NCBI GenBank assembly: GCA_963773405.1
Contig: CAVZAQ010000007.1
Span: forward strand, 118,224 to 182,223
Direction of reading: 5' to 3'
Origin: an uncultured Chloroflexia bacterium
Lineage (GTDB): Bacteria; Chloroflexota; Limnocylindria; QHBO01
Length of the DNA: 64,000 nt
The notes beneath the pieces are model-generated. The model was not told the origin of the DNA. It was given only the letters and a program-made list of their open reading frames with translations, and ran no database searches. Positions 1 through 64,000 of the stretch are shown in pieces. Both the position numbers and the translations under genes were made by a program. Every line of letters begins with the position of its first letter. Position 1 is the first letter of the stretch.

Positions 1-56
1 AGCCATGCTCCGATGCTAGACGCAGCCCCGGCCAAGGACAACCGCGGAGCGAGCGA

Positions 57-1007
57 ATGAACCTTCAACCCGGTTGGACCGGTAGCGATGGCATGTCCGT
101 GCGATCGGCTCATATCCGCGTTGGTGGTACGACCCTGTTCGTCCGCGAGTGGGGCGCGGAGCGTGACCCGGACGCCGTCCCGCTGGTCTTCTGGCATGCC
201 CTTGGATCCGCGACCTCGGGCGCGTACCTGAGCGAGATCGCGCCCGACCTGGCACGTCGCCACCGGTTGCGGATCGTCGCACCCGACGCGCCGGGATTCG
301 GTCGCTCGCCCGCCATCTCCCGGGAGGGCTATGCGCTCGACGAGACGGTGGACCTGCTCGCCGCGCTCCTCGATCAGATGGCCCTCGACAGGCCGATACT
401 GGCCGGACATTCCTGGGGTGGCGTCGTCGCCAGCCTCCTGGCCGCGCGCCCCGGCATCCGGGCCAGGGGCCTGGTCCTGCTCGACAGCGGTCATCTCGAC
501 TACCCCGACGCCGCCGGCTTCGATCCCACCCTGCGCTACGAGGCGCGTGTCGAACAGCTCGCCGCGCCCTCCCGGCGGCTGCCCAGCGTGGACTGGGAGA
601 CCTTCGTGGACGACGTCCGTGCCGAGCTCCCGCGCTGGTCGCCGGCCATGGAGGAGCTCCTGCGAGGCGGGGTTGCACTCGATGGCGGACGCATCCGGGA
701 GATCCCGACCCCGCAGGTGAAGGCGGCGATCTGGGACGCGCTGGGCCACCGGCGGGTCTCGGAGGCATGGGACGGGATCGCGGAATCGGGCGCGCCCGTC
801 CTTCTGCTCACGGCAACGAAGCCCGGCGACGCCGCCAGTCTCAATGCCGAGGCCGCCGCCCGCTACGTCGCACGCGTTCCACGCACGACCTGGGTCCCCA
901 TTGACGGTGCACGCCACGACCTGCTCCTCGATGCCGGCCCCCGCGTTGCGGACGCGATCGGCCCGTGGCTCGTGGAGGCAATCGCGGAGACCACCGTCGC
1001 CGCCTGA
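57..1007 (+). CDS. alpha/beta-fold hydrolase
   Basis: 316-aa ORF with nucleophile elbow G-H-S-W-G-G (ILAGHSWGG), an upstream PLVFWHALG segment and a C-terminal DGARHDLLLD His region typical of the fold. GGAG lies upstream of the ATG. Confidence 0.85.
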   Translation: MNLQPGWTGSDGMSVRSAHIRVGGTTLFVREWGAERDPDAVPLVFWHALGSATSGAYLSEIAPDLARRHRLRIVAPDAPGFGRSPAISREGYALDETVDLLAALLDQMALDRPILAGHSWGGVVASLLAARPGIRARGLVLLDSGHLDYPDAAGFDPTLRYEARVEQLAAPSRRLPSVDWETFVDDVRAELPRWSPAMEELLRGGVALDGGRIREIPTPQVKAAIWDALGHRRVSEAWDGIAESGAPVLLLTATKPGDAASLNAEAAARYVARVPRTTWVPIDGARHDLLLDAGPRVADAIGPWLVEAIAETTVAA

Positions 1008-1124
1008 CGTGCGGGACCGCCGCAGCCTCCATCGGGCAAGGGCGGCCCGGCCTGCACCGCCATGACGAGAGGCCCTGTCCCGCTCCCCTGCGCCCGGTGA
1101 AGATCCGCGCCGGAGGTACCAACC

Positions 1125-1586
1125 ATGAGAAGCGCCATGGCGCCGTCGGCCGGCATGCGGTCCGCGGCGCGCCACCTGCCGGCAGCGGCCATCGTCACTC
1201 TCGCCGTCGCCGGCATCGTCCTGGGGCCGGCGGCCATCTTCGGCGGGTGGAACCTTGCGAGCCAGCCGGACGGCTCGGGCATGCAGATGCCCATCACCTG
1301 GCTGGAGCACTCACCGTTCACCGACTACCTGGTTCCCGGCCTGATCCTGCTGGTCGTCTTCGGCATCGGCTCGTACGTGGTCGTGGCGTTCGGGCTGCTC
1401 CGCTCGGCCATCGCGCCGTACCTGGCGTTCGCGCTCGGCGCGGGACAGCTGATCTGGATCGGCATCCAGCTCGCCATGATCCGGACCTGGCACCCGGTCA
1501 TGCACCCGCTCCTCATCGCGGTGGGTGCGGTGCTCGCGGCGGGCAAGCTACCTGTGGTGGAGGGCCTGGCAGCCTCCGGGAGCTGA
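1125..1586 (+). CDS. hypothetical polytopic membrane protein
   Basis: 153-aa ORF with about 4 hydrophobic helices. GGAGG lies 8 nt upstream of the ATG. No recognisable catalytic motif. Confidence 0.7.
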   Translation: MRSAMAPSAGMRSAARHLPAAAIVTLAVAGIVLGPAAIFGGWNLASQPDGSGMQMPITWLEHSPFTDYLVPGLILLVVFGIGSYVVVAFGLLRSAIAPYLAFALGAGQLIWIGIQLAMIRTWHPVMHPLLIAVGAVLAAGKLPVVEGLAASGS

Positions 1587-1617
1587 ACCTTTCGCGCGCG
1601 AGCCGGGTTGTCTTGGC

Positions 1618-2052
1618 ATGACCAATGCGGCGAGCGGACAGTTCGACTTCTGGGTTGGCGACTGGATCCTGAGCTGGGAGGGCGGCACGGGACGCAACCG
1701 GATCAGTGCCGTCCTGGACGGGGCGGTGATCCTCGAGGAGTTCTCGGCAGATCCCCCCGAAGAGCTGCGCGGCATGAGCGTTTCCACGGTCAGCTCCGAG
1801 ACCGGCGACTGGCGCCAGACCTGGGTCGACAACACCAGCGGCTACCTGGACTTCCGCGGCGGCCTGCGCGACGGCGAGATGATCCTGGAACGCGAAGGGT
1901 TGGCGAAGGGCGAGAAGATCCGGCAGCGGATGGTCTGGACCGACATCACTCCCGATGCCCTCACCTGGCGCTGGGAGCGCTCCGATGACCGCGGCGCGAC
2001 GTGGCGCACGCTGTGGCTGATCGGGTACCGGCGGGCGGACGCGGCCGCCTGA
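1618..2052 (+). CDS. DUF1579-like beta-barrel protein (hypothetical)
   Basis: Internal ATG of ORF 1525..2052. The sequence FDFWVGDW...WRQTWVDN...LTWRWERSDDRGATW resembles small DUF1579/lipocalin-like proteins. The start choice is uncertain. Confidence 0.55.
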   Translation: MTNAASGQFDFWVGDWILSWEGGTGRNRISAVLDGAVILEEFSADPPEELRGMSVSTVSSETGDWRQTWVDNTSGYLDFRGGLRDGEMILEREGLAKGEKIRQRMVWTDITPDALTWRWERSDDRGATWRTLWLIGYRRADAAA

Positions 2053-2073
2053 ACGTGGCCGCCGAGCGCGGCG

Positions 2074-3156
2074 TCACGCGACGCGAGGGGGGGCCAGCGT
2101 GAACGTGACCCTCGTCCCGTGCCCGGGATCGCTCGACACGCCGATCGTCCCCCCGTGGCTGGCGACCAGCTCCTGCGCGATAGGCAGGCCGAGGCCGGAT
2201 CCGCCGGATTGCGGGTCGCGATAGAAGCGCTCGAAGATGCGGGCCGCTACCTCGGGCGGCATGCCCACCCCGGTGTCCGCGACCTCGACCGCGACACCGT
2301 TGCCCTCGCGGGTCGCCGCGACCCGCACGTTGCCGGCCGCGGGAGTGTGCCGGATCGCGTTCGCGACCAGGTTGCCAATCACCTCGCGGATCCGGATGGG
2401 GTCAACCTCGAGCGCGGGTAGGTCCGGGGACGCCTCCGCCTCGAGTCGCACCCCGGCCAGCTCCGCGCTCCGCGCGTGGGCCTCGACCGCCTCCCGGACA
2501 AGCACGCCGATGTCGGTCGGCTCACGGTGCAGGGCCAGCTCACCCGCCTCCGCGAGCGCCAGCGTGCGCAGGTCGTCGACCAGCCGCGCCAGGGTGCGCG
2601 TTTCCTCCAGCAGGAGGGCCACGTGTTCCGGATCGGCCGCATAGACGCCGTCCTGCATGCCCTCCAGGTTGCCCTGGATCACAGCCAGTGGCGTGCGCAG
2701 CTCGTGGGAGACGTCGGCCAGGAGCGCACGCCGGCGATCGCTGTCGGAAGCGAGGCGCTCCGCCATCTGGTTGAATGCGCGGGCCAGCCCGCGAATCTCG
2801 CGCGCGCCGCGCTCCGGCACGCGAACTGCGTAATCCCCCGCCTCGACCCGGCTCGCCGCCTCGACCAGGTCGCCCACCGGTCCGGCCGCGCGCCGGATGG
2901 CCGCCCACCAGCAGCACGACCAGCAGGATCCCCAGAATGGCAGGGTACCAGGCGTGCGGGCCGGGGCACCAGGCCCAGGGCGCCGGCGAGCAGCCAGAAG
3001 AGCAGCGTGCCACCCCCTACCGCAGCAGGATGAGGAGCGTGACGAAGAGGGCGACGCGAAACAGGAACCGCCTGCGCCGATGAGGCCAGGGGGAACCCCT
3101 GTGCCAATCCGCCGGGGGCCAGGTCTCGCCCTCCGGCCACCACGGGGGCCGTCCAC
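2074..3156 (-). pseudogene. sensor histidine kinase (HAMP-HisKA-HATPase), N-terminal region frameshifted as assembled
   Basis: The catalytic core is in one frame: H-box SHELRTPLAVIQGNLEGM, N-box IGNLVANAIRHT and G-boxes DTGVGM/GSGLGL. The expected TM segments appear in three other frames (FLFRVALFVTLLILL, LLFWLLAGALGLV, AILGILLVVLLVGG) between about 2890 and 3110. Confidence 0.8.
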
Positions 3157-3179
3157 CTGACCAGGGTGGACGTCGACGC

Positions 3180-3855
<676 letters not shown>

Positions 3856-3918
3856 CGGTCCGCATGGTAGCCCGGCGGGCGGCATCGGCCGCGCGCCGGG
3901 CTCAGTACCGGCGGTAGC

Positions 3919-4344
3919 TCAGCTCGCCGGCGGTGTCGATCCGCCTGCAGCGCCGTCACGCTCGTGCAGCTCGCGGTGCCAACGCTCGATGGCGTCTCGC
4001 CGGTCGCCGAAGCCGCCGGCGCCGCCGGGTCCACTCCAGCCGCCGGGCCCCCGCCCATCCCAGCGATGGCGACCCCATCGGCCCCACCCGAACAGCGCGC
4101 GGAGCAGCGCGAAGACGAGGAAGATGCCCAGGATCCAGAAGAAGATCCCGAAGATCGGGAATCCCCAGCCCCAGTGAGGACCGTAGCCGTACCAGCCGTA
4201 GGCGACGGCCGGCACACCCGACGCTGTCAGCCCGGCGCCCTGCGCAACGCCCTGGTCGAGGCCCGCGTTATAGACGGTCACGCCCACGACGGCCAGGATC
4301 CCCACGATGACGACCGCGGCCAGGGCGCGCAATGCAGTTCCCAT
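3919..4344 (-). CDS. small membrane protein with Gly/Trp/Arg-rich C-terminal tail (first gene of the two-component operon)
   Basis: Internal ATG (MGTALRALAAVVIVG...) is preceded by AAGGAG. It has two TM helices followed by GWGRWGRHRWDGRGPGGW...RWHRELHERD. It lies immediately upstream of, and co-directional with, the response regulator and histidine kinase. Confidence 0.7.
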   Translation of the reverse strand: MGTALRALAAVVIVGILAVVGVTVYNAGLDQGVAQGAGLTASGVPAVAYGWYGYGPHWGWGFPIFGIFFWILGIFLVFALLRALFGWGRWGRHRWDGRGPGGWSGPGGAGGFGDRRDAIERWHRELHERDGAAGGSTPPAS

Positions 4345-4403
4345 GAACGTTCTCCTTTCGCTCGGCGTCGCTCTGCATACCACCTGTGGCGGGCGGCGCC
4401 GGG

Positions 4404-4430
4404 TTCACGGAGACGAGGATGGGCCGTGAA
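4404..4430. promoter_or_regulatory. 7-bp inverted repeat TTCACGG-N13-CCGTGAA upstream of the membrane-protein/RR/HK operon
   Basis: Perfect 7-bp arms lie 60-87 nt upstream of the 4344 start on the minus strand. Function (operator or hairpin) is not demonstrated. Confidence 0.25.
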
Positions 4431-4477
4431 TGTGCGCAGACTGTGAGTGAGGAAAGGAGACCGCGTGATCGCGCGGA

Positions 4478-4669
4478 TCAGACCTCGTAGGCGTTGGCGA
4501 TGACGAACACCTCCACGGTCGCGCGGTCCATCTGGACCTCCGGGTGCATGACGAGGAGATGCTCTCTGTAGCTGACCGTCAGGTCGTCGGTGTCCTCGCC
4601 CTCCAGGTGCGCGCCGCAGAGGCAGTCGAGACCAACGAGCTGGCTGATGGCAAGAGTGGGAACAGGCAT
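4478..4669 (-). CDS. hypothetical small protein
   Basis: 63-aa ORF with non-repetitive composition (LDCLCGAHLEGEDTDDLTVSYREHLLVMHPEVQ). The in-frame upstream sequence carries HCPVECPG but has no start codon. No family recognised. Confidence 0.35.
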   Translation of the reverse strand: MPVPTLAISQLVGLDCLCGAHLEGEDTDDLTVSYREHLLVMHPEVQMDRATVEVFVIANAYEV

Positions 4670-4947
4670 GGCGCGGATCTCCGCGAGCGGTTTTGTTTCT
4701 GTTTCGATGATCCGTCCGGGGCACTCAACCGGGCAGTGCCGAAGGTCCCGCCCCGTCGGGCTACTCGTGACGGAAAAGGAGCTGAAGCTCCACCGTCCCG
4801 GTGTCCTCGATCGAAAGCACGGCGAACGAGGTCGGCTTCTGGATGACGTAGTCGGCGAATGCGATCTGGAAGGATCCGATGCGTCTGAAGATCCGATGAA
4901 GCTGCGGCGGCGGACGACGTTCGCCGTGACCGGGTAGCCTGTGCGCG

Positions 4948-6396
4948 ATGGATGCGCACACGCTGGCCGAACGTCCCGCGCTCTCTCCGCAGGCTGCCGG
5001 GGTAGCGGCGGACCTGCGCGAGCGGTTCGGCTTCCTCCGCGATGTGGTCGCCGAGATGGAGCGCAGCGTTCCGTATGCCTCCGCGCTCGTTCGCCTTGGC
5101 TCGGGGAGCAGCGTGAACCTCCGTGACGGCGAGCAGCAGGCCAATAAGCTCGACGCGCAGAGCGGCATCGTCCTCAGTGCGTCGACCGGCTACGAGCTCG
5201 AGGAGTCAGCCAGCGACGATCTCGATCCCGCATCCGTGCGCATGGCGGCGGCAGCGCTCGTCGAGCGCGTCAGCCGCGCATCGTCCGATGGTCTCCCACC
5301 CCTGGAGATCGTCCCGGACGGACCGCCCGACGCGGACTTCGCCACTGCGATGGAGATCGATCCAACGAGCGTGCCGCTCGGCGAGCGGATCGAGCGTTTC
5401 GACACCGTCCGCCGCCAGTTGCGCAACGCCGCGCCCCGGGCGGTCGAGGCCGTCGCCGTCCATCGCGAGAGCTCGCAGGTATCGGTCTTCGTCAACCGAA
5501 TGGGGCTCGCCACCCAGCAGGTGCGGCGTGCGGCCCTGGTGCTCCAGCTGTTCGTCTCGGACGGCTCGCAGCGCCAGTTCGACTATCTCAGCCGGGCCGG
5601 CACCGGCGGCCTCGAACACCTCGAGGTGACCGATGCCGAGCTCGCCGAGTGCGCCACGACCGCCGAGGCCCTCCTTGACGCGAAACCCGCGCCACCCGGC
5701 GAGCACGCGGTGGTCCTCGACCCACACACCAGCGGGATCGTGGCCCACGAGTCGTTCGGGCACGGGGTCGAGACCGACATGTTCCTCAAGGGCCGGGCTC
5801 GCGCCGCGGAGTACGTTGGGCGGCGTGTTGGCTCGGACGTGGTGACGATCATGGACGACCCCACCGTCCCGGGCGCCTACGGGTCGTACTTCATGGACGA
5901 CGAGGGTCAGCTCGCCACGCCCACCACCATCGTCCGAGACGGCATCTTCCAGCGCGGCATCAGCGACCTGTACTCGGCAACCCGCCTTGGAATCCCGCGA
6001 TCGGCGAACGGCCGCCGCGAGTCCGTCCAGCGCAAGGCGTATGCGCGGATGTCGAACACGTTCATCGCGCCCGGCGATCGCACGCCCGAAGAGCTCATCG
6101 GCGAGCTCGATGATGGGCTCGTCATCCTCCAGCCGCTGAACGGCATGGAGGATCCGAAGGGCTGGGGCATCCAGATCTGGACGCACTATGCGAGGGAGAT
6201 CCGGCACGGCCGTCCCACCGGGGTGCTGTACTCGCCCATCGCGCTCACCGGCTACGTCCCCGACCTCCTCTCCGCGGTGACCGGCGCCTCGACCGGGATC
6301 AAGTTCAGCGCAGGCACCTGCGGCAAGGGATGGAAGGAGTTCGTCCCGGTGAGCTCGGGCGGCCCCTATCTGCGCACACGCTGCCGTATCGCGTGA
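4948..6396 (+). CDS. tldD: TldD-family metalloprotease
   Basis: 482-aa intact ORF with the HExxxH motif (VAHESFGHGVETD) and a C-terminal GxC...GG region (CGKGWKEFVPVSSGGP) typical of TldD. Confidence 0.9.
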   Translation: MDAHTLAERPALSPQAAGVAADLRERFGFLRDVVAEMERSVPYASALVRLGSGSSVNLRDGEQQANKLDAQSGIVLSASTGYELEESASDDLDPASVRMAAAALVERVSRASSDGLPPLEIVPDGPPDADFATAMEIDPTSVPLGERIERFDTVRRQLRNAAPRAVEAVAVHRESSQVSVFVNRMGLATQQVRRAALVLQLFVSDGSQRQFDYLSRAGTGGLEHLEVTDAELAECATTAEALLDAKPAPPGEHAVVLDPHTSGIVAHESFGHGVETDMFLKGRARAAEYVGRRVGSDVVTIMDDPTVPGAYGSYFMDDEGQLATPTTIVRDGIFQRGISDLYSATRLGIPRSANGRRESVQRKAYARMSNTFIAPGDRTPEELIGELDDGLVILQPLNGMEDPKGWGIQIWTHYAREIRHGRPTGVLYSPIALTGYVPDLLSAVTGASTGIKFSAGTCGKGWKEFVPVSSGGPYLRTRCRIA

Positions 6397-7752
6397 TGAC
6401 CATGGACCGCCGCATCCTCGACGCCCTCGAGCGCCACCCCGACGTCACGGACTGGACCGTCCGGCGCCAGCACGCGGCTGGCGCCCAGGTGTACGTCACG
6501 GCCGGCACCCTCGAATCTGTCAGGCGGGTGGGTCGCGAGGCGTACGCGGTCGACGTGTACTGCGACCACCAGGTGGATGGCGAGCTGATGCGAGGCTCGG
6601 TGACCATCCCGGTGGGTCGCGACGAGCTCGCCGGATTCGATCACGCGCTCGCCGAGGCTGTGGTCATGGCCGGCCTCATCGACAACCGGCCGTGGCCGCT
6701 TCCCGAGCCCTGGCCCATCCCGGGGTGACCCTCGCCGATCCAGTGCTGCGGAGCCCGGAGGACGCCATGGCGTCCGCGCGTGCGGCGGTGGACCTGATCC
6801 AGGACCGCTGCAGTGGCGATCAGCAGATCCGGCTCAGCGCCGCAGAGCTGTTCCTCAGCGCCGTCGACGAGGAGATCGTCAACAGCCGCGGCCTGCGCGC
6901 CGAGGGACGTTCGACGAGCGCGCTCCTCGAGCTGGTCCTCCTTGCGCAGGGCGATGGCGAAGAGGTCGAGTTCTTCCGGCACGCCGAGGCGCGTCGGCTC
7001 GAGGACCTTCGCCTCGGCCGAGCTCGTCTCCGACGGCACGCGTCTCGTCCGTGACGCGGCCCGCGCGCGGATCCCCGACGTAGCCGGGTCGGCCCGGTCG
7101 TGGTCAGCGACATGGCCCTCGACCAGCTCCTGGGGCCGGACGTGATCGGCGACACGGGCGCCATCCTGATCCAGGCCGGGGCCGCGGCGGCATATGCCGG
7201 GCTGTCCCGGTGGGAGCTGGGCGAATCGGTGTTCTGGGGCAGGGAGCCGACCGGCGATCCGCTGCACCGTCCGGTCGAACGCGCGTCGCGCCTTTGGTGT
7301 CCTGGCCTACGAGTTCGACGAGGACGGCGTGCCCGGCCCAGGACCTGGCCGTGATCGAGGACGGCATCCTGCGCGCCCGCCCGGCGCCACGCAGCGCTAT
7401 GCCCACTACCTGGACCTGCCCGCCACGGGACGCCCCGGCGTCCCGGAGATCGCCCCCGGCCCGACCTCGTTCGCCGACCTCCTCGCGGGAGACGGGGCGG
7501 TCATCCACGTCGTCGCCTTCTCCTCGGCAAACGTCGAGGACCTCACCGGCAGACTTCGGGATGGAGATCCGCGTCGGATACGAGGTCGGGCCGGCAGGGA
7601 CCGTCCCGATCAAGGGCGGCTCCGTGACCGGGAATCTGTTCGAGGCACTCGCCGCCGCGCGGTTCTCGTCCGAGACGGGCGAGGACTCCGGATACGCCGG
7701 CCCGCGCGCCATCCGGTTCGAGGGGCTGCAGGTCACGGGCGCCGACGGCTGA
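6393..7752 (+). pseudogene. pmbA: PmbA/TldE-family partner of TldD, multiple frame changes as assembled
   Basis: The start overlaps the tldD stop (GTGATG). Protein-like segments run through at least four ORF-track frames (6330..6728, 6692..7054, 7100..7354, 7194..7997, 7210..7752) and end ...AIRFEGLQVTGADG. The order of segments is colinear with TldE-type proteins. Confidence 0.7.
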
Positions 7753-7838
7753 GACGGGCGCCCAGGCTGGCATGCCGGCTGCTCTATCCGGACGGCATGA
7801 GGGACCAAGGACCGCAACGCCCCGCTCCAGGATCGGCA

Positions 7839-7997
7839 ATGGATCTCCAGAGCATCGAGGCGAGGCGCGAGCGCACCATCTCGTCCGAGCGCCAGCTGCT
7901 CACGCATCCCCTTTTCGGCGTCGGTGCCGCTCGCGTGATGGTTCGTGCCCGCGCCGAGATCAACCGCATCCGGCGCATCCGCAGCACGCGGCACTGA
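7839..7997 (+). CDS. possible small basic protein (hypothetical)
   Basis: ATG inside ORF 7194..7997 gives MDLQSIEARRERTISSERQLLTHPLF...RIRRIRSTRH. AGGA lies upstream. There is no family match and the coding status is uncertain. Confidence 0.2.
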   Translation: MDLQSIEARRERTISSERQLLTHPLFGVGAARVMVRARAEINRIRRIRSTRH

Positions 7998-8065
7998 GGC
8001 CGCATCGGCCCCCAGGACGCTCCGCCCCATGGGCGCGGTGAATCCGCGGTGGTACGCTCCGCTCC

Positions 8066-8335
8066 ATGGCCAAGGGAGACCGCGTCGAGGCGGTCGTCGA
8101 CACCGGTCAGGGGACGCAGACCTTCGTGATCGAGGCGACCCGCGCAGGGCGCCGGATCGAGGTGACGACCAGCCGTGGCGTGGTGGAGGTCAGCGAGGTG
8201 ACCCGCGGCGGCACGCCGGTCCGCACCGGACGCTTCATGTCCAGCCGGCTCATCGCGCTGGTCGAGCACCCCGCGCACGAGAACGAGGCGAAGGTCGAGG
8301 TCTCCACCCGTCGGCGCATCACGACCCAGGGATGA
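8066..8335 (+). CDS. hypothetical small protein
   Basis: 89-aa ORF with balanced, beta-strand-like composition (VEAVVDTGQGTQTFVIEATRAGRRIEVTTSRGVVEVSEV). No recognised family. Confidence 0.45.
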   Translation: MAKGDRVEAVVDTGQGTQTFVIEATRAGRRIEVTTSRGVVEVSEVTRGGTPVRTGRFMSSRLIALVEHPAHENEAKVEVSTRRRITTQG

Positions 8336-8387
8336 CGAAGCGCCCGCCCCGACCGGGAGCGGGCGCCTCCATCGGTCCTCGAACCGC

Positions 8388-9164
8388 TCAGATCGATCGC
8401 TGGTACGAGCGGAAGGCCCGGGTCCCGAACCAGGTGGCAAGGATGGCCACCGCCACCAGCCCGCCCATTCGCGGCAGGACGAAGGACCAATCCGGATTCG
8501 CGGTGAGCGCCTCCCGCCCCGCCTCGACCGCCCAGTTCACCGGGTTGAACCTCGCGATGTCCGCCACCCAGGCCGGCACCAGGTTCAGCGGCATGAACGC
8601 CGCAGACAGGAACGTGAGCGGCATGGTGAGCAGGGTGTTGATCCCGATGACCGACTCCCGCTGGCGCAGCATGAGCGCCATGGCGTCCGAGACCGCGGCC
8701 ACGGTGGCTCCGACGAGCATGGCGCACACGGTGAGCGCCCCGAACCCGAGCAGCCCGCCCTCGAACCGGGCGCCGAGCAGCCACGCCAGCCCGCCGATGA
8801 GCAGCGCCTGCACGCCCAGCGCGACCAGCTCGTAGACGTTGAGGCCGGCGATGAGGGCGCTGCGGTGGATGGGCGTCGTCAGGAAGCGGTCCATGATCGA
8901 CCGATCCAGGTCCTCGATGATGGACATCCCGCTCCAGCCGCAGCCGAACAGGGCGGTCATCACCAGCACACCGGGCACGAGATAGTCGAGGTACGTGGCC
9001 GACGTCGAGAAACCCGGGATCTCGGCCACGCTGCGGAACAGCGCGCCGAACAGGAGCAGCCAGATGATCGGCTGGATGATGGCCATCATCACGAACCACG
9101 GCTGTCGCCACATGTAGCGCAGATGCCGGGTGGTGACGTAGGCGGTCTGGGAAATAGCAGTCAT
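8388..9164 (-). CDS. ABC-2 type exporter permease (DrrB-like)
   Basis: Internal ATG (MTAISQTAYVTTRHLRYMWRQPWFVMMAIIQPIIWLLLFG...) overlaps the upstream ATPase stop (ATGA). It has six TM segments, typical of the ABC-2 family. Confidence 0.85.
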   Translation of the reverse strand: MTAISQTAYVTTRHLRYMWRQPWFVMMAIIQPIIWLLLFGALFRSVAEIPGFSTSATYLDYLVPGVLVMTALFGCGWSGMSIIEDLDRSIMDRFLTTPIHRSALIAGLNVYELVALGVQALLIGGLAWLLGARFEGGLLGFGALTVCAMLVGATVAAVSDAMALMLRQRESVIGINTLLTMPLTFLSAAFMPLNLVPAWVADIARFNPVNWAVEAGREALTANPDWSFVLPRMGGLVAVAILATWFGTRAFRSYQRSI

Positions 9165-10159
9165 CGGGTTGCCTCCTGGCTCTCGGCCCGGTAGGCCCGG
9201 CCGGTGTGTCGAAGATAGACGTCGTCGAGCGAAGGACGGGCGACGGTGACCGATGCCACGCCCAGGCCCGGCGGCATCGAGGGCACTGAGCACCGTGGGG
9301 ACGGCCGATCGCGCCGTGCTCGGCCCGGGCGCGCAGCGTCCGGCCGTCCGCCATCGGCTCGCTCAGCCCGCGAACGCCGGCAAGGACGCGCGGTGGCGTC
9401 GCCGTTGCGGGCGGGCTCGCGGAGCTCGACGACGATCGCGTCGCCGTGGAGCTCCGCCTTGAGCTCCTCGGGCGTCCCGGTGGCCACGATCCGGCCCTGG
9501 TCCACGATCGCCAGGCGCCGGGCAAGGCGATCGGCTTCCTCGAGGTAGTGGGTGGTCAGCAGGATGGAGAGCCCGTCCTCGCGGGTCAGGCGCCCGATCT
9601 CCGCCCACAGCTCGGCGCGCGCCTCCGGGTCCAGACCGGTGGTGGGCTCATCGAGGAACAGCACGCTGGGCCGATGGACCAGGCCCATCGCCACGTCGAG
9701 CTTGCGCTGCATGCCGCCGGAGTAGGTCCGCACGATGCGGTCTGCCGCCTCGTGCAGGGCGAAGCGGTCGAGAAGCTCATCGATTCGGCGGGCGAGCTCG
9801 CGGCCGCCCATGCCATACACGCGTCCATGGAGGACCATGTTCTCCCGCCCGGTGGCCTCCACGTCGATGGCCGGCTTCTGGCTGACGGTGCCGATGACGC
9901 GCCGCACCCGGTCGGGCTCGCGCAGGACGTCGAAGCCGGCGACATGGGCCGTCCCCGAGTCGGGACGCGACAGGGTGGTGAGGATCTTGACGGTCGTCGA
10001 CTTCCCCGCGCCGTTGGGTCCCAGGAGGCCGAAGATGGTGCCCGGCTCGACGCTGATGCTCAGGCCGTCGAGCGCGCGAACGCCGCCGGGATAGGTCTTG
10101 ACCAGGTCGTGCGCCTCGATGGCCGGCGCGCCGGCCGCGGCACCTGGCTGGTTGGTCAT
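9161..10159 (-). CDS. ABC transporter ATP-binding protein (DrrA-like); C-terminal segment passes through two other frames and returns
   Basis: Walker A GPNGAGKST, signature YSGGMQRKL and Walker [13 protein letters not shown] are present. GAAGGAA lies upstream of the ATG. Between about 9250 and 9420 the homologous sequence is readable only by switching frames three times (net zero). Confidence 0.85.
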   Translation of the reverse strand: MTNQPGAAAGAPAIEAHDLVKTYPGGVRALDGLSISVEPGTIFGLLGPNGAGKSTTVKILTTLSRPDSGTAHVAGFDVLREPDRVRRVIGTVSQKPAIDVEATGRENMVLHGRVYGMGGRELARRIDELLDRFALHEAADRIVRTYSGGMQRKLDVAMGLVHRPSVLFLDEPTTGLDPEARAELWAEIGRLTREDGLSILLTTHYLEEADRLARRLAIVDQGRIVATGTPEELKAELHGDAIVVELREPARNGDATARPCRRSRAERADGGRPDAARPGRARRDRPSPRCSVPSMPPGLGVASVTVARPSLDDVYLRHTGRAYRAESQEATR

Positions 10160-10229
10160 TGGTCCGTTCCTTCGATTCGTTCCCCTGCATCCGCGGTCGT
10201 CGCGGTACACTGGTCGGCGATTACGCTTT

Positions 10230-10262
10230 GCCGATAAGTCTCTTAGCTGCTAAGATATCGGC
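10230..10262. promoter_or_regulatory. nested palindrome in the divergent ABC-exporter/marR promoter region (candidate MarR operator)
   Basis: Outer arms are GCCGATA...TATCGGC and inner arms are CTTAGC-T-GCTAAG (10242-10254). It lies in the unusually AT-rich spacer between starts 10159 (-) and 10285 (+). Confidence 0.4.
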
Positions 10263-10284
10263 ATCATGAGCGAATGGAAGACCG

Positions 10285-11424
10285 ATGTCAAGCACCGATG
10301 ACGCCACACGCCTGGCGGCGCTCCTGTCGCGGACCCTGGACGCCCACGCGGTCGTCCTCTACGAGGCCGTTGCCGAGCGCCTGGGCCTCAACGCCACCGA
10401 TCTCCTGGGCCTGCAGCTGATCGCCGGCGAGGGCGAGACCACCCCGGGTCGGCTGGCGGAGCTGGCAGGCATCACCACCGGGGCCATCACCGGGGTGCTG
10501 GACCGGCTCGAGAAGGCTCGGATCGTGGTGCGCGAGGCCGATCCCGACGACCGGCGCCGTGTGGTCGTGCGCCTCTCCCCCACCCGGCTGGCCGAGCTGA
10601 TCGCCGTGCTGGAGCCGATGGCGGCCTCGGCCGACTCGCTGCTCGCGGGTTACAAGCCCGCCGAGCGGGCGGCGATCACCGACTACCTGGGCAAGGCGGC
10701 CGCCGCGGCCTCCGAGGCGACGGTGCGCCTGCGGGCCAGCACCCGCGGTGGCTTCGTCAACGACACGTACTCTGCACCGCTGGGCGGCGCGACCCGCGGG
10801 CGCCTGGTATTCGTCACCGGCGGGCCACGCCTGTCGATGAACGTCGCACCATTCGGTCCGGGCGCCAGCGCGCGGATCATCGTGGAGCCGTCCGCCTCGC
10901 GCCTGTCTTTCGAGGGGGCAGCGGACGAGGGGCAGCTCCTCAGCGCCCACTTCACCGGGCCTTTGCCGGACTGCCGGGTCGCGGACGGCGTCGTCACCAT
11001 CCGCTACCGGCGCTCCCCGTTTTCCAGCCGCCGTGCGCGGGTGCGCCTCAACGGCTCCATTCCCTGGACGGTCGAGATCTCCGGCGGCGTCACCGACCTG
11101 ACCGGCGACATCGGCGTACCGCTGTCGGCCCTGGAGGTGTCGGGCGGTGCGAACCACATCAAGCTGGACCTTCCGGCGCCGGTCGGGACCGCCGGGGTGC
11201 GCGTCACCGGCGTGGTGTCGATCGCGGCGCTGACGCGGCCGCCGAGCGCTCCGGTTCACCTGCTTGTGGGCGGCGGTGTCAGCCACCTGCGCCTCGACGA
11301 GGTCACGGCACGCCAGGTCAGCGGCCGCCGCCAATACGAGTCGGGCGACTACGCCGGCACCCCGGACCGCTACGACATCGAGATCACTGGCGGCGCCTCC
11401 GACGTCCGCATCGTCCCCCGCTGA
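10285..11424 (+). CDS. MarR-family HTH regulator fused to a C-terminal beta-rich repeat domain (DUF4097/LiaG-like by pattern)
   Basis: The N-terminal ~150 aa are MarR-like (LGLNATDLLGLQLIA...PGRLAELAGITTGAITGVLDRLEKARIVVREADPDDRRRVVV). The C-terminal ~220 aa carry repeated xSGGxxxhxhD strands (ISGGVTDLTGDI, VSGGANHIKLDL, VGGGVSHLRLD, ITGGASDVRIV). Confidence 0.75.
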   Translation: MSSTDDATRLAALLSRTLDAHAVVLYEAVAERLGLNATDLLGLQLIAGEGETTPGRLAELAGITTGAITGVLDRLEKARIVVREADPDDRRRVVVRLSPTRLAELIAVLEPMAASADSLLAGYKPAERAAITDYLGKAAAAASEATVRLRASTRGGFVNDTYSAPLGGATRGRLVFVTGGPRLSMNVAPFGPGASARIIVEPSASRLSFEGAADEGQLLSAHFTGPLPDCRVADGVVTIRYRRSPFSSRRARVRLNGSIPWTVEISGGVTDLTGDIGVPLSALEVSGGANHIKLDLPAPVGTAGVRVTGVVSIAALTRPPSAPVHLLVGGGVSHLRLDEVTARQVSGRRQYESGDYAGTPDRYDIEITGGASDVRIVPR

Positions 11425-11460
11425 CCCTTCCTGACGCAGCCGCTCCGTCGCGCCACCCGC

Positions 11461-11607
11461 GACTCGTCAGGCGCTGATGTCACGCGCGTTATCGGCTCCA
11501 ACCTCCCACCGACTCGTCAGACGCTGATGTCCGTAGCGTTAGGTGAGTCAGGGCCCGTCATGTGCCGCTGAGTTCGGCAGCACGGTGGCCCATCTGCCGT
11601 ATAAATC
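11461..11607 (+). repeat. family-A repeat, copy 1: two 33-nt direct units plus a conserved core
   Basis: Unit 1 (11461-11492) is GACTCGTCAGGCGCTGATGTCACGCGCGTTAT. Unit 2 (11511-11543) is GACTCGTCAGACGCTGATGTCCGTAGCGTTAGG. The core is ...CCCGTCA-TGTGCCGC-TGAGTTCGGCAGCACGGTGGCC...CCGTATAAATC. It matches 17590-17734 in inverted orientation and 19314-19520. Confidence 0.65.
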
Positions 11608-11702
11608 AGGACTATCGAGCCAGTAGTCGAGGAGCCAGCAGGGCGCGACAGTCTGCTCAAGGGGCAATGGCTTGGAGCCATTGCGGATCTTGAGGCAGGA
11701 CG

Positions 11703-13445
11703 ATGTCGCGCGGCAGGGGGAGACCACGGATTCACGAAGCGCCGGGGTGTCCCAATCGGCTGCACGAGAAGTCGCACGTCGTGGCGATCGGGTTCCTCCG
11801 AGGCCGCGAGAGCGGAAGCCGGGTCGTGCGCCGCTGGCGCTGCTATCCGCTAACCGGCAGCCACCACGACTTCGCGCTGGTCGTCTCTGACGACATGCCG
11901 CTGACCGTTCCGCAACCCAATCCGCCGTGCCCGTTGCACCCTGACAGCCGCGTGAAGCGGAATGGGGCCTATGGCGCGGGCCGGGTTCACCGCCAGCGCT
12001 ACCGATGCCACCCGCCAGGCGGCAAGTCGCACGTCTTCACGCCGCCGCTGCCGCGCGGCTACGTCAGTCCCGAGGACGGTCCCTGCCCCCACTGCGGCGA
12101 GCTGCGGGGCGTCCACCACGGCGACCATGCCGCCGCCCGCAAGCACACCGCCACCGTGGCGATGATCGCGCAGGGGCTTGACAAGCTGTCGGCCGGCGAG
12201 CCCTACGCCCAGGTCGGGCTGTGGGCCTGGAAGCAGATGGACCGCGACCCGGCGGTACCGGCCCGGTCTTCGCCGCCGCCCAAGGAGCCCGAGCGGGTCT
12301 GGAACGAGGAGACCCAGGCCTACGAGGATCGCGAACCGGCCAAGCCCAAGCCGGTCAGCCTTGGCTCGCTCGACAGCCGCGCCGCCTGGCGAGTTGCGGC
12401 CAACTGGATCGAGGCCTTCGCGCCGGTCATCTCGGATCCGATCGACGCTGACCTGCGAGCGAGGGCTCTCGCCGAGCGGGCCCGCATCGATGCGGACCTC
12501 GCCGCCGGCCGTCCCCTCGAGTGTCCCCAGATCCTGGTCCTCGACGACGTGCCGGTCTGGTCCAAGGCCCAGCAGCGCCGCCGCCGCGAGGGCGGCTTCG
12601 TCCTGCTCATCGTCGGCGAGGTGGCCTGGGAGCAGCCGGCGCGCCCGCGCGAGGGCCAGCAACAGTGGGAGCCACGGCTCCGCCTGCGCCTGGTGCGCGC
12701 CATGCCCAAGAGCAACCTGGCAGCCTGGCGACTGACCTTCGACGAACTCGGCTACGCGCCCGACTTCGTGGTCGCGGACGGTGGGACCGGCATCGCTGCC
12801 GGGGTGACCTCCCATTTCGATCCGCAGCGCACCGTGTTCGTGCCGTCGCTGTGGCACGTGCGCAACTCGGTCCTGCGCGCGGTCGGCATGGAGGCCGCGT
12901 CCAACCTCACGCCGCCGATTGCCGAGCACGCCCGCCACCTGGCCCGCGGGGATGCGATCCTCGAGTCGGCCGGAGCCTGGAACGACTGGTGGGACCAGCT
13001 TGAGCAGATCGCCCTGGCCGAGGGCCTGTCGCGCGACAAGGTCCGCAACCAGCGGCGCAACTACCAGGACGCTCTCGCCAACGTCATTCCGCACCTCGCT
13101 GCCAACCCCGGCCTGCGCCTATCGATCGGCGGCCTGGAGACCAAGATCCGCGAGCGCGTGGATCGGGTCCTGACCCTGCGCACCCAGTTCGCCAACATCG
13201 AGCGCACCAATCACCTCTTCGACCTGGTGGTGGCCCGCGAGCACGGGGCCTTCACCCACTCCCACGAGGTCGAGGCGTTGCTGCGCGCGGACGCCGAGGG
13301 CCGTGTCGGCCCCGACGGGCGGTCCGGCCACGCCGTCAGCCTGCGGACCATCGACGACCCGCAGCCCGACTCCGGGCCGCGCTACCGGTCGCTGCGCGAC
13401 CCGAGCCTGATCGCGTCCCTCGCCGAGAGTCGGGGCCTGGCATGA
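11703..13445 (+). CDS. zinc-ribbon-containing DDE-transposase-like protein (distant IS256/Mutator/ISL3-type by motif pattern)
   Basis: 580-aa intact ORF. The N-terminus has two degenerate IS1/IS1595-style ribbons (CPNRLH...RRWRCYPLTGSHHDF and CPLHPDSRVKRNG...RQRYRCHPPGGKSHVF) plus CPHCGELRGVHHGDH. The remainder has ILVLDDVPVW, DFVVADGGTGIAAGV, SLWHVRNSV and FANIERTNHLF, spaced like D, D, H..RN and E of RNase-H-fold transposases. Confidence 0.55.
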   Translation: MSRGRGRPRIHEAPGCPNRLHEKSHVVAIGFLRGRESGSRVVRRWRCYPLTGSHHDFALVVSDDMPLTVPQPNPPCPLHPDSRVKRNGAYGAGRVHRQRYRCHPPGGKSHVFTPPLPRGYVSPEDGPCPHCGELRGVHHGDHAAARKHTATVAMIAQGLDKLSAGEPYAQVGLWAWKQMDRDPAVPARSSPPPKEPERVWNEETQAYEDREPAKPKPVSLGSLDSRAAWRVAANWIEAFAPVISDPIDADLRARALAERARIDADLAAGRPLECPQILVLDDVPVWSKAQQRRRREGGFVLLIVGEVAWEQPARPREGQQQWEPRLRLRLVRAMPKSNLAAWRLTFDELGYAPDFVVADGGTGIAAGVTSHFDPQRTVFVPSLWHVRNSVLRAVGMEAASNLTPPIAEHARHLARGDAILESAGAWNDWWDQLEQIALAEGLSRDKVRNQRRNYQDALANVIPHLAANPGLRLSIGGLETKIRERVDRVLTLRTQFANIERTNHLFDLVVAREHGAFTHSHEVEALLRADAEGRVGPDGRSGHAVSLRTIDDPQPDSGPRYRSLRDPSLIASLAESRGLA

Positions 13446-15079
13446 GCGCCATCAGCCGGGCCCGGCTGTGGGCCAAGGCCCGCTTCCTCGTCTTCGATGT
13501 GGAGACGACCCGCCCACCCGAGCGCGGAGCCCCGCTGCGCATCGTGTCGATCGCCGGGATCAGCGTCCGCAACGGGCAGGTCGTCGGGCGCTTCGTCACC
13601 GACTACGTGAACCCCGGCTGCCCGATCGACGAGAAGTCGCAGAAGATCCACAAGATCAGCGATGCCCTGGTGGCGGGTGCGGCGACCTTCGCCGCCATCG
13701 CCAAGCCGCTCATGACCCTGCTGCATCCGGACCTGTCTGAGCGGACGTTCTTCGTCGCTCACAACGTCTCGTTCGACGCACCGGTCCTCCGCAACGAGCT
13801 GGATCGGGTCGGCGAGAGGATGCCCGAACTGCCGGTGCTCGACACCATGGCCCTGATGTCGGTGGCAGGCGTCAGTGGCGAGGGCGGACGCCGCAGCCTC
13901 AAGGCGCTGTGCTCGACCCTCGGCATCGACCTGTCGCGGCACCACCTGGCGGCCTCCTTCGACGCCGAGGCCACTGCGCAGGCGCTCATCGAGCTGCTCA
14001 ACCGGGCGGCCGACCAGGGGCACGACGACCTCGATGCGCTCCTCGACCTGCTCGGCGCTCACACGACCCGCTCGCTCACGTTCATTGGGCGCTTCGCGGA
14101 TGCCGAAGCGCCGCTGGAGCCGGAGATCAGCGCCGAGCACATCGCGACCCACGCCACGATCCTGCCGCGCCGGCCCGGCAAGCGGGTCCTCGCCGGCTGG
14201 CTGGCTGACACGGAGAAGTGCTCCGGTCTCCTGTGCGGCGGGCTCGTCGCCCGGGTAGCCGTGGCGGAGATGCCACCTGCCGATCTGCTCAGCCACCTCC
14301 TTCCACGTCTCCGTGCGCTTGCCACCACGGCTCCCGCCGCCCAGGTGGCCACCTACCTCGAGGCGATGCTGCCCCTGCTGCCCCACCTGCCGCCGGCCAG
14401 CCGCGGTCGTCCGGCCTTCGCCCGGCGCACCGCGGCGCTGGCCCTGGAGACCGATCTCGGCCGGCTCCTGGATCCACTTGGCCGCTGCACCGGCCCGACC
14501 TCCTGTCCGGCCTGCCGGCGCGGCGATCCCTGTCCGCTCGATGTCTGGCGCTTGGCGCTGGCCGAGCTGCTCATCGGCTCGGGTTCCGGCCGCAAGGGTC
14601 GGCGCACCGGCTTCGTCAGCGTCGGTCCCGGCCGCCTGGAAGGTGCCTACGCCTCGCTGGTTCGCGGCCGCCATCACCACATCGCGGACCTCGCCTTGCG
14701 GCTCGTCCACCGCCAGTGGATCTCGGTCGGCCAGCGTGACCGGGCCGGTCAGCTTGTGCGCGAGGCGCTGGCGGCCGGCTGTGCCGACCCGGAGATCATC
14801 GGCACCCACGCCGCGCACATCGGCCGGCGAGGGACGCCCGAGGCGCTGGCCGAGGCCATCGCCATCTGCGATGCGGCTCTCGAGCACCGCGATGGCAGCA
14901 CCGACGAGGCGTGGAGCGCGCTCGAGGCGCGCCGCTCACAGCTGCGCAGTCGTGCCGCGCGCTTCCGGGTCCGCTACGAGGACGAGCGCGACGAGGAGGG
15001 CAACCTAGTGCCGAAGCGTCTCCACCACCCGGCCGCACCGCTCCGCCGCCCACCTCGCTTCCAGCCCCGCGCTGCCTGA
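13442..15079 (+). CDS. DEDDh (DnaQ/epsilon-like) 3'-5' exonuclease domain protein with a ~350-aa uncharacterised C-terminal region
   Basis: 545-aa intact ORF whose ATG overlaps the upstream stop (ATGA at 13442-13445). ExoI is FLVFDVETT, ExoII is FVAHNVSFDAPVL and ExoIII is HHLAASFDAEATAQAL. The C-terminal part is Ala/Leu/Arg-rich with CTGPTSCPACRRGDPC and has no recognised family. Confidence 0.8.
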   Translation: MSAISRARLWAKARFLVFDVETTRPPERGAPLRIVSIAGISVRNGQVVGRFVTDYVNPGCPIDEKSQKIHKISDALVAGAATFAAIAKPLMTLLHPDLSERTFFVAHNVSFDAPVLRNELDRVGERMPELPVLDTMALMSVAGVSGEGGRRSLKALCSTLGIDLSRHHLAASFDAEATAQALIELLNRAADQGHDDLDALLDLLGAHTTRSLTFIGRFADAEAPLEPEISAEHIATHATILPRRPGKRVLAGWLADTEKCSGLLCGGLVARVAVAEMPPADLLSHLLPRLRALATTAPAAQVATYLEAMLPLLPHLPPASRGRPAFARRTAALALETDLGRLLDPLGRCTGPTSCPACRRGDPCPLDVWRLALAELLIGSGSGRKGRRTGFVSVGPGRLEGAYASLVRGRHHHIADLALRLVHRQWISVGQRDRAGQLVREALAAGCADPEIIGTHAAHIGRRGTPEALAEAIAICDAALEHRDGSTDEAWSALEARRSQLRSRAARFRVRYEDERDEEGNLVPKRLHHPAAPLRRPPRFQPRAA

Positions 15080-15115
15080 GGCACAGCCTCTACTTCTTTC
15101 GCGACGAAGCACGAG

Positions 15116-16844
15116 CTACTTGGCGGAGGCCTCACCTATCCAGACATTCGCCCCATCCGTGGTGGGCTCGAGGAGCAGGACGCCGCCAGGCAAGAGCACA
15201 CCCTGGTTGCCGGGGCTCTCTCCCGTGATGGCGAGCCTGTTCCAGCGCTGGCCGTCAAAGGATTCCCACGCCCCACCACCGAACTGCACGGCGAGGATCC
15301 TGGTCCCATCACTCACGAGCATGCCGTCCGCTCCTCGGCCCACCGGGGCTTGCGAAACGCCCAGCGGCGCGTAGTTGGGCACCAGGCGCCAGCGCTGGCC
15401 GTCGTTCGACTGCCACCAGACCTCTGCACCCGGGGCGGCAAACAGGCTGCCGTGGGCAATCCAGCCCTCCGGGCCGACGAGGAGGCCATCGGCACCCCAC
15501 GGCAGGCCCTGGGCATCGGGATCGGGCAGGGCCACGCTGGTCCAGTGCAGCCCATCAGGCGACGTCAGTGCGACTCCGGTCAGCGCGTCAGGTGACTCGG
15601 CGGAAGGCACCGCGCCCACTGCCAGATACCCGGTTGCGCTGCCCGTCAGTCCACCCAGCGCGAAGCCACCGGGCAAGGCAGTAGTCGGGCAGTGCGGTCC
15701 AGGTGATGCCATCGGTCGAGATCGCCGCGACCGCTGCGCGCCAGGACGCCGAGGCGATGACGCCGGCGGGGCCGGAGGCGAGTATCGGTCGCTCGTTTGA
15801 CTGGAGGCCGGCCTGAGCGATGACCGCGGGACCCGGATGGGCGGCCCAGGTCCGCCCGTCGCTCGAGGTCCACGACTGTGCAGGCACCGTGGTCAGGCCG
15901 TCCGCCCAGCCGGCGCCGGTGAGGGCCACGAGGCCGCCGCCGGGTAGCTCGGTGATGTCGAAGACGATCGTGCCCGAGCCGAAGACCGATGGGTCGAGCG
16001 CGGTCCAGGTGATCCCATCCGGCGAGGTCCAGACCGGGGTCCAGCTCGTGTCGCCGGCGGCCTGGTCCTGGCCGAGAGCGATGAAACCACCCGACCAGCG
16101 GATGACCTTGCGGACCTGGGCCAGCGGATCATTGACGGCCAGCTTGCGCCAGGTCAGGCCGGTCCAGGTGGCGTCGGGTTCCGTCGGGGCGTTGGTCGTG
16201 AAGCCGTCGAGCGCGGGCACCGCGGACGGAGTCGGGCTGCCGCTCGGCGCGGGCTCAGGTGCCTCGATCGACATGCTCTGCCGATAGCCGGCCGCGATGA
16301 AGTAGGTCTGGTTGCCGGCGACCACCAGGAGCGCGCGGTCGAACGAGGGCGGGATGGTGGCCGATGGGTCGGGCGGGGGCGGCGGTCCTTTCGGAATCTC
16401 GCCGTCGATGTAGCAGACCCAGGCCGGATCGCTATCGGCATACCTGGCCACCTGCGGGTTGTCCTTGACCGCAGTCATGTTCCGCACGATGCCGACTGTC
16501 GTCTGAAACGCACCGGCCACCGTGCCGTTGTAGTCGCGGGCAAGCGGGCTGCACGGCGTCTCGCCTGGGCTGCCCGAAGCGCTGGGACTGGGACCGACCG
16601 GGATCGGTGCCGGTGGCAGCAGGCCGATGAGGACCGCGACCAGCAGGGCGGCGGCCACCACGGCTGCCGCGCCGACGCTGGGCAGGATCCAGCTGGCCGA
16701 CAGTCGCGCCGTCCAGGCACGCCGCTGCGGGATGTGGCGGACGCCGGACATGCCCCGGGCGAGCAAGTCGGGCGGCGCTTCCCCGGAGCCCTCCGCGTGG
16801 AGGTAGGCGCGCACCTCGGTCTCGAAGCGGGCCTGCTCGTTCAT
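15116..16844 (-). pseudogene. membrane-anchored anti-sigma-like protein with extracytoplasmic Asp-box (BNR-like) repeats, one frame change near 15700
   Basis: The start overlaps the sigma gene stop (ATGA). It has a single TM (ILPSVGAAAVVAAALLVAVLIGLL). Six SxDGxxW repeats are split over ORFs 15588..16844 and 15116..15712 (TSPDGITWT, SSDGRTWA, STDGITWT | TSPDGLHWT, SNDGQRWR, SFDGQRWN). Confidence 0.7.
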
Positions 16845-17401
16845 GCCGCACCTCCCTCGGGCGCCAGGCGCCCATCGGCCTCGAGCGCAGCGCGCAGGGC
16901 GGCCTCGGCGCGCGACAGGCGCGACTTGGCGGTCCCCAGCCGCAGGCCGAGCGTCTCGGCCACCTCGGGCACTGAGCTGCCCAGGTAGTAGCGCAGGACG
17001 ATGACCGCGCGATGCTCGGCGCTCAGGGTGGTGAAGGCGCGGTTCAGCGACTCGCGCTCGACGACCGCCACCGAGGCGTCCGCCGTGGCCAGCGCGTCGG
17101 GCTCCAGCTCCTGCTCGGCGCGGGCATGCCGCGAGCGGCGGGCGAGGTTCAGGCAGGCGTTCGTCAGGACCCGCCGCAGCCAGGCCTCGAAGCGCTCCGG
17201 GTCGCGCAGCCCCGGCAGGTCGCGCCAGGCGTTGATCATCGTCTCCTGCACGGCGTCCTCCGCCAGCACCGGATCGTGGAGGATGAGCCTGGCGGTGGCA
17301 TACAGGCGATCGAGCCGGGCGGCGATCAGGTCCTCGAAGGCCGTCTCGTCGCCGGCGCGCGCCCGGATCACCAGATCACGCTCCAACTTGGGTTCCCCCA
17401 C
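16841..17401 (-). CDS. ECF (group 4) sigma-70 factor
   Basis: 186-aa intact ORF. Region 2 is AEDAVQETMINAWRDL...FEAWLRRVLTNACLNLAR and region 4 is AVIVLRYYLGSSVPEVAETLGLRLGTAKSRLSRA. Confidence 0.9.
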   Translation of the reverse strand: MGEPKLERDLVIRARAGDETAFEDLIAARLDRLYATARLILHDPVLAEDAVQETMINAWRDLPGLRDPERFEAWLRRVLTNACLNLARRSRHARAEQELEPDALATADASVAVVERESLNRAFTTLSAEHRAVIVLRYYLGSSVPEVAETLGLRLGTAKSRLSRAEAALRAALEADGRLAPEGGAA

Positions 17402-17589
17402 TCCTTCCTACTGGCATAGGCACCGCGGAAGCCCGTTTCGTTCCATCGCCTGTCTCGAATGTCGAGTAGAACCCCGGTCGGCGCAAGGGGCCAGGCGGCC
17501 TGTTGCAGGGAGATGCTCGGCCACCAGCGACACGGGCGGGCGAAGCGGCAGACGGAGAGCGGGCCGCTGGCCGATCCGGAATCGCCCGG

Positions 17590-17734
17590 GATTTATACGG
17601 AATCAGGCCATCGTGCTGCCGAACTCATGTGCCGCTGACGGGGTCGCGGCCGAGCGTGGCAGGGCACGGTTGGGGCGCCATCGGGCTGACTGAACCTGCC
17701 TAACGCTGCTGTGGTCCGCAGGTGACAAGTCAGG
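17590..17734 (-). repeat. family-A repeat, copy 2 (inverted relative to copy 1)
   Basis: GATTTATACGG...CATCGTGCTGCCGAACTCATGTGCCGCTGACGGGG...CCTAACGCTGCTGTGGTCCGCAGGTGACAAGTCAGG. The reverse complement aligns to 11511-11607 with a ~45-nt insertion. Confidence 0.65.
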
Positions 17735-17749
17735 TCCGCCAGCAGCGTT
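17702..17749 (-). terminator. possible intrinsic (I-shaped) terminator hairpin downstream of gene 17771..18244
   Basis: A 10-bp perfect stem, AACGCTGCTG (17702-17711) with CAGCAGCGTT (17740-17749), begins about 20 nt after the stop of the minus-strand gene. There is no U-tract. Half of the stem belongs to the family-A terminal unit. Confidence 0.3.
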
Positions 17750-17770
17750 CCTCGAGCGCCATGCGGACCC

Positions 17771-18244
17771 TCAGACCGGGACCCGGAGGTGAATCGGCTG
17801 GCGGACCTGCACGTCGGTATGGCCGTTCCGAGACGCCGAGATGACGATCGTGTCGACAACGGCGTCCGAATGGATCTCACTGTACCGCACGGTCACTTCG
17901 GCCTGGTGTGAGATCAGCTCCAGGCGCTCGATGATCGGGTACGGACAGTGACGGTGCCGGCAGTAGTCCAGCGGATCGGTTCGTGCGACGGTCACCTCAC
18001 GCATCTCCATCGGCAGCGAAGACCTGACGTGCGGCGCCTCGGCGAACAGCACGGCCAGGGCACGGGACGCGTCGTCGTGGCATCGAAACGGGTCGACGCC
18101 CTCGCAGGCCAGCGGCAGGCTGGAAGGCAGGACCTCCAGGTGGTTGGCCCAGCTCCAGGTTGCCGCACCGATGGCGACCACGACGACGGCAGCGGCAGCC
18201 AACGCCAGCAATCGCCGACGAGCGAGTCTCACTGGCGTGGACAT
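17771..18244 (-). CDS. hypothetical membrane-anchored Cys-rich protein
   Basis: MSTPVRLARRRLLALAAAAVVVVAIG... provides an N-terminal anchor. The extracytoplasmic part has six Cys (PLACEGVDPFRCHDD, DYCRHRHCPYP). It overlaps the end of anti-sigma 2 and is probably the third gene of that operon. Confidence 0.6.
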   Translation of the reverse strand: MSTPVRLARRRLLALAAAAVVVVAIGAATWSWANHLEVLPSSLPLACEGVDPFRCHDDASRALAVLFAEAPHVRSSLPMEMREVTVARTDPLDYCRHRHCPYPIIERLELISHQAEVTVRYSEIHSDAVVDTIVISASRNGHTDVQVRQPIHLRVPV

Positions 18245-18766
18245 CTGGCATCGATGGGCCAACCCATGCCGGTCACGCCGCCAGTCGCGTCGTCAAGGAC
18301 GAAGTAGCCGAAGGACGAGTCTGGCAGCTCGCGGCCACTCGGCGGGCCCCGCCCCACGAACGGGCCACAGGCGCGAACGGTCCAGGTGATGGAGCCGCCG
18401 CCTCCGCCGGCCGCGACGCTCAGGATGTCGACCGATGGCACCGGCTCGTCGCCGGGCCACAGGGCTCCTCCGTCGTGGAGCATCTCGGTCACCTTCGAGG
18501 CGGCATCGGCTGCGGTCATCCTCGGGTGGAGGCCGGCGGGCACGTCGACGGTGTAGGCGTCGGCCGCGCGACCGCCCACCAGCAGGAAGGCAACGATGGC
18601 CGCGATCACCAGCACGACGGCCACCAGGACCAGCACCCAGCGCGGGGTGCGGTACGGCGCGGGCTCCGTCCGAGCTCGGCCAGCGGACGGCGCAGCCGCC
18701 GGACGGCAGCCCATCCACCAGTGCGGCCAGGCGGGTATCGAGCGCGGGGTCGGCTCGGTAGGTCAT
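18229..18766 (-). pseudogene. anti-sigma-like single-pass membrane protein, one frame change near 18670-18710
   Basis: MTYRADPALDTRLAALVDGLP... begins at an ATGA overlap with the sigma stop (frame of ORF 18293..18934). The TM and extracytoplasmic parts (RWVLVLVAVVLVIAAIVAFLLVGG...) are in ORF 18229..18714. Confidence 0.6.
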
Positions 18767-19236
18767 GGCTCCAGCTCCCGCCGCAGGAGAGCCTTGTCGC
18801 GGCTGATCCAGCTGCCGACGGTCCCGGCCGGCACGCCCAGCATCGACCCGACCTCTGCCTGGGTGTAGCCGTCGACCACGTGGAGCACCAGTGCGGCCCG
18901 ATGGCGCGGCTCCAGCGTTCCCACCGCGGCCCACAGGTCCGGATCGGTCGCCGGCTGCCAGGCCGGCGACGGCGCCATCGGCCTCTGCAGGAGCGACCAG
19001 CGACGGCGACGCCGCAGCTCGTTGAAGGCCAGCCGCAGACCGATGGTGTAGAGCCAGGCCCGGACATCGGCTCCGTCAAAGCGAGCCCAGGCGCGGTAGG
19101 CGCGAAGGTACGCCTCCTGCGCGGCATCCTCGGCCGCGTGCGGGTCGCGCAGGACCAGGGTCAGGCGCTGCAGGAGCGCCGGGTAGTGGGGTGCCACGGC
19201 TGCCTCGAACGTCGCTGGGTCCACGGACTCCTCCAT
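18763..19236 (-). CDS. ECF sigma-70 factor (second copy)
   Basis: Internal ATG (MEESVDPATFE...) is preceded by GGGAGGAG. Region 2 is AEDAAQEAYLRAYRAWARF...AWLYTIGLRLAFNELRR and region 4 is ALVLHVVDGYTQAEVGSMLGVPAGTVGSWISR. Confidence 0.85.
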   Translation of the reverse strand: MEESVDPATFEAAVAPHYPALLQRLTLVLRDPHAAEDAAQEAYLRAYRAWARFDGADVRAWLYTIGLRLAFNELRRRRRWSLLQRPMAPSPAWQPATDPDLWAAVGTLEPRHRAALVLHVVDGYTQAEVGSMLGVPAGTVGSWISRDKALLRRELEP

Positions 19237-19313
19237 GGGCTCCTCCCGCACCAGACAACACCCGATGCCTGCCGATTGTTGCACCGCCGCGGGCGGCCCG
19301 TCGTCGCGTTCGC

Positions 19314-19520
19314 GACTCGTCAGGCGCGGATGACGGGCGCGTTATGCGCGGTCGCCGGCGCCGCGCGTCGTCAGGCGCGGCTGTCTGCAGCGTTAGGCGG
19401 GCCAACGGGCTGCGAGGCTGCTCATCGCGGCCCGCTCCGAGCGTGGAGCGCGCCCCGCAGACGGCGGCAGACGAGGGAGAACCCGCCTAACGCTGCTGTG
19501 ACGCGCAAGTGACGAGTAGG
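19314..19520. mobile_element. family-A MITE-like element (~207 bp), copy 3
   Basis: Two direct 33-nt units lie at 19314-19346 and 19365-19397 (GACTCGTCAGGCGCGG...GCGTTATG and GCGTCGTCAGGCGCGG...AGCGTTAGG). An inverted unit, CCTAACGCTGCTGTGACGCGCAAGTGACGAGTAGG, sits at the other end. The interior is related to 17640-17700 and lacks the TATAAAT core. Confidence 0.5.
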
Positions 19521-19581
19521 AGGGATCGCGCGGCTGCGGCGGGGACCGTGCAGAGCGTCGCGGGAGCGGAGGAGCGGCGGG

Positions 19582-20328
19582 TCAGGCGGCGCCGGGTCGA
19601 GCCAGCAGGGGCCGACCGCCGGGCTCCAGAGCACGCGCTCGTCGGCGGTGATGGCGTAGACGCCGTACCCGGGATGGCGCGCGACCCAGTCGAGGCCGGC
19701 AAGGCCCATGGCGAAGGCCGTGGTGGCGTAGGCATCGGCGTAGGTCAGGCTGGGCCCGACGACGGTCACGCTGCAGCAGCTCGCGCGGCGCCTCGTCGCT
19801 GCCGGGCACCCGGATATGGTCGCCGCGCTCGTAGGCCGCGGAGGTCGCAACCGCCCCGCGGCGCACCTCGAGAACCCGGGCCACCCGGTCGGCGATGAAC
19901 GGGATGGCGGATCCCGACGCGCCATCCGCGACCCGGCCGCGGGCTCGCCGCGAACCAGGATGTCGCCGCCGGCGTTGATCGCGAAATTCCGCGCCCCGGC
20001 GGCATCCAGCAGGAGCGCCGCCTCGTCCACGGACCAGCCCTTCACCACGCCGGACGGGTCGAGCGCGCCATCCGCGCGGTGGTGTCGGGCATCGAAGATA
20101 GCCATCGGATTGGGCGGCCAGCTCGTCACAGAGGGCCAGCACCTGGCGGACCTCCAGGCTGGCCTCGCTCTCGCGAAGCTCGCCACGGCCGATCCGGCTC
20201 ACCTCGCTCTCGGATCGATACGTGCTGAAGCGCTCATCGACCCCGCGGAACCAGGCGAAAGCATCGTCGAGCGCGCTGAGCGGCACCCATTCGTCGCGCA
20301 CCCGGATGCCCACGGCGGTGCCCATCAC
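19582..20328 (-). pseudogene. apbE: FAD:protein FMN transferase (ApbE family), several frame changes
   Basis: RRVEQVMGTAVGIRV is the characteristic N-terminal MGT motif. Further segments (DPSGVVKGWSVDEAALLL...NAGGDI, AVATSAAYERG, YADAYATTAFAMG) are spread over ORFs 19582..20328, 19422..20186 and 19766..20005. Confidence 0.75.
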
Positions 20329-20391
20329 CTGCTCGACGCGGCGCAGCGCAAGACGTGGCGTCGGGCATGGGTGCGATGCCCGACCGGCAGC

Positions 20392-20925
20392 TCAGCCATT
20401 CGACTTGGTCCAGGATCGACTGCACCGACTGCGCGTACCCATAGGAGGTGTAGGTCGCGCCGCTGATCAGGTCGATCTGCGCGCTCTGTGCGTGCAGCAC
20501 CTCCTGGCGCAGGATGGGGCGCGACATAGCTGCTGATCTGCGCCGATAGCTGCCGGTCGTTCGGCAGCTGCAGCGCCTGGACGTCGGTGATCTTCCCGTC
20601 GGAGAAGGTGGTCTGCAGCTGCACCGTTCCGAACCGGGTCTGGAGGGCCGGGCCGGTGACCGTTCCGTTCGCCTTCCCGCCGCCCTGCTGGGGCGCCGGG
20701 GTCGGCGGTGCTGCCCCGGGGTTGGAGACCGTGCCGCCCGTGCCGCCGGTGTTGCCATCGCCGTGCCCGCGCCTCCGTTCCCGTGCCGTTGCCGCCCGTC
20801 GATCCCCTGCCGGGCACGATCTGTACCGGGTTGTCCGGCGTCTTGAAGCTGAAGAGCAGTGCCAGGCCAAGGGCGGTGATGGCCGCGGCAATGACGCCGC
20901 GTTTGGGTAGCGTTGGCATGAGCAT
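20392..20925 (-). pseudogene. FMN-binding domain lipoprotein/membrane protein (ApbE substrate type), frame changes; 3' end uncertain
   Basis: The signal/anchor is MLMPTLPKRGVIAAAITALGLALLFS. The domain end ...IDLISGATYTSYGYAQSVQSILD carries the D-x-x-S-G-A-T flavinylation motif. Pieces lie in ORFs 20467..20925, 20325..21005 and 20234..21127. Confidence 0.65.
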
Positions 20926-20931
20926 CGATCC

Positions 20932-22312
20932 CTAGTAGCTGAAGCGTTCCATGTGGACCTGCACGTCGGGGACGCGGAGGGCGCGCAGGCTGCGCCGCAC
21001 CGCATTCATCATCGGAATCGGCCCGCAGACATAGACGTCCCGGTGCCGCACGTCGGGGACCAGCTTCCCGAGCTCGCGCAGGGCGCAGGGGATCGCGGCG
21101 CATGTCACGTCCGCCGCGCTCGCCCACCAGATAGTGGATCCGGTCGCCGCGTTCGCGGACCAGCTGGTCGAGCTCCTCGCTTGAAGACCACGTCGTTCCA
21201 GTCGGAGGCGCGGTACAGGACGGTTACCGCGCCGTGCCCCAGGGGGAGCTCCTCGAGCAGGGCCCGCAGCGGGGTGATCCCGATCCCGCCGGCAACCAGG
21301 AGCACGCGCGATCGGTGGCGCAGCGCGCCGGTCAGGGCGCCATACGGTCCCTCCGCGAAGACGGGCGTCCCCGGCTTGAGGGCCAGGAGCCGGCGGGAGT
21401 AATCACCCAGGTCCTTGATGGTGATCCGGAGCTGCTCGCCGTTGGGCGCCGAGGAGAGTGAGAAGGGATGGGCCCGCCACCAACCGTCGCCCGCCAGGAA
21501 GCGCCAGATGAAGTACTGGCCGGCCCGGCAGGCCAGCTGGTCGAGATCGCGTCCGGTGACGTAGACGGAGGCGACGCCCGGACCCTCCGGGACCACGGCG
21601 GCCACCCGCAGCCGATGGCGCAGCGAGAGGGCAATCGGCTGGCCAATGCGGAAGAGGAGGATCAAGCGCTGCAGCGGCGATGTACAGCGCGATCCAGAAG
21701 ACGCGCGCCACCGGGTCACTGGTGAAGTCGGTTCCCACCGCCAGCTCGTGGCCGAAGCCCAGCGCGATGGCCAGGTAGGCGTACAGGTGCAGCCCGTACC
21801 AGGTCTCGTAGCTGACGCGGCGCTGCACGGCCCGCATGGACATGACCGCCACCATCACCAGCAGCCCCAGGCCGACCGTGCCCATCAGCACGTACGGGTA
21901 GGTGGTGAGGAGCGTCCAGGCCTCGACCAGCACCGGAGTGGAGAGCCCCATCGCATAGCCGGTGGTGGTGAGCACCGCGTGCCCCACAAGGAGCCAGAGG
22001 ACGCTGAAGCCGATCCATCGATGCCAGACCGCAAGGCGCTCCATGCCCAGCTGCTGGTCCAGCCACGGACTGACGCGACATGAGGACGAGCTGCACCAGG
22101 GCCAGGTAGGTCCCGACCAGCGCCGTGACCTGACCAGCGGCGGTGAGCGCGCCGGACAGCGTCGTAAGCTGGTCGAGACCGCCATGCCGGACCCAGAGGC
22201 CCACCACCAGCGCGCCGACACCGAGGAGGAGTCCCCCGATGTCGGCGGGCCGGATGGGCCAGATCCGTGGAACCGGGACCCGGTTCAGGCGACGGCTGAT
22301 GCTCGGCTGCAT
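20932..22312 (-). pseudogene. ferric-reductase-like transmembrane protein with FAD/NAD(P)-binding domains, several frame changes
   Basis: The heme-His TM region is HRWIGFSVLWLLVGHAVL...LHLYAYLAIALGFGHE. The FAD motif is RAHPFSLSS and the NAD motif is LLVAGGIGITP. The C-terminus VPDVRHRDVYVCGPIPMMNAVRRSL...HMERFSY-stop was read by hand. Pieces lie in ORFs 21716..22312, 21403..22221 and 21105..21719 plus an unlisted frame. Confidence 0.75.
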
Positions 22313-22319
22313 GCCGTGC

Positions 22320-23553
22320 TCAGCCGCCGCTCTGCGCCGGCATGGTCCCCAGCGTCAGGCTCAGGGTCAGCGTGCTGGAGCCTCGCTGCACGGTGAGCGT
22401 GAGCGTATCGCCCGGCGAGTGGGTGACGATCAGGCTCGACAGGTCATGGGCGTGCGTCGACCGTCTGCCCGTCGACCGCGGTGATGATGTCGCCGTCCTT
22501 CAGGCCGGCCTTCGCGGCGGGCGTGCCGGAGAGCACGCCGCTCGACCCGTTGGGGGGCGGTCCCACCAGCGCCCCGTGATCGGCGGACAGATTGTCCTGC
22601 TGCGCCAGGCCCTTGGTCACCGGCTGGTAGTAGATGCCGATCCACGGGCGCGTCAGCGGCTTGCCCGCGAGGGCCTCGTCCATGATTCCCTTCGCCGCGT
22701 CGATCGGGATGGCGAAGCCGATCCCCTGCGCGCTCTGGTTCACGGCGGTGTTCACGCCAATCACCTGGCCGGCGGAGTTGACCAGCGGGCCGCCCGAGTT
22801 GCCCGGATTGATGGCGGCATCGGTCTGGATCAGGTCGTTCAGCTCCTCGGCAGCTCGTCTGGCTGACGTCACCGGCGGTGATCTGGCGGCCGAGCCCGGA
22901 GACGACGCCGGTGGTGACCGTGTTCTGGAAGGTGCCCAGCGGGTTGCCGATGGCGATCGCGAGCTGTCCCTGCTCGAGGCCGGCGCTGGTGCCGATTGGG
23001 CGCGGTGGGCAGGCCCGTGGCGTTGATCTTGACGATGGCCAGGTCGGTCAGGGTGTCGATGCCGTAGACGGTGCCCGGTGAAGGTCCTCGTGTCGGCCAG
23101 GATCACCTGGATCTGCTGCGCGCCATCGACGACATGACGGTTGGTGAGGATCCAGCCGTTCGCGTTGAAGATGAAGCCGGAACCGGTTCCGCCGCGCCCC
23201 GAGTGTTCGACCGGACCTGGATCGTGACCACGGCCGGCGAGACCTTCTGGACGGCGCTGATCACCGCGGAGTTCTCGTCGAGGTGGACCGTGCTGACCGT
23301 GGTGCCGCCCGGAGGTCGTGGTGGTTCCCGTGTTCACGGACGCGGTGCCCCGATCGATCAGGTTGGAGACGGCGACCGCACTGAGCGCGCCGGAGACCAT
23401 GCCGATCACCAGGGCGAGCACGATGAACGGGACCCACCAGGCCCGGCGACGATCCGCGACGACGGACGGCACCTCGGGCCGTGTCGGTGTTGGAGGAAGG
23501 TACGCGGAGCCCGGCGTCGGCTCGGGGGTCTGCTGATCTGGGAGCTGCATCAT
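22320..23553 (-). pseudogene. HtrA/DegP-type serine protease with PDZ domain, several frame changes
   Basis: MMQLPDQQ... is followed by a TM ([24 protein letters not shown]). The His region is [19 protein letters not shown] and the Ser region is [16 protein letters not shown]. The PDZ domain ([16 protein letters not shown]) continues in another frame to ...TLGTMPAQSGG-stop at 22320. Confidence 0.8.
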
Positions 23554-23681
23554 GGCCCCGAGGATGCCAGACGATTCTGAACGTCGTCTGAGAAGCGGGA
23601 CCGGATATGAACCCAACATGTTACGAATCCGTAGTATCTGTACCTGCCCGAGCATCGCACCGCACCACTGATGGGAGCCGC

Positions 23682-24703
23682 ATGCCCCGACGACGTCCGC
23701 GACCGCATCCCGTCGTTCTGCCGCTGTTGGGATCTCTGCTGCTCGTGGCCTGCTCCGCCCCCGCCTCCAGCGGGAGCGCAGCCATCGCTGTCTGCGATGA
23801 GCGCAACACCCGTCGCCAGCGCGGAACCGAGCGCTCCGGTCGTGACGCAGATTCCCGGCACCCTGGGCAGCGTGGCCGTGGGCAGTGGCCCCTGCGCGCT
23901 GGAGACGGCACCGGACGGCCGTGCGTACGTCAGCCTCTACAGCGCGCACTCGGTGGTCCGGATCGACCCGGCCACCGGCGCCGTAACCCAGCTCGCGACC
24001 CTCGACGGCACACCCTGCGGCGTGGCCTTCGCCGGCGGCTCGGTGTGGGTCGGCGTGCTGGGCACCCACCAGCTCGTGCGCCTGGATCCGGACAGCGGCG
24101 CGGTCCAGGAGACGATCGCCTTGAAGGGCGACCCGTGGGACGTCCAGCCTGGCGGTGGCTACGTCTGGGTCGCGGATCGCGGCATCCCGGGCGTGATCGG
24201 CTACGACGAGACGACCGGCGACCCGGGTCCGTCCGTCACGACCGGCTACGACCCCACCGGGCTCGCCTACCTCGACGGGCACCTGTGGGTCACGCTCCAG
24301 GGGCCGCACAAGCTCATTCGCCTCGACGCCGCCGGTGATGCGGCCGAGGTGACCACCGACGTGGGCTCGCAGCCCACGTGGTTCGCCGATGGCGACGGCA
24401 CGCTGTGGATAACCGACAACGCCGGCACCGTCCACCGCATCGATCCCACCACCGGCAAGTCGATCGCCGATATCGACCTGGGTGGCAGCCCGCGCGACCC
24501 GGTCTTCGCCTTCGGTGCCCTCTGGGTCGCGAACGGTGCGGACGGCGTGCTGAGCCGGATCTCGCCCGACACGAACGCGGTCAGCGGCACGCTCCAGCTG
24601 AAGCCGGGGATCTGGACCGTCGAGCAGGTACGGGAACGAGCTGTGGGTCGAAGACTACGCAGGACAGGAGATCTACCGCGTCGACCCCGCCAGCGTCGGA
24701 TGA
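23682..24703 (+). pseudogene. beta-propeller (NHL/YVTN-like) lipoprotein, two frame changes
   Basis: The signal peptide with lipobox [24 protein letters not shown] is in ORF 23607..24338. The repeat body ([11 protein letters not shown]..., [11 protein letters not shown]..., [29 protein letters not shown]) is in ORF 23671..25509. The end ...[23 protein letters not shown]-stop is in a third frame. Confidence 0.65.
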
Positions 24704-25509
24704 TGACCCAGGCGGCGCAACGATCCGGGGTGCCGAGGCCCCGGATCTCCCTCTTCCTCGCCGCCACCCTGGTCCTCGCCGGCTGCGCTCCAGCGCAGCC
24801 GGCGAGCTCCGGGGGATCGCCATCGGCGGAGGCACAATCGCCGTCCGGCGCCGCGTCGATCTCCCCGGCGTCGGCATCGGGATCGGAGCAGCCAGGTATG
24901 GACACGACCCTCGACGCCCTGGCATCGGCGCAACCCGCGTCGCAGGCGTACCGCGCCTTCCTCCGGCAGTCGAGCATGGAGGCCGGCATCTATCAGCTCG
25001 CGGCCGGCGCAGCGGACTCTCAGGAGAGCCACCAACGCGACGAGCTGTACGTCATCCTCGCCGGATCGGCGAGCCTGGAGGTGGACGGGACGGAGCAGGC
25101 CGTGACCCCGGGCTCCATCGTCTTCGTGCGGGCCGGCGTGCAGCATCGGTTCACGGCCATCGCGAGCGCCCTGCGCGTTCTCGTGGTGTTCGCGAACGCC
25201 GCCACCAATCCGGCGGATCCGGCCTGGCAGCTCGACCGGCGCAATGACCTTGCCGCAGCGGCAACCCCGGCCCGCAACGTGTGGTCCCCGTTCCTGCGCA
25301 CGAGCACGATGACGGCCGGCCTCTACCTGCTGCCGGCGTCCGTCGGCGGCGATCACCCGCAGACCCACGCCACCGATGAGCTCAACCTCATGTTCGCCGG
25401 CAACGCGGAGTTCGTTGTCGACGGCGGGACGCCGGTCGCCATTGGCCCCGGCAGCGTCATGAGCGTCAACGCCGGCCACCAGCATGACTTTCGCTGCCCT
25501 CGCCGCTGA
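24699..25509 (+). CDS. bicupin lipoprotein
   Basis: MMTQAAQRSGVPRPRISLFLAATLVLAGC carries the lipobox. Two cupin-like halves follow (DELYVILAGSASLEVDG...VFVRAGVQHRF and DELNLMFAGNAEFVVDG...MSVNAGHQHDF). The start overlaps the previous stop (ATGATGA). Confidence 0.7.
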
Positions 25510-25575
25510 TGTCGTGGACCTGATCATCTGGCCGCCAGCCGGCTGAGGATTGACCACAGGGTCCTGCCACCAGGC

Positions 25576-26880
25576 TTGGGCCAGACGATCGCCTGGCTGT
25601 GCCACCAAGGATCACTTGCGGAAGCGGTGAGGCAGATAGACGCGGTCGGCTACGGGCGAGCTAACGTGTTCCCGGTGAAGGTTACTGCCGAGGCGGCGCG
25701 TCGCTTTCTAGTCGCACGGCACTTCCTCGCGCCTGCGCGGTCTCTCGCGGGAGGCCCCGACGGGGTACTCGAGGTCCTCCGAAGGCTCGGGTCGATCCAG
25801 TTCGACCCGATCGCGGTCGCCGGGCGGAGCCATGACCTCGTGCTGCACGCGCGCGTTGCGGGTTACGAGCCAGCCTGGTGCGACGCGCTCTACGAGCGCC
25901 GCGAGATCTTCGAGACGACCAACAAGGCGCTGTCGTTCATCCCGGCGAGCGAGTTCCCATGGTTCCGTGTGAACTCGGGCCGCAAGGGGCCACGGTTCCA
26001 CGCCCAGGCGCTCGCCGACAACACCGCGGTCGCGGAGCGCGTGCTCGAGCGAATCCAGGCGGACGGGCCGCTGTCCTCGGCCGACTTCGAGCGCGAGACC
26101 GGTCCGACGAAGGACTGGTTCGGGGTGCCGGAGAACGCCGTGCGCGCCGTGCTCGAGGCGTACACGGTCAAGGGCGTGATCGGCCTCGCGCGGCGGGACG
26201 GGAACCTCCGGTACTACGACCTCGTCGAGCGGCTGCTTCCGGCCGAGTTGCTCGCGCACGTGGTGCCGGTGCGGGAACAGCTGCTGCACAAGCTCTTGTC
26301 CCGCTACCGCGCCCACGGCCTGCTCGGCGCCGGCGGCGCCGGCGGCACGTTCGCCCGCATCGCCGACCCAAAGGAGCGCAACGAGCTGCGCAAGCAGCTG
26401 GTCGAGCTCGGCGCGCTCGTGCCCGTCGACGTCGAGGGCGTGCGCGGTACGCGCTTCGTGCTCGAGGAGGAGCTCGCGCTGTTGCAGGCGCCGCCCGAGC
26501 CGACGCCGTCCGTGGCATTCGTCGCCCCGTTCGACTCGCTGCTGTGGGACGCCACCCTCCTCGCAAGCCTCTTCGACTACGACTACGTCTGGGAGGGCTT
26601 CTTCCCTCAGGCGAAGCGCCGCTGGGGCTATTACGTGCTCCCGATCCTCTTCGGCGACCGCTTCGTCGGAAGGATCGAGCCGCGCATCGAGCGAGACGAG
26701 GGCGTCGTACAGGTCCTCGACATCTGGTGGGAGGACGGCTTCTCGCCGCGCCGCGCCGACGGGTTTGTCGAGGCGATGCGCGACGCGCTCCGCGCGTACC
26801 TGCGCTTTGCGCGCGCGGAACGACTCGAGTGGGCAGCGCACCTCGGCCGCGAGAAGCTGCTCTTCCACGCCCGCCCCTGA
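25576..26880 (+). CDS. YcaQ/AlkZ-like winged-helix DNA glycosylase family protein
   Basis: 434-aa intact ORF. ARRFLVARHFL...VLEVLRRLGSIQFDPIAVAGRSHDLVLHARV...WGYYVLPILFGDRFVGRIEPR is typical of the DUF1006/YcaQ family. The true start may be the GTG at 25666 or 25675. Confidence 0.75.
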   Translation: MGQTIAWLCHQGSLAEAVRQIDAVGYGRANVFPVKVTAEAARRFLVARHFLAPARSLAGGPDGVLEVLRRLGSIQFDPIAVAGRSHDLVLHARVAGYEPAWCDALYERREIFETTNKALSFIPASEFPWFRVNSGRKGPRFHAQALADNTAVAERVLERIQADGPLSSADFERETGPTKDWFGVPENAVRAVLEAYTVKGVIGLARRDGNLRYYDLVERLLPAELLAHVVPVREQLLHKLLSRYRAHGLLGAGGAGGTFARIADPKERNELRKQLVELGALVPVDVEGVRGTRFVLEEELALLQAPPEPTPSVAFVAPFDSLLWDATLLASLFDYDYVWEGFFPQAKRRWGYYVLPILFGDRFVGRIEPRIERDEGVVQVLDIWWEDGFSPRRADGFVEAMRDALRAYLRFARAERLEWAAHLGREKLLFHARP

Positions 26881-27022
26881 TCGTTGCACGCCATCTACGA
26901 GCGGATCACGCTCGCGGGCATGGCTCGCCCCGAGCGGCTACCATGCAGTTGCCGCCGTGAGCGCTCCTCCTGGCATCGCCAGCGAACGCGGCCGATGTTC
27001 GAGCGCCAGTGGAGTCCCTCTC

Positions 27023-27295
27023 GTGACCGATGCCCTTGGGCTGATGGCCGCATCCTGGGGCGTGCTGATGGCGGTCTCCCCCGTCCTCCAGGTGCGCCGC
27101 ATCCTGGAGCGGCGCTCGTCTGACGACGTCTCCATCGGCTACCTTGCCGTGCTCGTGCCCGGGTTCCTGCTGTGGATCGCCTATGGCCTCAGCCTGGGAA
27201 GCCCCGTGATCTGGGTGCCGAATGTCGTCGCGGCAACGATCGGCCTCGCGACCATCGCCGTCGCCCTGCGCTTCCGCTCCGCGGCGTCGCGCTAG
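27023..27295 (+). CDS. SemiSWEET / PQ-loop family small transporter
   Basis: About 90 aa with three TM helices (LMAASWGVLMAVSPVLQVRRILERRSSDDVSIGYLAVLVPGFLLWIAYGL...). The start is GTG 27023 or ATG 27044 within ORF 26765..27295. Confidence 0.65.
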   Translation: MTDALGLMAASWGVLMAVSPVLQVRRILERRSSDDVSIGYLAVLVPGFLLWIAYGLSLGSPVIWVPNVVAATIGLATIAVALRFRSAASR

Positions 27296-28494
27296 CCGTT
27301 CTTGAAGCCGGTGGTGTTCACCACCTCGAAGTCCGACCCGGTGAGGGCCTTGAGCTGGTTCAGCTCGTCGTCGTTCCAGCGCGGATCTGAGGCGCCGGAG
27401 AAGAACCACGGTGACCCGTTGTCGGCGAGGATGAGCCCGTAGCGCTGCATGGCGGTGAGGATGACCCGCATCCGCGGGCTGAAGCCGCTCATGTCGAAGC
27501 CGGCATTGAGCCGGAGGCGGGTGCCCATCGGCGGCAGGGCGGCGCTGCTCCCGGCGCCCGCGTCGTGGCGCGCGGGATAGGTGTGGGCGGAGCGGGTCTG
27601 TGGCGCGGTGAAGCGGATGGCGTGGCGAATGGCGCCTGCGGCCACCTCGTCATAGCGGACCAGCCCCGGGAGGATCGGAAGACCCGCGGCATCGGCGCTC
27701 GTCCATCCGTCGGGGCGGAGGGCGTTCGAGTGCAGGTCCCAGATCGCGCCCGAGCCGGCGTGCCAGCCGGTGGTGGTCTTCGTGGCCGCGTACAGCTCGT
27801 AGAGCCGGCAGGCGGCGGTGTCCCAGATGAGAAGGTGACGGTCGCTGCCGGCTTCGATCCTGGGGTGGGCGGGTATCGGGTACGGGCCGGCATCGGACTC
27901 GTCGGCGTAGTCGAACGTGACGGACACCTTGGCCACGCCTGACCCGACGACGTTATAGGGAATGCCGTACCCGGCATACGAGCCGAAGTCGGGGTGCAGG
28001 TGGGCGCCCGCGCCAATGGTGGCCACCAGCGTGGCGGAGTTGGCCGCGACCGGGAGGCCGTCCACGGGGCGGTTCCAGACGTTCGTGGACGGGAACAGCG
28101 GACAGACGCTGGTCGGAGGGGGCGGCGCGGGGGTGACGATCGGGGTGGGCGCGGATGTCCGCGCCGGTGTTGGGGCGGACGTTGGCGCCGGGGTCGGGAT
28201 GCGAGTCGGGGCGGACGTTGGCGCCGGCGTGGGTGCCACCGTCGGACCGGGCGTGGCAGTACCCGCGGCCTCGGACGCTCGCGGGCCGGGCGAAGCCGGT
28301 CGCGGTGTGCCCACCGCCGTCGGGCGAGGCGATTGCGAGGCCCTCGGATCGCCCATCGCCACCGTGTCGCCCCCGGCGCCTGATGATCCCGCCGGGCCGG
28401 CGGTCGCCGTGCCGTAGCCGGGCAGCGACGTCCCGCTCGCGGGGAGGCTGCCGAGCAGCACGACGAGCAGAACGGTGATTGCGCGCGATCGCAT
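27292..28494 (-). CDS. secreted protein with Pro/Thr-rich linker and conserved C-terminal domain of unknown function
   Basis: The intact ORF has signal peptide MRSRAITVLLVVLLGSLPASG and linker ...TPAPTSAPTRIPTPAPTSAPTPARTSAPTP... The ~270-aa domain (VWNRPVDGLP...GLPILPGLVRYDEV...IRHAIRFTAPQT...) cannot be assigned to a named enzyme family. Confidence 0.75.
   Translation of the reverse strand: MRSRAITVLLVVLLGSLPASGTSLPGYGTATAGPAGSSGAGGDTVAMGDPRASQSPRPTAVGTPRPASPGPRASEAAGTATPGPTVAPTPAPTSAPTRIPTPAPTSAPTPARTSAPTPIVTPAPPPPTSVCPLFPSTNVWNRPVDGLPVAANSATLVATIGAGAHLHPDFGSYAGYGIPYNVVGSGVAKVSVTFDYADESDAGPYPIPAHPRIEAGSDRHLLIWDTAACRLYELYAATKTTTGWHAGSGAIWDLHSNALRPDGWTSADAAGLPILPGLVRYDEVAAGAIRHAIRFTAPQTRSAHTYPARHDAGAGSSAALPPMGTRLRLNAGFDMSGFSPRMRVILTAMQRYGLILADNGSPWFFSGASDPRWNDDELNQLKALTGSDFEVVNTTGFKNG
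28136..28243. repeat. ~36-bp-period tandem repeat encoding the PT-rich linker
   Basis: The perfect 20-mer GGGGCGGACGTTGGCGCCGG occurs at 28172-28191 and 28208-28227, with a degenerate third copy near 28147-28167. Confidence 0.6.
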
Positions 28495-28569
28495 CCTCCC
28501 ATTGGGGCCCGAGCGCGCTCCGCGCACAAGACCCGAAGGGGCCGACCGACGGTGGTTCCTTTGGCGGCG

Positions 28570-29340
28570 TCAGCCGACCAGGAGCTTGACCGCCACCCCG
28601 GTGCCCACCACGACGATGACGAACCGCAGCACCGCCTGCGGGATGCGCCGGCCGACGGCGGCGCCGATCTGCCCGCCCGCGATGGCTCCGATTGCCAGGA
28701 ACAGGGATGCCTCCCAGGCGGGGCTCGGCACGTCGAGGACCAGGGGCAGGACGATGAAGAGGACCGCGGCAATGCCGTTGACGAGGAGCGTGAGCACGTT
28801 CTTGAGCGCGTTCAGACGCTGCAGGTCGTCGGAGAGGAGAATCCCCAGCACGGCGATCAGGATCACGCCCTGCGCCGCACCGAAGTAGCCGCCGTAGATC
28901 CCGTTGCCGAAGACCGCCACCATGAGCAGGGCCGATGGCGGGGCGCCATGCACGCGACGGTGGGCCATGGCGCGCGCGAGCCGCGGCTGCACGGCGACGA
29001 GCAGGCATGCAAGAAGGATCAGGTACGGGACGATTCGCTCGAAGGCGCTGGCCGGCAGCGCCAGCAGCAGGATCCCGCCGGTGAGTCCGCCCAGCAGCGC
29101 GGCCACGCCGAGCCGGAGGGCCCGGGCCAGCTGTCCGCTCAGCTCGCGGCGGTAGCCGATGGCGCCGCTCAGTGAGCCGGGCACCAGCCCAACGGTGTTG
29201 GTGACGTTGGCAACCACCGGCGCATAGCCAAAGGCGAGAAGGGTCGGGAAGGTGATCAACGAACCGGAGCCGACGATGGTGTTCACCGCGCCGGCGGCCA
29301 TGCCGGCGGCGAGGATGGCGATGATTTCGCCGATGCCCAC
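28570..29340 (-). CDS. TSUP-family (TauE/SafE) anion exporter
   Basis: 256-aa intact ORF with AGMAAGAVNTIVGSGSLITFPTLL and a second half-repeat ...GIYGGYFGAAQGVILIAVLG. It has 7-8 TM helices. Confidence 0.85.
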   Translation of the reverse strand: MGIGEIIAILAAGMAAGAVNTIVGSGSLITFPTLLAFGYAPVVANVTNTVGLVPGSLSGAIGYRRELSGQLARALRLGVAALLGGLTGGILLLALPASAFERIVPYLILLACLLVAVQPRLARAMAHRRVHGAPPSALLMVAVFGNGIYGGYFGAAQGVILIAVLGILLSDDLQRLNALKNVLTLLVNGIAAVLFIVLPLVLDVPSPAWEASLFLAIGAIAGGQIGAAVGRRIPQAVLRFVIVVVGTGVAVKLLVG

Positions 29341-29352
29341 GAAGCGTGGTTC

Positions 29353-29673
29353 TCAGATCCGGACGATCGACTGCAGATCCGCGACAAGCACCGTGGCGCC
29401 ACCATGTCGCACCATCCCCGGCAGCTCGTCCTTCAGGCGGCCCACCACGACGAGCGGCAGCTCGACGTCGCGCTGCGAGCAGTGCTCCTCGAGGATCGAC
29501 AGGATCTCGGGGACCTCCTCCTCTGCTGCGCCAATGAGGAGTGTCGCGTTGTCGATGCGCAGGAATCCGCCTATGGAGGGGATCATGGTGACCCGATGTT
29601 TCGCCTCCTCGAGCGCAGAGATGACCCGCTCCGCATCAAGGTTATGGACGATGGCGATCAGCAGCTTGCTCAA
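29353..29673 (-). CDS. PII-like cyclic-di-AMP receptor (DarA/PstA, YaaQ family)
   Basis: KLLIAIVHNLDAERVISALEEAKHRVTMIPSIGGFLRIDNATLLIGAAEEEV...GGATVLVADL is colinear with YaaQ. The probable TTG start is preceded by GGGGAGG. Confidence 0.7.
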   Translation of the reverse strand: MSKLLIAIVHNLDAERVISALEEAKHRVTMIPSIGGFLRIDNATLLIGAAEEEVPEILSILEEHCSQRDVELPLVVVGRLKDELPGMVRHGGATVLVADLQSIVRI

Positions 29674-29798
29674 CGAAAGCGCCTCCCCAGCTCGGTTCCG
29701 GCCGGATGCGCCCCTGTGGCACACCCGCCGATCTCACGCCCGCGCGCGGCCGCGCGTTTCATGCGTAGCCTGATCATCGCATCCGGGAGCCCGCACCA

Positions 29799-30722
29799 AT
29801 GACCGTCACCGCCGTCCAGACCACCGGGATCTTCTGCCGCCCATCCTGCTCCGCCTCACCCAGGGCAGAGAACACCCGGGTGCTGCCCGGAGTCCGAGAC
29901 GCCCTCTTTGCGGGGTATCGGCCCTGCCGACGCTGCCGTCCCATGACGAACACCGGCGATCCAGCCTGGGCCGTGGCGTCCGTCGACCAGGTGGAGGCCG
30001 ACCCTGCGCCGCGCCGGCAGGTCTGGCAGGTCGCCGTTGCGAACGGGACGAGTACGGAGGACCTCAATCGATGGATGGAGCGCACCCACGCGATGAGTTT
30101 TGCCGCGTATCTGCGTTCCCGGCGCCTGACGGCGGTGCTGCATGCAGCGCGAACGGCGAAACGCCGGGTGGCCGGCCGCGGTCGCGTGGTGGTGACCATC
30201 CTCGAGACGCCGCTGGGACCCATGCTCGCGGGCGCGACCGAGGACGGGATCTGCCTCCTCGAGTTCACGGACCGCCCCATGTTGCCCACCGAGCTCGAGG
30301 GCCTGGCACGGACCAGGGGACCGGTCGTGGGTGGGGCCCATCGTCACCTCGACCGGTTGCGCGAGGAGCTCGGCGAGTACCTCGGCGGCCGCCGCACGGC
30401 GTTCGAGGTTCCGCTGGACACGCCCGGCTCCGGGTTCCAGCAGGCGGTGTGGGCCGGCCTTGGTCGCATTCCGTTCGGGACCACGGTCACCTACGCGGAG
30501 CTCGCCACGAGCATCGGCCGGCCCGGCGCGGCGCGGGCGGTGGGTCGGGCGAACGGCAGCAACCGGGTCGCCATCGCGGTCCCCTGCCACCGGGTGGTGG
30601 CTGCCGGCGGCGGCCTGGGCGGCTATGGGGGCGGCCTCGACCGCAAGCAGCGCCTCCTCGACCTCGAAGCAGCGGCCGGTCCCGAGGCGCACCGGGCAGC
30701 CACCGCGAGGTCGGTCGCCTAG
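29799..30722 (+). CDS. Ada-like bifunctional regulator / methylated-DNA-protein-cysteine methyltransferase
   Basis: The N-terminal Ada zinc motif is FCRPSCSA...GYRPCRRCRP. An AraC-type helix segment follows. The C-terminal MGMT domain has active site IAVPCHRVV. Confidence 0.85.
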   Translation: MTVTAVQTTGIFCRPSCSASPRAENTRVLPGVRDALFAGYRPCRRCRPMTNTGDPAWAVASVDQVEADPAPRRQVWQVAVANGTSTEDLNRWMERTHAMSFAAYLRSRRLTAVLHAARTAKRRVAGRGRVVVTILETPLGPMLAGATEDGICLLEFTDRPMLPTELEGLARTRGPVVGGAHRHLDRLREELGEYLGGRRTAFEVPLDTPGSGFQQAVWAGLGRIPFGTTVTYAELATSIGRPGAARAVGRANGSNRVAIAVPCHRVVAAGGGLGGYGGGLDRKQRLLDLEAAAGPEAHRAATARSVA

Positions 30723-32456
30723 CCCGTCTCCGCGGGGGGCTCCCGCACCTCGAGCTCGTACCCCGGCGGCAGCTCGCGGCGCAGCGCGTCGAGCGCGGCC
30801 TCGATCGGCTCCGCGGACGGTCCGGTGAGCCGCAGCGCCACCGAGACCCCGCCAGCCTGCGACCGCGGTGCCTCTTCAGCGGGCACGGCGTCGGCGGATA
30901 GCGCCGCCGCGAGTGCGGCCGCGGGTGCCTCCCCCGGCGCACGGATCGCCTGATCGCGTCGAATCGCGAGACCGTGGGTGATGCCCGCAACGGCGGCGAC
31001 GAGGACGACACCGACCGGGAGGCTGACGTCACCCGCCACGTCCCCCGACAGCTCGACCCCGAAGAGTGACCCGAAGAGCCGGTAGAAGAGGAACCCAAAC
31101 CCGCCGATGCCCGCGACAACGCTCACGCCCAGCACGGCCAGAAGCGTGGCGCGGCGTACCGGGGATGCGGCCTCGACGGTGCGGTTCGCTTGCCAGCGAC
31201 CCTGCGCCGCAGACCATGCCCATAGCCAGACCACCGCGCCCAGCACCAGCGCCGGAGCCGCGATGGCGAGCTGCGTGCGCAGGAAATCGGATCCACCGAA
31301 GAGCACACTGCTCCCGAGCGTGGCCTGGATCGCAAGCCCAATGAGCCACGCCGCGCCAACGCCCACGAACGCCAGCCCCAGCAGGGCGTGACCGTAGGCA
31401 TCGAGACGCGCGACCGTCGCCGCGCGCTCGCCCTCACGGGACGAGACGGCGAGCGTATCGGCCGCCAGCCAGGCACGGTGCACCCACCATGCAGCGGCGA
31501 AGAGGACGGCGACGGCCAGGGCTCCAAGGGCGCGAACCGCGAGCGGATCTGCGTCCGAGACGTCCGCTCCCAGGACGCCCTGCAGCAGGTCCCGCAGAAG
31601 GGTTGTCAGCTCCACGAGCACCACCCCCGCGAGCACCACCTCGATCACGGCGAAGTACGCGAGGCGCAGCCGGCGCCGGACGCTCCGCGGCCACGCGCTC
31701 GCTCGAGTCAGCGACCAGACGCCCGGCGTACCACCAATGACCAATCCACACCGCCCCCGCCACAATCGTGCCCGCGAGCCCCGAGGCGAGCGGGTAGACC
31801 CACCACGGCTCACCTCCCACGTAGATCGATTGCTCTGGGCTGAAGATCGCGCGGAGCGCCAGGTCGAGCAGGGCCGAGAGCGACCCCAGGAGTGCCAGGA
31901 GGCTGACGCCCGCGGCGCCGTACAGGTAGAGCCGCGGAAGCCATGCGCCGGCATCGCGGATGGGGCCACGCCGCCAGTCGGCACTGCGCACCGCGAGGTG
32001 ATAGAGCCACGCCGCACCGACCACGACGAAACCGGCGAGCAAGCTCGGTGCATTGCCAACGAGCCCCGAACCTTGCCCCGCGAGGGCATAGATGGCGGTC
32101 TGCAGCAGCTCAATCGCCGCCCGTGCTGCCACCGCCAGGAGGATGGCCAGCACGGCCGCCATGTACAGGCCGCGAAGCGCGGAGCTCCGCTCGACGTCCG
32201 CTCCGGCGCTGCCCGGACGCACACTGCGCGAAGCGATGGTCCAGTGGATGAGCCATACCGGCAGGCCCACGGCCACCAGCGCAGCGCCCAGGGTCAGCTG
32301 CTGCCGGTTCCCGACCCCGCCGCCATACAGGGCATCGCCGGATCCGAGGCCAAGGGTGGCAAGCAGGGCCTCGAGGAGTTGCGAGACGCCGACCAGCACC
32401 ACACCCAGGCTGATCCCCGAAAGAAGATAGACGTACAGGCGGCGCGCAGTGGCCAA
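30719..32456 (-). pseudogene. large polytopic membrane protein (DUF5671-like repeats), one frame change near 31680-31700
   Basis: The TTG start is preceded by GAGGAGGAG (MATARRLYVYLLSGISLGVVLVGV...). The N-terminal half is in ORF 31434..32600 and the C-terminal half in ORF 30719..32224. It has more than 10 TM helices with repeated W..H/W motifs. Confidence 0.6.
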
Positions 32457-32469
32457 TCGGATCTCCTCC

Positions 32470-32988
32470 TCAGACAGCCTTGTACACCGGCCACGGACCG
32501 GGATCGATCCGAAGAAGCATTTGGTCGATGCGCCACGTGCCTGACTCGCGGACCATGGGGATCTCGCGTGGCGAGCGATAGACCTGCCCAACGCCACCAC
32601 TCAGCTCCTCGACCGTCAGCCGCAGGATCACGCGGTCTCCGCTCCCCGCGCGACCATCGAACGTGACCCGCCGGGACCCGGAGCCATACCCGGGACCGTA
32701 CTTGGGCGCACCGGCCGCATATTCGCTCTCCGAGACCTGCGACCTGGCCGTGGATGAGAAGTAGCCGTAGGCGGTCGCGTAGTCACCGGCGTCAAAGGCC
32801 CGGAGGTAGTCCTGGAGGGCACGCTCCGGCGTGCCGGCGTCGAAGTCCCTGGCCTGCCGGTCGCCCAGGGTCAGGACCACGACCACGGTGACCACGCCGA
32901 GCGCGACGATGGCGCCGGCGATCCACCACAGGCCGTGTGTCGGTGACGCGATGAGCGGAGCCGACGCGCGCTGCTCAGCCTGCGACAT
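32470..32988 (-). CDS. hypothetical membrane-anchored protein
   Basis: Internal ATG (MSQAEQRASAPL...) is preceded by GGAGGAGGG. It has one TM (LWWIAGAIVALGVVTVVVVL) and then a ~120-aa soluble domain. It lies upstream of, and co-directional with, the DUF5671-like gene. Confidence 0.65.
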   Translation of the reverse strand: MSQAEQRASAPLIASPTHGLWWIAGAIVALGVVTVVVVLTLGDRQARDFDAGTPERALQDYLRAFDAGDYATAYGYFSSTARSQVSESEYAAGAPKYGPGYGSGSRRVTFDGRAGSGDRVILRLTVEELSGGVGQVYRSPREIPMVRESGTWRIDQMLLRIDPGPWPVYKAV

Positions 32989-33218
32989 GCGGCCCTCCTC
33001 CGCAGCTGCCTCCCGCTCGCCCGATTTGGTTGGGCGTGGCGCGAGTCTGGACCGCGCAGGACCTCCATGTCCAGCGCCTCGATCGCCGCACCGCCGCACC
33101 CACGGTGCGATTCCCTCTTGAGCCGGATGCTTGATCAAGCGGAGAATTGGCGGCGGCGAACACGATGGGGAGGCGACTCGATGCCGGCCCCGCAGGCCGG
33201 GCATCGGGGGATGGCGAC

Positions 33219-34109
33219 ATGGAGACCCAGACGACCGGACGCAACGAGGCGCGCTTCGTCGCGATCGCGCTCCTCGCAGCGCTTGCGGTCGCGGATCTCG
33301 TCTATCAGAGCCGCATGGTTGAAGCCCTGGCCGGGACCAACGACCTGTCGGCTGGCCTGGTCCTCGGGGCGGTCGAGCACGCCACGACCCCGCTCCTGCT
33401 CGCGGCCGTACTGCTCTCCGGTCCGGCGCTCGGGAGCGGGTACCGGACCGTCACCGCCGGCGCGGCGCTGATCGTGGGCGCGGCGGTCGTCACGGAAGCG
33501 TTCCGCACCTGGGTGTTCGGGCCCCTCTGGCAGGGCTTCTACGACACGCTCGAACCCACCGCGCTGGCCCTCTACCGGGACGCCAGCCTGGCCTCCTCCG
33601 TGATGAGCATCGGGGGTTGGCTGCTGGTCGCGCGTGGCATTGCGACGCACCGTCCGCGCCTCTCCCCGGGCACGGCGCGCCTGGCCGTTATCGGCATCAT
33701 CGTCGCGGCAACGCTCGCCAACGTGGCAGGACTGGCGCCGCTGTACGGAACGCCCCCGAGCACGGACCAGGTGGCCTGGGTCGCCTCCCTGATCCTGGCC
33801 GCGACCACCTTCCTGGCCACCGGCCTGGTCGCCGTGCTGGCGCTTGCGACGGCCGCGCCCGGTCCACCCATCGACTGGCGCTGGCCGGTGGGCATTGGCC
33901 TTGTCATGGAGCGGATCGCCGGCGCCGCGATCCAGTGGCGGTTCGTCGCCGACCCGTACCACCTGCCGGGCTGGGAGATCTGGCTCCGGTTCCTCGCCGC
34001 CGCAGGTGCGCTGCTCGTCGTTGCCGGCTTCGCCGTTGCCGCCGCTGTGCGTCAGCCCGCCCATCCTCCCCCGCCGGCCGCGAAGGACCTCGACGTCATC
34101 GGCTCCTGA
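33219..34109 (+). CDS. hypothetical polytopic membrane protein
   Basis: METQTTGRNEARFVAIALLAALAV... has about 8 hydrophobic helices. No recognised family. Confidence 0.6.
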   Translation: METQTTGRNEARFVAIALLAALAVADLVYQSRMVEALAGTNDLSAGLVLGAVEHATTPLLLAAVLLSGPALGSGYRTVTAGAALIVGAAVVTEAFRTWVFGPLWQGFYDTLEPTALALYRDASLASSVMSIGGWLLVARGIATHRPRLSPGTARLAVIGIIVAATLANVAGLAPLYGTPPSTDQVAWVASLILAATTFLATGLVAVLALATAAPGPPIDWRWPVGIGLVMERIAGAAIQWRFVADPYHLPGWEIWLRFLAAAGALLVVAGFAVAAAVRQPAHPPPPAAKDLDVIGS

Positions 34110-34168
34110 GCCGGGCCAACCGCGCATCGGGCACCTTGACAGGGCTGCCACCATGCTATTCAGCACAA

Positions 34169-34196
34169 TGTGAATGGTAGGAGCAGTGTGAATGGT
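34169..34196 (+). promoter_or_regulatory. direct repeat TGTGAATGGT x2 at the arsR-like gene start (candidate operator); TTGACA at 34136-34141
   Basis: Perfect 10-mers lie at 34169-34178 and 34187-34196, and the second overlaps the ATG at 34192. A canonical -35 hexamer lies upstream. The -10 assignment is ambiguous. Confidence 0.3.
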
Positions 34197-34827
34197 GACG
34201 CCTCCATCCGGCGGCCGCTCCACGAAGGAGCTGCCACTTCCCCCCGAGGAGCTGGTGATCACCGACCCTGACCAGCTCAAGGCCCTGGGCGACGCGCTTC
34301 GGCTCCAGCTGCTGGAGGTGATGGGCCGCCGGATCCGCCATGGCTGGAGCGTGAAGGAGCTGGCGGACGCCATCGGCACCAGCCAGACCAAGCTCTACCA
34401 CCACGTGAACCTGCTCGAGGAGCGCGGCCTGCTGCGCGTGGCCGGGACCCAGGTGGTCTCCGGGATCGTCGAGCGTCGCTACCAGCCTTCTGCTCGCGGT
34501 TTCCGGCTCGACAAGTCGCTGGTGTCGGGCGCCGATGGCGGGACCGCCATCGGTCGGCTGCTCGACGTGGCCGTCACCGAGACCCGGCGGCAGGTCCTCC
34601 ACAGCATCGCCCGCGGCGTAATCGATCCGTCCGACGAAACCCCCGGTCGTCGGCTGCTGCTCTTTCGTAACCGGCTGCGGCTCCGGCCCGATCGTGTCGC
34701 CGCCTTTGCCGAGCGGCTGCAGGCGCTGATGGACGAGGAGGACGCCGGCGAGGAGCCCGATGCTATCGAGCACGGGCTCCTCGTCGTCTTCTACCCAATG
34801 GCATCGGACGGAGATCGGGGCCCATGA
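34192..34827 (+). CDS. ArsR-family winged-helix transcriptional regulator
   Basis: LKALGDALRLQLLEVMG...WSVKELADAIGTSQTKLYHHVNLLEERGLLRV. TAGGAG lies upstream. The stop overlaps the MFS start (ATGA). Confidence 0.8.
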   Translation: MVTPPSGGRSTKELPLPPEELVITDPDQLKALGDALRLQLLEVMGRRIRHGWSVKELADAIGTSQTKLYHHVNLLEERGLLRVAGTQVVSGIVERRYQPSARGFRLDKSLVSGADGGTAIGRLLDVAVTETRRQVLHSIARGVIDPSDETPGRRLLLFRNRLRLRPDRVAAFAERLQALMDEEDAGEEPDAIEHGLLVVFYPMASDGDRGP

Positions 34828-36110
34828 CCGCGCCACGGCCGCGCCCGATGAGCATCCGCAACGTCCTGCGCATCCGCGACTACCGCCAGGTGTGGCTTGG
34901 GCAGGCGGTCTCCGACATCGGCGACGGCACGACCTTCCTGCTGCTCCTGCTGGTGGTCAACGATCTGACCCATTCGGTCATGGCCCTGGCGATCATGTCC
35001 ATCGCCCTCGTGCTTCCCAAGCTGACGGTGGGCGTGGTGGCCGGTGTCTACGTGGACCGCTGGAACCGCCGGCGGGTGATGCTGGCGGCCGACCTGCTGC
35101 GCACGATCGTGGTACTGGGCTTCGCGCTCGTGCAGCGCGTGGAGCTGGTGCCGGTGCTGGTGATCCTGGGGCTGCTCGAGTCGAGCATCGGCTCGTTCTT
35201 CACTCCGGCGCGCGGCGCCCTGATCCCGCACGTCGTCCCTGCAGAAGGGCTTCCGGCGGCGAACTCGCTTAGCCAGGCGACCATGGTCGTGGCCGTCGTC
35301 GTCGGCTCCGGCATCGCAGGGGTCCTCTTCGGCGTCTACCACGCCGCCTGGCCGGGGTTCGTGCTCGACGCGGCCACGTTCGCTGTCTCGTTCCTGATGG
35401 TGCTGCGGGTCTCCGCGTCCGCGGGGGAGGTGGAGCGCGGGGAGCAGATCGAGCACGGCGCTCCTGCCGGTGTCCTGCACTCGCTCCGCGAGGGAATCCG
35501 CGTTGTGCGTGGCTCGCCGCTGCTCACGGGCACGATGCTGGGCGCCACGGTCGCCATGCTCGGGCTCGGCGCCGTCAACGTCCTCTTCGTGCCCCTGCTC
35601 GTCGATGAGCTGCACGTGTCGCCGGCCTGGATGGCCGCGGTGGACGGTGCGCAGGCCGTTTCGACCGTCATGGCGGCGGCGGCCGTGGCCTGGCTGATGG
35701 CACGGCTGACGGCGACCACCATCATCACTACGGCTCTGACCGGCCTAGCGGTCTTCACGCTGGCGCTCGCCGGGGTGACCTCGATCTGGGAGGTGATCGG
35801 CCTCCTCTTCCTGGTCGGCTGGTTCACCACGCCGCTGCAGGCGGCGACCGCCACGATCGTGCAGACGGCGGTTCCGGACGCCGTTCGCGGTCGGACCGTC
35901 GCGCTCCTGTCTGCCTCCATGTCGACAGCCAACGTGGCTTCCATGGCTCTCGCCGGGATCTTCGCGGACCTGCTGACCACCCGGACGGTGTACGTGCTCT
36001 CCGCGGGAGTCTGCGGCGCGGCGACCGTCGCTGGCCTGGCGGATCTTCCGCGGCGTTCGGCCCGCCGGCCGCCATGGCGGCGATCGGAGCAAGCGGCATT
36101 GCCGACCTGG
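34824..36110 (+). CDS. MFS transporter (EntS/MFS_3-like); 3' end not definable because the ORF reads on to 37025
   Basis: It has 12 TM helices (RDYRQVWLGQAVSDIGDGTTFLLLLLVV...DRWNRRRVM...). After the last TM the frame continues through an Arg/Pro-rich stretch with no stop. Confidence 0.75.
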
Positions 36111-36287
36111 GGCCGCTCGAGACGGGGGCGCGCCCAGAGCCGTAGCGCACCAGAGATCACCAGTTGCGACCTTGGCCCCGCGAGGAGGGGGCCAACGGCA
36201 CTGTGCTGGCTCTCAGCACCGGACCGACCCTGCGAGCATCGGCCCGCGCGGCCGCCGGCGGCGCGCTCCGAGAGCGAGGTACACCTG

Positions 36288-37025
36288 ATGCGCGGTCGCA
36301 GCATGGCAGTCGTCGGCGGCATAGCGTCGCTCGCAGCGCTGGGCTGGACCAGGCCCTGGCGATATCGGGCCTGCCCGAGCGAGCTGCTCGACGAGGTCCT
36401 GCCCCATTACGAGTTCCGCGACACCATCAGCCTCGAGGTCCCCGCCGAGCCGGCACGGATCACGCGTGCCGTACGCGAGCTGCACCTGCGCGACATGCCG
36501 GCCGCCTGGCTCCTGGGCGAGCTCCGCTACCTGCCGCGCCACCTCGTCCGCCACGGCGCAACCGCCAATCGCGAGCAGCCGTTCGTGGCGCTGCTTCGGA
36601 CGGGCATCGGCACCGTGGTCCTGGCAGAACGCAGCGACGAGATCGCGTTCGGGAGCGTGGGTCGGCTGCACGGGCTCACCGATCAGGCGATTCAGCCGCT
36701 CAGCGGCGCACGGGCCTTCCGCACCTTCGACGTCCGTGGCTTCCAGAAGATGGCGACGAGCATCCGGGTCGCCCGCCTCGAGCCCGGAACCTGTCGGGTG
36801 ACCATCGAGCACCGGGTGCATGCCATCGGCGTGCTCGCGCGGATCCTCTTCGGGCTGTACTGGCTGGCCATCAAGCCCGGCGGCGCCTTCGCAAGCTGGC
36901 AGATGCTGCGCGCAATTCGCCTCGCGGCTTCACGGCCCGAGCGCGAGCCTGCGCACAACGGCGAGCCCGAGGAGTCGCCCGAGGTCGCGATGCTGGTCCG
37001 CGAGCTGGAGGCGTCGTTCGCCTAG
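36288..37025 (+). CDS. hypothetical protein (SRPBCC/DUF2867-like by pattern), in frame with the upstream MFS ORF
   Basis: It has its own ATG preceded by [41 protein letters not shown]...[26 protein letters not shown] is followed by a C-terminal hydrophobic helix. Confidence 0.5.
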
Positions 37026-37810
37026 CTCGATCCCGATGCGGCCGTCCGCGTCGCTTCGTCCAGCACCGGCAGCAGGTGGCGCACCACCGCCGCGCCGTTG
37101 GCCGAGGCCGCCTCCACGAACCGTCCGAAGACCTCCGGTGACGGGGCTCGTTCGCCCGCGAGATCGCTGAGCGCCCGCACCACGAGGTGCGGCACACCCA
37201 GCAGCTCCGCGACCTGCGCCAGCGCGGCGCCCTCCATCTCGACCGCGCTCCCACCAAGCTCCGCGAAAAGCCGATGGCGCACCTCCACGGAGTTCACGAA
37301 CACGTCGCCGGTGAGGATGATCCCTGCGACGATGCGCGGAACGCGGCCCTCGACGGGCTGGAGCTCCAGGCCGGCGAGGCGGGCCATGGCGGCACCCAGC
37401 ACGGCCGCATCGGTTGGAAAGCCGAGCCGATCGGTGGGATTGAAGAAGGGCAGGTGTCCGGCCTGGTAGACGGCCAGGCCGTCCGGCTCCGCCACCCCGG
37501 CGTCGTGCTGGACCAGGCGGGCCGCCACGACCACGTCGCCCACGTGCAGCGCCGGGTCCAGGCCTCCTGCGACCCCGGTGAAGACCACCAGCCGCGGGTG
37601 GGTCGCCGACAGGAGGAGGCTCCCCGTGGCTGCCATCGCCACCTTCCCGATGCCGGCCTCGGCCAGGACCACGGCGATGCCGTCCAGCGTCCCGGTCCAC
37701 GCGATGAGGGACGGAGCGAGCGCGAGCTCCTGCGGCTCGCGCATGGCCGCGCGCAGGACCGCCAGCTCCTGGGGGAGCGCGGAGACAACGGCGATGGGTC
37801 GAGCGGACAC
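37022..37810 (-). CDS. mtnN: 5'-methylthioadenosine/S-adenosylhomocysteine nucleosidase
   Basis: The GTG start is preceded by [15 protein letters not shown]...[15 protein letters not shown]...FTGVAGGL...[13 protein letters not shown] matches the PNP_UDP_1 Pfs-type pattern. Confidence 0.85.
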
Positions 37811-37868
37811 GGCGGGGACCTCCGCCTTGCATGCTATCGCGGCACGTCTCTGGTACGCTCCGCCGTCC

Positions 37869-38846
37869 GTGACACGCCCCGTGATCCTGGCCGAGGGACT
37901 CCACAAGCATTTCGGCAGCACCCACGCCCTTCGCGGCCTCGATCTCGACGTAGCCGAGGGCACGATCCTGGGTGTCCTGGGCCCCAATGGCGCCGGCAAG
38001 ACGACCGCGGTCCGCATCCTCACCACCCTGATCCGCGCTGATGCGGGCCACGCCGAGGTCGCCGGCATCGACGTGGCGCGCCACCCCGGCGAGGTGCGCC
38101 GGGTGATTGGCCTGGCGGGCCAGTACGCCGCCCTCGACGAGCTGCTGACCGGGCGCGAGAACCTCGAGATGATCGGTCGGCTCTTCCGCCTCAGCTCTTC
38201 GGTAGCGCGCCGGCGCGCTGCCGAGCTACTCGAGCGCTTCGACCTGGCGGAGGCGGCCGACCGGATCACCAAGACCTACTCCGGCGGGATGCGCCGCCGG
38301 CTCGACCTGGCCGGCGCCCTGGTCGCGGAGCCGCCGGTGCTCTTCCTCGACGAGCCGACCACCGGCCTCGACCCGCGCGGCCGACTCTCGATGTGGGACC
38401 TCATCGCGGATCTTGCTCACGGTGGGACGACGCTGCTGATGACCACCCAGTACCTCGAGGAGGCGGATCGGCTGGCGGACGACATCGCGGTGATCGACCA
38501 CGGGAAGGTGATCGCCCGCGGGACCGCGGCCGAGCTGAAGCGCCGCACCGGCGGCGAGCGGCTGGAGGTCGTGGCAGGGGTGGACGCGGACCTGTCGCGG
38601 ACGGCCGCAGTGCTCGAGACGCTCTCCGGTGCGGCGGCCTACGTCGACGCGAGTGCCCGCCACGTGAGCGTGCCGGTCACGGCCCACGGCGGCCTCCTGA
38701 CCAGGGCGGTCCGCGAGCTGGATGCGGCGGGGATCGATGTGGACGACATCGGTTACCGGCGACCCACGCTCGACGAGGTCTTCCTGGCCATCACCGGGAA
38801 GCCCATCGATGGCACCGCCTCTCCCGAGGAGGAGCCGGCGGCATGA
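37869..38846 (+). CDS. ABC transporter ATP-binding protein (DrrA-like), second copy
   Basis: GTG start. Walker [10 protein letters not shown], signature YSGGMRRRL and Walker [13 protein letters not shown] are present. The C-terminal regulatory domain is intact and ends ...[14 protein letters not shown]. Confidence 0.9.
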
Positions 38847-39614
38847 GCCTGCGCTGGTGGCTGGCGGACTCGATCGAGATGGTGAAGCGCAACCTGCGCC
38901 ACATCCGGCGCACGCCGGAGCTGCTCCTGGACGTGACCGTGCAGCCGATCATGTTCGTGCTGCTCTTCCGCTACGTCTTCGGCGGCGCCATCGCCGTCGC
39001 AGGGCACGAGCTACGTGAACTACCTGATGGCCGGGATCTTCGTGCAGACCATCGTCTTCGCCGCCATCGGCACCGGGATCCTGCTCGCCAACGACCTCTC
39101 CAAGGGCATGATCGAGCGCTTCCGCTCCCTGCCGATGTCGCAGTCCGCGGTCATCACCGGCCGCACCTTCACGGATCTGCTGCGGGGCATGCTGGCCATC
39201 GCCGTCATGAGCGTGGTGGGCGTCGCCGTGGGCTTCCGCCCGGAGGGCACCGTCCTCCACCTCGTTGGGGCCGGCGCGCTCCTGCTGGCGTTCGGCTTCG
39301 CCCTCGCGTGGGTGGGCGTGGCGGCCGGGGCGTGGGTTCGGACCCCGGAGGCGGTCCAGGGCCTCATCTTCCTCGCCGTCTTCCCGCTGACCTTCGCGAG
39401 CAGCGCCTTCGTGCCCACCAACACCATGCCGAGCTGGCTGCGGGCCTTTGCCGATCACCAGCCCATGACGCTGACCATCAACGCGGTCCGCAGCCTGATC
39501 CTGGGCGGCTCCGGCGGCCCGGACCTGGTGCCCGCGCTGGTGTGGAGCGCGGGGCTGCTGGTCGTCTTCTTCCCGGTGGCCCTCTTCCTGTACCGGCGCC
39601 GAACGACGCAGTAG
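38843..39614 (+). pseudogene. ABC-2 exporter permease (DrrB-like), one frame change near 39000
   Basis: [50 protein letters not shown] is in the frame of ORF 38393..39634, with an ATGA overlap onto the ATPase. The remainder (NYLMAGIFVQTIVFAAIG...RFRSLPMS...) is in ORF 39015..39614. Confidence 0.8.
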
Positions 39615-39630
39615 GGCCGACGAGCGACCG

Positions 39631-39900
39631 ATGACCCAGGAGCAGCTCGTCACCGTCACCAGCGGGACCCTCCTGCTGGGCGTGCTCGTGGCCGGGATCG
39701 CGCTGCAGGGCGGCCTGGCCGCGGTCTGGCGGGCACGATTGCTCATTCTGCTGGTGGCGCTGGCAGCGGTGCTCTGGGCCCTGCTGCGCCCGGCACTGAC
39801 ACAGGCGTTCGGGGACCTGGCCGTCTCACTCGCGGCCGGCGCCGTGGCCGTTGCGGCGATTGCGCTGGCTCGTTCGCCGCTGGTGGCCGTCCGGCCTCTA
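39631..39900 (+). CDS. possible small membrane protein (3' end uncertain)
   Basis: MTQEQLVTVTSGTLLLGVLVAGIALQGG...LLILLVALAAVLWALL has 2-3 hydrophobic helices. The ORF tail overlaps the convergent SRPBCC gene. Confidence 0.3.
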
Positions 39901-40639
39901 GGCCGTGGCGCTCTCCGCCGCGGGCTCGCCCCGGCGGGCCAGCCGCTCGACCCGGGCCGGATGCCGAGCAGCTGGCGGCGAACCATGACGAAGACGCCAA
40001 AGCCCATCAGCGGCAGGGTGTAGCGCATCCAGGGCTGCTCCCCGACACCGAACCGGGTTCGCACCCGCTCCACGAGCCGGGAGCGGTCACCGTCGAGCGG
40101 CTCGAGCACGAACGCCCAGCTCGCGGCGAATTCACCCGGCTGAGCGAGCGTCATCGCCGCGCCGGCGGCCTCACGTTGGCGGATGCCCGCTCGACGCCGG
40201 CGGCCCGAGCCGCTTCCATCTGCGACTGGACCAGGGCCGTGTCACTGTAGACCACGAGGGCGTGCTCCGGTTCGAGCACCTTCACCTCGAACCCACCGCC
40301 CGGATGGGTGGGCAGCAAATCTCCAACGGCGAGCTGCTGGAGCTCGGGCAGAATGGTGGTGGCGCTGGGCCTGCCCATGTCGATCTGGTCGTAGCTGTAC
40401 CAGCCGCCACGGCCGTAGCCCATCTGGACCAGCCAGGGCCAGACGGCGCTCACCGGCGCGTCGATGGTGATGCCCCGCGTCTCGGATGTCGCCGCGTTCG
40501 GAACGAGGTCATCGCCCGGGAGCGACTTCATCGCCTCGACCGGGGAAACGCCCCAGGTCCTCCGCCATTGGTCGAGAAGCCTCGCGACGACCACGCCCGT
40601 CGCGCCCAGCGCCGCGAGGACCAGCAACAGCCTGCGCAT
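39898..40639 (-). pseudogene. SRPBCC-fold (polyketide cyclase/dehydrase-like) protein, at least two frame changes
   Basis: MRRLLLVLAALGATGVV is preceded by GGAGGG. ...ETRGITIDAPVSAVWPWLVQMGYGRGGWYSYD... is in ORF 40151..41182. It continues as MTLAQPGEFAASWAFVLEPLDGDRSRLVERVR... in ORF 38949..40154. The hand-read end is ...ARVERLARRGEPAAESATA-stop at 39898. Confidence 0.65.
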
Positions 40640-40875
40640 CCGTGAACCCTCCAACTGCGCCGATGTCGACCCTGCTGCGTCATCGGCTTTCGAAGAGGAT
40701 GGCGGCTCGCCGGGCAATTGGCGAGGGCCATTGCGGCGTGAGTCACGGACGACGCTGCAAGCGGATCGGCTCTTGCACATTGCGTCGCCGGCCGTAGGCT
40801 GCCCCGCATGGGAGGGAGCGGTTCGCGCCAGCACCACGGATGGAACCCGCGTCCAGCGGCCGGCGTCTGGGTGGC

Positions 40876-42093
40876 ATGAAGCGCACTGCGGTGGCCGTGG
40901 CGACGGGACTGCTGCTGGTGCTCGCCGCCTGCCGGGGGGCAGGCAGCGGGACCACGGCCTCGCTGGACGGCACCTGGACCCTGACCAGAGCGGGACCAGC
41001 GGGACCAGCGGCGACACGGCGATCTCCCTCGTCTCCGGCCACGACATCACTCTGGTGATCGACGGCGACACGGTCAGTGGGCGCGCCTGCAATCTGATCT
41101 CCGGGACGATCTCGATATCGGGCACCGCGGTGACGCTCAGCGACCTGGCCATGACGGAGATGGCATGCGAAGGGCCGATCATGACCGCCGAGGCGGCCTA
41201 CTTCGCCGCCCTGGGCCAGGTCGACACCGGGACGCGGAGCGGCGACGCCCTCACGCTCAGCGGGCCCGCGGGTCACCCTGCGCTACGCGCTGCAGCCGGC
41301 CGTCGCCGATACACCCCTGATCGGCAGCGGCTGGGCGCTCGAGACGCTGATCGACGGGGACGTGGCCTCTTCCACGGTGGGCGAAACGCCCACCCTCGTC
41401 CTGGCAGCCGACGGCTTCGCCACCGTCTCCACAGGATGCCGCACGTTCACCGCGAGCTACCGCCTCGACGGTGAGCGGCTCACGCTCTACGACATGAGCC
41501 CGCAGAACGTGCTGTGCACCGTCGACACGGCCCCGCAGGACCAGCTCATCCGCGAGGTACTGGCGGGAGGCGCCACGGCTACCGTGCGCGGCGAGACGCT
41601 GACCCTCACCGGACCGAGTGGACGGGGCCTCCAGTACCGGGTCGCGGCCCGTACGACCGGGCCCGTCGGTGGCACCGCGGGACCGGGGGAGACCACCGCT
41701 CCGGCGAGCTCGCCGACCGTCGCGGACCCCGATCCCATCGATCGGGTCTATCCCTCCGGCAAGCCCTTGCCCCTGGTGCCGCCCATCATCGCCATCGATG
41801 GCGTGGCCGGCCGGGTCGTGACCTGGTGCGGGCCGGATTCCTGCGCGGACGGCGCCATCGACGCCGGAGCCAACCCATTGGTGACGAACCCCGGCTCGCT
41901 GGCGCTTCCGGCGATCGCGACCAGCGCGGAGGTATCGGTGCAGGCGGACGCGCAGTCGCCCGCGGTCGCGGTTCCGCTGAGCGCAGATGGGCGCATCGGC
42001 CCCATCCCGCCCGGCAGCTGGCGGTACCTGCTGGTCCACGCGCAGTTCAGCTACGGGGGCGACGGCTTCTACGCCTGGTCGCTCGCCCCCTGA
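40876..42093 (+). pseudogene. lipoprotein with two META (HslJ-like) domains plus a C-terminal domain, 2-3 frame changes
   Basis: MKRTAVAVATGLLLVLAAC carries the lipobox (ORF 40840..41058). META-1 is GRACNLISGTISISGTAVTLSDLAMTEMAC (ORF 40464..41474). META-2 is GCRTFTASYRLDGERLTLYDMSPQNVLC (ORF 41362..42093). Confidence 0.7.
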
Positions 42094-42117
42094 GTCAAAC
42101 GTCGCGCGGCCCGTCGC

Positions 42118-42675
42118 TCAGATCGCGACCCGCACCGCGGAGGCCAGCGTCGCCAGCCAGGCGACGAGCGCCGCCGTCAGCAGCACGGCCAGCACCGCGG
42201 TCGCGGGCGTTGGCAGAGCGAGCGCGCTCAGCGCGAGCAGCCCCGCCAGCATGAGCGTGGCGATCAGCGACCACCCGACCTCAACACCCAGCATCTCTCG
42301 GGCGAAGACGAGCACCGCCAGCCCCACCATCCAGGCCAGCACAGGAAGGATGCCGACGCCACCGGTAACGTAGCTGGCGTCCAGGCTGATCACGCCTGCC
42401 ACCAACAGGAGCTGCCCGATGGCCGCGACGAGGATTCCTGCCATGGCCGCGGCGCTGAGGATCCCGAACCAGGGGCCGATGTCGTCCGGGGAGAGCCGCC
42501 ACACGGCCACCACGGTCGGCAGGAGCAGGAGCAGGAAACAGGCGACGAAGACGTCGTTCACCGGTCCCCAGAACGACCCGGCGCCACCGAAGAACAGGAC
42601 CAGGGCGGCTGCTGAGATCATGATCGCGGCGGCGGCGGCGACCGTGGACCCGGCCGCCAAGTCGCCAAGAGTCAC
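42118..42675 (-). CDS. hypothetical polytopic membrane protein
   Basis: 185-aa intact ORF with about 6 TM helices. No recognised family. Confidence 0.7.
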   Translation of the reverse strand: MTLGDLAAGSTVAAAAAIMISAAALVLFFGGAGSFWGPVNDVFVACFLLLLLPTVVAVWRLSPDDIGPWFGILSAAAMAGILVAAIGQLLLVAGVISLDASYVTGGVGILPVLAWMVGLAVLVFAREMLGVEVGWSLIATLMLAGLLALSALALPTPATAVLAVLLTAALVAWLATLASAVRVAI

Positions 42676-42842
42676 GGCTGATTCGTCCCCCCAGCGCCAC
42701 GCGTCATGAGGCGCTCCAGTCTAGCGGGCGATGACCTTTGAGCCGCCCGGTTGGGCCGGCTGGCTCTGGACCGCGTGGTGACATGCACCGTCAGCCTTGA
42801 AGGCGCGCCGCCGCATCGGCAGGCGCAGGATCGGAGGGTTTC

Positions 42843-43766
42843 ATGCGACGACTGCTGGCGCTCCTGGGAGCGCTCATCCTCGTGCTCGTCCTGGTGCCCG
42901 CCGTGGCGTTGGCGCAGGACTCCCTGCCGCACAGCGGCCGGGTGCTCATCTCCACGCAGGGCGATGTCACGCTTCCTGCCGGCGAGCAGGCCGATGCGGT
43001 GATCGTCATCAACGGCACCGCGGACATCTCAGGTACGGTCGGCTTCCTGCTTGTGGTTGATGGGCACGCCGTGACGCACGGCGCCACCCTGGAGAACATC
43101 CTGGTGGTCCGCAGCTCGGCGGAGCTCGATGCCACGACCCACGTTCTCAACGACGTTCGCACCTACGACAGCTCGGTGGTGCAGGCCCCCGGCGCGCGCG
43201 TGGACGGCAGCGTCGGCGGCATAGAGGGCAACCTCGTGGGGTTCGCCTGGTTCTTCGCGGCCGCCGCGATCGTGCTCTGGATCGGCTTCGCGATCGCGAC
43301 CCTCGTTGCGGCCCTGGTCCTGGCTGCCCTGGCTGCACGCCAGGTGCGCGCCGCCGGGGCGCTGATCAGTCACGAGCCGTGGAAGACCGCGATCATCGGC
43401 TTCCTCTCGCTCTTCGCGATTCCCATCCTGGCGGTGCTGGCCATGGTCACCCTGGTCGGGATCCCGGTCGGGATCGCCCTGCTGATCTTCGTGTGGCCGA
43501 CCCTCGCGTTCATCGGCTACCTGGTGGCGGCAATCTGGATCGGGGAATGGCTGCTCGGACGCAGCAGCCCCCGTGTCGTCCGCGACCGACCGTACTTGGC
43601 TGCCGTTGTCGGCGTCTTCGCGGCAGGGATCCTGGGGTTCATCCCCATCTTTACCTTCGTCATCTCGCTCTTCGGTCTCGGATCGGTGATCCTGGCGGGC
43701 TGGCGCGTCTTCCGGGGCCGGCTGGCCGATGGGGAGATGCCCGCCCCGGCATCCACGGCCGCATGA
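42843..43766 (+). CDS. bactofilin-like (polymer-forming beta-helix) domain protein with signal peptide and C-terminal polytopic membrane domain
   Basis: The signal peptide is MRRLLALLGALILVLVLVPAVALA. The repeat pattern is VIVINGTADISGTVGFLLVVDGHAVTHGATLENILVVRSSAELDAT. Four to five TM helices follow. Confidence 0.7.
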   Translation: MRRLLALLGALILVLVLVPAVALAQDSLPHSGRVLISTQGDVTLPAGEQADAVIVINGTADISGTVGFLLVVDGHAVTHGATLENILVVRSSAELDATTHVLNDVRTYDSSVVQAPGARVDGSVGGIEGNLVGFAWFFAAAAIVLWIGFAIATLVAALVLAALAARQVRAAGALISHEPWKTAIIGFLSLFAIPILAVLAMVTLVGIPVGIALLIFVWPTLAFIGYLVAAIWIGEWLLGRSSPRVVRDRPYLAAVVGVFAAGILGFIPIFTFVISLFGLGSVILAGWRVFRGRLADGEMPAPASTAA

Positions 43767-43911
43767 GCCGCTGCGGGGGCCAATGCGGAGCGCGCGGCGA
43801 TGTTGGACGTGGAGCGCTTTGGCGCGCGGAGGCTCGATCGGCGGCGCCGGCACCCTGATGCTGTCCGACTCCGGCACCGGCGCGCCGCAGCCGGTGGAGG
43901 GCGGAAACCAA

Positions 43912-43942
43912 CAGGGGTGCCTCGTCGTGCGAGGCACCCCTG
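43912..43942 (-). terminator. strong GC hairpin, probable terminator of the convergent helicase gene (possibly bidirectional)
   Basis: A perfect 13-bp stem, CAGGGGTGCCTCG with CGAGGCACCCCTG, has a 5-nt loop. On the minus strand it is followed by TTGGTTTCC. Confidence 0.55.
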
Positions 43943-44132
43943 GGGGCGGAGGACGAGAGTGGATGTGTCCCACTCGTGACCGAGTGTGTCGTTGTCGTGT
44001 GAAGGGCTGCTAACGCGGCGAAGTCGCGTTGTCGTGCGAGCGGTTGCGCCCCTGCGGCAGACCGCGATCCACGAGGCGCCCCAGCACACGTCGACGCTCG
44101 CCCCAGCCTCCGGCGAGCTCTAGGGCCGCGGA

Positions 44133-45515
44133 CTAGCCCCGGGTTCGCTCCCCGGGGAGTCTCTGCCACTGGCCCGTCCGGTTGCCGATGGTCGAGCCGG
44201 CGTGGCTCGTCGCCGAGTGTCGCCGCGCGGGCCGTGACGAGCCCTGCTCCAGGGCGCGAGCGTGTCGAGCCCCGAGGGCCGGCGAAGCGGCCCGCAGCGG
44301 GCCGATGGCGAGCCGCGCCCCCATTCCCGCCGCCGGTTCGCAGCCTGATCGGCTCGGGCCGCAGCGATCGATCCGGCTCAAAGCCGGGCACGATCTCGGA
44401 CGGGAATCGGCGCACCCAGCATGCGCTCGATGTCTCGAAGGAGCGGCGCCTCGTCGACGCACACCAGGGAGATCGCGTCTCCCGAGACGCCGGCCCGCCC
44501 GGTGCGGCCAATGCGATGCACGTAGTCGCCGGCGACCATGGGCAGCTCGAAGTTCACGACGTGCGGCAGCTCCTCGATGTCGATGCCGCGCGCCGCGACC
44601 TCGGTGGCGATCAGCAGGGTCACGCGTCCCGCCTTGAAGTCGTTGAGCGCCCGGATCCGCTGCGGCTGCGACTTGTTGCCGTGAATCGCCGCCGTGGCGA
44701 TGCCGTCCTGCCACAGCTGCTCGGCAAGCCTGTTGGCGCCGTGCTTGGTGCGGGTGAAGACGAGCGCCTGCTCGATGGCGTGGCTCCGGACCAGGTGCGA
44801 CAGCAGCTCGCGCTTCCGCGCGCGGTCCACCGGATGCACGACCTGGGTGACCAGGTCGGTGGGCGTGTTGCGCGGGGTGACCTGGACCGATGCCGGCTGA
44901 TCGCAGGAAGCCCGCAGCCAGCGCCTGGATCTCCTGGGAGGAGGTGGCGCTGAAGAGGAGGTTCTGCCGACGCGCCGGAAGCAGGGCCAGGATGGCGCGG
45001 ATGTCGCGGATGAAGCCCATGTCGAGCATGCGGTCCGCCTCGTCGAGGACGAGGATCTCAACCGCGCCCAGGTCGATGGTGCGCTGGCGCGTGTGGTCGA
45101 GCAGGCGTCCCGGCGTGGCGACCACGATCTCGGGGCCGCGGCGCAGGGCTGCGACCTGGCCCGGGAAGCCGACGCCGCCGTAGATGGTGGTGGAGCGGCG
45201 GGGGCCGGCGCCGTAGGCGCGAACGCTCTCCTCGACCTGGATCGCCAGCTCGCGGGTGGGGGTCAGGATCAGGGCTCGGATGCGGGGCCGTTCGCCGCGG
45301 CGCTCGCCCTGGCGCTCGCCGGCGGCGAGCCGCTGCAGCATGGGAAGCACGAAGGCGGCGGTCTTCCCGGTGCCCGTCTGGGCGCCGGCGAGCACGTCGC
45401 GACCCTGGAGGACCAGCGGGATCGCCTCGCGCTGGACGGGGGTTGGGGTGGTGTAGCCCTGTGCCGAGACGGCACGGAGCAGGTCGGGCGAAAGCCCGAG
45501 TGCAGAGAAGGACAA
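44133..45515 (-). pseudogene. rhlE: DEAD-box ATP-dependent RNA helicase (RhlE-like), 2-3 frame changes
   Basis: The TTG start is preceded by AGGAG. The Q motif is GYTTPTPVQ, motif I is AQTGTGKT, motif II is [13 protein letters not shown] and motif III is SAT (ORF 44133..45746). Motifs IV-VI ([24 protein letters not shown]) are in ORF 44378..45061. The basic tail is in other frames. Confidence 0.85.
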
Positions 45516-45736
45516 GGAATCAGGCTCCTGACGAGGCCCTCCCGCGCAACGCGGGGCCCGGTCAGGGCTCAGGGATGGATCGGGATCGGGGCGGTCAGAT
45601 GATGACCGCGGCGCGGACCGGAGCGCCAATCGAACACGTTTTCGGTTCAGAGCATACACCATTGGCCCCTGCGCGTCGCCGTCACGTGCCCGCGTGGCGA
45701 TGTGGAGTACGCTTGAGGCCCAACGGAAGGCCGCCA

Positions 45737-46150
45737 ATGACTTCACTCTGCATCCATGGTTTCCGCTCCGACGAATGCGCGTCGTGCCGCGAGTGCCCGC
45801 ATGGGCTTGCCGTAAGCCGATGCGGCCGTTGCCGAGCGGCCGCCACCGCCGCCTCGCGCCGGCGCATGGTGCCCGTCACGCCCCCTGACACCGACACCGC
45901 CACCTACAACGGCTTCGAGATCGTCTTCACGCCGGCCGTAAACGGCTGGCAGGTTCGGGCGCCGGACGACACCCTGTCGCGCGAGTCGTATCGGTCCGCG
46001 TTCCTGGCGCGCAAGGCCATCGACACGCTCGCATCGGCCGGCGTCGCAGAGGCACCGGCGCGCAAGCGCCGAAGAGTAGCCGCTCGAGCGGGTCGATCCG
46101 CCCTGCCTGACCAACGCAAGGGGACCCCGGAGGTTTCCGAGGTAAGGTAA
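45737..46150 (+). CDS. hypothetical Cys-cluster (zinc-ribbon-like) protein
   Basis: Internal ATG is preceded by GGAAGG. The sequence is [33 protein letters not shown]...[22 protein letters not shown]... It is the first gene of a tightly packed four-gene string. Confidence 0.55.
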
Positions 46151-46154
46151 CCCG

Positions 46155-46611
46155 ATGCGGACCGATGCTGAGCTCCTGGACCTGGCGATAGCGGAGGCAC
46201 GCATCGGCAGGGACGAGGGTGGGGTTCCCATCGGCGCCGTGCTGGTGGCCGCGGACGGCACGGTGCTGGGCGCGGGCCACAACCGCAGGGTCCAGCAGGG
46301 CAGCGCCATCCGCCACGGCGAGACCGATGCTCTGGAGAACGCGGGCCGGCTTCCGGCATCTGTCTACCGGCGCTCGACCATGGTCACCACTCTCTCGCCG
46401 TGCGACATGTGCACCGGCGCGATCCTCCTGTACGGTATTCCGCGGGTGGTGGTTGGTGAGCACAGGACCTTCCTGGGCGGCGAGGAGCTCCTCCGCTCCC
46501 GCGGCGTGGAGGTCGTCAACCTCGACTCGGACGCATGCGTGGCGCTGATGGACGGCGTTCATCTCCGCGCATCCGGAGATCTGGAACGAGGACATCGGCG
46601 AGGAGGATTGA
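46155..46611 (+). pseudogene. yeast-type (FCY1-like) cytosine deaminase, CMP/dCMP deaminase fold, one frame change near 46555
   Basis: HGETDALEN...TTLSPCDMCTGAILLYGIPRVVVGE holds the zinc ligands (H, C, C). After a one-base shift the C-terminus reads FISAHPEIWNEDIGEED-stop, colinear with the Fcy1 C-terminus. Confidence 0.8.
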
Positions 46612-46614
46612 TCC

Positions 46615-47452
46615 ATGAGCGAGCCGCGGGGGGTCATCCCTCGCTTCTACTGGTACGAGAGCCTGAACGTCGAGACGTACGACATTCGCCACCCGGTGGC
46701 CATGGAGGGGACGCCCATCGCCGGGGACGTGGCCTTCTACCGCGGGCTCGCCGAGGAGGTCGGCGGAGCGGTGCTCGAGCTGGCGTGCGGCACGGGGCGC
46801 GTGGCGATTGCCCTGGCGGAGGCGGGTCTGGCGGTCACCGGCCTCGACCGCTCCGAGCCGATGCTGGCCGTGGCGCGCGAGAAGGTTGCGAACGCCGACC
46901 CCGAGGTCGCCGGTCGCGTCGACCTCGTCCTCGGGGACATGACGGCATTCGACCTGGGGCGCAGGTTCGGCCTGGCGGTGATCGCCTTCCGCTCCTTCCA
47001 GTCATTGCTGAACCCGGAGCTGCAGTCGGACTGCCTTCGCGCGATCCATGCCCACCTGGAGCCGGGCGGGCGGCTGGCCCTCAACCTGTTCGACCCACTC
47101 CTGGACAAGTGCGCGCCGGGGTCGCCACCCTTCGAGCATGCGATCTCGCGCGGTGACGTGTGGCTGCCCAACGGGCATGCGGTGCAGGTCGCCGTCACCG
47201 CCCGCGAGGTCGACCCGATCACCCAGGTGATGCGCGAGACCTGGCGATTCACCGAGATCCGACCCGGCCGGGACCGTGGTCCGCGTGGAGGACGAGGAGC
47301 TCCGCCTGCGGTGGACGTACCGGCACGAGCTGCGCTACCTCCTGGAGCTCCACGGGTTCGCGGTGGAGGCGGAGTATTCCGATTTCGCAGGCTCGCCCCC
47401 CGCCTACGGGAAGGAGCTGATCGTGGTCGCCCGGCGCGAGGAGCGCGCATGA
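46615..47452 (+). pseudogene. class I SAM-dependent methyltransferase, one frame change near 47260
   Basis: Motif I is VLELACGTGRVAIALAEAG and the post-I motif is VTGLDRSEPML. The hand-read end after the shift is ...LRLRWTYRHELRYLLELHGFAVEAEYSDFAGSPPAYGKELIVVARREERA-stop. Confidence 0.8.
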
Positions 47453-47895
47453 CCGGGCCGACCGTCGAGCCGCCGGCCCATCGACGCGTCGAACTTCCGC
47501 GCGGCGCTGGATCTGGAGGTGACCCACGCGCAGACGGCCTGGGTGGCGACCACCGCCCGCTACCTGGCCCTGTGCGGGTACGGCGGGCCTGTGGCATGCG
47601 CTGGGCCTGTATGCCGGGGAGGAGATGGTGGGCTTCGCCATGTGGGCGCTCGACGACAGCGACGGCAGCCACTGGATCGGCGGCCTGATCATCGACCGCA
47701 CGCCAGCAGCGCAAGGGATACGGCCGGGCCGCCGTGCAGGCCCTGATCTAGTGGTTGCAGCGGGAGCAGGGGGCGTCCGAGATTGCGCTCAGCTACCACC
47801 CGGCCAACGAGGTCGCCCGCCGGCTCTACGCGAGCCTGGGGTTCACTGAGACGGGCGAGCGCGAGGGCGACGAGCTGGTGGCCCGCCGGCGCTGA
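47449..47895 (+). pseudogene. GNAT-family N-acetyltransferase, several frame changes plus an in-frame TAG
   Basis: The start forms an ATGA overlap. Pieces lie in three frames (VTHAQTAWVATTARYLAL, MVGFAMWALDDSDGSHWIGGLIID, RQQRKGYGRAAVQALI-TAG-WLQREQGASEIALSYHPANEVARRLYASLGFTETGE). Motif A (R-x-x-G-x-G) is recognisable. Confidence 0.7.
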
Positions 47896-47928
47896 CGGCC
47901 GCTCGCCCAGGGGGTGGACGGGCCTTCC

Positions 47929-47984
47929 GTTCTGGCTGCTGTTCTGGCTGCTGTTCTGGTCTGCTGGCTGCTGTTCTGGCTGCC
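47929..47984 (+). repeat. 12-bp tandem repeat (GTTCTGGCTGCT)n, 4-5 units
   Basis: Units lie at 47929, 47941, 47953 (with an 8-nt insertion) and 47973. The unit equals the outer 12 nt of the family-B element terminus. Confidence 0.8.
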
Positions 47985-48125
47985 CGAACATAACGTCGCT
48001 GGGGCGGGCGGAAATCGCCCGTTGGTGCGCCTTCGCGACGCCACGTTCGCGCCGCCTGAACACCCCGTCGTGGAACCGGTGGCGGAGCGCCACTTGCCGA
48101 CGTTACGTTCTGGTAGCTCGAACAT
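47973..48125. mobile_element. family-B MITE-like element, copy 1
   Basis: The left terminus is GTTCTGGCTGCCCGAACATAACGTCGC. The right terminus is GCCGACGTTACGTTCTGGTAGCTCGAACAT, which is its inverted repeat. It is intergenic between convergent genes. Confidence 0.5.
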
Positions 48126-48328
48126 CGGTCCAGTCCACCAAAGCGCGGGCCTGGCCGACGCAGCGACGCGAGCGCCGCTTGGGCGGGGCGGCTGCAGCCT
48201 CTCCCCGGCGGTGCCCGACGATCGTTCCTGGTCAGCTCGCGACCCGAACCACTCGGCTGACCGACGAGCCTCGCCCGGTGAACCGGGTGCCCGAGCAGGC
48301 AGAACGTATCGTCGGAAGGAGGGGGTCC

Positions 48329-48499
48329 GTGCGTCCTCTCGGCGACGCCGTGGCATGCCAGCCGAAACTCAACGTCGCGGTCAACCCGAAAGAGGGGCTC
48401 GGGCACCCCGCTCAGCGACGGTACATTGGGCCACGTCACCTGCCGTCGCACACCATGGCGCGGCTGCGCGCGGCCCGAAATTCAGTAACACCGGGCTGA
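48329..48499 (+). CDS. possible small basic protein (hypothetical)
   Basis: The GTG start lies 6 nt after GGAAGGAGGGGG. The 56 codons read (M)RPLGDAVACQPKLNVAVNPKEGLGHPAQRRYIGPRHLPSHTMARLRAARNSVTPG. No family was recognised, and it lies in an otherwise unassigned 420-bp gap. Confidence 0.25.
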   Translation: MRPLGDAVACQPKLNVAVNPKEGLGHPAQRRYIGPRHLPSHTMARLRAARNSVTPG

Positions 48500-48542
48500 A
48501 CACCCGCGCCTGGCGTCCCAGGTTGGCGCGGCCACGGCCCCG

Positions 48543-49505
48543 TCAGCCCTGGGCGGGACGGCGGCGGAGGGCGGGGCCTAGCGAGATCCGGGACCGCGCG
48601 ATGAGCACGCCGCCGATGCACAGCGCCCCGCCCACGACGGCGAGCGGCGGCACGACCTCCCCCAGGAGCAGCCAGCCCATGGCAATGGCCAGCACGGGCA
48701 CCACGTACGTGGACGAGCCCAGAACCCCGGACCGCGTTCGCGACAGGGCGAACGACCAGGTCGTGAAGGCCACCGCCGTCGGGAAGAGCCCCAGGTAGAC
48801 GAGCCAGGCGACCGACGACGGGGCGGCATCGGTCAGGTCGGAGGCCAGCTGGGGAGCGAAAGGCAGGCAGGCGACTGCGCCGGAAAGGCAGGCGATGAAG
48901 GTGACCTGCAGCACCGAGACGTGGTGCAACACCGGCTTCTGCAAAGTGACACCCACGGCGTAGGCGAGGGCGGCCACCATGCACAGGATGACGCCCCATC
49001 CGACCACCTGCGAACCGGCGGCTCCTCCTTCGGAGGTCGACAGGCCGATGATCACCGCGCCGACCAGGGCGATGCCGCATCCCGCAAAGAGCCGCCGCGG
49101 CCAACCCTCGCCCAGGAAGAGGCCGGCGAGGGTGACGACAAAGATGGGCCCGGTCCCCACCAACATGGCCGCCGTGCCGGCATCCACCGTCCGCTCCGCG
49201 GTGTTGAGGGCGACAGCGTAGATACCGAACCAGGTCAGCCCGGAGCCAATGGCGAGCACGAGCTGCCGCAGGCTCATGGCACCACGCGCCCGGGGCCGGG
49301 AGGCAAGGAACGCGCCCAGAGCCAGCGAGCCCACGGCGAGCCGGCCGAGCGCCAGCGCCCCGGGCTCGATGTCGGCCGTGACGGCTCGAATCCCCACGAA
49401 GGCCGACGCCCACAGCAGCATCGAGACCGCCATGGCGCCCAGGACCAGCGGGTCCGTGCGGGTCGAGGGGTTCGCGGGGTTCGAGGTCACGTCGTGGCTG
49501 GTCAT
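48543..49505 (-). CDS. DMT-superfamily (EamA-type) transporter
   Basis: Internal ATG (MTSHDVTSNP...). It has 10 TM helices in two EamA halves (LLWASAFVGIRAV..., VAFTTWSFALSRT...). Intact. Confidence 0.9.
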   Translation of the reverse strand: MTSHDVTSNPANPSTRTDPLVLGAMAVSMLLWASAFVGIRAVTADIEPGALALGRLAVGSLALGAFLASRPRARGAMSLRQLVLAIGSGLTWFGIYAVALNTAERTVDAGTAAMLVGTGPIFVVTLAGLFLGEGWPRRLFAGCGIALVGAVIIGLSTSEGGAAGSQVVGWGVILCMVAALAYAVGVTLQKPVLHHVSVLQVTFIACLSGAVACLPFAPQLASDLTDAAPSSVAWLVYLGLFPTAVAFTTWSFALSRTRSGVLGSSTYVVPVLAIAMGWLLLGEVVPPLAVVGGALCIGGVLIARSRISLGPALRRRPAQG

Positions 49506-49636
49506 GCTGATTGAACGCCGCAAGCGTACCCGGCGTGAGATGACAGCCCGCGTCAGGATCCGGTCAGGGCCGGCGCCGCCGTTCGATCGGTAGTGGCCGT
49601 GGCGGATGAACTCGGCGCGGGGTCGCGGAGTAGAAC

Positions 49637-49654
49637 TGGTACGAATCCGTACCA
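49637..49654. promoter_or_regulatory. inverted repeat TGGTAC-N6-GTACCA just upstream of the propeller lipoprotein gene
   Basis: Perfect 6-bp arms lie 19-36 nt upstream of ATG 49673 in a locally AT-rich patch. The GT..AC core resembles GntR-type operators, but no regulator gene is adjacent. Confidence 0.3.
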
Positions 49655-49672
49655 TTTAGCCGAGGGTTTCTG

Positions 49673-50731
49673 ATGCCGCGACGACCGGAGCGCGCGAGCC
49701 CTGCGGTGACGCTCGCCGTGACCGTCACCGCCATCGTCCTGGTTGCCACCGCGTGTTCCGCTGGAGGCGGCAACGCCACGGGGAGCGCAGCGCCCACGGG
49801 ATCCGCGGCGACGACGCCATCGGCGCAGGCTCCGGTCTTCGCCTTTGACGGCTCCGCGCCGCTCGTGAGCACCGAGCTCCTGCATTCAACCCAGGCGTTC
49901 GTGAATCCCGGTGCGGTGATTCGTGATGGCGGGACGCTGCACATGTTTGCGAACGCCTTCACGGCCTGGCCCGGGCACGTCGACTTCTACCACCTGACCT
50001 CGACCGATGGCGTCACCTGGACCCCGGCCTCCGCAGACCCGGTCTTCACCAGCGACGACGTGCCGTATGCCGCCCCCGGCGCCGATGTCTCGACCGGATT
50101 CGTCACGGCCGACGGCACCTGGGTCCTGGTCCTGGGGAGCGTGAATTCGATCGAGCCGTGGGCCATCGGGCGGGCCACCGCACCGGGGCCGGATGGCCCG
50201 TGGACGGTGGATCCGAAGCCGATGCTGTCCGCCGGCCCGACCGGTGCGTGGGATGCCGGCGGCCTCTCGTGGCCGAGCGTGGTAGCCACCGCCGACGGCT
50301 GGGCCATGTACTACACCGGCCATACGACCACCGGCGTCGGCGGGGACGAGGCCATCGGCATGGCAACGTCGGCCGACGGGAAGACCTGGACGAAGCGGGA
50401 TCAGCCGGTGCTGAGCGCATCGGCGAAGTGGGAGCTGGGCGGGCTGGATCGGCCGCGCGTGGCGGTCACGCCCAACGGCTTCGCCATGGTCTACTCCGGG
50501 CGCCAGCTCACGGACCGCGGCCTCGCCTGGTCGACCGACGGGGTCGCCTGGACCCGCGCCGCGGACCAGCCGGTCATCACCCAGGACAGCTTCCCGGTGT
50601 CGGGCAAGTGCTGGGATGCCGCGCTGCTGTACGACACGGGGACGCTGACCTACTACCTGGAGATCGGCGGCGGGACGCAGGCAACAGGGACGGCCGTCTT
50701 CCGCGCCACCGCGAGCATCCCCTCATCGTGA
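49673..50731 (+). CDS. five-bladed beta-propeller lipoprotein (GH43/GH32/GH130-like fold by pattern)
   Basis: The lipobox is VLVATAC. Repeated blades follow (TSTDGVTWT, VTADGTWVLV, ATADGWAMYYTG, TSADGKTWTK, WSTDGVAWTR). It is intact at 352 aa. Catalytic residues were not assigned. Confidence 0.7.
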   Translation: MPRRPERASPAVTLAVTVTAIVLVATACSAGGGNATGSAAPTGSAATTPSAQAPVFAFDGSAPLVSTELLHSTQAFVNPGAVIRDGGTLHMFANAFTAWPGHVDFYHLTSTDGVTWTPASADPVFTSDDVPYAAPGADVSTGFVTADGTWVLVLGSVNSIEPWAIGRATAPGPDGPWTVDPKPMLSAGPTGAWDAGGLSWPSVVATADGWAMYYTGHTTTGVGGDEAIGMATSADGKTWTKRDQPVLSASAKWELGGLDRPRVAVTPNGFAMVYSGRQLTDRGLAWSTDGVAWTRAADQPVITQDSFPVSGKCWDAALLYDTGTLTYYLEIGGGTQATGTAVFRATASIPSS

Positions 50732-50768
50732 CCCGTTCCGATCGGCTCCGACCGGCTCCTACCGGCTC

Positions 50769-51188
50769 CTACCTGAGGTCCATGCGACTCTGGCCGACCT
50801 CGATGAGGTGCCCGTCGGGATCACGGACGTAGGCGCGGATCTCGCGACCGTGGTCCTTGGGCTCGGTGAGGAACTCCGCGCCCTTCGCGGTCCAGTCTCG
50901 GTACACCGCGGCGATATCGGCGACACGAACGTTGAGGAAGGCGCTGGTGCGGTTCGGGTCGGGCGGCGTGGTCAGGGTGACGGTCGGCTTGTCATCGGTG
51001 GGGCCACCACCCTCGTTGAGGATCAGCCACGAGTTGGCGACCTTCATCACCACCGGGTCGCGCTCGAAAAGCACCTGCCCGTTGAAGATGGACCGATAGA
51101 ACTCGCGGGAGCGGTCCTGGTCGGACACCACCAGGAAGTGGGTAAGGACGAATCCCTCGCGGGGGGCGGGAAAGTCAATGGGGTTCAC
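50769..51188 (-). CDS. VOC-family (glyoxalase/bleomycin-resistance fold) protein
   Basis: The GTG start is preceded by AAGGAG and forms a GTGA overlap with the upstream gene. The sequence reads THFLVVSDQDRSREFYRSIFNGQV...IRAYVRDPDGHLIEV. Confidence 0.85.
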   Translation of the reverse strand: MNPIDFPAPREGFVLTHFLVVSDQDRSREFYRSIFNGQVLFERDPVVMKVANSWLILNEGGGPTDDKPTVTLTTPPDPNRTSAFLNVRVADIAAVYRDWTAKGAEFLTEPKDHGREIRAYVRDPDGHLIEVGQSRMDLR

Positions 51189-51649
51189 TGGGTCTCCTTC
51201 GTCATGGCGCGTGCCCGCGAGGACCGGCGAGCCAGCCACGCGACCGGCAGTGGGAGGGCCACCAGCATGGTGAGCGCGATAAAGAGGACAAGCGTGTCGG
51301 GGCTGGAGTAGAGCACGGTCCCCACGTTGCGCTCGGGGCCGCCGGGCCCCGTCGTCGGCGCACCCACCAGGATCAGGAAGGTCCAGTAGAAGGCCAGCGG
51401 CAGTGCAGGCGGGAGACCAAGCAGCCGCCACCACCCAACCGGCTCGACCACGTCGAGGCCCACCGCGAAAACGGCGGTGATCGCCAATCCGGCAACGATC
51501 AGGTCCAGGCCGATGCCGATCCACGGCTGCCTGGCGAGGTACCAGTCGCCGGCAATTAATGCCGAGCCAGCGGCGAACCCGAGACCAAGGGCCAGCGCCG
51601 CAATCCCCACGACGAATCCGGCGCGGCAGATCGTGCGCGACACCCCCAT
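51185..51649 (-). CDS. hypothetical polytopic membrane protein
   Basis: MGVSRTICRAGFVVGIAALALGLGF... has about 4 TM helices. It is translationally coupled to the VOC gene. Confidence 0.65.
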   Translation of the reverse strand: MGVSRTICRAGFVVGIAALALGLGFAAGSALIAGDWYLARQPWIGIGLDLIVAGLAITAVFAVGLDVVEPVGWWRLLGLPPALPLAFYWTFLILVGAPTTGPGGPERNVGTVLYSSPDTLVLFIALTMLVALPLPVAWLARRSSRARAMTKETQ

Positions 51650-51897
51650 CCCTCCAGCCTCCTGCACATGCCCGGGGGGGTTGCTCGGCCCAGGCGCGTC
51701 CAGCCTGCACCCACCGTCGGCGCAATGCAATCCCCTGCCGCGCGGAGATTGCGCCCGGTGGCCGTGGCGAGCGACCCTCAGGCGGGCTGCCGGATGAGGC
51801 CCTCCCTCGCGAATCCTTCCGATCTCCCGGCGGAGCTGTCGGCCCCCAAGGGCCGGGCGTCACGAAACCGGGGCCGGTCGGACATCGCCGCCTGACG

Positions 51898-52042
51898 ATG
51901 TTGCGGCTGGCGTAACGCATCGTCGGGGAGGGGGCCAGTTGACGCGCCCCAGGCCCGTTCTGTTACGGCGGCCGTGACATGGCGTCGGGATACGGTGGAC
52001 AGAGGGCGGTTCCGCGACGTTACGTAACGGCAGGGTGAACAT
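51898..52042. mobile_element. family-B MITE-like element, copy 2
   Basis: The left terminus is ATGTTGCGGCTGGCGTAACGCATCGTCGGGG. The right terminus is GGTTCCGCGACGTTACGTAACGGCAGGGTGAACAT, which is 31/35 identical to 62245-62279 and contains the perfect palindrome CGTTACGTAACG. Confidence 0.55.
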
Positions 52043-52125
52043 TGGGCCGCACCGGTGGCCGCACCGGCGGTGGGGAGCGGGCCGGCGCCACGATCAGGAT
52101 GCCACGCCACGCTATCGTGGCGCGC

Positions 52126-52713
52126 ATGGAGGCGGTGCTGGGGCTCATCGGCTACACGTTCGTCGCGGCGGTCACGCCGGGGCCCAACAACGTGGTGCTG
52201 TGGGGAATCGGCCTGCGCTTCGGGTTCCGGGCCGCGATCCCCTACCTCCTGGGCATTCCGCTGGGCGTGGGGGCCATGGTGCTCGCGGTGGCGGCGGGGG
52301 TCGGGGTGCTGATCAGCACGGTGCCGGTGCTCGACATCGGCCTCAAGGCGGTCGGCTCCGCGTACCTGCTCTACCTGGCCTGGCAGGTTGCCGGCAGCGC
52401 GGTGGTGTCCGAGACCGATGTCGGCTCAGCGCCGGGCTTCGGCCAGTCTGTTGCCTTCCAGTTCGTGAACCCCAAGGCCTGGTTCTTCGTCCTCAGCGCG
52501 GTGGCGGCGTTCCGGCCGGGGAGCCTGGACGTGGTCAGCGGGTCCGTGCTGATGGCGGTCGTGGTGGCGGTGGTTGTGCTCCCGACGGCATCGGTGTGGG
52601 CCGCAGGTGGGCACGCCCTGAGCCGCTTCGTGAGCGGGCCGCGGACACACCGGGTGGTCAGCGGGGTGCTGGCCGTGCTCCTGGCCGGGATGGTGGTCCT
52701 GATCTGGCTGTGA
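52126..52713 (+). CDS. LysE/RhtB-family amino-acid exporter
   Basis: MEAVLGLIGYTFVAAVTPGPNNVVLW... has 5-6 TM helices. Intact. Confidence 0.9.
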   Translation: MEAVLGLIGYTFVAAVTPGPNNVVLWGIGLRFGFRAAIPYLLGIPLGVGAMVLAVAAGVGVLISTVPVLDIGLKAVGSAYLLYLAWQVAGSAVVSETDVGSAPGFGQSVAFQFVNPKAWFFVLSAVAAFRPGSLDVVSGSVLMAVVVAVVVLPTASVWAAGGHALSRFVSGPRTHRVVSGVLAVLLAGMVVLIWL

Positions 52714-52717
52714 CGGC

Positions 52718-53515
52718 CTACGCGAGCTCCACCGAGCGCTTGGCCAGGCCGTACCAGTAGCCGTCGATCCGGGTCTCGGGTGGGGCGTCAGGCCGGGCCG
52801 ATGCACCCAACGCCACGAAGAGCGGTGCGAAGTGCTCGGTGGTGGGGTGCGCGTACGGCATGCCGGGGGCCTTGTCGCGGAACGCCATCAGCTCGTCGAT
52901 ATCGCCGCGCGCCAGCGCCTCCGCCGCCCATCGGTCGAACTCCACCGACCACGCCGGCGCACCGGGGCGGCCCCGCATGTAGTCATGGACGAACGGCAGC
53001 CCGTGGGTCATGAACCCGGAGCCGATGATCAGCACCCCCTCGTCACGCAGCGGCGCCAACCGCTGACCCAGGGCAAAGAGGTGCTCCGGATCCAGGTCGG
53101 GCATGGACATCTGGAGGACCGGGACATCGGCCTTGGGAAACATGCCGGTCAGGGGCACCCAGGCGCCATGGTCGAGGCCGCGGTTGGTGCGCACGACCTC
53201 CTCGCCGATCGGCATGAGGGCGGCAATCCTGTCCGCCAGGTCCGGCGCGGGAGGCGCGTCGTAGCGCATCTCGTAGTAGTGGCGCGGAAAGCCGTAGAAG
53301 TCGTACACGAGGGGGACGGGCGTGGTGGCGCCAACCGTCACCGGGGCGGACTCCCAGTGGGCGCTGACGATGAGGATCTGCTTGGGGCGCGGGAGGTCGG
53401 CCGCCCAGCCGCTGAGCTCCGCCATCCAGGTCGGGTCCTCGAGGAGCGGCGGTGCGCCATGGCCAAGGTAGAGCGCAGGCAACCGGGCGCTGGTCGGACG
53501 TTCGAGATCGTTCAC
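52718..53515 (-). CDS. class III extradiol dioxygenase (LigB/4,5-DOPA dioxygenase, YgiD-like)
   Basis: LPALYLGHGAPP...ILIVSAHWE...GLDHGAWVPL...LIIGSGFMTHG. Intact at 265 aa. Confidence 0.9.
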   Translation of the reverse strand: MNDLERPTSARLPALYLGHGAPPLLEDPTWMAELSGWAADLPRPKQILIVSAHWESAPVTVGATTPVPLVYDFYGFPRHYYEMRYDAPPAPDLADRIAALMPIGEEVVRTNRGLDHGAWVPLTGMFPKADVPVLQMSMPDLDPEHLFALGQRLAPLRDEGVLIIGSGFMTHGLPFVHDYMRGRPGAPAWSVEFDRWAAEALARGDIDELMAFRDKAPGMPYAHPTTEHFAPLFVALGASARPDAPPETRIDGYWYGLAKRSVELA

Positions 53516-53549
53516 AATGCAACTATTCTACGGCAATCGTTCGCGGGGC

Positions 53550-53921
53550 CTACTGCTCGGGCGGATTCCAGGGTTGGTGGCAGGTCATGGCCACCTGCCA
53601 CTGACCATCGATGCGCACGTAGGTCGAGGCTATGGAACCTCGGTACGGCGTCCCATCCGACTCGCGCTTCGCCCGCGCGTGGTAGGCAAGGACCACGCAG
53701 TCCGGCGTCACCTCGTTCGCGACGAGATCGCGCATGTCGAGGTCGACCCATCGCTCGCCCTGGCCGGCCGCCTGGACCGCCATCTCCTTGGGGATGGCGC
53801 CCATGGGCTCGATGACCGACAGCCCGCCATCCGCGATGGCCCGCCGGAAGAAGTCCGGGCTGTTCGCTTCGCCCCATAAGCGTCGCTCCAGGGCAAGGAC
53901 CTCATCGGTCGCGGTGCTCAT
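53550..53921 (-). CDS. SnoaL/DUF4440-like (NTF2-fold) protein
   Basis: Internal ATG is preceded by GGGAAGG. The sequence reads EVLALERRLWGEANSPDFFRRAIADGGLSVIEP...YRGSIASTYVRIDGQWQVAMTCHQPW. Confidence 0.7.
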   Translation of the reverse strand: MSTATDEVLALERRLWGEANSPDFFRRAIADGGLSVIEPMGAIPKEMAVQAAGQGERWVDLDMRDLVANEVTPDCVVLAYHARAKRESDGTPYRGSIASTYVRIDGQWQVAMTCHQPWNPPEQ

Positions 53922-53982
53922 CACTACCTTCCCTTCGTCTCGCGCTGCTCCTCGTTGTCGGCTGGCGCCGAATCCGCGCGCG

Positions 53983-54126
53983 ATGTTCTGACGGCTGTTA
54001 CCTAACGTCGGCGGATGGGCCGATGGCGGCGCTTCCCCGACGCAGGGTTTGGGTGGCTGTAACTTCGCGTCGGCAGATGGGCCGACGGCCGCGCTTCCCC
54101 GACGATACGTCACGACTGCCATAACG
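53983..54126. mobile_element. family-B MITE-like element, copy 3, with internal ~60-bp tandem duplication
   Basis: The left terminus is ATGTTCTGACGGCTGTTACCTAACGTCGGCGG. Internal units GGCTGTTACCTAACGTCGGCGGATGGGCCGATGGCGGCGCTTCCCCGACG and GGCTGTAACTTCGCGTCGGCAGATGGGCCGACGGCCGCGCTTCCCCGACG follow. The right terminus is degenerate (CGACGATACGTCACGACTGCCATAAC). Confidence 0.5.
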
Positions 54127-54206
54127 CGCGTACGCACGGCGATCCCCAGCGGGGCGGCCGATGCGGGGTGCCCTGGCGGACCAGGCCTCCATCCTGACGG
54201 TGGCGG

Positions 54207-56276
54207 CTAGGCGAGTCCCTCGGTATCGGAATCCCCTGTACGCCCGGTGAGGTGGTAGGGCACATCGGTCACCACCGTGTTCGGCCGGAAGAAGAGCCGG
54301 ACCTTCAGGCGAAGCGCCGTCTGGTTGTGGAGCGGGTACTCCCAGAAGTGCCGCGGCACGAACTCGGCGAGCACGATGGTGGTCGGCGTCGCCGGGTCCA
54401 GGCTCTGGGTGGCGTCAAGGTAGGCGAGGAGGGGCGGAAGGAGCGCGCGGTAGGGCGACTCGAGGATCACCAGCTTCACCGGCCCACCCCAGTCCTCCCA
54501 TCGGCGCTGCATCTCCTCGAGCTCGCCACGGTCGTCCGAGACGTGCACAGCGGTCACATCGTCGGAGATGGAACGCGCGTAGGCGAGCGCCTCGAGGCTC
54601 GGCCGGTCCATGCGGCTGATGGGCACGATCACCCGCGGCCGGCGGCGCGGGACGAAGCCGACCGTCCAGGGCGCCGCGAGCTCCCGCTCGAGGGCCCGAT
54701 AATGTCGGCCGATGGCGACCATCAGCGCGATCAGCATCGGGATGAGGAGCAGGATCATCCAGGCGCCCAGCGCGAACTTGGCGATGCCCACGATGATCGC
54801 CACCATCCCGGTCGCCACCGCCCCGGCCCCGTTGAGCGCGGCCCGCCAGCGCCAACCCCGCTGCGCCGCGCGGAGCCGATACCAGTGGCGGACCATGCCC
54901 GCCTGGCTGAGGGTGAAGGCCACGAAGACCCCCACCGTGTAGAGCGGGATGAGGTTCGTGACGCTGCCCTGAAAGGCGATGATCAGCACGGCGGCCAGAA
55001 CCGCGAGGACCATGATCCCCACGCTGAAGGCCAGCCGGTCCCCGCGAAACTGGAACTGGCGAGGCATGAAGCGATCCTTGCCCAGGATGCTGGCCAGCCG
55101 CGGGAAGTCGGCAAAGGCGGTATTCGCGGCCAGCACCAGCAGCAGCGCGGTCGAGACCTGGATCAGGTAGTGGTACGGCGTCCCGTCGCCCACCAGCGTC
55201 CGGGCAATCTGGCTGATCACCGTCTCCTGCTCGGTCGGGTCCGGCACAACGCCGAGCTGCGCGGCCAGGAAGCTGATGCCAATGAAGATCGAGCCGAAGA
55301 AGAGACCCATCATGATCAGGACCTGGCCCGCGTGGCGCGACTCCGGGGGCTTGAACGCCGGGACGCCGTTGGCGACCGCCTCGGTGCCGGTGAGCGCCAC
55401 CGAGCCCGATGCGAAGGCGCGCAGCACCAGGAGCAGGCTCAGGCCCGCCGCACCGTGCTGGGAGAGCCAGCCGGCGGGTGGCGTATAGGTCGGCAGCGAC
55501 CCGCTGAGGAACCGGAACAGGCCGAAGCCGAGCAGACCGTAGATCGCCACCAGGTACACGTAGGTGGGGATGGCGAACAGGTTCGCGCTCTCGCGGATCC
55601 CGCGCAGGTTGCCGAGCCACAGGGCGGCCACGAACGCCACGCCCAGCGCCACGCGCCAGTCGAACAGCCCCGGGATGATGGAGGTCAGGGCCGCCACGCC
55701 GGCGGCGATGGAGACCGCCACGGTGAGGACATAGTCGGTCAGCAGCGCCGCCGCGGCGACGAGCCCGGGCAGCCGCCCCAGGTTGTCGCTGGCGACGATG
55801 TACGAGCCGCCGCCGGACGGGTAGGCGCGGATCGTCTGCTGGTAGCTGGTGACGACCACCGCCAGGACCACCACGATCGCGATGGTGAGCGGCATGGTCA
55901 GGGCCAGCGCTCCGACCCCTGCGGCGACGACCACCCGCATGATCTCCTCGGAGGCATAGGCGGAGGACGAGATGTTGTCCGACGCAAAGACGGCCAGCCC
56001 CTTGATCGGCCCGATTCGCTCGCGCAGCTCGTGCTCGGAGGGGATGCGCCGCCCAATGACTACCTGGCGGACCGCGCTCCATGCGCGGCCGATCAGCCCC
56101 GACGGTTGCAGGACGCGTTCGGACGCCACCAGGTGACCGGGCGCCTCGCGCCGGAACTCGGAGGCGAAGGGCTGGACGACGCTGACGTACCGGTCGCCCG
56201 GACGGCTGCCGCGCCGCGGCCTCAGGGCACGGAGTTCCTGGACGGGCAACGCCTCCCCGGCGTCGTCACCTCTCAT
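54207..56276 (-). CDS. APC-superfamily permease with ~200-aa cytoplasmic C-terminal domain
   Basis: 689-aa intact ORF. GLAVFASDNISSSAYASEEIM...AYPSGGGSYIVASDNLG... is followed by 12 or more TM helices. It is the last gene of the KdpD/E-like operon. Confidence 0.85.
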   Translation of the reverse strand: MRGDDAGEALPVQELRALRPRRGSRPGDRYVSVVQPFASEFRREAPGHLVASERVLQPSGLIGRAWSAVRQVVIGRRIPSEHELRERIGPIKGLAVFASDNISSSAYASEEIMRVVVAAGVGALALTMPLTIAIVVVLAVVVTSYQQTIRAYPSGGGSYIVASDNLGRLPGLVAAAALLTDYVLTVAVSIAAGVAALTSIIPGLFDWRVALGVAFVAALWLGNLRGIRESANLFAIPTYVYLVAIYGLLGFGLFRFLSGSLPTYTPPAGWLSQHGAAGLSLLLVLRAFASGSVALTGTEAVANGVPAFKPPESRHAGQVLIMMGLFFGSIFIGISFLAAQLGVVPDPTEQETVISQIARTLVGDGTPYHYLIQVSTALLLVLAANTAFADFPRLASILGKDRFMPRQFQFRGDRLAFSVGIMVLAVLAAVLIIAFQGSVTNLIPLYTVGVFVAFTLSQAGMVRHWYRLRAAQRGWRWRAALNGAGAVATGMVAIIVGIAKFALGAWMILLLIPMLIALMVAIGRHYRALERELAAPWTVGFVPRRRPRVIVPISRMDRPSLEALAYARSISDDVTAVHVSDDRGELEEMQRRWEDWGGPVKLVILESPYRALLPPLLAYLDATQSLDPATPTTIVLAEFVPRHFWEYPLHNQTALRLKVRLFFRPNTVVTDVPYHLTGRTGDSDTEGLA

Positions 56277-56282
56277 TCGGGG

Positions 56283-56537
56283 TCACCCGATGGGCTCGAC
56301 CATGATGTCGCAGCCCTTTCGCCCGCGCCAGGTGGCGCGAACGACGATGCCCACCCGTCGGCCCTCCGCCTGCGCACGAGGGAGGATCTGCTCCGCGTGG
56401 TACACGCCGACGTGGGTCACCCGCCGAGCGCCGCCGGAGGCGACCATGCGCACGGACCCACAGACGAGATTCAGCTCCTGCTGCGCCGAGGGCCGCGACG
56501 GGCGCGCCACGGCCTGACGGCCGACATCGATTGCCAT
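56283..56537 (-). CDS. possible small protein between the response regulator and the permease (hypothetical)
   Basis: 84-aa ORF ending 6 nt before the permease ATG (...VGVYHAEQILPRAQAEGRRVGIVVRATWRGRKGCDIMVEPIG). No SD or family was recognised. Confidence 0.3.
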   Translation of the reverse strand: MAIDVGRQAVARPSRPSAQQELNLVCGSVRMVASGGARRVTHVGVYHAEQILPRAQAEGRRVGIVVRATWRGRKGCDIMVEPIG

Positions 56538-56606
56538 GCCATGAGCGTCCGCCAGGCCCCCAAGAGAGATCGCGGTCGGGAGGCGCGTCGGGTGCTCAAG
56601 AAGCGC

Positions 56607-57320
56607 TCAAGATTCGGTGGCCGGGCGCCCCTCCGCCACGCGATATCCGACCCCCGGCTCCGCCACGATCAGGCGCGCCGCCTCACCGGACGGGTCGGCC
56701 GCGGCCAGCTTGCGGCGGATGGCCGCAACGTGGACGTGGAGGTAGTGCGCCTCCTGCGCGTACGGCTGGCCCCACACGGCCCGGAGCAGCCTCCCGCGCG
56801 TCACCACGCGACCCGTGTGGCTGAGCAGGACCTTGAGCAGCTCGTACTCGCGGGGGGTCAGATGAACCGGCGCGCCGTTCACCCGCGTCTCGCGGCGCAT
56901 CGGATCCAGGGTCACAGGCCCGACGTGCAGCCTGCCGTCCTCCTCCGCCGCGGGGTTCATGCTCCGGCGGAGCGCAACGCGCACCCTGGCCCCCAGCTCG
57001 GCCATGCCGATCGGCTTGCCCAGGTAGTCGTCCGCTCCGAGGTCGAGGGCCTCGACCTTGTCGTGCTCCTGGTCGCGAGCGGAGAGGACGATGATGGGCG
57101 TCAGGGACTCGCGACGCAGGCGGCGGATGACGGAGAGGCCGTCCATGCCCGGAAGGCCGAGATCGAGGAGCACCACGTCCGGCCGTCCCGCGTCCCACAG
57201 CCGCAGCGCCTCCTCGCCGTCGGCTGCCGCGCGAACCACGTAGCCGTGCGCCCGCAGGTTGTCAGCCACCAGGTCGCGGGTCGCCTCGTCGTCCTCCACC
57301 AGGAGGATGCCTGCGCTCAC
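56607..57320 (-). CDS. OmpR-family response regulator (KdpE-like)
   Basis: ILLVEDDEATRDL...VLLDLGLPGMDG...DDYLGKPIGMAEL is followed by the winged helix ...LTPREYELLKVLLSHTGRVVTRGRLLRAVWG...YLHVHVAAIRRKL. Intact, with the start overlapping the kinase stop. Confidence 0.9.
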   Translation of the reverse strand: MSAGILLVEDDEATRDLVADNLRAHGYVVRAAADGEEALRLWDAGRPDVVLLDLGLPGMDGLSVIRRLRRESLTPIIVLSARDQEHDKVEALDLGADDYLGKPIGMAELGARVRVALRRSMNPAAEEDGRLHVGPVTLDPMRRETRVNGAPVHLTPREYELLKVLLSHTGRVVTRGRLLRAVWGQPYAQEAHYLHVHVAAIRRKLAAADPSGEAARLIVAEPGVGYRVAEGRPATES

Positions 57321-58900
57321 GGTTGCACCGCGGCCGACTGCGGGTCTACGACGTCAGCCGGGAGATCGACCACCACCGCGAAGCCCCCCAGCTCGCTCCG
57401 CGTGGCGCGAACCGCGCCTCCCATCGACTCGGTCAGGCCGCGGACCACCGCGAGCCCCAGTCCGGTGCCGCGCCGTGATCCCGCTTCGTCGCGCGTCTCG
57501 CGGTAGAACTTGTCGAAGACGCGGCGCGCGTCGCCGGTGACCCCCGGCCCGTCGTCCTCGACCGTCATGGCCACCGCCCCTGTCCCCTCCACGGGCACCG
57601 CTCGCACCTGGATCCGCCCTCCGGCCGGCACGTACTTCACCGCGTTCTCGAGCAGGTTGGTGAGCACCTGGTCGAGCATGAGCGGATCGGCCGAGACCGG
57701 CGGCAGGTCGTCGGGCACGTCCACCTCGACCCGGTGCTGGGTGAGCGTCGCCTGGAGGCGATCCACCACCGCCTCCACGATGGAGGCGAGCGGCACAAGC
57801 TCGAGCTCGGGGTTGAGGGCTCCGCTCTCGATGCGGCTCATGTCGAGCAGGTTCCCCACCAGCCGGTTGAGCCGCTGGGCCTCTCCGTCGATGGTCGCAC
57901 CCAGTGCGATCCGCTCCTCCTCGGAGACCTCGATCTGCGGGTCGCTGAGGCTGCCCGCCGCGGCGCGGATCGTAGCCAGCGGCGTGCGCAGGTCGTGCGA
58001 CACCGAGTCGAGGAGCGCGGTCTTCAGCCGGTCGCTGCGCTTGGCGATCTCGACCTCCGCGGCGGTGGCCGCCAGGCGCTGGCGGCGGACAGCCTGCGCA
58101 ATCTGGTCGGCCGCTGCCGCGAGCAACCGGGAGTCCACGGTGCCCGGCTCGCCGAGCGCGCGGTCCCGCACCGCCCACACGGAGCCGAACGACTCCTCGC
58201 CCACGGCCAGCTCGACCCGGTAGAGGGCCGGCGAGATTTCCGGCACGCGCCGCCCAGGCGGGTGGATCCGCCGCCAGGTCGCGAGACTCTCCGCGTCGTC
58301 GCGGCGCAGCAGCGCGTAGGGACCCTCCGGACGAGGATCGCGGGCGTTCGTGTCGGCCAGGACGCGCTCCGCCCCACCATCGGTGGCAACGGCGACCCAC
58401 ACGCGCTGCATGCGGGTGTCGGCGGCGAGCCGTCCGGCGATCCGGCCCACGGCCGCCTCAAGCGAATCGGAGCTGTTGAGCGCGCGGCTGACGGAATGGA
58501 GCGCCTGGGCCTCCCGCTCCCGCCGCAGAGCCTCCTCGGCGCGGTCGCGCTGGGAGCCCGCGAGTCGGCCGATCAGCACGCCGATCACCAGGAACAGGAC
58601 CAGGTTGAGGAGCTGCTCCGGGTTGGCGACGGTGAACGTGAAGCGGGGGTCGACGAAGGCGAAGTTGTAGACCGCGAACGCTCCAATCGCGGTGGCGATG
58701 GCAGGCGAGGCGCCCGCCCGGATCGCCACGGCCGCGACGCCCAGCAGGTACACCGCGGATGCATCAGGCAGTCCCAGCGTGCCTTCCAGTACGAGGGCCG
58801 CGGCCGTGCAGAGGGCCAGGGCGCCGACGATCAGGACACCGTGGCTCAGCAGTCGACGCCGGTCGAGTACAGAGCGGCCGCCGGCGCTGGGCAGAGTCAC
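57317..58900 (-). CDS. KdpD-type sensor histidine kinase lacking the N-terminal KdpD/Usp module (DUF4118-GAF-HisKA-HATPase)
   Basis: The DUF4118-like TM block is YLLGVAAVAIRAGASPAIATAIGAFAVYNFAFVDPRFTFTV...LVLFLVIGVLIGRLA. The H-box is SVSHDLRTPLATI, the N-box is LLENAVKY and the G-boxes are DDGPGV/GTGLGL. Intact at 527 aa. Confidence 0.9.
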   Translation of the reverse strand: MTLPSAGGRSVLDRRRLLSHGVLIVGALALCTAAALVLEGTLGLPDASAVYLLGVAAVAIRAGASPAIATAIGAFAVYNFAFVDPRFTFTVANPEQLLNLVLFLVIGVLIGRLAGSQRDRAEEALRREREAQALHSVSRALNSSDSLEAAVGRIAGRLAADTRMQRVWVAVATDGGAERVLADTNARDPRPEGPYALLRRDDAESLATWRRIHPPGRRVPEISPALYRVELAVGEESFGSVWAVRDRALGEPGTVDSRLLAAAADQIAQAVRRQRLAATAAEVEIAKRSDRLKTALLDSVSHDLRTPLATIRAAAGSLSDPQIEVSEEERIALGATIDGEAQRLNRLVGNLLDMSRIESGALNPELELVPLASIVEAVVDRLQATLTQHRVEVDVPDDLPPVSADPLMLDQVLTNLLENAVKYVPAGGRIQVRAVPVEGTGAVAMTVEDDGPGVTGDARRVFDKFYRETRDEAGSRRGTGLGLAVVRGLTESMGGAVRATRSELGGFAVVVDLPADVVDPQSAAVQP

Positions 58901-58980
58901 CCGCAGATCGTAGACCTCCGCCGTGGAGCGAATCGGCTCACCGTCCGTGACCGATGTCCCGGCCGGCCGCGCTCACGACG

Positions 58981-59607
58981 CTACCGCTCCGGTTCGCGGG
59001 AGAGCATCCGCCGCAGGTGCCGGCCCATGAGCAGCGCCCACACCGGCAGCACCGCGAGATAGCCGACGCTGCCCGCGAAGGTCCACGGCCCGCCGATCCC
59101 CTCCGTCAGCAGCCCGTAGCCCAGCACCACGGTGCCGATTCCGGCCAGCAGGCCAACCCATCGGATCCATGGCAGCCAGTGACCCGCCACGACGTTGCCG
59201 CCCACGATCCACAGGCCGATGTAGACCAGGGCCCAAGTCTGGACGGCGAACACGCCAGTCGCTCCATGGTCGTAGTCCACGGTGAGCACCCCGACGACCC
59301 CGAGCAGCTGGATCACGCACCAGATGAGTCCGGAGAGCCATCCCAGCGCCTGGCCCAGCTGGGCGAGGCGGAGCGGAAACCAGCCGCCGAGCTCGTAGTA
59401 GGTGAGCATCAGCGGTGGGATGGCCGCGGTCATGATCACCCGGATCGCGTCGTTGGCCAGTCCCCAGGGATGCGCACTCGAGGTCGGCAGGCCGAGCGCG
59501 AGCACGCCGAGGCTGCCGGCGCTGGCGACCACGTAGCCTGCAACCGATCCGGTGCGCGTGATGCGTCGCGTGCGTTCGGACACCGTGCGCACGAGCATAG
59601 CGTCCAT
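58981..59607 (-). CDS. hypothetical polytopic membrane protein
   Basis: MDAMLVRTVSERTRRITRTGSVAGYVVASAG... has about 6 TM helices. No recognised family. Confidence 0.6.
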   Translation of the reverse strand: MDAMLVRTVSERTRRITRTGSVAGYVVASAGSLGVLALGLPTSSAHPWGLANDAIRVIMTAAIPPLMLTYYELGGWFPLRLAQLGQALGWLSGLIWCVIQLLGVVGVLTVDYDHGATGVFAVQTWALVYIGLWIVGGNVVAGHWLPWIRWVGLLAGIGTVVLGYGLLTEGIGGPWTFAGSVGYLAVLPVWALLMGRHLRRMLSREPER

Positions 59608-59710
59608 GGCGGCTCCCTCCACTGGCGAAACCAGCTCGCAGCCCATACAGTTCCCCCGCTGTCCGCCATCCGAGCCATCAGCACCGCAGTCGCGGAGTCT
59701 CCACCCTCTG

Positions 59711-60274
59711 ATGGGCACCACGACCGTCGTGGACGCCGTGCGTCACGCGACCGCCGGGGATGAAGCCGTCAACCGAACCAACGCCGGGTGGCGATCGTCA
59801 ATAGGGAACCACGAGGCGACGGTCGTCCGATGGGACCTGATCACGGACGCGTGCATCGCCAGGGTGGCCGGCGAGTACCGCCAGACACTGGACCAGATCC
59901 TCACCGAGGTCGATCAGCTCCGAGGATGCTGGACGCCGCCCGGGGAGTCGAGCACATGCGCAGCACGAGGCGGCAGGAACACGCTGCTCCGGATTGCAAC
60001 GGTCTACGACGACTGGATCGGCTCCAGCGGAGCCCCGGCGGAGGCGACCGAACCAAGCGCCCGGGCGGACCAGGCGTTCGTGGATGCCGCCTGCTGGGTC
60101 GTCGAGTCTCACGGGGGCAGCTGCCTCGACGTCTTCCATCTGCTCAACGGACCCGCGGGGACGGCAGACGCCGGGCCTTATCTGGGGCCGGACCATACCC
60201 ACCTGAACCAGGCCGGCAGCCAGCGTATCGCGGACGGTCTTGCGGGGTTGGGCTTCGCGCCTCTCGCATCGTAG
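59711..60274 (+). pseudogene. SGNH/GDSL-hydrolase-like fragment (C-terminal blocks only)
   Basis: The C-terminal block V is GPDHTHLNQAGSQRIADGL (D-x-x-H). A possible block III remnant is SIGNHE. No GDS(L) block I was found in any frame upstream, up to the divergent gene at 59607. Confidence 0.4.
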
Positions 60275-60315
60275 GCATCAACCTTCCTCAAACAGCGACC
60301 GCGCACAATGACGGC

Positions 60316-61101
60316 GTGAAGGACGGCTGGAACCAGGCAACCGCGTACGACCGCTTCATGGGCCGATGGAGCCGCCAGATCGCCCACCGCTTCGTGGAAT
60401 GGCTGGACGTCCCCGTCGGCGCCGCGTGGCTCGACGTCGGCTGCGGCACCGGGGCGCTTCTCGAGACGATCCTGGGAAGGAGCTCGCCGGGCCGCCTGGC
60501 CGGCGTCGACCGCTCCGAGGCGTTCGTCGCCGCGGCGCGCGAGCGACTGCCGGCGGGGACCGACCTCCACGTCGCCGACGCCGAGCGTCTTCCGTTCGGC
60601 CCCGACCCGAGCTTCGATGCGTCCGTCTCCGGCCTCGTCCTCAACTTCGTTGCACACCCCGCCGCCGCCGTGGCGGAGATGCGCCGGGTCACGCTGTCCG
60701 GCGGCGTCGTCGCGGTCTACGTCTGGGACTACGCGGACGGCATGGAGTTCCTGCGGCGCTTCTGGGAGGTGGCGCAGGAGCTGGACCCGGCCGCGGCCGT
60801 GCACGACGAGGGTCGCCGCTTCCCCATCTGCCGTCCGGGGCCGCTTCGCGACCTGCTCACGTCCGCCGGTCTGGGCGAGGTGGAGACAACCGCGATCGAG
60901 GTGCGGACCGTGTTCCGCCGCGTTGCCGACTACTGGGAGCCGTTCCTCGCCGGGCAGGGCGCCGCGGGCGCCTACGTCTCGGCCCTCACGGCGGAGCAGC
61001 GCGATCGGCTTGGTGACCTGATCAGGCAGCGCCTCCCGCTGCAGGCGGACGGTTCCATCGACCTGCCGGCCAGGGCGTGGGCGGTCCGCGGCGTTGCCTA
61101 G
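60316..61101 (+). CDS. class I SAM-dependent methyltransferase
   Basis: GTG start. Motif I is WLDVGCGTGALLETI, and FDASVSGLVLNFV and VTLSGGVVAVYVWDY follow. Intact. Confidence 0.85.
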   Translation: MKDGWNQATAYDRFMGRWSRQIAHRFVEWLDVPVGAAWLDVGCGTGALLETILGRSSPGRLAGVDRSEAFVAAARERLPAGTDLHVADAERLPFGPDPSFDASVSGLVLNFVAHPAAAVAEMRRVTLSGGVVAVYVWDYADGMEFLRRFWEVAQELDPAAAVHDEGRRFPICRPGPLRDLLTSAGLGEVETTAIEVRTVFRRVADYWEPFLAGQGAAGAYVSALTAEQRDRLGDLIRQRLPLQADGSIDLPARAWAVRGVA

Positions 61102-61244
61102 CCGGACGTTGCGCGACCGACGGATCTGGGTCATAGTCCTCGCTGAGACGCCCCACAACCACCGCAGCCACGAGGAGGAATGAGCAGTGCAGATCAGCGT
61201 TGCCGTATCTCCCGGCCGCGCGGAGATCGCCTGACGATCTCAGC

Positions 61245-61277
61245 CTGAGGCGCCGCTGAGGCGCGACTGAGGCAACC
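61245..61277 (+). repeat. 11-bp tandem repeat (CTGAGGCGCNN) x3 upstream of the RIO kinase gene
   Basis: The units are CTGAGGCGCCG, CTGAGGCGCGA and CTGAGGCAACC. A related CTGACGATCTC lies just upstream. Confidence 0.6.
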
Positions 61278-61347
61278 GCCCCCGGCGCTCCGGACCGGTC
61301 GGGACCACCACTTCCCTGTCCCACCCTGTGCTCAGGAGCGCTGTCTC

Positions 61348-62109
61348 GTGTCATCCACGACGCCGCAGCGGTCGGCGCTCGCGTGGCCCCACGATGAGCC
61401 ATACGAGGACCTGCCGCGCGGCACCCTCAAGTCCGGCAAGGAGGCGGAGATCTTCCTGGTGGAGCGTCGCTTCGCCAGCGGATCGCGCCTGGTTGCCCAC
61501 AAGCGATATCGACCCCGCTACCCGGTCAAGGGGCAGCTGCGCGCGGAAGGCTTCGCCAACGCCACCGCCTACCGCGGCGACGCCATCTACAAGGCCGGCT
61601 GGTTCCTGCCCACCCGCGACAAGAAGGCGCTGATGGGCGGAAGCCGTTACGGCCACGAGCTGGCCGGCCACCTGTGGCCGTATCAGGAGTGGACCATGCT
61701 GCGCCGCGCCTGGGATGCGGGGGCATCGGTCCCCTACCCGGTGGAGCGGACCGATCGCGGGCTGATGATGGCATTCATCGGCGACGAGTCGCGGGCGGCG
61801 CCCAAGCTGGCGCAGGCGCGGCTCTCGACGGCGGAGCTGGCATCGGCCTGGCAGCAGATGCTCGAGAACCTGCGGGCGTTGACCGGGGCCGGGCTGGTGC
61901 ACGCCGACCTTTCGGCGTACAACCTTCTGTGGTGGGAGGGTCGGCTGATAGTCATCGACCTGCCCCAGGCCGTGGAGTTCACCACGAACACGGACGCCTA
62001 CGACCTGCTGCACCGCGACGTGGCAAACGTGGGCGAGTGGTTCACCCGTCGCGGGTTGGCGGTGGACGTCGAGGCGGTGTACGCCGAGCTGCTGGGCCTG
62101 GCGTGGTGA
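61348..62109 (+). CDS. RIO1-family atypical serine protein kinase
   Basis: SGKEAEIFLV is the P-loop-like segment. ...LMMAFIGD..., the catalytic loop LVHADLSAYNLLW and the metal-binding loop LIVIDLPQAV follow. Intact at 253 aa. Confidence 0.85.
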   Translation: MSSTTPQRSALAWPHDEPYEDLPRGTLKSGKEAEIFLVERRFASGSRLVAHKRYRPRYPVKGQLRAEGFANATAYRGDAIYKAGWFLPTRDKKALMGGSRYGHELAGHLWPYQEWTMLRRAWDAGASVPYPVERTDRGLMMAFIGDESRAAPKLAQARLSTAELASAWQQMLENLRALTGAGLVHADLSAYNLLWWEGRLIVIDLPQAVEFTTNTDAYDLLHRDVANVGEWFTRRGLAVDVEAVYAELLGLAW

Positions 62110-62128
62110 CGGGCGGCCGGTGGCCGGC

Positions 62129-62279
62129 TTGTTACAGCCGGCAGAACGTAACGTCGCCGGCGGGCTCCGCGGGTCCCCCACGTCGTGACCGACGGTGGGT
62201 TACGGCGGGCGTAACGCTGCGTCGCCCGAGGCGCGGTCCAGGCTGGTTCCGCGACGTTACGTTACGGCAGCCAGAACAT
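62129..62279. mobile_element. family-B MITE-like element, copy 4
   Basis: The left terminus is TTGTTACAGCCGGCAGAACGTAACGTCGCCGG and the right terminus is GGTTCCGCGACGTTACGTTACGGCAGCCAGAACAT. Internal units are GTTACGGCGGGCGTAACGCTGCGTCGCCC. It is intergenic between convergent genes. Confidence 0.55.
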
Positions 62280-62297
62280 ACGGCCCACCCGCGGCAC

Positions 62298-62347
62298 GGC
62301 TGACGGGGCGGGCTGACGGGGCGGGTGACGGGGCGGGTTGACGCTCG
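62298..62347 (+). repeat. 13-bp tandem repeat (GGCTGACGGGGCG) x ~4; G-quadruplex-prone
   Basis: GGCTGACGGGGCG GGCTGACGGGGCG GGTGACGGGGCG GGTTGACGCTCG gives six or more runs of at least 3 G separated by 1-5 nt on the plus strand. Confidence 0.7.
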
Positions 62348-62366
62348 CCATCGGCGCAGGGCAGGT

Positions 62367-62744
62367 CTAGCCGTCACCTCGGCGGGCAAGGTTCTCGGCC
62401 ACACGGAACTCGACGATGCGCCGGATCAGGTCGCGCGGCAACGGCTCGCCAAGGGGGAACTGGACGGAGCCCTTGCCGGTCTTGTACGCGCTCAGCTCTT
62501 CGGCGAACGCCGCCAACCCGGTCGGAATCGGGTAGAAGCCGATGTGGTGCGGATACGCGGCGAAGTGGACCAGGTGCCGCCCGTTCAGGTCGAACGTGGG
62601 AATCGCGTAGCTGATGGTCTCCGTGGCGCCCGGCGCTAGAGACGCGATCAGCTCGCGCATCTCCGTGAGCACGCGCTGCGTGTCGGGCGGAAAGCCGGCG
62701 ATGTACTCGTCGATGGTCCCGGCCGTGGATCGCGAACTGGCCAT
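62367..62744 (-). CDS. DUF1801 (YdhG-like) domain protein
   Basis: Internal ATG is preceded by AGGAGG. The sequence reads TIDEYIAGFPPDTQRVLTEMRELIASLAPGATETISYAIPTFDLNGRHLVHFAAYPHHIGFYP. Confidence 0.8.
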   Translation of the reverse strand: MASSRSTAGTIDEYIAGFPPDTQRVLTEMRELIASLAPGATETISYAIPTFDLNGRHLVHFAAYPHHIGFYPIPTGLAAFAEELSAYKTGKGSVQFPLGEPLPRDLIRRIVEFRVAENLARRGDG

Positions 62745-62868
62745 GACAGCCTCCTGCTGAGCGCATCTTCGTCGTGCGCAAGGGATCCGGTGTCGATTCA
62801 GCCGAACCTCGTTCGTTATATTCGATGAGCGGTGGGAAACGCCCGCCCGCGATCGAGGAGCCGCCCAA

Positions 62869-63228
62869 ATGCCCAGATACATTCTCTCCGTCCACACCAG
62901 CGGTGAATCGAGCGCCGAGCCGATGTCGCCCGAGGAGATGCAGCGCGGATTCGAACGCGTCGCGCGCCTCGAGGAGGAGATGGCCTCGACCGGCGCACTC
63001 GTCCTCTCCGCCCGGCTCGAGCCGCCCGATGCCGCAGCCGTGGTCGACGCCCGCAATGGCCGGACCCTGACCACGGACGGCCCGTTCCTGGAGGCGAAGG
63101 AGCTGGTCGGCGGTTTCTACCTGATCGAGGCCCCGGACCGTGACGCCGCCATTGCCTGGGCGTCGAAGACCTCTGCGGCCATTGCGATGCCCATCGAGGT
63201 GCGTCCGATCCTCGCCTGGCACGACTGA
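62869..63228 (+). CDS. YCII-related (DGPF) domain protein
   Basis: MPRYILSVHTS...TDGPFLEAKELVGGFYLIEAPDRDAAIAWA. Intact at 119 aa. Confidence 0.85.
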   Translation: MPRYILSVHTSGESSAEPMSPEEMQRGFERVARLEEEMASTGALVLSARLEPPDAAAVVDARNGRTLTTDGPFLEAKELVGGFYLIEAPDRDAAIAWASKTSAAIAMPIEVRPILAWHD

Positions 63229-63258
63229 GCGCCGGCCGACGACAGGGTGCGGGCGGGG

Positions 63259-63693
63259 CTACCCGTGATCTTTCAACCACCTGGAGACCGCGCGGGGGCC
63301 GGCGCGCGAGAGCCAGGCGCGCTCCACGAACTCCGCCAGCTCGTCCCGGCTGAGCTCACCCACCCGGGAGCCGCGGAGCAGGACGGATGGGTGGCCGTCG
63401 AAGTGGGGCGTGGTGAAGAACGGAAGCGAGGTATCGGCCAGGATGGCCTCCTTCTCAAGCTCCGAGTCCACCCAGAAGACGATCACATCCGCAAAGCGCT
63501 CGCCCGTCTCCGGATCCACGGCGTCGGGGCGCGGGGTGCGGAAGAAGATGAAGCTGCGCCCGGAGACCTGGTACACCGCCGGCTCCCGGTCCGCCATCCT
63601 CACCCCCGGCAGGCCGCGGGCGATCTCGTGGATGTCGGCCACGGTCGCGGGCCGCGAGGCGCCGCCATGGGTCCCGGAGCCGCTCATGCCCAT
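63259..63693 (-). CDS. MmcQ/YjbR-like protein
   Basis: IHEIARGLPGVRMADREPAVYQVSGRSFIFF...PFFTTPHFDGHPSVLLRGSRVGELSRDELAEFVERAW fits the YjbR-type pattern. Confidence 0.6.
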   Translation of the reverse strand: MGMSGSGTHGGASRPATVADIHEIARGLPGVRMADREPAVYQVSGRSFIFFRTPRPDAVDPETGERFADVIVFWVDSELEKEAILADTSLPFFTTPHFDGHPSVLLRGSRVGELSRDELAEFVERAWLSRAGPRAVSRWLKDHG

Positions 63694-64000
63694 CAGGGCG
63701 CGGCGGCGCTGAACCAGTCCGGCAGGCGCTTGACCAGGCCCGGGTTGCCATACAGCTCCACGGAGCCGTCGGTGATGGCCGATCGCCAGTCGCGCGTCCC
63801 ACGGGCCAGGGGCAGCAGCGCCGGAACGGCGGCCTCGATGAACACGTAGCGATCCTCCGGCAGACCGGGGTCCTCGATGCAGACGGATGGTTCGATGCCA
63901 CGCTCGGCGACCAGCCAGAATCGGGGGCGCGCTCCACCGTGCACGGAGATGTCCAGCACCACCGGTCGAGCGGGCAGCCGCCAGACGTCGACCCGCTGGC
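63693..64000 (-). CDS. C-terminal SCP2-like part of a probable HTH regulator (gene continues beyond the window end)
   Basis: ...RVDVWRLPARPVVLDISVHGGARPRFWLVAERGIEPSVCIEDPGLPEDRYVFIEAAVPALLPLARGTRDWRSAITDGSVELYGNPGLVKRLPDWF. The frame is open to position 64000. Confidence 0.5.
   Translation of the reverse strand, partial: QRVDVWRLPARPVVLDISVHGGARPRFWLVAERGIEPSVCIEDPGLPEDRYVFIEAAVPALLPLARGTRDWRSAITDGSVELYGNPGLVKRLPDWFSAAAP

Follow-up and report, generated by a model that had tools for sequence, protein, structure and literature searches.

A transposon of a previously unnamed, divergent Mutator/IS256-like family combines a putative transposase gene, an exonuclease gene, and variable cargo

Results

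A transposon bounded by short terminal inverted repeats

A 64,000-nt stretch of DNA from an uncultured Chloroflexia bacterium, here called the window and numbered from its first letter, contains a real transposon of the Mutator/IS256 kind that belongs to a previously unnamed family. The mobile unit occupies positions 11569 to 17627 (6,059 bp) and is a unit (non-composite) transposon, for which no family description was found in the searchable literature (ISfinder lies outside this coverage). Judged jointly, it is very likely that this is a transposon of an undescribed family in which ORF1 is the transposase, movement is by copy-out/paste-in, and ORF2 is an accessory factor. Its features, with terminal inverted repeats (TIRs) and target-site duplications (TSDs), are as follows.

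11561 to 11568, no strand: left TSD copy, 8 bp TGTGCCGC, the same as 17628 to 17635
11569 to 11607, plus strand: left TIR, 39 bp, TGAGTTCGGCAGCACGGTGGCCCATCTGCCGTATAAATC, with the conserved tip TGAGTTCGGCA
11703 to 13445, plus strand: ORF1, encoding a putative DDE transposase of 580 aa that is a divergent relative of the Mutator/IS256 type, its N-terminal region rich in Cys and His
13442 to 15079, plus strand: ORF2, 545 aa, DEDDh (DnaQ/epsilon-like) 3'-5' exonuclease domain and a helical C-terminal domain
15116 to 16844, minus strand: frameshifted gene for an anti-sigma-like membrane protein that includes a domain of propeller-like repeats
16841 to 17401, minus strand: ECF-type sigma factor, 186 aa
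17590 to 17627, minus strand: right TIR, 38 bp, reverse complement TGAGTTCGGCAGCACGATGGCCTGATTCCGTATAAATC
17628 to 17635, no strand: right TSD copy, 8 bp TGTGCCGC, directly abutting the right TIR

The TIRs are 39 and 38 bp long (TGAGTTCGGCAGCAC...CCGTATAAATC), and a single copy of the element is visible in the window; GAGTTCGGCAGCACGRTGGCC occurs twice in the 64 kb, once per strand, where 0.02 occurrences are expected. Local alignment of the arm core (11554 to 11607) with the reverse complement of 17590 to 17642 gives a score of 52, compared with maxima of 29 for shuffled sequences and 31 for random window pairs, so the inverted-repeat blocks reported in the initial annotation are all present where it placed them and exceed chance. 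We compared the homologous TIRs of 19 copies, comprising the window and 18 from other genomes. The tip TGAGTTCGGCA is conserved across them, CGGC at TIR positions 7 to 10 is invariant in all 38 arms, and in most copies, the window among them, the left TIR exceeds the right by 1 nt. The element tips read 5'-TGAG...CTCA-3', and the inward TIR ends are G(G/A)TAAA(A/T)-like (GGTAAAA, GATAAAA, GCTAAAT; CGTATAAATC in the window) rather than an exact TGTAAA. In the closest relative, contig breaks fall only a few bases from the TIR tips at both ends.

With the register set by the conserved tip, perfect 8/8 direct repeats flank 16 of the 19 copies; the initial annotation had proposed looking for target-site duplications once multiple copies defined the termini. 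Control registers placed 8, 16, and 24 nt further out yielded an 8/8 repeat in 0/19 copies, with a mean of 2.2 to 2.6 matches out of 8. The three copies lacking a clean TSD score 5/8 (L003), 2/8 (L017), and 2/8 (L026). The element prefers a palindromic target, TCA-N8-TGA.

The initial annotation had also suggested that relatives be searched for an empty site. The metagenome contig L115 is syntenic with the window on both flanks and, with 87% identity, passes through the insertion point unbroken; it carries TGTGCCGC once and contains neither a TIR nor the element. A second metagenome contig, L108, is likewise uninterrupted at this point.

The insertion lies within a palindromic host repeat

The region had originally been read as a transposon spanning 11461 to 17734, with structured ends of ≈100 to 150 bp and regulatory cargo. 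The transposon itself, its core genes, and its cargo are upheld by the TIRs, TSD, empty site, and additional copies, but the limits and ends are not, as the actual unit ends in repeats of 38 to 39 bp. The outer blocks (the 33-nt units, GTCAG, and CCCGTCA) are instead parts of a ≈215-bp palindromic repeat of the form A-B-88 nt-R that the element has split.

11460 to 11493, plus strand: box A of the host repeat, repeated in direct orientation as box B 50 nt away, target context outside the transposon
11510 to 11543, plus strand: box B of the host repeat, of the form GTCAGA-N15-CGTTAG and ending in AGCGTTAGG, target context
17699 to 17740, minus strand: box R of the host repeat, the inverted 33-nt unit, target context
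19312 to 19522, plus strand: intact paralogous A-B-88 nt-R unit, showing the pre-insertion state of the site

Boxes A and B (33-nt unit, starting at 11460 and 11510) are 84% identical. With 11569 to 17635 taken out, what remains is an A-B-88 nt-R unit that lines up with the intact paralog, with spacers of 88 nt in both; box A aligns collinearly with the box A at 19312, and box R matches its counterpart in the same orientation with an alignment score of 49. The insertion point is off-center, with 25 nt of the spacer on the box B side and 63 nt on the box R side, which explains the extra ≈45 nt of the right arm. Because the 8-bp direct repeat adjoins the TIRs, a short block looks "flipped" from one arm to the other.

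These data bear directly on the reading in which all of 11461 to 17734 is mobile and the 33-nt units provide multiple binding sites for the transposase, like the ends of Tn7 or Mu. The boxes A and B on the left and R on the right are real, their left/right asymmetry does resemble Tn7 or Mu, and one might take the miniature A-B...R unit at 19312 to 19522 for a MITE derived from the same element. The 8-bp TSD, however, lies inside the units and directly abuts the short TIRs, and both empty sites (L115 and L108) still have boxes A, B, and R with only an 88/89-nt spacer between them, so that the proposed end blocks were left behind where the element is absent. Metagenomes contain further, independent A-B...R copies, in all of which the spacer measures 87 to 89 nt and no genes are enclosed. 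The initial annotation had held that its claim would fail if the arms occurred elsewhere only as solitary short elements; the outer arms do occur elsewhere only as short gene-free units, and that part of the claim therefore falls. The 33-nt units are missing from every other copy of the element: AGCGTTAGG and CCGTATAAATC are absent from all 36 related ORF1 loci, yet those with enough flanking sequence have the short TIR and TSD. The empty-site contigs refute this reading, and we consider long structured ends extremely improbable. The alternative offered at the time, in which a small repeat inserted twice, independently and in opposite orientations, is likewise unsupported, since the outer blocks are halves of one split repeat unit.

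A conserved backbone with an exchangeable cargo slot

The short-TIR transposon is mostly seen in Actinomycetota, and the family amounts to about 750 clusters at 50% identity. Cultured carriers include Geodermatophilus chilensis B12, Trujillonella humicola, Salinilacustrithrix flava, and a Modestobacter sp., and ORF1 homologs are labeled "hypothetical protein" in RefSeq. Three copies reside on three contigs of one metagenome-assembled genome, JAENWR01, two of them 92% identical to one another with different flanks. The conserved backbone consists of TIR-L, ORF1, ORF2, and TIR-R, and the interval from the ORF2 stop to TIR-R forms a cargo slot; in locus L037, for example, the backbone is 74% identical to that of the window, and the interval has no similarity. 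In a separate locus, L018, an R-TIR is followed after 8 bp by a solo L-TIR, the sole hint toward a circular intermediate with abutted inverted repeats.

The cargo is 0.8 to 6 kb long across the copies, differs in nearly every one, and is unrelated between them, including regulators, type III restriction-modification systems, and oxidoreductases. The enclosed genes of the window match their original description: ORF1, the exonuclease ORF2, and, convergent with ORF2 across a 36-bp gap, an anti-sigma/ECF sigma pair. The sigma factor matches Sigma70_r2 (E = 2.5e-15) and Sigma70_r4_2 (E = 7e-12) and exceeds the cut-off of TIGR02937 (sigma70-ECF) at 86 bits, whereas its 124 bits against the SigE-family model TIGR02983 fall under the cut-off of 141.55. 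The anti-sigma-like gene overlaps the sigma gene stop and is interrupted near nt ≈15,680 by a frameshift that yields ORFs at 15588 to 16844 and 15116 to 15712; the S-x-DG-x-x-W repeats go on in another frame, and ≈150-nt DNA repeats also support the assignment. The window copy is therefore not pristine. Neither an ECF sigma gene nor an anti-sigma homolog was found inside the other element copies.

Could the two arms simply be copies of a shared promoter/operator, placed upstream of ORF1 and of the ECF sigma operon? Both lie 5' of inward-pointing operons and terminate in TATAAAT, a -10-like sequence, so that the inner block CCGTATAAATC looks like a -10 element, and cargo genes read inward from the right arm in most copies. 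Yet the right arm is present whatever gene adjoins it, including in copies whose cargo reads in the opposite direction, and regulatory sequences of this sort are at odds with both the perfect 8-bp flanking repeats and the existence of an empty site. A consensus scan of both arms revealed no sigma-70-type promoter. We give this explanation almost no credence as an account of the arms, which we read as transposon ends; a promoter within the TIRs could be an additional function, by analogy with the promoter activity reported for IS256-family TIRs (PMC7780238).

ORF1 is a putative transposase with a Mutator/IS256-like predicted fold

We searched ORF1 and 22 homologs against the Pfam and NCBIfam transposase models PF00872 (Transposase_mut), PF10551 (MULE), NF033543, NF048019, NF041731, and NF033572 and obtained 0 matches at E ≤ 10, while a real IS256-family protein used as the positive control scored 2.7e-114. 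ORF1 also had no match to the ISKra4, ISH6, and IS1249 NCBIfam models. The AlphaFold2 model of ORF1 has a pLDDT of 76 overall and >90 in much of the core. When compared with the PDB by Foldseek, it has one significant match, the ISCth4 transposase in its strand-transfer complex (6xgx; E = 1.9e-4, probability 1.00, 296 columns), and the next-best match has an E value of 0.25. The global TM-score of this match is low (0.27/0.42) because it spans only part of the multidomain ORF1 model. The secondary structure elements are predicted in the order β1-3, α, β4, α, β5, followed by a helical insertion.

A weak hhalign alignment (probability 7.8%, pairwise E = 0.0045) between ORF1 and a profile of 11 IS256-family proteins pairs D359 with D233, H385 with H257, and E479 with E341, as well as W342 with W212, G363 with G237, and F496 with F357; all six positions are invariant in both families. 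D281, D359, and E479 are invariant in the 22 homologs and constitute our proposed catalytic triad, with a C/DxxH-type histidine proposed at position 385. D281 falls outside the alignment and was assigned as the first Asp by its invariance and its position on the first strand. The spacing is D281-78-D359-120-E479, compared with spacings of 66 and 108 in IS256. From the modeled fold, the motifs, and the element anatomy, we infer that ORF1 is a transposase with an RNase-H-fold DDE domain of the Mutator/IS256 superfamily. Its Cys/His-rich N-terminal region, judging from sequence, may bind the TIRs.

ORF2, a conserved DEDDh exonuclease, is a proposed transposition partner

ORF2 matches RNase_T (PF00929) with E = 2.9e-21, and its fold superimposes on E. 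coli Pol III epsilon with a TM-score of 0.82 and an rmsd of 3.0 Å. All five catalytic residues (D19, E21, D112, H168, and D174) are invariant, as is a cluster of four cysteines in the C-terminal domain (C349, C355, C358, and C364). The ORF2 start overlaps the ORF1 stop (ATGA) in the window, and in nearly all loci whose sequence extends past ORF1 the next gene is ORF2, down to ≈30% identity, whereas everything further downstream is exchanged. Co-conservation, gene overlap, and the intact active site are the grounds on which ORF2 appears to be a transposition accessory factor, although it could alternatively be tightly linked cargo. Its role would be without precedent, since to our knowledge no IS256-family element needs an exonuclease.

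Discussion

Proposed mechanism

By analogy with IS256 and ISCth4, the element probably moves by copy-out/paste-in. One element end would be nicked and joined to the other, replication would then give a circle in which the ends abut, and this circle would be integrated by staggered cuts 8 bp apart. The ORF2 exonuclease would probably act during replication, in the processing of 3' ends or flaps, or in donor/target repair.

Another scenario is that ORF1 alone mobilizes the element and ORF2 is an ancient linked passenger, such as an anti-defense or repair gene, or that movement is by cut-and-paste. Eukaryotic Mutator and hAT relatives, which generate TSDs of 8 to 9 bp, use cut-and-paste. One locus (L019) seemingly lacks the N-terminal exonuclease part of ORF2, and the characterized IS256-family elements are all single-gene (PMC3942029, PMC7780238). 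The retention of ORF2 beside ORF1, the gene overlap, and the invariant catalytic residues speak against a passenger, and the ORF2 pattern is typical of a core gene and not of cargo. We regard the passenger or cut-and-paste scenario as unlikely, though it carries appreciable weight, and retain copy-out/paste-in with ORF2 as an accessory factor.

Significance

That the ORF1/ORF2 pair represents a new prokaryotic transposon family, in which the proofreading-type DEDDh exonuclease is the obligatory partner of a highly divergent Mutator-like DDE transposase, is a tentative proposal that falls somewhat short of probable. We know of no bacterial transposon with such an obligatory partnership and of no precedent for a DEDDh exonuclease conserved as a partner of an IS256/Mutator-type transposase. 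If the proposal is true, exonucleolytic 3'-end/flap processing, or replication recruitment, is built into the element. Study of the exonuclease could uncover an accessory step not yet known in transposition, whether copy-out/paste-in or cut-and-paste. The family would likewise lend itself to carrying regulators and restriction-modification systems as cargo in Actinomycetota. Its clean cargo slot makes it relevant to gene flow among soil and aquatic members of this phylum, and it might serve as a genetic tool for high-GC bacteria. It has been overlooked by current annotation, as no Pfam or NCBIfam model detects ORF1. The locus also illustrates how a transposon inside a palindromic host repeat can pass for one with long structured ends.

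Comparison with known systems

The element most resembles the IS256 family (IS256, ISCth4; the prokaryotic Mutator group "p-MULT 1"). Both have an 8-bp TSD and TIRs of 30 to 40 bp whose tip is conserved. IS256-family TIRs carry a subterminal TGTAAA (PMC7780238), to which the (G)TAAA-type motif of the present element may correspond. The TIRs of 38 to 39 bp and the 8-bp TSD fall within the ranges that PMC3942029 gives for IS256 and prokaryotic Mutator-like elements (inverted repeats of 18 to 39 bp, direct repeats of 8 to 9 bp), and circular intermediates are known for these elements (PMC3942029, PMC7780238). The DG..G motif, the C/DxxH His, and the TTNxIE Glu of the IS256 family pair with ORF1 invariants in the weak alignment (probability 7.8%). 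IS256-family members differ in being single-gene insertion sequences of ≈1.3 to 1.5 kb, in contrast to two core genes and a cargo slot, and their transposases differ from ORF1 in its long Cys/His-rich N-terminal region. The IS256 family targets AT-rich sequence, whereas the target here is the TCA-N8-TGA palindrome in a GC context.

Mutator-superfamily DDE transposases accompanied by extra ORFs are also found in the ISAzba1/ISKra4 group, TnGBS, and Mycoplasma integrative and conjugative elements, some of them in Actinobacteria (Guerillot et al. 2014, PMC3942029). Their accessory genes are recombinases, conjugation genes, and unknown ORFs, with no mention of an exonuclease partner in the sections consulted. 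The same source describes a conserved terminal C at the ends of prokaryotic Mutator-like elements, including those of the ISAzba1/ISKra4 type; the tips of the present element read 5'-TGAG...CTCA-3'.

Tn3-like and Tn7-like unit transposons share with it a conserved transposition module and variable cargo beside one end, but they have an unrelated transposase type and a TSD of 5 bp as compared with 8 bp, and the element lacks their resolvase, TnsC-like ATPase, or target selector. Maize MuDR is eukaryotic and differs in its ≈200-bp TIRs, 9-bp TSDs, convergent genes, and a MURB protein that is no exonuclease; as here, however, a Mutator-superfamily transposase gene (mudrA) is combined with an element-encoded helper (mudrB) between terminal inverted repeats.

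Transposon ends and a split host repeat

The initial annotation described the segment at 11461-17734 as a transposon with regulatory cargo and structured ends of about 100-150 bp. The repeat blocks on which that reading was built are present, and the arm cores (11554-11607 against the reverse complement of 17590-17642) align with a local score of 52, compared with at most 29 for shuffled sequences and at most 31 for random window pairs. The sequence GAGTTCGGCAGCACGRTGGCC occurs exactly twice in the 64 kb, on opposite strands, where 0.02 occurrences would be expected, and the 33-nt terminal unit is found in direct copies at 11460 and 11510 and in an inverted copy at 17699-17740. Long structured ends are nevertheless a poor fit, because the terminal-unit motif recurs beyond the segment, with a third copy at 19313, and the short block ATGTGCCGCTGA lies in direct, not inverted, orientation at the two ends.

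Copies of the element at other loci show where its ends lie. In about 20 loci with enough flanking sequence, the putative transposase gene, ORF1, and the exonuclease gene, ORF2, lie between the arms of a strong inverted repeat (local scores 47-100). The left arm is located 60-100 bp upstream of ORF1, or up to about 360 bp in a handful of copies, and the right one 0.5-6 kb past ORF2. The outer edge of the arm, TGAGTTCGGCA, is sharp and common to the copies; CGGC at arm positions 7-10 is invariant in 38 of 38 arms, and the arms extend inward for about 38 bp, up to a G(G/A)TAAA(A/T)-like motif. In 13 of 21 inverted-repeat pairs, the left arm exceeds the right by exactly 1 nt. With the register set by the tip of the terminal inverted repeat (TIR), the 8 bp just beyond one end match those beyond the other perfectly in 16 of 19 copies, the window included, whereas control registers 8, 16, and 24 nt further out gave no perfect match in 19 copies (mean 2.2-2.6 of 8 positions). 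The 8-bp flanking repeats are therefore target-site duplications (TSDs), which the initial annotation had proposed to look for once termini were fixed from multiple copies. Thus, the transposon and its cargo stand, but its boundaries move inward to 11569-17627 (6,059 bp) and its ends shorten to 38-39 bp.

Features of the element in the window
11561-11568: left copy of the TSD, TGTGCCGC, 8 bp
11569-11607: left TIR, 39 bp
11703-13445: ORF1, 580 aa, no family match
13442-15079: ORF2, N-terminal RNase_T/DEDDh exonuclease domain (E = 2.9e-21)
Convergent with ORF2 after a 36-bp gap: anti-sigma-like gene, minus strand, split by a frameshift near nt 15,680
16841-17401: ECF sigma factor gene, intact
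17590-17627: right TIR, 38 bp
17628-17635: right copy of the TSD, identical to the left

Empty sites and the host repeat

The remainder of each arm derives from the target. An intact miniature at 19312-19522 consists of a box A, a box B 50 nt later, and an inverted box R, and encloses only 88 nt. Removing 11569-17635, which is the element plus one TSD copy, restores the same A-B-88 nt-R unit: the restored B-to-R spacing of 25 + 63 nt matches the 88 nt of the intact copy, with which it is collinear across about 215 nt. A pattern scan of contigs found two metagenome sequences, L115 and L108, that are 87% identical to the restored site and run through the insertion point without a break. L115 is orthologous to the insertion locus, since the left flank and the right-hand gene of the window match it as well; it reads ...GGTCA TGTGCCGC CGAAGG..., with the 8-mer present once and the TIR absent anywhere in the contig. 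L108 is likewise uninterrupted. This comparison of occupied and empty sites, which the initial annotation had proposed, assigns the 33-nt units, GTCAG, and CCCGTCA to the target. The arms are therefore composites of element ends and host repeat, and what had been taken for long structured ends is a palindromic host repeat split by the insertion, its units being retained in both empty sites. The extra ≈45 nt in the right arm comes from the longer remnant of the interrupted 88-nt spacer.

The TSDs and the empty site also led us to reject a reading of the arms as duplicate promoters or operators of two inward-reading operons; a simple consensus scan of the arms found neither a full promoter nor a terminator. 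The inner TATAAAT-like motif present in both TIRs may, judging from its sequence, serve as an inward -10 element.

The host repeat is a dispersed unit of about 215 bp with two direct 34-nt boxes (A and B) and the inverted R, each box following the pattern GTCA(G/C)N-N15-CGTTA(G/T). Besides the split copy (11460-11568 and 17636-17740), it occurs in the metagenome contigs L062, L063, L050, L070, L113, L126, and L129. The B-to-R spacer measures 87-89 nt in every copy and varies in sequence, with an internal YGAGCGTG conserved. By sequence, the box resembles an ECF-type -35/-10 pair. An Rfam search of window 9000-21000 at E ≤ 1 gave two sub-threshold chance matches and none for the A-B...R unit, and RNA folding of the repeat was not distinctive (z = -1.1 and -2.7). 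We considered whether the 19312-19522 unit could be a MITE of the same transposon and rejected this, since the TIR is missing from it and the TSD falls within the A-B...R frame. Immediately left of the insertion site, the gene at 10285-11424 codes for a 379-aa protein whose MarR domain is confined to residues ≈35-100; the long C-terminal remainder of this protein has no family match.

Target choice

Target sites are palindromic, of the form TCA-N8-TGA, with agreement in 9-12 of 16 sites at positions -3 to -1 and in 11-12 of 16 at +9 to +11. The left TCA is already present in the empty sites, and the right TGA also in L108, so these trinucleotides reflect a target preference. The element thus inserts as a TIR-bounded unit, with an 8-bp staggered target cut at preferentially palindromic sites.

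Several insertions adjoin sequence that resembles a TIR tip. At 15975-16100 of locus L018, a right TIR is followed by the 8-bp TSD ACTCGGGC and then by a solo 57-nt left TIR (97% identical), an arrangement expected of insertion beside a resident end or of a junction of the tandem or circle type. Flanking sequences in copies L007, L006, and L004 also look like degenerate TIR tips.

A putative divergent transposase and its exonuclease partner

Searches of 22 ORF1 homologues against Pfam and NCBIfam at E ≤ 10 found no family match, with Pfam giving scattered single-member noise only; in the same library, a genuine IS256-family protein matches NF033543 at 2.7e-114. A sequence-profile search of the PDB with the ORF1 alignment likewise returned nothing meaningful. 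An AlphaFold2 model built from the family alignment (mean pLDDT 76, core mostly >90) places three long strands, a helix, strand 4, a helix, strand 5, and a helical insertion in order. Its only significant PDB neighbor is the strand-transfer complex of the ISCth4 (IS256-family) transposase, 6xgx (E = 1.9e-4, probability 1.00, 296 columns); the next match has E = 0.25.

At the sequence level, hhalign against a single IS256 sequence found the correct region at a probability of 0.75%, and a profile of 11 IS256-family transposases gave a weak alignment (pairwise E = 0.0045, probability 7.8%, 162 columns). The latter pairs residues invariant in both families: W342/W212, D359/D233 (DG..G), G363/G237, H385/H257 (the C/DxxH histidine), E479/E341 (TTNxIE), and F496/F357. 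With D281 on the first strand, ORF1 has the spacing D-78-D-120-E, close to the 66 and 108 of IS256. From the fold match, the motif pairing, and the D-D-E spacing, we infer that ORF1 is probably a very divergent DDE transposase of the Mutator/IS256 superfamily, an assignment based mainly on fold and motif congruence. Its Cys/His-rich N-terminal region, with Cys/His modules at about residues 15-150, is a possible DNA-binding module. Longer ORF1 variants of 640-680 aa occur in Nocardioides, Phycicoccus, and Geodermatophilus (L010:8889-10838 and L012:10001-12007; proteins P0064, P0071, P0076, and P0081), with about 100 extra residues between this region and the catalytic core.

The start of ORF2 overlaps the stop of ORF1 (ATGA). 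The N-terminal part of ORF2 forms a DEDDh exonuclease domain of the DnaQ/epsilon type (TM 0.82, RMSD 3.0 Å to Escherichia coli epsilon). D19, E21, D112, H168, and D174 are invariant, and so are four clustered Cys residues in the C-terminal half, which is helical. We rejected a fold assignment for the C-terminal domain at residues 230-520, since all matches were driven by the exonuclease domain and a long alignment with DinG had an RMSD of about 20 Å. Judging by its strict co-conservation, the gene overlap, and the intact active site, ORF2 more likely than not takes part in transposition. As candidate roles, it would trim 3' flaps or ends at the junction or during TSD repair, or would assist the replication by which the element is copied out.

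Prokaryotic Mutator-like elements are described as having 18-39-bp inverted repeats and 8-9-bp direct repeats and as moving through circles with abutted inverted repeats (PMC3942029). ISCth4 and IS256 move by copy-out/paste-in with 8-bp TSDs, and their TIRs contain a subterminal TGTAAA motif and promoter elements (PMC7780238). By analogy with these systems, we give an even chance to the element moving by copy-out/paste-in via a circular intermediate.

A variable cargo slot

The enclosed genes, including the convergent arrangement across 36 bp, are as first described. The anti-sigma gene is interrupted at ≈15,650-15,712 (minus strand), between ORFs 15588-16844 and 15116-15712, and its S-x-DG-x-x-W propeller-type repeats, about six blades, continue in another reading frame; this frameshift is either decay to a pseudogene or an assembly error. 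The window element and its closest relative, L037, are 74% identical over ORF1-ORF2 and have similar TIRs. From the ORF2 stop to the right TIR they have nothing in common, and L037 carries a DUF7555 gene there in place of the sigma/anti-sigma pair. Slot contents are unrelated across copies: the sigma/anti-sigma pair lies inside no other copy among 36 loci, and an all-against-all BLAST of cargo ORFs found no third conserved core gene. Like the sigma operon in the window, the cargo gene adjoining the right TIR is usually oriented inward.

Cargo of other element copies
L025:12926-18331: type III restriction-modification (N6_N4 methylase, ResIII helicase, RAMA-domain protein)
L027:13306-17527: two large proteins homologous by BLAST to the L025 methylase and helicase
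L017: zinc-type dehydrogenase and DUF6326
L004: TPR protein
L003:5226-6467: nested IS3-family transposase (NF033516, E = 8e-50; rve domain)
Some copies: lipoprotein-like or secreted proteins

The restriction-modification cargo of L025 and L027 indicates that the element can move defense systems; these two are distant copies. L003, with its nested element, has an imperfect TSD (5 of 8).

Distribution and mobility

ORF1 homologues number at least 178, many from short metagenome contigs, and those in RefSeq are annotated as hypothetical proteins. The family is small, with 753 clusters at E ≤ 1e-3 and 173 at E ≤ 1e-30 of 1.84 billion representatives. A scan of species-representative genomes located 36 ORF1 loci, nearly all with an ORF2 homologue directly after ORF1. 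Hosts are mostly Actinomycetota (Acidimicrobiia, Geodermatophilaceae, Cellulomonadaceae, Micromonosporaceae, Nitriliruptoraceae, and others); a tblastn search with ORF1 against 72,556 plasmids and 50,697 phages gave no match. Cultured strains that carry the element include Geodermatophilus chilensis B12, Trujillonella humicola SYSU BS000539, Salinilacustrithrix flava EGI L10123, and Modestobacter sp. NPDC049651. By record title, carriers L001, L013, L019, L020, and L031 are Acidobacteria, Saccharibacteria, Chloroflexi/Chloroflexia, or Bifidobacterium MAGs, labels that reflect either transfer beyond Actinomycetota or mis-binned contigs.

The Acidimicrobiia MAG JAENWR01 holds three copies on separate contigs (L024, L026, and L030). 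Two are 92% identical, with similarity beginning about 290 bp upstream of ORF1, and the third shares 73% identity with them, which implies two or more coexisting sublineages. The closest relative of the window element (ORF1 74% identical) is represented by contigs L037 (4,527 bp, whole) and L038, which break within a few bases of the TIR tips, suggesting variable flanks or several copies in that community.

Comparison with known transposons

The searchable literature, ISfinder not included, yielded no description of this element or of an exonuclease-partnered IS or transposon. In transposase fold, TIR length, and TSD, the element resembles IS256/Mutator-type transposons; unlike that family, it escapes recognition by sequence models and its organization is not single-gene. 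We place it in the Mutator/IS256 superfamily as a new transposon family whose hallmarks are the conserved exonuclease partner and the cargo slot.

Follow-up and report, generated by a model that had tools for sequence, protein, structure and literature searches.

The 64-kb stretch of DNA analyzed here (the window) contains, at positions 11569-17627, a 6.06-kb element that is likely an autonomous DNA transposon belonging to a family not yet described, operating by the mechanism proposed below; this conclusion rests on sequence comparison only, and no transposition has been observed. The element encloses two adjacent genes on the plus strand. ORF1 (11703..13445) codes for a putative DDE transposase of 580 aa, as judged from the open reading frame call, family conservation, an AlphaFold model and profile alignment. 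ORF2 (13442..15079) codes for a 545-aa protein with a DEDDh 3'-5' exonuclease domain and a helical tail, as indicated by the open reading frame call, Pfam, Foldseek and conservation. Both genes start with ATG, are intact and overlap through an ATGA at 13442-13445, in agreement with the first-pass annotation, made without database searches. The extent given there, 11703-15079, was incomplete, since the terminal inverted repeats (TIRs), the target duplication and the cargo genes had not been seen. The identity of the element as a transposon is well supported; the role of ORF2 is only inferred. The catalogue of prokaryotic insertion sequence and transposon families is thought to be largely complete. 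The transposase models of Pfam, NCBIfam and PHROGs all miss this family, making it invisible to mobilome surveys, and surveys of Actinomycetota overlook it especially in Acidimicrobiia and Geodermatophilaceae.

The element is bounded by imperfect TIRs of about 38 nt with the tip TGAGTTCGGCAGCAC. The left repeat (11569..11607, plus strand) reads TGAGTTCGGCAGCACGGTGGCCCATCTGCCGTATAAATC, and the right one (17590..17627), read inward on the minus strand, is TGAGTTCGGCAGCACGATGGCCTGATTCCGTATAAATC; the two ends align over approximately 38 nt. TIR matches in the window number two, versus 0.01 expected by chance. Direct reading of the flanks reveals the unstranded 8-bp sequence TGTGCCGC immediately outside the left repeat (11561..11568) and a perfect copy of it outside the right one (17628..17635). 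Two characteristics of a TIR-bounded DNA transposon, terminal inverted repeats and a target duplication of fixed length (8 bp), are present. The TIR tip TGAGTTCGGCA is nearly invariant among 17 left ends compared, and the same tip was found at no fewer than 17 loci; their ORF1 proteins share 30-74% identity with that of the window. A perfect 8-bp duplication flanks 16 of the 19 elements with both ends located (the window element and 15 others), while in the remaining three, L004, L018 and L027, no matching duplication is present. The family prefers targets of the form TCA-N8-TGA, among them the tip of a resident element, and in 10 of 11 metagenome matches where element tips abut one another they lie exactly 8 bp apart. 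The left end of the window element also carries a subterminal A/T box (TATAAAT/TAAAA), which is found at the right end as well. These boxes may act as inward-facing -10-like promoters, the left one for ORF1-ORF2 and the right one for the cargo. Locus L068 contains a 67-bp element consisting solely of two TIRs, which, like the abutting tips, speaks for activity of the family.

The same layout of TIR, ORF1, ORF2, variable cargo and TIR is repeated across unrelated genomic contexts. Comparison of 37 loci showed unrelated flanks, with ORF1 and ORF2 as the sole shared genes; neither a conserved host-gene neighbourhood around the pair nor a third conserved gene was found among them. ORF1 is accompanied by a downstream ORF2 at 33 of 36 loci, the three exceptions being fragments, and in the reverse search, starting from ORF2, ORF1 was located upstream in all three contigs looked up, with a 4-bp overlap in each. 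The hosts are high-GC, actinobacterial genomes, in which the family members are everywhere annotated as hypothetical. Frameshifts occur in several relatives, indicating that part of the family is decaying.

The first-pass annotation had offered two readings of the pair: a mobile element of a new kind, and a transposase that has been domesticated and works with a nuclease. In the second of these, the system would be immobile, would serve in defence or DNA-end processing, and its repeats would be relics. Some support for domestication comes from the presence of a single copy in the window, the sparse occurrence of the family (35 loci among 185,579 species genomes), the restriction-modification system carried by one element and the uniformly hypothetical annotation. 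Against it, the TIRs are intact and the duplications are perfect in most elements, and contexts differ even among close relatives, as in L003 and L005, which have in common only a 3.4-kb core of 84.5% identity. Moreover, one metagenome-assembled genome contains three copies, the metagenome contig of the closest relative starts and stops exactly at the element tips, recent-looking insertions adjoin other elements, and conserved host neighbours are absent. Domestication is very unlikely and was not supported, while the reading as a new kind of mobile element is supported by the ends, the duplications, the varied contexts, the copy number and the co-occurrence of the two genes.

ORF1 comprises two CHCH zinc ribbons, a CCHH cluster, a helix-turn-helix (HTH), a long helix (residues 220-267) and a core. 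The zinc motifs noted in the first-pass annotation are present and conserved in the family, with C47/H55, C76/H79/C102/H110 and C128/C131/H138 invariant or nearly so. In the AlphaFold model (pLDDT 82.8), residues 25-62 and 83-112 each form a three-stranded ribbon. The model predicts an RNase H-like core with a helical insertion at residues 277-393, in which the order beta1-beta2-beta3-alpha-beta4-alpha-beta5-alpha corresponds to the RNase H topology, with D281 in beta1 and D359 just after beta4. The acidic residues at the canonical positions are invariant across the family. Searches of the Pfam, NCBIfam, PHROG and PADLOC models left ORF1 without a match, and a Foldseek search with its model returned nothing at E<=1e-3; the weak matches, RuvC, Argonaute PIWI, TnsB, RAG1 and HIV RNase H, all have the RNase H fold. 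In profile comparisons with weak statistics, D281, D359, H385 and E479 are in register with the catalytic motifs of IS256 and ISL3. Profile alignment and predicted topology, without three-dimensional geometry, suggest D281, D359 and E479 (motif STGGLET) as the likely catalytic acidic residues, with D354 as an alternative to D359. The glutamate chosen in the first-pass annotation, E500 of NIERTNH, is a less probable candidate than E479, yet cannot be excluded.

Among the closest known systems is the IS256 family (Pfam Transposase_mut), the prokaryotic kin of eukaryotic Mutator/MULE elements, in which TIRs likewise measure a few tens of bp and duplications 8-9 bp. The spacing of the candidate catalytic residues of ORF1 is similar to that in IS256 (D281-78-D359-120-E479 in ORF1 and D167-66-D233-108-E341 in IS256), and further motifs correspond: RNG, a conserved W, the His following beta5, and T-x-x-[IL]-E. 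In hhalign this comparison, with the RNG, D, W, D, H and E motifs all in register, scored 31.7 (P 0.005, probability 7.6%), above all 32 controls (reversed, 17-19; best of 30 block shuffles, 25.6). ISL3 shares with the family the 8-bp duplication and the order of N-terminal zinc ribbon, HTH and DDE core. The SLWH (D..FH-like) and SxGxxE motifs of ORF1 align to the ISL3 invariants D155, D210, H234 and E366; the hhalign score of 26.6 (P 0.024) lies inside the block-shuffle range, with a consistent motif register. The probability that hhalign assigns to links of ORF1 with known DDE transposases is merely 4-8%, and ORF1 may be regarded only as a putative, very distant relative of IS256/ISL3/Mutator-type transposases, connected to them by a statistically weak link.

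ORF1 falls into none of the established models of these families. It matches neither PF00872 nor the NCBIfam IS256 models (E<=1; 53 members at E<=5), and IS256 elements have a single transposase gene of about 400 codons without an accessory gene, whereas here a 580-aa protein is accompanied by an obligatory ORF2. ORF1 is also about 190 aa longer than the IS256 transposase, contains two or three zinc ribbons and a CCHH cluster missing from the latter, and the elements differ from IS256 in their cargo and TIR tips. The Pfam DDE_Tnp_ISL3 and zf-ISL3 and NCBIfam ISL3 models remained unmatched by ORF1 and the other family members, and ISL3 elements, unlike the present family, have a single transposase gene and no exonuclease. 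The likeness of the zinc ribbons to IS1/IS1595, suggested in the first-pass annotation, received no model support: ORF1 itself was unmatched, and Zn_ribbon_InsA was detected in just one of 53 members (E 0.2). That annotation had also stated that its claim would fail if ORF1 fell into an established insertion sequence family carrying this exonuclease as a passenger, if homologues of the two genes never co-occurred, or if structure prediction revealed no RNase H-like core. None of this was the case, in view of the absence of insertion sequence model matches, the co-occurrence described above and the predicted topology.

The lack of a significant transposase model or structure match to ORF1, and the fact that the sole confidently assigned nuclease domain is in ORF2, leave another explanation, namely that ORF1 is not a recombinase. 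The ends would then be mobilized in trans by an unlinked enzyme, or the chemistry would be performed by ORF2, whose DEDDh domain itself has an RNase H-like fold, with ORF1 acting as a DNA-binding specificity or regulatory factor. This is very improbable: DEDDh exonucleases are not known to catalyze strand transfer, the invariant acidic residues of ORF1 lie at the canonical sites of an RNase H scaffold, as predicted, in register with IS256/ISL3, and a third conserved gene does not exist.

The N-terminal part of ORF2 is a genuine DEDDh exonuclease by sequence and fold; its activity is inferred. Residues 12-200 match Pfam RNase_T (PF00929) with E-value 2.9e-21 and 77.1 bits (gathering cut-off 24), and the catalytic residues D19, E21, D112, H168 and D174 are invariant in the family. 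Foldseek superimposes the domain on Pol III epsilon with a TM score of 0.82, and an E-value of 8e-21 was obtained in the comparison with DNA polymerase III epsilon (DnaQ) and the DinG/PolC exonuclease domains, with which it has the fold and all catalytic motifs in common. All characteristics of the DEDDh (DnaQ-like) superfamily, the Pfam score, the ExoI, ExoII and ExoIII motifs and the epsilon-like fold, are present. The DEDDh motifs had been recognized in the first-pass annotation, where ExoIII was read as H-x4-D; this is correct for other members, while the window copy has H168-x5-D174. ORF2 is not DnaQ proper, the epsilon subunit of replicative Pol III, which measures roughly 240 aa and carries an alpha-binding peptide at its C-terminus, given the 68.7 bits of ORF2 against the NCBIfam cut-off of 196, its 545-aa length and an unrelated tail; it scores far below every NCBIfam equivalog cut-off. 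Assignment to the PADLOC candidate defence gene PDC-S48 was likewise rejected, the alignment being limited to profile positions 4-174 of 411, which correspond to the exonuclease domain. A CRISPR-associated DEDDh model is also matched by this domain.

No helicase, polymerase or GIY-YIG partner domain accompanies the exonuclease, in contrast to the DnaQ epsilon, DinG and PolC group. Instead, ORF2 has a unique, all-helical tail of about 350 aa, which matched no family and no solved structure and which the first-pass annotation had likewise been unable to assign. Its cluster C349-x5-C355-x2-C358-x5-C364 is invariant, as are C260 and C265, and a C-terminal RRHHP..RPPRF motif is conserved. Inference from sequence alone makes the tail a likely metal or Fe-S domain.

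In the proposed mechanism, ORF1 acts as transposase: the zinc ribbons together with the HTH would bind the ends, the long helix would multimerize, and the RNase H-like DDE core would cleave the 3' ends and join them to a target cut with an 8-bp stagger. Translational coupling would fix the ratio of ORF2 to ORF1. ORF2 would act as an active 3'-5' DNA exonuclease, with its metal-binding helical tail docking on ORF1 or DNA, and its most probable task is processing of 3'-ended DNA in the transposition intermediate, for example by trimming, at the tips of the transposon, strands of the flanking donor or of flaps, or by degrading donor DNA. If 3'-end processing holds, ORF2 is a core accessory factor rather than cargo. 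There is no direct evidence for ORF2 in transposition, and some other service to the element is conceivable.

Such a service is the basis of a rival explanation, in which ORF1 alone does all the DNA chemistry and ORF2 is a conserved module of a selfish or host-interaction kind, possibly involved in donor-gap repair, blunting of host defences or the SOS response, regulation of transposition or target selection. Most DDE transposons do not need an exonuclease. In addition, the ORF2 tail has no recognizable link to any transposition protein, and the exonuclease domain matches PDC-S48 and the CRISPR-associated model. However, ORF2 is retained in every reasonably complete element, even at 30% ORF1 identity, while the cargo turns over freely; its coupling to ORF1 is frequent; and it is under selective constraint equal to that of ORF1 (dN/dS 0.26-0.31 for ORF2 and 0.25 for ORF1). 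The PADLOC matches, moreover, are confined to the generic exonuclease domain. This rival is, on balance, unlikely.

The preferred reading, 3'-end processing by ORF2, has a precedent in gene content. The first-pass annotation knew of no family with such coupling, and in the literature searched no prokaryotic transposon was described as having an obligatory DEDDh partner; the closest case is the eukaryotic KolobokD lineage of animal DNA transposons (PMC9587614). KolobokD is a TIR-bounded DDE transposon whose lineage-specific accessory protein is a DEDDh (DnaQ-like) exonuclease, for which degradation of the 3' ends of transposition intermediates has also been proposed (PMC9587614). The parallel is one of gene content and proposed role, since by its published description KolobokD is eukaryotic, belongs to another transposase superfamily, has a TREX/ERI1-like exonuclease (that of ORF2 is epsilon/DinG-like) and lacks both the Cys-rich helical tail and operon-style coupling (PMC9587614).

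A mechanistic analogy is provided by Cas2-DEDDh, the "trimmer-integrase" of type I-E CRISPR adaptation (PDB 8fy9-8fyd), where a DNA integrase works in physical association with a DEDDh exonuclease that trims 3' overhangs, leading to precise integration. The ORF2 exonuclease domain matches the 8fy9-8fyd chains at 7e-8 to 2e-7, but there the integrase is Cas1, not a DDE enzyme, and the exonuclease is fused to Cas2. By analogy with Cas1 and Cas2-DEDDh, a bolder and doubtful reading would make the exonuclease a catalytic partner in a "trimmer-transposase" mechanism. End-bound ORF1 would serve as both ruler and strand-transfer enzyme, and ORF2 would produce the reactive 3'-OH tips, or complete their maturation, by cutting back the flanking DNA as far as the TGAGTTCGGCA tip, which would be protected, with an Fe-S cluster in its tail possibly sensing DNA. 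If true, this form of end processing would have no described counterpart among prokaryotic DDE transposons, and the two proteins would define a new transposase family. More generally, the combination of a DDE-type enzyme with a proofreading-type exonuclease could reveal new transposon-end processing or a link of transposition to replication and repair. The defined ends, strict 8-bp duplication, TCA-N8-TGA preference and two-gene machinery could also make the element a new genetic tool for high-GC bacteria.

The cargo is located on the strand opposite to ORF1-ORF2, and its content varies between elements. It includes regulators and metal-resistance genes, among them ECF sigma factors and CDF efflux with ArsR, as well as a TPR protein, alcohol dehydrogenase, lipoproteins and, in one element, a complete type I restriction-modification system. 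Cargo of such range indicates that these elements serve horizontal gene transfer among actinobacteria of soil and aquatic habitats. Three cargo genes are present in the window element, all on the minus strand. The first (15116..15712) encodes 198 aa without a family match and overlaps the 3' end of the next gene, and its true start may therefore be further in. The second (15588..16844) encodes an anti-sigma-like protein of 418 aa with a cytoplasmic N-terminal part followed by a hydrophobic segment, and overlaps the stop codon of the third gene (16841..17401), which encodes an ECF-type sigma-70 factor of 186 aa (Sigma70_r2, 2.5e-15; Sigma70_r4_2, 7e-12 in Pfam). The equivalents of the last two in the L069 element show a weak N-terminal match (29%) to the 418-aa protein and 62% identity to the sigma factor.

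ORF1 (11703..13445, forward strand) and ORF2 (13442..15079, forward strand) encode proteins of 580 and 545 aa, respectively, and both reading frames are uninterrupted. The end of ORF1 and the start of ORF2 have in common an ATGA at 13442-13445. The first-pass annotation had described two intact ORFs with such an overlap, and this description held. At least 178 homologues of ORF1, all unnamed or labelled "hypothetical," are present in a protein collection clustered at 90%, and their named hosts are all actinobacterial (Nocardioides, Phycicoccus, Geodermatophilus, and Blastococcus). An exhaustive profile search matched 773 clusters (50% identity) at E<=1e-3. The scan of 185,579 species genomes revealed 35 ORF1 loci, nearly all in Actinomycetota (Acidimicrobiia, Ilumatobacteraceae, Geodermatophilaceae, Cellulomonadaceae, Nitriliruptoraceae, and Micromonosporaceae), with three copies of the family in one MAG. 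A search of ORF1 against plasmids gave no match.

In 33 of 36 loci, the ORF1 homologue is directly followed by an ORF2 homologue comprising both the exonuclease domain and the tail; the other three are fragments. In the reverse look-up, an ORF1-like gene was found upstream, with a 4-bp overlap, in all three ORF2-homologue contigs examined. The check for co-occurrence of the two genes, proposed in the first-pass annotation, was run in both directions and the pairing was found in each. All-against-all clustering of ORFs from 37 loci identified ORF1 and ORF2 as the only shared gene families, with no third conserved gene and with unrelated flanks. The dN/dS values of 0.25-0.31, obtained for ORF1 and ORF2 in two independent pairs, indicate purifying selection. 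Some family members are split across frames or fragmentary: ORF1 in loci L008, L010, L018, and L021, ORF2 in L008, L019, and L023, and also the members at L024, L033, and L036. These copies could reflect either decay or MAG assembly errors.

Comparison of related loci revealed the limits of the mobile unit. Loci L003 and L005 have 3.4 kb in common at 84.5% identity in otherwise unrelated contexts, the sequence common to L025 and L031 begins at a sharp left boundary, and in L029 an inverted repeat of 40 nt (95%) encloses ORF1, ORF2, and about 0.9 kb more. A systematic search of the loci defined a conserved terminal inverted repeat (TIR) with the consensus TGAGTTCGGCAGCAAGGTGTGAT; in most loci one copy precedes ORF1 by 60-130 bp and another follows ORF2 at 0.8-2.8 kb. 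The consensus search of the window yielded two matches, versus 0.01 expected by chance: the left one at 11569-11587 (forward strand) and the right one at 17609-17627 (reverse strand). The alignment of the two ends extends for about 38 nt and includes the subterminal CCGTATAAATC, common to both. A repeat search near the ORFs, over 10800-16000, had found only chance-level pairs; the right end, 2.5 kb past ORF2, was located only once the consensus had been obtained from related loci. The same boundaries are marked independently by the closest relative (ORF1 identity of 74%), since its 4,527-bp metagenome contig spans the element exactly from tip to tip. An integrative element was also considered and was rejected, the window containing no tRNA and no GC shift.

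The left ends are alignable over the first ~40 nt only. Inside the element, 15-40 nt upstream of the ORF1 start codon, a hairpin GGGGCAATGGCT-TGG-AGCCATTGCGG is present at 11660-11687, and in the closest relative, L037, the corresponding position is occupied by another short hairpin of different sequence (GGCGA...TCGCC). No conserved 5'-UTR structure was found, as the 5' UTRs of relatives are unalignable beyond the TIR, and an Rfam scan across the element gave only sub-threshold chance matches.

Directly outside the ends of the window element is an 8-bp target-site duplication, TGTGCCGC, at 11561-11568 and 17628-17635. A perfect 8-bp duplication is present in 16 of the 19 elements for which both ends were found, the exceptions being L004, L018, and L027. 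Beyond the duplication, the left flank is mostly TCA and the right flank mostly TGA; the preference is therefore for TCA-N8-TGA targets, a sequence mirroring the tips of the element itself. Consistent with this preference, the tips of two different elements often adjoin with exactly 8 bp between them (L005, L008, L012, L031, and L068), and of 11 metagenome matches obtained with spacers of 0-14 bp allowed, 10 showed the 8-bp spacing. This spacing probably reflects targeted insertion beside resident ends. Circle junctions or tandem dimers, as another possible origin of adjoining tips, are ruled out: the abutting partners differ beyond the tip, so that the tips represent neighbouring insertions.

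In L005 (~5892), L008 (5893), L012 (5895), and L031 (5701), the end of a second, different element is separated from the left tip by exactly 8 bp, as it is in most of the contigs L055-L065. No ORF1 or ORF2 was found within 6 kb in the partner elements of L005, L008, L012, and L031. In contig L068, a 67-bp element (9847-9913) consisting of two inverted ends only (TGAGTTCGGCAGTCAGAG...CTCTGACCGCCGAACTCG) begins exactly 8 bp past the right end of a 9.7-kb element, and appears to be a MITE derivative of the transposon family. Its end type, TGAGTTCGGCAGTCAG, is seen again in L055, L056, and L059, where it belongs to the abutting partner.

ORF1 has no match in Pfam, NCBIfam, PHROGs, or PADLOC, and a Pfam scan of 53 family members at E<=5 retrieved nothing. 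The sole match of its profile among PDB sequences, RbsD, was judged spurious. In an alignment of these 53 sequences, invariant or near-invariant positions comprise the Cys and His of two tandem CHCH ribbons and of a CCHH cluster, D281 (LLDDVPV), D354 and D359 (PDFVVADAGTGI), W384 and H385 (SLWH), G476, G477, and E479 (STGGLET), and N498, E500, R501, T502, and N503 (NIERTN). The number of ribbons varies from two to three within the family, as evidenced by HMM positions ~5-72 matching twice in some homologues; an extra N-terminal zinc-ribbon unit is present at L014, L017, L019, L023, L025, and L031.

The AlphaFold model of ORF1 (pLDDT 82.8, pTM 0.72) predicts two three-stranded ribbons, then an HTH (152-178) and a 48-residue helix (220-267), followed by elements in RNase H order: beta(277-287), beta(294-310), beta(323-334), alpha, beta(355-358), alpha, beta(378-381), and alpha. 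A helical insertion and helices starting at 478 and 499 come after this core. Foldseek gave no match to PDB or BFVD at E<=1e-3, and the weak top matches were RNase H-fold proteins.

For remote comparison, alignments were made of real IS256-family and ISL3-family transposases taken from annotated plasmids. With IS256, hhalign gave a score of 31.7 (P 0.005), versus 17-19 for reversed controls and no more than 25.6 for 30 block shuffles. The near-global alignment pairs ORF1 R86-N-G88 with the RNG motif, D281 with D167, W342 with W212, D359 with D233, H385 with H257, and E479 with E341. The score with ISL3 (26.6) was not above shuffles; the ISL3 invariants pair with the same ORF1 residues, and the ORF1 zinc ribbon pairs with zf-ISL3, within the shuffle range. 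IS256 versus ISL3, used as calibration, gave 95.6% probability; these two families are therefore much closer to each other than ORF1 is to either. ORF1 is thus probably a DDE-type transposase of a new family, as inferred from sequence and the predicted model without transposition data, and, on modest remote-homology statistics, a likely remote relative of the IS256/ISL3/Mutator group. The alignment suggests D281, D359, and E479 as the probable triad. E500 and D354 remain possible alternatives, since the model coordinates could not be inspected. The NIERTN motif, from which the first-pass annotation took E500 as the catalytic Glu, is present and conserved in the family, although E479 is preferred and E500 is not excluded.

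Residues 12-200 of ORF2 constitute a bona fide DEDDh exonuclease domain (Pfam RNase_T, 2.9e-21). NCBIfam models of epsilon, DinG, and PolC exonuclease domains also match, all far below equivalog cut-offs, as do the PHROG "DNA polymerase exonuclease subunit" and, across the exonuclease domain only, PADLOC DEDDh and PDC-S48. The ORF2 alignment is shallow (10 sequences), a deeper family not being obtained because the word-indexed search was saturated with generic DEDDh proteins. In this alignment D19, E21, D112, H168, and D174 are invariant, as are C260, C265, C349, C355, C358, and C364 of the tail, and RRHHP..RPPRF is a conserved C-terminal motif. The predicted structure (pLDDT 83) comprises an epsilon-like domain and an all-helical tail at ~230-510. 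All Foldseek matches were via the exonuclease domain (epsilon, TM 0.82; DinG; TREX2; ExoI), to which the profile matches in PDB, including Cas2-DEDDh, were also confined. The family match, invariant residues, and epsilon-like model thus uphold the earlier reading of DEDDh motifs at the N terminus, and the tail with its Cys cluster remains unplaceable, as had been stated. In its spacing alone, and by analogy only, CX5CX2CX5C is reminiscent of the Fe-S cluster motifs of endonuclease III/MutY, AddB/Cas4, and WhiB proteins.

ISL3 and IS256 elements resemble the window element in the 8-bp duplication and domain order, but contain a single transposase gene and no exonuclease, whereas the window element carries both ORF1 and ORF2. 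The eukaryotic KolobokD lineage (PMC9587614) provides the only precedent found for a DEDDh exonuclease encoded by a transposon; the full-text literature searched yielded no description of a DEDDh accessory gene in a prokaryotic transposon, which does not prove absence. Since, in addition, no IS family model matches ORF1, the element is likely a novel DDE transposon in which both the transposase family and the obligatory partner are new.

The ends, duplication, target preference, two-gene core, cargo, and selection are shown; the transposition steps are inferred, with no experimental evidence. ORF1 would bind and synapse the ends and perform 3' cleavage and strand transfer over an 8-bp stagger. 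ORF2, co-translated with ORF1, may trim 3'-ended strands of the intermediate, or donor DNA, its actual role being unknown. Cas2-DEDDh with Cas1 is comparable to the pair as a mechanistic analogue only.

The window element is inserted between convergent genes without disrupting any gene: a MarR-domain gene ends at 11424 on one side, and an ORF ends at 17771 on the other. The intergenic region downstream of the MarR-domain gene contains a pair of 32-nt direct repeats, at 11460-11491 (CGACTCGTCAGGCGCTGATGTCACGCGCGTTA) and 11510-11541 (CGACTCGTCAGACGCTGATGTCCGTAGCGTTA), which have 84% identity, are spaced 50 nt apart, and lie a short way outside the left transposon end. They may represent an operator or be left over from another feature.

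The cargo between ORF2 and the right end varies among elements and is mostly on the opposite strand. By inference, the A/T boxes of the two ends are possibly inward promoters, which would account for the orientation of cargo genes, inward from the right end. The cargo of the window element encodes an ECF sigma factor (16841-17401) and an anti-sigma-like, membrane-spanning protein of 418 aa, and includes a further ORF of 198 aa; locus L069 carries cargo of the same type, with a sigma factor 62% identical. Other elements carry a CDF efflux pump and ArsR regulator (L001), a TPR protein (L005), a CarboxypepD_reg protein with a lipoprotein-like N-terminus (L007), a zinc alcohol dehydrogenase (L018), or a DUF7555 protein (L037).

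The 418-aa and 198-aa ORFs of the window overlap by 125 nt (15588-15712) in different frames, and both contain "DG.xWT" type repeats. The overlap may stem from a frameshift that divides one longer gene, or the start of the 198-aa ORF may be mis-set; the 418-aa ORF may be complete, since its L069 equivalent has 428 aa. In L004, one of the three elements without a matching duplication, ORFs of the cargo region (5008-6467) resemble an IS3-type orfA/orfB pair (...RRFPAAYKARILAEYE...), possibly another IS nested within the transposon. The cargo of the 9.7-kb element of L068 (94-9838), with the duplication CCGCCGCC, encodes HsdM, HsdS, and HsdR between ORF2 and the right TIR, and thereby a complete type I restriction-modification system.
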